Shown here in pieces: positions 1 through 33,000 of a stretch of 33,000 nucleotides of DNA. The notes beneath the pieces were generated by a model. It ran no database searches. It was given only the letters and a program-made list of their open reading frames with translations, and was not told the origin of the DNA. The position numbers were made by a program, and so were the translations under genes. The stretch spans positions 148,498,096-148,531,095 of the forward strand of contig NC_068983.1 in assembly GCF_001194135.2 (NCBI RefSeq). The letters are read 5' to 3'. The first letter of the stretch is position 1. The number at the start of each line of letters is the position of its first letter. Source of the DNA: Octopus bimaculoides. Its lineage: Eukaryota.

Positions 1-10196: not shown

Positions 10197-11629
10197 GTGT
10201 GTATGTGTATACATGTATGTATGCATGTATATGCATATTATAATACGAGTAACGACTCCAACTCGTTGTTATAGTATCCATGTGGGAGGAGTGTGTACCG
10301 ACTACTGGCAACGAATCATATAATTGTATAAGTTGTTATAAGGTAACTAAACCAAATAGCCGTATTTTGATATCATTTAATACGAACGTTTCAAGTCTGC
10401 ATATATACAAATACACACACATACATATTCATAGATATACATTGAGATTTATATATATGTATATACAGAAATATATTGAGATTTTGTGTGTGTGTGTGTG
10501 CGCGTGGGTGTGTGTGTGTGCGTGTGTGTGTGTGTGCGCGCGCACGTGTGTTTGTATGTGTCTTCGTTTGTCTTTTCATCTTATTTAGAGTTGAGGGGTA
10601 AATTCGATGTGAAACTTAACTGTTTATTGCAAAGACGTATAAAAAACAAACTTTATTCAAATGTCAATAAATCAGCAGCAATTTATTATAATTGATTGCA
10701 TGCAATAACATTGTTCAAACATAAAGAATCTTTACTGCTCACGCAGGCTCTCCAATCTGCCGTTTTATTCCCATAAGAACGTAATATTTCAAGCATCAAG
10801 AATTATTAACAATAATGTTATAGGGTTAAAGGTTAGTAACGATTAAGAACTATTACATAGAATAATACTACACCAGCAACCGAGAGTTGAGCCTCTCTTG
10901 CACGCATATACATTCAATTTACTAACAGATTACCATAAATGTAACAGCGTTCACCACTTTCTGCAGGTCTCCCAAAGGAAACACTCAAAGTATGAGCACG
11001 CTTAATGATTTTTCGAAAATTATTTTTATTCAGTTTTGTATTTCATTAATTCACGTATTATTTTAATTATTTACTGGTTTTTTTTTTGGTTTTTTTTCAT
11101 TTTGCATTTTACTTCCCCCGCCATTTTATGCAACTCAAGCTATTTTTGGTCATCACGATTTTCATTTCTACATGATGTTATCTGCAAACTAATTAGCTCG
11201 GAATTAAAACTGAAATAATTCTCCTTGAAACAGCGGTAAATTTGTCAAGAGCACGAATTTACAGAATTCGTAGAAAATTACTTAACAGTNNNNNNNNNNN
11301 NNNNNNNNNNNNNNNNNNNNNNNNNNNNNNNNNNNNNNNNNNNNNNNNNNNNNNNNNNNNNNNNNNNNNNNNNATATATATACATGCATACATGTCTCAG
11401 AATATGTATGCATCGAATTCTTCATTAACTTACGTGTGCACGTAAATAGGTGTGGAAATATGCATGTAAATGATAAAGCGTTTGTGAAAAGTGTGTCTCT
11501 GTGTGTGTGTGTATGCGCACGCGTGCGTCTGTGTATATAAGTATATAGGTACAATTTATTATAGCATTAGTAGTATGAAGTTCAAAGATAATAAAGGTGG
11601 AGTTGTTTGTATCAAACTAATCAGTAATT

Positions 11630-11920
11630 GCTTCTTTCTTCGTTTCTCAATCTCATTTTTTTATCTTTCTTTTCTTGTCTTTTTACCTTTTATTTTCTTT
11701 CACTTATTCTCTTCCTTTCTATACTTATATAATTTCTCTTCATCACCACACTCTGTCCTCTTTTTTTCTTCTTTTTTTTTTTTCATTTCCTACTAGTTCA
11801 GCCTTCACGCTTTCATTTCTAATTTCTCTCCCTTCTTTCTTTTATCTTATATCTATTTCTTCCGAATTTCCATTTTCTTCAGCCCGTCTCCTTCCTTTTC
11901 ATCTTTTCGTTCTTTACATA
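11630..11920. repeat. Pyrimidine-rich (TTTC-like) low-complexity tract
   Basis: Strong T/C bias on the + strand, which produces the F/S/L-rich pseudo-ORFs. Confidence 0.85.
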
Positions 11921-12055
11921 TTAAAACACCCTAACACAATCGTCATTATCTTATTTCATTTACACTATCAAAAGAGGCACACGTACCCTTCGTTACGACA
12001 ATGCACTGGAGATAAAATCAGTGATAGTAGACTGCCGCATGTAGATTCAACTTCA

Positions 12056-12086
<31 letters not shown>

Positions 12087-12406
12087 CACGCACTATCGCA
12101 CAAGCACAAAGACGCTGGCACATGTGTAGGCGTGTACGTAGGTGTATGTAACGGCGTGTGTAAATGCGGCATATTAAAAAGCAGTATGAAGAAAGAATAA
12201 ATGCAAAGCTTTCAGCGAGCATTTCCGTTCTTCTATTTTAACCGACGTCATATATTTATTTATATTAATATTCATGTAATTGTCAGAAATACATTATACG
12301 TGTAATGAATTCATGTGTATATGCAAACATATCTATATGCGGGCATGCAGTTACATACATAGGTACGTATACGCATGCGTACATAAGAACAAACATATAT
12401 ATGAGT

Positions 12407-12465
<59 letters not shown>

Positions 12466-12489
12466 CGTGTATGTGTGTACAAATTTATA

Positions 12490-12655
12490 GGACGTATAGC
12501 TTAGTAGCTAAGGTGTTGTTCTCAAGATCGCGAGATAGCGGTTTCAATTCCTAGGTGGTGCGTTATGTTCTTGGGCAAAACAATTCATCTCACGTTGCCC
12601 TTCGATCACTTTGATACCTGACACGTGGTACACAGTGCACCTGCTCAAGCAACAT
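12490..12655 (+). mobile_element. tRNA-derived SINE fragment, family C
   Basis: ATAGCTTAGTAGCTAAGG (A box), GGTTTCAATTCC (B box), then GTTCTTGGGCAAAACAATTCATCTCACGTTG. The last block is related to GTTCTTGAGCAAAACACTTCATTTCACGTT on the reverse strand of 22531-22776. Confidence 0.7.
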
Positions 12656-13140
12656 TGTTTTATTGTAATGACAGTGCTAATGTACAGTACATACATTTGA
12701 TCATTATAGACAAATCATTTGTGCAGGTTGTTCGGAAAAAAGTGTTGAACATTCATACATCGTTTTCGCAATGTTATATATGCATAATTCTTCGTCTGTT
12801 GTATTTATATATTGTCTTGTTTGTTTCTGTCTCAGTATACATTCGCTAGCTTTTTCCCAGTAGCTTAATAATGGCACTGGCACCTCCAAGATTGAGTGGT
12901 CTCAATGATAATGGTGCGAGACCAGGATAATATTTTGGTTCATTGAGTCACGAGGAAAACCCAGCTGCCAATATTCCGTGTATCGTCTCTTTGCATATAT
13001 TCCCCGTCCATTAAGTTTTCGTCTAGTTTCTCGTTTGCTCTGCTTTCGTCTAACTTTTTCTCCTTGTTGTGTTCTGTCTGTTGAATCTTTGATATATATA
13101 TATGCATATATACAATGTGTGTGTGTGTGTGTATGAACGT

Positions 13141-13420
13141 CCACCAACTATTCTGCCTATATGTCTGTGCACACCTCTGAATGCAGTGTATGCCAGAAGG
13201 TTTGCAAATCTAACGAAGGCCTCAAAACACATTTTCAGATCCACAAAGATCAGAACTTATCTGCAGCTCTTGGTGGTCAAAAACGGATGTGCAATCTATG
13301 TGGGTGTGTTTTCAGAACATTGTCTGGTTTAAAAAAGCCACATCAGATGCCATGATGGTTCTAAGGTGTAGGTACAGGAGGTGGTTAAAATCTGCATAAG
13401 GAGTAGACAACCACCATATA
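13141..13420 (+). mobile_element. 5'-truncated LINE (RTE-like) 3' end with two C2H2 zinc fingers, one frameshift
   Basis: CSVCQKVCKSNEGLKTHFQIH, then CNLCGCVFRTLSGLK. Removing one A from the A6 run at about 13331-13336 restores KSHIRCHDGSKV*. A short UTR ends ACAACCACC(ATATAA)n. The terminal GLKSHIR motif is shared with 9850-10162. Confidence 0.75.
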
Positions 13421-13580
13421 AATATAAATAAATCGGTCGATATACAGTTAAGTTTATTTAAAAGAAAGTTGGTCGNNNNNNNNNNTATATATATATATAT
13501 ATTAATAACAGTTTACCCAGCTCTATGTAACATCAAGTTTCTAGGCTCGTAGAACGAACTTATCCGCCGCAAGAATGCAC

Positions 13581-13923
13581 AGAGTAAAATGATATGATAC
13601 AAATTCAAGATGGCTTCTATTTGTCAACCCGACATATGCGGTGTTTTTGGTCTGGAAGCGACTTCAGTTATCTTCTTTATTCTTAGGCCCAACATGATGC
13701 TGGTATGTAGCTGTCGTCACTATATCTGAATGTTACGGCATGGTTTATTTAGCGACAACAGTTCGTTGCATTTGGTGGGCAGGGAGGGTGGGTAGTTGTC
13801 GCCGAGTAAGTAGAAAATAAATTATGTCGCTTCCAGACCAAATAACAACACGTGACTTGATTTGACAAATCGTGGCCTTACATCTGGAATCCATCTTAAA
13901 CTAGTCTCATATCATTCTACTCT
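13581..13923. mobile_element. Foldback / palindromic MITE-like element
   Basis: Nested inverted matches: AGAGTAAAATGATATGA vs TCATATCATTCTACTCT; AAGATGGCTTC vs GAATCCATCTT; ATTTGTCAA vs TTGACAAAT; TTTGGTCTGGAAGCGAC vs GTCGCTTCCAGACCAAA (exact 17 bp). Confidence 0.75.
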
Positions 13924-14034
13924 CTCTAGATGCCTGACGAGATAGATTCATTGTACGAGAGTATACATATGTACATCAGTCTAATAATATTATATGTGTG
14001 TGCATGCATGCATGCATGCATGTATGTATGTATG

Positions 14035-14068
<34 letters not shown>

Positions 14069-15898
14069 TACGCGCATGCATCGATATACTGTTTCATTTT
14101 ATATACGCATGTCTTTGCCGATCACTGGCTCTAGAATCTCTTTGCCCTTGGAGAAGTATAATGCCATTATATCGATTTAGCTTTTGTTCTCGATTCATAA
14201 AAAAATATAGTTCAGTTCATACGAAGTCACCAGATCGGAAAAGGTGAATTTTCTTTGATTTCAAAACCTTTTAGCAATTCAGAGCAGTCTTCTACTATTA
14301 TCTGCTTCAAATCGGATGTCAGCTGCTGAGCTACTTACTATGCAAAGACATTTTCCGTTACCCAGAATATTACATCGTAAAAATGCAACTACTGTCCAGT
14401 TGTGCATTGAGCAAAAGGGTTGTCACTTCTCTGTCGGTACAAAAGAATTTGTCTACTACCTGACGAATCGTGTCAGTGGTCGCAGCTGTTTGTCTCACAG
14501 CACGAAGTTTACCTTCAGTGTCAGTTGCCCTTTCTTTACATGTCTCTATACATCTGTGTACATTGTTCTTCTCGGTGGTATCATCCCCTTACGCAACCTG
14601 CACGTTTCCCTCGACAAGATCTCCATGGCAACACTTCGTCTCTGTTGGAACACTTATCATATATGCAACGAAGAAGAACGTGAATAATAGCAACTATAGA
14701 GGATGAGTTACTCTGCGTATTTTAAACAAAACACGTCAAGTTATTGAAAGGATATACTCGCTTTTGCATTACTTTTGGGACAAACCAAATATATACGTAT
14801 GCCTAGCATATAAGATTTTATATATATANNNNNNNNNNNNNNNNNNNNNNNNNNNNNNNNNNNNNNNNNNNNNNNNNNNNNNNNNNATATATACATATAT
14901 ATATACATATATATATACATACATATATATACATATATATATTTATATATAGAATACATTATCTTTACATTTTATATACCACCTCAATACGTTCAAAGGT
15001 ATTTATATGTAGGCATTCATATTTCTTCATACAAATATATTTGCACACGGGTGTATCTTTGTACTTACGCACGCGCATGTAGGGGTGTGCTTGTGGTTGC
15101 GGGTAATTTCATTTTTGTGTAATGCCATAAATCCAAGAGCATTATAGCGCTCTCTGTTTAAAACATATGCATGTATATGCATTAATGCGTATATAAAACA
15201 TATATTATCATATTATCACGAATTAGATATGTTTATACTGCTCCTTGTGCATGTCTATGTATATACATATGTGTGTGTGAGAGTTCGTGCTTGTGTATGT
15301 TGGTGTGATTTGCATGCAAATATATATGTGCGTATACGGTTATGCGCGTGCGTAGGTGTGGATATATATATAGAGAGAGAGAGACACACATATACATACA
15401 CAGAAATACACACATATGCACACACACATATTAATCGTTAATGTTTTCAGCTTGCATCTCAGCTTTCGTCAATCCTCAAACCGCTATCCAACTTATTTTT
15501 ATTAACGTTCTTGTTAATATTTACATTATTTACATATTTCAAAAGAATGCCATAAAGTACATATTTACATGGGTAGCATATTATATAATATTATATTATA
15601 TTACGTATGTGCTTTGTGTGTGGGTTTCTCATGGTTACCTTTGATCCAGCATAATGGCCTTCCAATAATGCGACGAAGTGTGTGATTTCGCATCCTTCAT
15701 GCATTAACTGTTGTAAGTAATTGTACATTGTTTTCTGTGACGACCGAAACCTCGCAAGTTGGTCTTGCTTTCCGGAAGTGAAGGCTATAATCTGTAAGCA
15801 TCATTGTATTTAACAATCATACTTCAAAAACAGAGCTAATGACGTGAAAATCGGACCCGACTGGGTATCGTATATGTTCTTAATATTTTGTAGTATCA

Positions 15899-16080
15899 TG
15901 ACGGTGAGCTGGCGGAATCGTTATCACGCCGGGCGAAATGCTTAGCGGCATTTCGTCAGTTCTTACGGTCTGAGTTCAAATTTCTCCGTGGTCGAAAAAA
16001 TAAGTACCAATTAAGCAGTGAGGTTGATGTGGTCGACTTACCACCTCCTCTGAAATTGCTAGCCTTGTGCCAAAGTTTCG
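15899..16080 (+). mobile_element. tRNA-derived SINE, family A, with internal deletion
   Basis: GACGGTGAGCTGGCGGAATCGTTATCACGCCGGGCGAAATGCTTAGCGGCATTTCGTC...GAGTTCAAATTT. It lacks the CTTTGCCTTT..C..TTCGG block present in the other copies. Confidence 0.85.
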
Positions 16081-16543
16081 GGGTACTGTTGCCCTTATAT
16101 CTATACTTTTAGTATTTTTCCGAGAATAACATCTACTAAGTCTTGGAGGCCTGAATTTACTACTTGACAATTGCACCTCCTTACAGACGACCCTACAACT
16201 GGAAGCATTCTGCTGTAGGTCTCTCTTCAAAGTTTAAAATGACTGATTGATCTTCGGTGGCACTATCAGAGATAACTCCTTTGCAAGCACTTGGTACAGT
16301 AATACACCACTGCCCTCTTGTTGCTAGTTTTATAGACCTTGCAAAATTTAATGTACATTGTCTTTCTCTGTCTTATTTAGCCACGAAAATGTATGATATA
16401 ACAATTATAACTAATTATATGTTGGAAATCACAGTTTTTGTTGAAAATTATTACAAATACTTCTATCATTTGATCTTCATAATATATCAGAGTGGAACAT
16501 TTAATATAATATACAGAACACATGCACTCACAGCACACACACC

Positions 16544-16603
<60 letters not shown>

Positions 16604-17323
16604 NNNNNNNNNNNNNNNNNNNNNNNNNNNNNNNNNNNNNNNNNNNNNNNNNNNNNNNNNNNNNNNNNNNNNNNNNNNNNNNNNNNNNNNNNNNNNNNNN
16701 NNNNNNNNNNNNNNNNNNNNNNNNNNNNNNNNNNNNNNNNNNNNNNNNNNNNNNNNNNNNNNNNNNNNNNNNNNNNNNNNNNNNNNNNNNNNNNNNNNNN
16801 NNNNNNNNNNNNNNNNNNNNNNNNNNNNNNNNNNNNNNNNNNNNNNNNNNNNNNNNNNNNNNNNNNNNNNNNNNNNNNNNNNNNNNNNNNNNNNNNNNNN
16901 NNNNNNNNNNNNNNNNNNNNNNNNNNNNNNNNNNNNNNNNNNNNNNNNNNNNNNNNNNNNNNNNNNNNNNNNNNNNNNNNNNNNNNNNNNNNNNNNNNNN
17001 NNNNNNNNNNNNNNNNNNNNNNNNNNNNNNNNNNNNNNNNNNNNNNNNNNNNNNNNNNNNNNNNNNNNNNNNNNNNNNNNNNNNNNNNNNNNNNNNNNNN
17101 NNNNNNNNNNNATATATATATATATATATATATATATACACGCCCAAGGAGAGACAGAAATGAAGAACGAAAAAAGAAAGGGAAAAAGAAGAGGAAAATG
17201 CGTGTATGTATAAATATATATATATATATAAATTTGAATCGGAAATGTTAAATTTTATCGTAAAGAATACACGCACAAAATTTTATAACGTTAATTTTTA
17301 CTCTGTAGAGTTTTATCAATATA

Positions 17324-17459
17324 TTAATAATAATAATAATTATTATTATAATAATAACAACAACAACAACAACAACAAAATAATAATAACAACAACAACA
17401 AAATAATAATAATAATAATCATGATAATAATAATAATAACAATGACTATGATGGTAATA

Positions 17460-17502
<43 letters not shown>
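17324..17502. repeat. Compound trinucleotide microsatellite (AAT)n/(AAC)n ... (ATT)n
   Basis: Directly visible. Confidence 0.95.
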
Positions 17503-17505
<3 letters not shown>

Positions 17506-17913
17506 GCAGCAACCTTTATAGTCAGGAGAAATAAAGTGTATACATATAAAAGAATACTGGATTTCTACGGTTCATTAAACAATGAAATAGCTGTATTTTA
17601 TTGCACACATTAATCCGACCTTTACGTACCTGTGTTTGTAGAGTTAAACTATAAAGTATATTAGTATACATTCATAAAAGAGATAAAGGAATAACCTGAA
17701 AGCTAAACTGATAAAAATGGCGATACACGCACACACTCAAATGTGTGTGCGTGCATAGTTACATAATACATATAGTTGCAATTTGTATGTATGATGTGTG
17801 TAACACATACATATGTTTAAGGATATATGATATACATATATATTATGTTATGTACATGTATAATATAATATATATGCATATACATAATATATATATGATA
17901 TATACATGTACAC

Positions 17914-17952
<39 letters not shown>

Positions 17953-19254
17953 NNNNNNNNNNNNNNNNNNNNNNNNNNNNNNNNNNNNNNNNNNNNNNNN
18001 NNNNNNNNNNNNNNNNNNNNNNNNNNNNNNNNNNNNNNNNNNNNNNNNNNNNNNNNNNNNNNNNNNNNNNNNNNNNNNNNATATATTATATTATATTATA
18101 TTATATTATATTATCTATCACGTATATTCACTTCGCACACCGAAACGCTTACAAATGTATATGGCAGACCTGTGAAATTTTGAAATTTAAATATTCTAAC
18201 AAGTGTTAGAATATATATGGAGTAGAATGGTAAAGCACAAATATGCATTTAAAAGAAAAAGAAAACTTAAATGTTTATATAAATTAGCACGAACAAACAG
18301 AAACACTCACACAAGCATATACATATACAGAAAGACGAGAGATAGAGAGTGAGAGAGAGAGACAGACAGAGACATAGAGAATGAAATATATATTATTCTG
18401 AAGTGATATCAACAACCAAGTATTCCTAATTCCCTGTTCAATGAAAGGTAGCAATTTCCAATGTATTGATAATTCTTGTAGTGGCCTTTATAAATTTGAT
18501 TACTCCTGAATTCGTTATTTTATTCATTCAATTATATATTTCTTCCCAACTTAATCCTATTAGATGAAACACTGATAAAGACAACATAGAGAAAAAAATG
18601 GAAGCTTTTATAAAATCTATTGATTAAATCATTAGAAATTATATTGCTTTATTACGAAGGAAGTTTTATGTGTGGTTGCCTTCGTAAGATATATTAAGTG
18701 CTTCGGAGTGAAAATATGTTGTTATTGTCATTACACACCCACTCACCCAGACACATACACATATACAATATATATATACATATATATATGCACGTATGTA
18801 TGTACACTCACACACACACACACACACACGTATATATATTTCGATTCTTGATTGGCATTAATTCATTTTATATCTATATTCATGAGATTGTTTTCCAAAC
18901 TATTGATCACATCCTTCACAAAGTGAATACAGGCAACTCGAAGAATGGCGAAGGTAATGACGGTGACGCTAATGACAACGCTGACAACGGTGTTGAGGAT
19001 GAGGACGAAGGGAAGCGAACGATTAGAATGCTGTTGACAATGAGGAGTAGGGATTGCTCGTATTAGATCTGTATCTGCTCTGCCTTGAGGTCAGAGGGTG
19101 CAGACTTTGATCAAAGTCGAGCGGTGGAAAATAGTTGGCTGTAAAAAGACGTTCATAAGAGATATTATGTTTGAAGAGCGTCTTTCAAGGATTAGCAATA
19201 CAAAGTAAGTTCGACGACTGCAGCAAAGATGATCCTTACAAAAGCTAATGGAGA

Positions 19255-19334
19255 TGGTGGTAGTAGTGGTCGTGGTCGTGGACGTGCTGCTGCTGTTGGT
19301 GGTGGTGGTGGTGGTGGTGGTGGTGGTGGTGGTG
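19255..19334. repeat. (GGT)n-rich trinucleotide repeat
   Basis: Pure (GGT)n about 19297-19334 with degenerate flanks; source of the poly-Thr pseudo-ORF. Confidence 0.95.
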
Positions 19335-19822
19335 TTGGAGGCTGCCGTCATTGTCATTTTGGTAGGAGCTTTTTGTAGGTGGTGATAACGTTCGTTGTTG
19401 TGAGAATGTTAGTGATTGTGACAAGACCGGTGTTTATTCCTATTTCTAGATCTTCGTTGGTCGAATCGCCGCATTACCAATGACGTTCCCGACATGACCA
19501 TCCAACTTTTTTGTTATTTATTAAATCTCTGTACGCTAATATGCCTGCTACTTAAAAAGACAGGAGATTGCTAGAGTAGTTCCTCTCAGACTATGCGGTA
19601 ATGCTCCCGAGCATGCGGTGGACAATTTCATATGTGTACTGGGGACAAACGGGACGATAGGAAGGGAGAAATAGATTCCTCGAATTTTAAAATTTATTTT
19701 CAATTTTTATTTCGAACGCGAATCATCTGGTAATATTAGAGGTTTTGACATTGCTCATTATACTGATGGAATGACTTGAAAGTAATTTTTGAATCAACCA
19801 GTCGGAAGCGATATTTTGTAGG

Positions 19823-19881
19823 GTGTTTAATCTTGCTGAATCATACGAAAGAGTGTTTAATCTTGCTGAATCATACGAAAG
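19823..19881. repeat. Exact tandem duplication, period 30
   Basis: GTGTTTAATCTTGCTGAATCATACGAAAG occurs at 19823 and 19853. Confidence 0.95.
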
Positions 19882-21906
19882 GGGTTTTAGAAAAGTATTC
19901 CTAATAGAAAAGAGGCGATAGTTAAAAAAGTTTAAGAATCACTGGTATAAAGGCTCCAAACCTTGCTGTTAATATTATTAATGGTATTGATCTGAGTGGT
20001 GGTCATGTTGGTGGTGGCGGTGGAGGTTGGCGTTATGGCGATTGTAATGATTTGCGTGATATTGATGGGAGGGTGGTGGATGTAGAGAAATGTGCCATTC
20101 TTTGGTTGCGTTAGGGGCGTTGGTGATAATTGCTTTTTTTTTTTTTTGCATTTTTATGTGGTGGGGATGTGAGATGAACAAGAACTGCTGATTTCGCAAG
20201 AGCAGATACATCGAATAGCATGGAGAAATGAGAAAAAGAATTGAAAATATAAAAAAAAAAGGAAGAAAGAAAAAGAGGAAGGTCACAAGGTTTCAGATTG
20301 ACTGGCATAAATAATAGAAAAGACTAAGTGGTGATAATGGAAATGATTCTTTGACAAGTCAGGTAGTAGTGTATCGTAAATGGAAAAAGAAGGAAACTGA
20401 GACAGAGTGTGATTAATACGCAGATGGAAACAGCATTAACTCGAAAAGAATGCATACATACATAAATACACGTTGATAATTAAATAGTGACAAGAGGAAG
20501 GAGAAGGTTCAAGGGATTTGGGATCAAAAAGATCCTTAAGTTGCGTAGATGTCAATAAAAAGCCACAAGATCAAAAAGTGAAAAGGTTAAAAATGGTCAT
20601 TTGTACATAGCTAGCACGGTCGTGTCCAGGGCCATAATAACGAAAGCCTTTACGATTTAAAGACACCAATCGATCCTTTTAGTTTGTTATTATGTTCAGC
20701 AAAAATAATATCACGTTTAAGGGTTTAAGGTTATCAAATGAAACGATTAACAGGACAGATTTTTTTGTATGAATATGATGAAAAGGAAAAAGGAAATACA
20801 GAGAAAATGAGAGCGATGGACATGATCTTTTGTAAGGACAGAGGTCAGCCGTGAAACATTTACGAGTAAAGTTTATTTAGACTATAGATTAGGTTTAGTA
20901 AAGGATTGTTAATTTTGTACGTAGCTACCTTTTCTTAAGTGCAAACGTATGCGCACAAAAGCAAAATACATGTAGACTCACACGCATGCACAGATAGATT
21001 TCGGTGTTCAAAGAGAAGCAACAAATAGACTTGATTACTTGACTTGAGTTAATTTAGTTAAAAGGATATTTGTTACGAGTGCTATAACGAACATTGTGCG
21101 ACTGAATAAACTGCTGAAACCATTCCCTGAATATATTATAAGATCATTTGAACTCCCGCTAGATAATTCAGATACCCTTCTCAACATACATAATACTTTT
21201 TGTTGTAATTATTGTCCTCGTTGTTGCTATTGCTATGCGTCAGAATGTGAAGTAGCTGGTGCAGTACATATGGTAACAGTCCACTAGTCAAAGTATCAGC
21301 AGTTCGTATCATTTCGTCTACACTGCTTGAAGTCCATGGCCAAGGAAAATTAATCCTGAACTGCTCGCCCAACATAGCCATGCATAAGTATAACAGCATG
21401 TATTGGTATATGGAATTGAGATTTCTGTAGACAAATAATATTGATGAAGCTTTCGTTGTTTTCCATGTTTTGTTCTAGGTCAGTCTTGATTGCGCTTACT
21501 TACCTATGAATCTAACAGCTTTTTAACAAATATCGGGATGTACATTATCCGATGTACTATTACTTCATTCAAGAGAGTAGTGAGTATTTTGGACAAGATT
21601 AAGTTGATGTTTCGATATTTTTGGGTTATCCCACCTCCTTTAAAATTTGCCATTAAAAAATTGCGTTATCTGCCAACTGAAAAATCGATTTAATGTGGCG
21701 ACAAGGGATTGAATTAAGAGTTAGATACTTATGATTCAATACTTCAACACATTGTTGACGTTTGGCCGCTTCAATAGGCATTGTATGATTTATTAAAAAA
21801 ATATTATCAGATTCAAATCCCTCTTTCGTCTTTTCACTATTTATGCTTACTATTTTTTCATTCTTTTTTTTTTTTATTGAGGGTTAAACAAGTGTTTTAG
21901 TTGAAG

Positions 21907-21992
21907 GAGATAACCAAAAGTACCGATATTTCTCAGTGGGGAGGGGATAACACAATTTTTTAATGGGGGTGAGATAACCAAAAAGTACCGAT
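21907..21992. repeat. Short direct repeat GAGATAACCAAAA(A)GTACCGAT x2
   Basis: Copies at 21907-21927 and 21971-21992, with a partial GGATAAC between them. Confidence 0.85.
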
Positions 21993-22408
21993 GTTTTTAA
22001 CAAGTCGACTGTCTACGTCCGGGAATCCACGTTGGCTCGCGAGGTTTTTGTCAATTCGTAGTGTTAATTTCCGTTCGTGCTGTGAGAGAAACGCGAAATC
22101 ATCACCCCTTCTGCCAGTCGTTATATAATTTCAGCACAATAACCGAGAGGTTTTGCCGGTAGACATTCATCTAAAAAGTTAGTATCTCGCCCATTTGGCC
22201 GCCTCCTGTGCGATTCTGTGTCAGTACCTAATGAAGAAGTATAGAAACATTCTAGGAAAATACATAAAACTTGAATTTTCGTGCAAGCCTATGTATCCGA
22301 AGAAAGGAATAAGCGTCTACGTGATTAGTTGAATTGCAAGAAACTGCAACAAAATTTCACTCAAATTATACCCTGTCGTTTCGAAGTACTGTAAAGGATC
22401 TAAAACAT

Positions 22409-22776
<368 letters not shown>

Positions 22777-25077
22777 AACCTAGTCACACACACAAACAAA
22801 TACACACACAAACAAATATACACACAAACAAATACACACACAAACAAACAAACACACAACCAAACACACACACACACACATGTACATATCATATATTATT
22901 TGTCAAAACCTTTGTTAAAACAAAACACTGGTTTCTGACGAGCACCAGCGAATGAAAACAGTTTGAATGAGTTAAGTCGCGGTTTTGATACTCGACTAAT
23001 GTATTCATCTCCGGTGCTAACGTCTCTGAGAAATGCATGAACGTCACAACTTTCCGAAATTCTTACAGAGTAAATTTTTGAAATTTGACTCCTAGTTTTT
23101 AGGAATATGGATTTCCCTTGATTATATAGCATTTGGGTTCGGCTTTCTGGCTTTTCTTAGCTTTCAAATCCTGTAGAAGTTAACTTAGGTCTCTATTATT
23201 ATCGTTGAATGCACACAATCTGAACGTTCCCGTGCATTCTCTTCTGCCATTCACGCACCGGAATGGTGAGTGGGCAGCTGAAATTCTTGGACACCTAAGG
23301 ACTTCCTCAACTTATTACTTTTCTCTTTTTTATTTTATACTGGTGACAGCAAACAGGATTTCGACTTAAATCATATAGAACCAAAATAGAAAACACAAGG
23401 CATCGATTTTGACGCTCTGAAATTCTTTCGATCTACCGCCCGATATTGGCATTTTATTCACTAACACCAAATAGATGAAAAGCAAAACTGATCTAGATGG
23501 ACAAAACATTCTATGCAATACCAAAATGAATCTGCCGATTCAACGCCATAATTATTACTCCGGGCCGATAAAATGACTACCAGTCATACTGTATGACAAA
23601 CTTTGACAATTGAAAAGTCGTTGGTTCCTCAGCCGCAGTGCAGTGACGTTCCCGTAAACAAGACACCACTGAAGAGCCATACTCACTAACCTGTAATTAA
23701 ATGCTTTTGAGATGTGTAATTTGTCGATGTATTTTGTGAATATACTGTAAAATTGTCAGTTGATTCAATCTCTTACAGAGGGCAATTTGATGATAACCGT
23801 GAAAAGGAAGTAAACTCGGGATATGCTGGCTTTCTATCAAGGAGAAGGCCTGTTTCTCATCTGCTTAACATCATGTGAACTATATCGTCGGTTCGAGAGA
23901 CAGAGGTGGTTTGTGAACGGAAATATCATAAATAAAAATCATTCTAATACTGAAGATAAATTTGAAGATAGCAATCAGCGGTTTCCTTTACTTTTGGACA
24001 GTAGCTAATATGACAGCAATCTTCAGTCCGCTTAAAAATTTGTATCGTTTTATTATTCCTTTTGAAGCTGTCTGAAAGTCAATGTTGACAGATGTTGGAG
24101 AATGAGACTTTTACAAAGAACTTTAAAAATCTAAAATCAGAAAGCAAATTTCAAAAAATAACACACTAAAAGATTTATTTCAAATTTTCCATCCTTCGAC
24201 TTTTTTTCTGTTTGATTGCTTCTTTATTAATTTGGTGTAATTTTTGTATTTTTACGTTTTTTCTTTTTTATCTTTTTTAATGGATTTGTTTTCTAAATGA
24301 ATACAAGGACTGCAAACAAATGAAAATGCAAACTAGATTAAAGACATGCAAAAGATGACGCAATGCTTGTAGTTGATTTGCAATAATGCTTTAATTAAAA
24401 CATCAAGGCCCAGCATTAAAAATTCTTAACTAAACACTGCGGACCGCTCGTAGAGTAAACGTAGAGCTATCGGTGTTGTGAAAGCCTGTGACACAGTATC
24501 GATTCCCTACTGAAGCCTTTTGCACATAAAATTATAGTATTTAATTCATTTCGGAACATCAAAGCCACATTATCTCATTTTAGTATCCTTTAAGATATAT
24601 TGCCATGTGTTTCGTCGAGAATAAACAAATATCTTTTTAACAAAACAAAAGAAAAACATTTTTTGGACAACTTATAAAATCTCTGAAAACTGAAATGCAA
24701 GCTTGGATTCCCGAAGTTCATCTTCACAGTCCCACCAATACAATTCGGAACTTTGTAAACATTCCGAATTCTGAGTTCAAAAAATATTCGATGCTTCTAA
24801 CCCCTTAGAAATGGCATGAGTAACTTAAACCACTTTCCTTTCTTCTTGATTGAAATGAGCAAAGACGTTATAAATTTTCCGAGACGAATACACGGTTAAC
24901 ATTATTAGAGTATCCAGCGTAGTTTATTTAACTAAGACGTCTGTATTATTGTACTTAGCTTATTGACTTTGTATGGAATAAGCAGTCAGATAGACGAATA
25001 GTGAATACTTTGGTTTCTGTTAAGTCTTAAATAGCTAAAGCGATTATTCTAAAACATTATTGTTGCTTATACACACA

Positions 25078-25114
<37 letters not shown>

Positions 25115-25259
25115 GCAAGCCCACACACACACCCACACAAACACAGACACACACACACAGGCAAGCCCACACACACATACATGAATACATGCACATACGT
25201 ACATACATTTTTCAACGGTATTTGAATGAACATGAAAATGGTTTCCGTGGTGTTTTCAT

Positions 25260-25620
25260 GACGATTCTTTCTTTTTCTCTTTTGTAGCTCTCTTCTACTT
25301 CTAGATCTTTTGTGTAACGCTTTTGAAATTTGAAGAAAATTTACCACTTTTCAAACATATGATGATGGAAAGCCATTTAATAAAAAAAATGAAAACAGCA
25401 TTTTCGGTACATACTTCTGATCGCTTTCAATCAAGCGCCCAAAGCTTCCGAAGCCGATACAGACGTTTATGCTGTGTACGGAGAAGGCCCTATTACTGAA
25501 AGAACTACACAGAAGTGGTTTTCACGCTTCAAGGAGCGGAAAGTCTACCTGAAAGACAATACTTGTTCTGGCGAGGATCAACCGAACGATCTCATCGACG
25601 AAGATCCGTGCCAATAACCC
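25260..25620 (+). pseudogene. Mariner transposase N-terminal (HTH) fragment
   Basis: 25399-25617 is stop-free: HFRYILLIAFNQAPKASEADTDVYAVYGEGPITERTTQKWFSRFKERKVYLKDNTCSG...LIDEDPCQ*. This matches the Mos1/Hsmar1-type pattern (HFRH.LLF.F..G..A.EA...I..VYG....ERT.Q.WF.RFK.G...L.D..RSG). It is cut off by a SINE; the upstream boundary is uncertain. Confidence 0.85.
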
Positions 25621-25648
25621 AATTTATCTCATAACCACTATATATATA

Positions 25649-25818
25649 GGCGCAGGAATGGCTGTGTGGTAAGTAGTCTGCTTACCAACCACATGGCTAC
25701 GGGTTCAGCCCCACTGCGTGACACCTTGGGCAGGTGTCTTCTATAGCCTCGGGCCGACCAAAGCCTTGTGAGTGGATTTGGTAGACGGAAACTGAAAGAA
25801 GCTCGTCGTATATATATA

Positions 25819-25857
<39 letters not shown>
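25649..25857 (+). mobile_element. tRNA-derived SINE, family D, running into (GT)n and a gap
   Basis: GGCGCAGGAATGGCTGTGTGGTAAG (A box), GGGTTCAGCCCC (B box), CACCTTGGGCAGGTGTCTT, GGTAGACGGAAACTGAAAGAAGC, then TA/GT repeats. Confidence 0.85.
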
Positions 25858-26141
25858 NNNNNNNNNNNNNNNNNNNNNNNNNNNNNNNNNNNNNNNNNNN
25901 NNNNNNNNNNNNNNNNNNNNNNNNNNNNNNNNNNNNNNNNNNNNNNNNNNNNNNNNNNNNNNNNNNNNNNNNNNNNNNNNNNNNNNNNNNNNNNNNNNNN
26001 NNNNNNNNNNNNNNNNNNNNNNNNNNNNNNNNNNNNNNNNNNNNNNNNNNNNNNNNNNNNNNNNNNNNNNNNNNNNNNNNNNNNNNNNNNNNNNNNNNNN
26101 NNNNNNNNNNNNNNNNNNNNNNNNNNNNNNNNNNNNNNNNN

Positions 26142-26458
26142 TGTAAAGGGTAAAGACCGCCTCCGGTCGCAAGTGACCATGAAATTGCACATAGAAAGTT
26201 CCCCTCCAAAGCATAACTCCGGGCAAGGTTGTTTGTGGAAGACCAGCAGTCATCCATGCATTTCAGTCTCCCATCTCCATGCCACTAATGTTATCCAAGG
26301 CAAAGGCAAAGGGGCCGATACAGCTTGGCACCAGTGACGTCGCAAATCATTTCTACAGCTAGGGAACTGGACCAACGTGAAATAAAGTGTCAGCCCGGTC
26401 AAGGAATTGAACTGACAACCTCATGATTCAAGTACGATGCTGTAACCAGTGGTTCATA
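26142..26458 (-). mobile_element. SINE-like element with degenerate tRNA head
   Basis: The reverse strand begins ACCACTGGTTACAG...GAGGTTGTCAGTTCAATTCC (B box), then GACACTTTATTTCACGTTG, a block shared with family C copies. Confidence 0.6.
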
Positions 26459-26574
26459 TAATTATGCACCCACATACACACACACCATACGTCTACAGCG
26501 AAAAATTTCCTCCAGTGAATGAGTTTGTTACGTGTTCGAACATGCCCCAAGTATGTATATACCTATGGGTAGGA

Positions 26575-26700
26575 GTCTAAACATTTGGGAGGAATACAGT
26601 CCACCAAATAGACCCAGTACACGACTGTTATATATTTTATCGAACCTTGAAGTATTGAAGGTAAAGCCAACTTCGGAAACAATTTAAATTAGAACATAGG
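26575..26700 (-). mobile_element. Degenerate SINE family A fragment
   Basis: GACCCAGTAC...ATTTTATCGAACC...GAAGGTAAAGCCAACTTCGG..AATTTAAATTAGAAC parallels GACCCCAGT...TTATCGACCCC...AAAGGCAAAGTTGACTTCGG..AATGTGAACTCCGAAC of the copy at 8117-8334. Confidence 0.55.
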
Positions 26701-26883
26701 AGGAAAAGATTAGGCAAAAGAGGGATTTGTTCGTGGTTCACCTATACTGAGAATCGATCTCATCCATTCATGTTATAAACAATAAATGCAGTTATGCACA
26801 TATGCACATGCCATATCCACATACATGCTGTTAGAGATATATTGCTAAACGTAATAACATATACCATGAACTAAAACTAAAGC
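26680..26883 (+). repeat. Left arm of a 204-bp inverted duplication
   Basis: Base-by-base comparison with the reverse complement of 28023-28226 showed no mismatch. Confidence 0.95.
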
Positions 26884-27551
26884 ATTGTAGACGAATGAGA
26901 TTGTTTCTACTGTTGTCAGATTCCGCTAGAAATTAATTCAGTGATATTTAATATTGATCAAAACTACATTCTTTCTATCTTTACTATGCACACACACGCA
27001 CACTACTTTTTTCTACCTTTATGCATACATACACACACAAATACGTGCTTACTACTTTCCAGCTCTACACAGTACTTTTCCTAAAGTCTCCCTCTCAAAA
27101 CCCATTGTTTGCATTTTTCAGTAAATTTTAATTATCGATTCAACCGAAATAAAAAGCAAAATTTAAACACTTTGACATCGACTTTTCTTTTCTGCTACAT
27201 AACTCTCACTTAATATCGAGGTAAGCGAACGTAATTGTACAAAAGTAATTTATGAACTACCAAACGCAAATACCTCACTCCTACACACACATGCACACAA
27301 AAAACACACAAATATATGTATGTATCTATGTATGTATGTATCTGCTTTCTTGTATACGAGCAAGCCATTGCCTCAAAGAATCATTGAAATGAGTCACTGA
27401 TAATGCAATGTGAGGCCCAAAGATTTTCCCATTGTATTGCATAAGTACTCGCTGGCAGAAGGAACCGGTGCTATAGTATGAAGTATTTTGACATGTTCTT
27501 TTAACTGAACAGCATACCTTGCCAACAAACACACACACACGCATATATATA

Positions 27552-27583
<32 letters not shown>

Positions 27584-28022
27584 NNNNNNNNNNNNNNNNN
27601 NNNNNNNNNNNNNNNNNNNNNNNNNNNNNNNNNNNNNNNNNNNNNNNNNNNNNNNNNNATATATATGCAACCACATACACATGCTTAACAAAGTATGTTT
27701 TTGTGCTTTATGTTCCCGTTCCTTTTTCTGACATCCTGTACCCGGATATGCATCTATATATACATGGAGATGTAGTTATGTACATATATGTAGATTTCCT
27801 CTTTGCTAACACGTTGCATACAGCTGCCTAAATTAATTTTTATACACAAACACATACACACACACATACACACACATATAATGTATATACCTAATATATA
27901 GTACATATGCACACATAGGGTGTTCGGACTAATTTTTTTTTTTTTCAGTAACAGCTTGATGCATTTGTGAGAAGCCAACGGTGTTGAAGAGCATAAAGAT
28001 GAAAAGTTTTGATTAATACAAG

Positions 28023-28226
28023 GCTTTAGTTTTAGTTCATGGTATATGTTATTACGTTTAGCAATATATCTCTAACAGCATGTATGTGGATATGGCATGT
28101 GCATATGTGCATAACTGCATTTATTGTTTATAACATGAATGGATGAGATCGATTCTCAGTATAGGTGAACCACGAACAAATCCCTCTTTTGCCTAATCTT
28201 TTCCTCCTATGTTCTAATTTAAATTG
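28023..28226 (-). repeat. Right arm of a 204-bp inverted duplication
   Basis: Reverse complement of 26680-26883; directly abuts the Penelope-like remnant. Confidence 0.95.
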
Positions 28227-29077
28227 CTGAAAATTGGTAAAGAGGTAGTTGTAGCATGATGATTGGCACCAAGTATAAAAATTCTGTGATCGTGACTGCT
28301 GCTCAGTACTCTATGAACACTGTAAAAGTCTTTAAGATGTGGCATGGACGGCTGTGAGACTAAGAGTAAATGGCCAACTGGGAGGAATATAGCAGGTATT
28401 CTAACTGTGTTCGCCAGCCATTGTTCATTCTCAAATTTTTCAAAAGTGAAGCTGCTGCAGACTGTTGTTAATCGGTGGCTAGAAAAGGTTGCTGCTGGAA
28501 GGCAGCAGGATTCGGCCCTTGGCCTGTTGTGTCAACGCCCCCAAGCGAACAAGTAGGCTCGACCAAGATATATAAATAGAGGTAGTCTGACCGTGGTAAG
28601 AGTCGACTGAGGGTAGACTGACTGTTCAGTAGCTGTTGAGTAGCAGTTGCGTAGAGATCATCCGAAGGTGCAAGATAGCAGTAGCTTGAGACATAACATG
28701 GTGATAATTCCAGGAGTCAGAAGTAGTATCTACCACTTCACAGCCCCAATTTCTGGCTTCTTAATCCTTGAGAGTAATTCCATGGATTAATATGTGTGAG
28801 ACGCGGTTGAGAAAGGCACGAACAGCCCTGCCTGTAACATCAACTTGAGGTATGAGTGTGAGTCTGTGTGTTTGTAGTGGATGGAGGTGGTGAGAGTGGA
28901 GTGATGAATACTGACCGAAATGTCGAGAAAGGCGACTGAGGTGTCGGAAATCGTGCAGGAGAAGTGGAGGGCAGGATGGAAAGATTTGACAAAAGATAGG
29001 AAAGAGTCTAGATGTTCACAGGAGAGTCAGGTCGCACCGATACAGTTGGCAATATAACAACCGTATAGTTCAGGAGT
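28227..29077 (-). mobile_element. Penelope-like retroelement remnant (RT core plus probable GIY-YIG C-terminus)
   Basis: 29077 to about 28845 reads TPELYGCYIANCIGAT*LSCEHLDSFLSFVKSFHPALHFSCTISDTSVAFLDISVSIHHSTLTTSIHYKHTDSHSYL. This is the PLE RT pattern (YIDD decayed to YIAN, FHP.L.F, FLD, YK.TDSH.YL). RIFILG near 28270-28290 resembles the PLE endonuclease end. Confidence 0.85.
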
Positions 29078-29080
29078 GGG

Positions 29081-29139
<59 letters not shown>

Positions 29140-29436
29140 AATTTTCGCTGAAACTAATCCAGTTTCAATTTCTTTACGCAGTTCCTGCCCTGTACGTCAG
29201 TTACATTTTATGCCACATTGTCTTATTTTTCCTAGGTATAGCGAATGTTTCTGTATATCATGTAAATTCATTCACAAGGTTGTTGCTGTCGCTATTGTTG
29301 CAGGTGTGTCTGTTCTATTTTAAGCCTAACTCATTTCTGTGCCAACAAACTGACCAATTGCATTCTAATTACTAGCTATGCCACCATATTTTCCAGCATT
29401 GTTTACCTAGGTTTACATTATTTAATATATTCTTCT

Positions 29437-29510
29437 TTTTGAAGATAATAATTGAGCTATATTTAACTTGCTATATTTATTTTGAAGAATAAATTGAACT
29501 ATATTTAACT
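29437..29510. repeat. Imperfect tandem duplication, period about 43
   Basis: TTTTGAAGA(T)AATA(A)ATTGA(G/A)CTATATTTAACT occurs twice. Confidence 0.8.
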
Positions 29511-30502
29511 GCCTTTCAGAATAAATCGAATGATCACGTAACGTTACTCAGATTGCGGTGGAAACGGAACATAGTGTTAATGGCAAATTAATTTTTTGCA
29601 TATAAACTACTGACGCTCAACATCTTTGTTACAAAGATACACTATAATAGCTTGTACGTCCTCGAAGTCTATAAAATGAGTACTAGAATTGGAGCCGAAT
29701 TCCAATGATACTCCTTTACAATTGTGTTGCCTTGTACAACGACGAGCTGGGTGATGTTTGCCGAGGATAGTTTCCAAAGCGCCAAAATAAGGAAACGCAA
29801 AACTGAAACAGGGAGTAAAATCCAACTGAATAACAGCAAATGAAAACAACAAGAATAGATTAGTAGAAGTGCCTCCTCAATAGAAAGATTATGCTTCTAC
29901 TCGAGTAACAATTAAGTTGTTGATGAAGAGAATAGCAAACTAAGATTCACCGTAATTCGAAGATCGATCCAGAAGGACTTTAGGTAATCCCATGTCAATG
30001 GTGCATGGAGATTGACTATTGAAACGCATTTGGGTTTGGAATATAAGGCACACTTGAAGGACAGGATGCCATTACAAACAATACAAAGATATTACACAGC
30101 TTATTATCCATCCATTCAAAAAATGCTAAGAGCACACTCGGGTCAACAACGCTTCATGGGCTCGCGGAGAAACACCAACTTGATCCAGTAAGTAGATTCT
30201 TAGCCGCGTGTGGGCCAGAACCTAACAAGGTTTGGATGTATTATTTCGTTTTAAATTTAAGCATACCTTGCTTAATCGTTGCATTCTTTAATATACATTT
30301 TCATTCATTTGTGATTTTGTGTACATGTTAGTAATTACTTGGATTTTTATTAGTTATCTTGTCCTTTTAATTTTAAAACCTTTTCTAAATTTCCCCTCGA
30401 CTACATACAACTTTTCTTTCACTCCCTAAATGTATCTGTAAGCAACTTGTTTCATCTGCGCCGTATTTTCTATATTTTTTTTGGAGCCCTGGTGGCTTAT
30501 TT

Positions 30503-30650
30503 AGAAAGAACTATTGACTTTGCCTTTCATCATTTCAGGAACGCTAAAATAAAGTACAAACTAACTATTGGAATCTACTACACTTTCCCCGAATGTCAGC
30601 CTTGTGACAAAATTTAAAACAAGTTTGTTATTATTAGTAGTAGTATTGTA
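30503..30650 (+). mobile_element. Degenerate SINE family A 3' half
   Basis: TTGACTTTGCCTTTCATCATTTCAGG...AAAATAAAGTAC...CAGCCTTGTG...(TTA/GTA)n tail. Confidence 0.65.
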
Positions 30651-30663
30651 ACTGATTTAAGCA

Positions 30664-30704
<41 letters not shown>

Positions 30705-31818
30705 CACACACACACGCGCACATATACACACACATACATATATATATATCGATTTTTTCTTATGAATTAAGCATATCAAACGAAACAACCCACCTTTATA
30801 AGTCTAGATATTAGATATTGGAGAAATATATGCCCACTAGCCATTGTTCTACCATATAAGTTTAATGAACAGGTAAGCATACATTATAATTGGCCAATGA
30901 CACAGGTTCGATTCTTATTTAAATCGATTTCATTTTTGTATGCTACAAGCGCTTTTGGAAGGAAAAAATGCATGGTAACTTCTCATGTAGTCTTCTTCCA
31001 TGATATCGGAGCTTTACTTCTTACTAAATGTAATCAATAGAAATAATGATTCATTTAATATAGAAAACATAATATTCTGAGTAATATACTCTATGATATA
31101 ATTTGATTTCAAACTGAAGATCGTTATATTTATTTAAGATGTAAAGGGAACAATAACCCATTGTCCTCTTCCAAGAAAAAATACATAATTTTCATGCCTA
31201 CTCAGACAGAACTCAATAACTGGTGTTATCCTTTATATCCATATCAGTCATGATCAAGGAGAATACATGATCAAAGGTGTTCCAGCCGCAAGGATCAATT
31301 TCTTTTTATTTCGTTTCTTTTATCATGTATAGTGTATATGAAATTGCATTATTCAATATGTCCTTTTTCACAAGCTCTGAGGGAAATTTTGCTTCTATAG
31401 TTTACCAGGCTGAATAACCCAATAATAGTTACTACATTCCATTAAGCACCGTCGATTTGGGAAATTTTTCAAAAAACGTATACTCCCCAAACCATTCCGA
31501 ATCACTTATGACGTTAATGCTTTTGAGATAAGTATAGACGAACGTGACCCTATATCCAGATAAGAATATGAACTTCTGTCTACTGCATAACAGAGCTTCA
31601 AGCATATTCGTTTCTCATTTTGCTTTACAACGATTATTATATGAAAATATAAAACGTATACCGCAAAACGAAGTCAATGAAATCAGTACTAGTAATTATT
31701 ATGGGCTGAAACTGTTAGATACGCCCCTACGCATTACTAGAAAGGCTTTTGCGCCTATGGAAGAAATCAATAGGCTGGGTTGTACATTGACTGGGTGTGG
31801 TTGATGCATAATAAAAGC

Positions 31819-31820
<2 letters not shown>

Positions 31821-31911
<91 letters not shown>

Positions 31912-32035
31912 CTCCTTTTCTCTTCATCGCACTCTCTCACTCTCACATTCGGTCTCTCTCTCTCTCTCTCTTTCTATTTCTTCCTCTCTCTCTCTCTTTC
32001 TCTTTCTTTCTTTCTTTCTCTCTCTCTCTCTCTCC

Positions 32036-32066
<31 letters not shown>

Positions 32067-32068
32067 TT
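31821..32068. repeat. Long (CA)n followed by (CT)n-rich tract
   Basis: (CA)n 31821-31909; CT-rich about 31910-32068. Confidence 0.95.
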
Positions 32069-32919
32069 GCTGAAATGTTCATATTTCGGATCGATACCAA
32101 AGAATTGTATTTTCTATAAAGGGGAAGTAACAACGTAATTCTTGCTCAAGTGCCTGACCAATATCAAAGCAGCTGTTCAGTTTCCTTCAATTGTAATACT
32201 TGAATAAAGAAGTATTTTGTTCTAATACACAATAAAAGAATACAGAAAAGTCTATTTGAGTTGATAACATTATAACAATAACCAAGGCAGACGGTTTATT
32301 ACCTTTTCTTTATATTCTTTCTTTGATTCACGATAAGACTACGAAAATCACGATAGATTGAATTAAAACAGGCGTAATGTTTTACGCAGACACACACATA
32401 AATATATACGTATCTATACACGCACGCTACATACATGCAAAGCGCATATACGCACATACATACATACATACATACATACATACACATAGATAAAAATGGT
32501 AGATAAATATCAGTGTATATCTATTCTGAATGTTATAGTCTCTTTAATCTCGCCTCTCATTCTCTTTCTGCCCACGTCTCTCCCTCTCTCTATCAGCCCC
32601 GCTCTTTCCCCCATCCGGTCTTTTCCCATTACGAAGATATTTACTGGAAGTCATAAGAATACCAGCTTTTTTAATGGCAGAGTAAAGGTGAACAAGTGCA
32701 CTGAGCATATCAAACATTCAAAACAGTTGACTATGCATTTGTAGGCAAGGAGGCCAATGAACCTTGCTTTCACTCTAAACATATTACATGTTTAAAGAGC
32801 AGGTATGGAAGCCGAGAGAATCCGTTTGATCGATTACATTGCACAAACCAAGTTGACGAACAGACGATTGATTGCTATTCTCGTATCAAATACTGTCTTA
32901 ACGATATAAATGCGCGCGT

Positions 32920-33000
<81 letters not shown>
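32920..33000. repeat. (CA)n-(TA)n microsatellite
   Basis: Directly visible at the window end. Confidence 0.95.

What the first reader, a model, noticed from the sequence alone, without database searches (positions are those of the whole stretch)
26680..28226. Apparently perfect 204-bp inverted duplication fused to the 3' end of a Penelope-like element
Seen: 26680-26883 equals the reverse complement of 28023-28226 with no mismatch found. The spacer is 1139 nt (75 of them N). The match extends 5 more bases (TTGTA) after one mismatch at the inner ends. The duplicated DNA is mostly unique sequence, so this is not a pair of dispersed repeats or known TIRs. The first ~20 nt of the left arm continue a decayed SINE, while the right arm joins directly to the Penelope 3' end. 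Inference: the left arm is ancestral and the right a recent copy, made by template switching or repair at the retroelement end, or by a staggered-break micro-inversion. Established: Penelope-like elements often have inverted or rearranged ends, and coleoids have very high ADAR editing. If transcribed, the arms would form a long perfect duplex suitable for editing or back-splicing. The identical arms next to a decayed Penelope imply the duplication is younger than the element.
Basis: partly seen in the sequence, partly recalled or inferred. Interest (0 to 1): 0.7.

Follow-up and report, generated by a model that had tools for sequence, protein, structure and literature searches.

The report
Inverted copy-paste insertion in a transposon
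A 204-base stretch of octopus-type DNA was recently copied backwards from about 1.1 kb upstream and pasted into a break inside an old DNA-transposon remnant (not a Penelope element), an ordinary repair scar that here shows its source, its 5-base priming match and its small deletion.

Summary
The inverted repeat is real in the sequence. Arms 26680-26889 and 28017-28226 match at 209 of 210 bases, with sharp ends and E 1e-105.

The Penelope claim is not supported. No reading frame has a reverse transcriptase or GIY-YIG match, and there is no hammerhead ribozyme.

The DNA flanking the right arm is a decayed Tc1/mariner-type (DDE_3) transposon copy on the + strand. Five related copies from other contigs align straight across the join 28022|28227. 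The window lacks only about 29 bases there. So 28023-28226 is a 204-base insertion into that copy.

TACAAG (28017-28022) is native transposon sequence. The extra 5-base match (TACAA/TTGTA) is therefore microhomology, and G28022 is a mismatched primer end.

The left arm is the source. A decayed SINE-like repeat runs unbroken across its outer edge.

Best explanation: a microhomology-primed snap-back or template-switch repair of a break. This refutes the staggered-break micro-inversion.

The N gap lies in an (AT)n run and touches neither arm. The arms' spacing and orientation still rest on scaffolding, and no reads could be checked. This is a known kind of event, of modest interest.

The parts
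26680..26883 (+). Source segment (left arm): the 204 nt that were copied
   Evidence: A perfect reverse complement of 28023-28226. It sits in its native context, because the SINE-like repeat runs across 26679|26680 without a break.
26885..26889 (+). TTGTA: the microhomology site where the invading 3' end (TACAA) paired. A26884 next to it is the mismatched position.
   Evidence: One search shows the mismatch at 26884 followed by 5 matches. One search shows that the partner TACAAG is native transposon sequence.
26563..26803 (.). Decayed SINE-like repeat spanning the outer edge of the left arm. About 90-120 nt of the arm derive from it.
   Evidence: nhmmer with a model of four in-window copies hits 26587-26708, E 9e-7, envelope 26563-26729. 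Smith-Waterman against the family consensus covers 26582-26803 with score 37.5 and z 12.7, reached by 0 of 500 shuffles. The outer part ends at about consensus position 147 and the arm part starts at position 152.
26890..28016 (+). Spacer (loop) in its native orientation: microsatellite-rich DNA plus the 5' part of the transposon copy
   Evidence: Its right end (27915-28022) is collinear with the transposon family and continues at 28227. The spacer was therefore not inverted.
27584..27658 (.). Assembly gap (75 N, length only estimated) inside an (AT)n microsatellite
   Evidence: AT run on both edges with phase preserved. All 8 gaps of the window lie at dinucleotide repeats.
27915..28022 (+). 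Left part of a decayed Tc1/mariner-type (DDE_3) transposon copy, ending in the native TACAAG that served as primer end
   Evidence: blastn of 27940-28022 against L001, L002, L004 and L005 gives E 2e-6 to 6e-6, immediately upstream of the block that matches 28227 onward. The alignment is collinear.
28023..28226 (+). Templated insertion (right arm): the inverted copy of 26680-26883, replacing about 29 nt of transposon sequence
   Evidence: It is absent from all five related copies, which carry 28-29 nt of unrelated family sequence at this point.
28227..28881 (+). Right part of the same transposon copy (C-terminal transposase region, decayed). Its 3' end was not located.
   Evidence: blastn of 28227-28548 against L002 gives E 1e-22, and 28725-28843 matches L001 at E 1e-13. 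tblastx reaches 28881. tblastn of a PF13358 protein (P0006) hits 28446-28517 on the + strand, E 8e-5.

Best explanation
This is a recent DNA-level repair scar: a microhomology-primed, templated inverted insertion. It arose either by snap-back synthesis at a resected double-strand break or by the equivalent replication template switch. An old Tc1/mariner-type transposon copy (27915 to at least 28881, + strand) was broken between the positions now numbered 28022 and 28227, and about 29 nt were lost. The + strand 3' end ...AATACAAG folded back and paired through TACAA with TTGTA at 26885-26889, about 1.13 kb upstream on the same strand. Its last base, G, was mismatched against A26884. The end was then extended for 204 nt, copying 26883 down to 26680. 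It was released and joined to the other end at 28227 with no more than 1 nt of homology. The product reads as a 210-nt inverted repeat with one mismatch. Shown: the repeat itself; that the right arm is an insertion into a repeat copy with a ~29-nt deletion; that TACAAG is native sequence; that the left arm sits in its native context. Inferred: the break, the priming step and the enzymes involved. No function is implied. If the region were transcribed, the arms could form a ~210-bp duplex.
For: The repeat and its sharp ends. The empty-site test: five independent copies of the flanking repeat family (Logan contigs L001-L005) match the window in two blocks, 27940-28022 and 28227-28548. These blocks lie 29-30 nt apart in the copies but 204 nt apart in the window. 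MAFFT of the joined flanks aligns straight through the join, with a 28-29-nt gap in the window only, and the arm has no counterpart in any copy. Window bases 28017-28022 align without a gap to family sequence ending in AAG in four of the five copies (AAC in L002). So the 5-nt match predates the event and lies exactly at the start of the copy. Source polarity: the SINE-like repeat is collinear across 26679|26680, while the reverse complement of 28227 onward shows no continuation of it. Scaffold coherence: both gaps bordering the left contig end in matching microsatellites, (TG)n|TGT and (AT)n|(AT)4. A nearby upstream source on the same strand is what the mechanism requires. Known precedents: small inverted duplications with 2-bp microhomology formed by self-annealing of resected ends (bioRxiv 10.1101/2024.12.14.628481), and snap-back templated synthesis in alternative end joining (titles listed).
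Against: No reads, second assembly or orthologous locus could be reached, so both junctions of the insertion rest on one short-read scaffold assembly. A gap lies between the two copies, which Ko et al. 2022 (PMC9516828) list as a hallmark of false duplications. The 100% identity could be inflated if the assembler collapsed the two copies. At 204 nt with a ~1.1-kb loop, the insert is much longer than the usual templated inserts of polymerase-theta joining (my own knowledge, not tested). The ~29-nt deletion could be an unrelated earlier or later event. The terminal G·A mismatch adds one assumption to the priming step.
Confidence: 0.8

Rival explanations
1. Assembly artefact: the genome holds one copy of the 204-mer and the second was created or misplaced during contig building, gap closing or scaffolding. 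Alternatively the 1.4-kb contig 26142-27583 is misoriented or misplaced, so the repeat is not a local inverted one.
For: The window is a gap-rich short-read scaffold with 8 gaps in 33 kb. The left arm lies on a 1442-nt contig bounded by two gaps, and a gap separates the arms. Gaps between duplicated pairs are typical of false duplications (PMC9516828). Perfect identity is what a collapsed repeat placed twice would give.
Against: All four junctions lie 358-694 nt inside contigs, not at gap edges. The flanks on both sides of both copies are unrelated, so these are not two haplotypes of one locus. The junctions share only 5 nt and 0-1 nt, too little for a k-mer graph or gap closer to join by mistake. 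The insertion sits at one precise point of a transposon copy and carries a repair-type signature of microhomology plus a small deletion. False mate links through the shared 204-mer would tend to superimpose the copies in the same orientation, not set them 1.1 kb apart and inverted (inference). The microsatellite edges of both gaps fit the given orientation.
Confidence: 0.1
2. Staggered-break micro-inversion (the Ranz et al. model). The spacer was inverted, and the 210 nt lying between two staggered nicks at one breakpoint were filled in on both sides, leaving inverted duplications at the ends of the inverted segment.
For: The anatomy fits at first sight. Inverted duplications of ancestrally unique DNA flank inverted segments, with a median size of 321 bp (46 bp to 1.9 kb), and in 12 of 18 cases they come from only one breakpoint (PMC1885836).
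Against: This model needs the reverse complement of 26890 onward to have been the ancestral neighbour of 28227. Instead, the present right end of the spacer (27915-28022) and 28227 onward are adjacent parts of one transposon copy, in the same orientation as in five relatives. The mismatch falls exactly between a 5-nt match and a perfect 204-nt block, which a random later substitution would do only about 3% of the time (6 of 210 positions).
Confidence: 0.03
3. Retroelement-linked origin. The copy was made by reverse-transcriptase template switching, or by repair of the break made during insertion of a Penelope-like or LINE element whose end abuts the right arm.
For: Target-primed reverse transcription can leave small inverted duplications of genomic DNA next to insertions (10.1101/2024.12.14.628481). 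Penelope-like elements are present and have been active in Octopus vulgaris (PMC13282606).
Against: No RT, GIY-YIG or hammerhead signal was found in the six-frame translation of 28200-33000 or in the open stretches of 55 aa or more of 1-28200. The sequence at 28227 onward is the interior of a DDE_3 DNA transposon that continues on the other side of the arm. No element end exists at 28227, and there is no poly(A) or target-site duplication at the arm's edges.
Confidence: 0.03
4. The arms are terminal inverted repeats of a mobile element (a long-TIR MITE or foldback element), or two independent insertions of one dispersed repeat in opposite orientation.
For: The arms are long, identical and inverted, about 1.1 kb apart. 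The outermost bases (CAATTTAAATT...) contain a palindrome that could hide a TTAA-type target duplication.
Against: An older SINE-like repeat crosses the left outer edge collinearly, so that edge is not an element terminus. The right arm carries that copy's private, ~35%-diverged version of the SINE fragment, truncated at 28226. No direct repeat flanks the pair. No other copy exists in the window. The spacer's right end belongs to the transposon copy that continues beyond the right arm.
Confidence: 0.02

Closest known systems
Snap-back / synthesis-dependent microhomology-mediated end joining with templated insertions (polymerase-theta-type alternative end joining)
   Same: The 3' end pairs by a few bases with nearby sequence on its own strand and is extended. 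This leaves an insert that is the reverse complement of flanking DNA, together with a small deletion at the break. Here that is 5-nt microhomology, a ~29-nt deletion and an inverted templated insert.
   Different: Reported templated inserts are usually a few to a few tens of bases, copied from within tens of bases of the break (own knowledge; only the titles were seen). Here the insert is 204 nt, copied from about 1.1 kb away.
Inverted duplications from self-annealing of resected double-strand-break ends, and replication template switching (FoSTeS/MMBIR-type)
   Same: A long 3' overhang or nascent strand re-primes at an upstream microhomology and copies hundreds of bases in inverted orientation. 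2-bp microhomologies and inverted duplications beside breaks are described in 10.1101/2024.12.14.628481.
   Different: Those cases were tied to L1 endonuclease breaks or to disease and cancer rearrangements. Here the cause of the break is unknown, and the site is inside an inactive DNA-transposon remnant in a germline genome.
Inverted duplications at inversion breakpoints from staggered breaks (Ranz et al. 2007, PMC1885836)
   Same: A similar size range (46 bp to 1.9 kb), duplication of non-repetitive DNA, inverted orientation, and often only one breakpoint duplicated.
   Different: The segment between the arms is not inverted here, so this is not a member of that class.
Penelope-like element terminal arrangements (pLTRs, inverted or tandem ends)
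   Same: Only the superficial picture of an inverted repeat beside a repeat element.
   Different: No RT, GIY-YIG or hammerhead ribozyme was found. The neighbour is a DDE_3 transposon, and the arm is copied from unrelated DNA upstream.

Membership tests
   Pfam scan of all six frames of 28200-33000, and of every open stretch of 55 aa or more in 1-28200, found no RVT family at E<=1 or E<=0.01 respectively.
   No GIY-YIG hit. The composite of open frames from 28217-29026 found no protein relative at all.
   Rfam found nothing at gathering score in the whole window, and no hammerhead at E<=1 in 25500-30500.
Tc1/mariner-superfamily DNA transposon (DDE_3 transposase), decayed copy | Similarity to DDE_3 transposases | tested here: met
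   Proteins carrying PF13358 or named transposase / Tcb2 transposase (P0006-P0031) hit the related copies L001-L005 by tblastn at E 1e-13 to 1e-23. They hit the window at 28446-28517 (+) at E 8e-5. Pfam itself is silent on these decayed frames. Caveat: the proteins were fetched with a hand-made consensus, but the tblastn step uses real database proteins against real DNA.
Tc1/mariner-superfamily DNA transposon (DDE_3 transposase), decayed copy | Terminal inverted repeats and a TA target duplication | tested here: inconclusive
   L003 has a ~25-nt terminal inverted repeat about 840 nt apart. In the window the 5' end aligns at about 27915, but no 3' TIR was found. The TA duplication was not assessed.
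Microhomology-mediated templated (snap-back / template-switch) insertion | The insert is an exact reverse-complement copy of nearby DNA | tested here: met
   28023-28226 equals the reverse complement of 26680-26883 at 204 of 204 positions.
Microhomology-mediated templated (snap-back / template-switch) insertion | Microhomology between the pre-existing primer end and the template at the start of the copy | tested here: met
   TACAA (28017-28021) is native transposon sequence by family alignment. It pairs with TTGTA 26885-26889 directly next to the first copied base. There is one terminal mismatch.
Microhomology-mediated templated (snap-back / template-switch) insertion | The insert interrupts otherwise continuous sequence (an empty site can be reconstructed), often with a small deletion | tested here: met
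   The joined flanks align collinearly with five related copies, and 28-29 nt are missing. This uses paralogous copies, not the orthologous empty allele.
Microhomology-mediated templated (snap-back / template-switch) insertion | An allele or orthologue without the insert exists | not testable with these tools
   No cephalopod genome or reads were reachable. The exact-ORF look-up, the composite protein search and the metagenome scan were all empty.
Staggered-break inversion with flanking inverted duplication | The segment between the duplicates is inverted relative to the ancestral order | tested here: not met
   The spacer end 27915-28022 and 28227 onward are contiguous, same-strand parts of one transposon copy.
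False duplication (assembly error) | A gap between the two copies on one scaffold | tested here: met
   The gap 27584-27658 lies between the arms. The criterion is from PMC9516828.
False duplication (assembly error) | The copies are alternative versions of one locus (similar flanks), with half or low read depth and discordant pairs | tested here: not met
   The flanks are unrelated on all four sides. Read depth and read pairs are not testable with these tools.

The most novel reading that the evidence does not exclude
Long-range snap-back insertions of this size could be a recurrent mutation class in repeat-rich coleoid genomes. Each would create, in one step, a perfect ~200-bp hairpin. Where such hairpins are transcribed, they would supply new substrates for ADAR editing or small-RNA production. 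This locus would then be a young, still unedited-looking example.
Probability: 0.05. Interest if true: 0.6.

Novelty: new member of a known kind. Interest (0 to 1): 0.3.

Why it matters
The event is a clean natural example of a large templated inverted insertion. The source, the priming microhomology, the mismatched primer end and the deletion can all be read from one sequence. The empty site could be inferred from paralogous repeat copies even without an orthologue.

It corrects an annotation: the neighbour is a DDE_3 DNA transposon, not a Penelope element. It also shows that a perfect inverted repeat next to an assembly gap need not be an artefact.

It has no demonstrated function. Its wider value would come only from a genome-wide count of such events, or from evidence that the hairpin is transcribed.

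Tried and rejected
(1) Independent copies of the locus. The exact look-up of the 70-aa ORF 28344-28556, a composite of 15 open frames against 5.8 billion proteins and a 25-mer of the arm against metagenome contigs all came back empty.

The single exact 105-aa frame was used instead, and that gave the decisive lead.

(3) Penelope tests by Pfam and Rfam were negative.

(4) An apparent resemblance between the two inner flanks (TTGATCAAAACT... against TTAATCAAAACT...) was no better than shuffles.

(5) The T13 run at 27933-27945 was considered as a possible poly(A) tail of a minus-strand retrocopy. It was rejected because four such runs occur in the window and this run lies inside the transposon's 5' region.

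(6) 3' transduction or a SINE retrocopy origin of the right arm was rejected. The copy lacks the SINE 3' part, a tail and target duplications, and no source element lies upstream of 26680.

(7) A heterozygous simple inversion cannot produce the four observed junctions (reasoned, not computed).

(8) P0001 (821 aa, nine stretches) looks like a repetitive bacterial-type protein and was disregarded.

(9) The 3' end of the transposon copy in the window was not found.

(10) Pfam does not recognise the decayed transposase frames of the window or of L001-L003.

Full report
**1. Observation**

Reading the sequence, the repeat finder and a direct comparison agree.
- 26680-26889 is the reverse complement of 28017-28226 at 209 of 210 positions.
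- The match has three parts: a perfect 204-nt block (26680-26883 / 28023-28226), one mismatch (A26884 against G28022), and five more matches (TTGTA / TACAA).
- Similarity ends abruptly on all four sides. Gapped local alignment of the inner and outer flanks scores no better than shuffled sequence.
- blastn gives E 1.7e-105.
- It is the only long inverted repeat in the window that is not built from microsatellites or N runs.

**2. The gap**

The window has eight N runs, and every one abuts a dinucleotide microsatellite.
- The gap at 27584-27658 has a 29-nt AT run on its left and (AT)4 on its right. With 75 N the AT phase is kept.
- The simplest reading is an unread (AT)n tract of unknown true length. 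No reading frame is involved.
- The gap lies 694 nt from the left arm and 358 nt from the right arm, so it affects neither arm nor any of the four junctions.
- It does mean that the arms sit on different contigs: 26142-27583 (only 1442 nt, gaps on both sides) and 27659 onward. Their spacing and relative orientation are therefore scaffold-level statements.
- The contig edges fit the given orientation: (TG)n|N|TGT on the left and (AT)n|N|(AT)4 on the right.

**3. The left arm is in its native context**

A SINE-like repeat family has four other copies in the window: 3997-4298, 8098-8388, 16108-15841 and 30649-30480.
- A profile of these four copies hits 26587-26708 at E 9e-7, with envelope 26563-26729.
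- blastn extends the match to 26748.
- Against the family consensus, 26582-26803 aligns with score 37.5 (z 12.7, reached by 0 of 500 shuffles).
- The part outside the arm ends at about consensus position 147, and the part inside the arm starts at position 152. One old, roughly 35%-diverged insertion therefore crosses the arm's outer edge without a break.
- The reverse complement of 28227 onward shows no continuation of the repeat. The right arm is thus a truncated copy of this particular decayed SINE copy plus the adjoining DNA. That excludes two independent insertions of a dispersed repeat.

**4. The neighbour is not a Penelope-like element**
- Pfam scans of all six frames of 28200-33000, and of every open stretch of 55 aa or more in the rest of the window, found no reverse transcriptase and no GIY-YIG domain.
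- Rfam found no hammerhead ribozyme.
- A composite of open frames from 26142-29026 found no protein relative.

**5. What the neighbour is, and the decisive test**

A full HMMER search with the 105-aa open stretch 28217-28531 (minus strand) found four short unnamed ORFs.
- Their contigs (L001-L005, Logan assemblies of SRR11869384/85/90/91) are copies of one repeat family of about 0.85 kb. L003 shows ~25-nt terminal inverted repeats.
- On the strand that corresponds to the window's + strand, these copies encode a decayed transposase C-terminal region.
- Real database proteins that carry Pfam PF13358 (DDE_3), or are named transposase / Tcb2 transposase, hit the copies by tblastn at E 1e-13 to 1e-23. 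They hit the window at 28446-28517 (+) at E 8e-5.
- The flank is therefore a Tc1/mariner-superfamily DNA-transposon remnant.

Every copy matches the window in two blocks: 27940-28022 and 28227-28548.
- The blocks lie 29-30 nt apart in the copies and 204 nt apart in the window.
- Aligning the joined flanks (27915-28022 + 28227-28345) with the five copies gives a collinear alignment straight through the join. The only gap is 28-29 nt, in the window sequence.
- The arm itself has no counterpart in any copy.
- Hence 28023-28226 is a 204-nt insertion inside one transposon copy, and it replaces about 29 nt.

**6. Mechanism**
- In the family alignment, window bases 28017-28022 (TACAAG) align without a gap to family sequence, which ends in AAG in four of the five copies (AAC in L002). 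They are therefore native to the transposon.
- It follows that the five-base extension of the repeat is microhomology that existed before the event, and G28022 is not a later mutation of a copied base.
- Best-supported sequence of events:
  1. A break, or a collapsed replication fork, occurred in the transposon copy.
  2. About 29 nt were lost.
  3. The + strand 3' end ...TACAAG paired through TACAA with TTGTA at 26885-26889, about 1.13 kb upstream on the same strand, with a terminal G·A mismatch.
  4. DNA synthesis copied 26883 back to 26680.
  5. The new end joined to 28227 with no more than 1 nt of homology (junction sequences).
- A snap-back on a resected end and a replication template switch give the same product. 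I cannot separate the two.
- Comparable inverted duplications made by self-annealing of resected ends with 2-bp microhomology are described in 10.1101/2024.12.14.628481.
- With 0 of 204 differences between the copies, against roughly 25-37% divergence of the transposon copy from its relatives and about 35% for the SINE, the event is much younger than the repeats around it. It may still be polymorphic (inference).

**7. Rivals**
- **Staggered-break inversion** (PMC1885836). The size fits, but the model predicts that the spacer is inverted and that the reverse complement of 26890 onward once adjoined 28227. The transposon collinearity contradicts this.
- **Retroelement-end origin.** This fails because no element end lies at 28227.
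- **TIR or dispersed-repeat reading.** This fails on the SINE continuity, the lack of target duplications and the absence of other copies.
- **Assembly artefact.** This cannot be excluded without reads.
  - For it: a gap separates the copies, which is a recognised warning sign (PMC9516828), and perfect identity could come from collapsing.
  - Against it: the four junctions are well inside contigs; the flanks are unrelated; the junction overlaps (5 nt and 0-1 nt) are too short for graph or gap-closing errors; and the insertion carries a coherent repair signature at one point of a known repeat.
  - I put it at about 10%.

**8. Function and novelty**
- The arms could form a duplex of about -365 kcal/mol as RNA.
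- Nothing here shows transcription, editing or back-splicing.
- No exon-like coding signal was found nearby. The only clear Pfam hit in the window is a Mos1-type HTH remnant at 25393-25614.
- This is a new instance of a known kind of mutation. It is noteworthy mainly for its size and for how completely its history can be read.

Noticed in passing
window 25393-25614 (+): An open frame matching Pfam HTH_48 (N-terminal HTH of the Mos1 mariner transposase), E 1.4e-11. It is a separate mariner-type remnant about 2.3 kb upstream of the DDE_3 transposon copy at 27915. I did not resolve whether the two belong to one ancient element.
   Followed up: partly
window 25640-25857 (+): A GC-richer block ending in (TA)n(TG)n that runs into the 284-N gap. 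From memory it looks like the common octopus tRNA-derived SINE, but Rfam gave no tRNA-like hit and the window holds no second copy.
   Followed up: partly
window 3997-4298, 8098-8388, 16108-15841 (-), 30649-30480 (-), 26563-26803: Five copies of one SINE-like repeat family, 60-70% alike. They were used here to build the consensus that shows continuity across the left arm's edge.
   Followed up: yes
window 9850-10311 (-) and 13137-13352 (+): Open frames with repeated C..C...H...H spacing. The 153-aa ORF ends ...CRACGRECDSAGGLKRHAKAH...CQRCARHCRSLAGLKSHIRSQHR. There is a weak zf-C2H2 Pfam hit at 13137-13352 (E 0.003-0.005, below the curated cut-off). These are possibly remnants of another mobile element or a zinc-finger gene fragment.
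   Followed up: no
window gaps 5108-5495, 11290-11373, 13476-13485, 14829-14886, 16604-17111, 17953-18080, 25858-26141, 27584-27658: All eight assembly gaps abut dinucleotide microsatellites, seven (AT)n and one (TG)n. This points to a short-read assembly that breaks systematically at these tracts.
   Followed up: yes
window 28217-28531 (-); L001 1044-1748, L002 368-829, L003 1584-1856, L004/L005 606-845: The strand opposite the decayed transposase keeps open frames of 79-234 aa in several diverged copies. Their translations are recognisably related to one another (E down to 1e-8). This is probably a by-product of the codon structure of the sense strand, but it was not explained further.
   Followed up: no
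window 7268-7385 and 7419-7536: A 118-nt direct repeat, 79% identical, 151 nt start to start. It was not examined.
   Followed up: no
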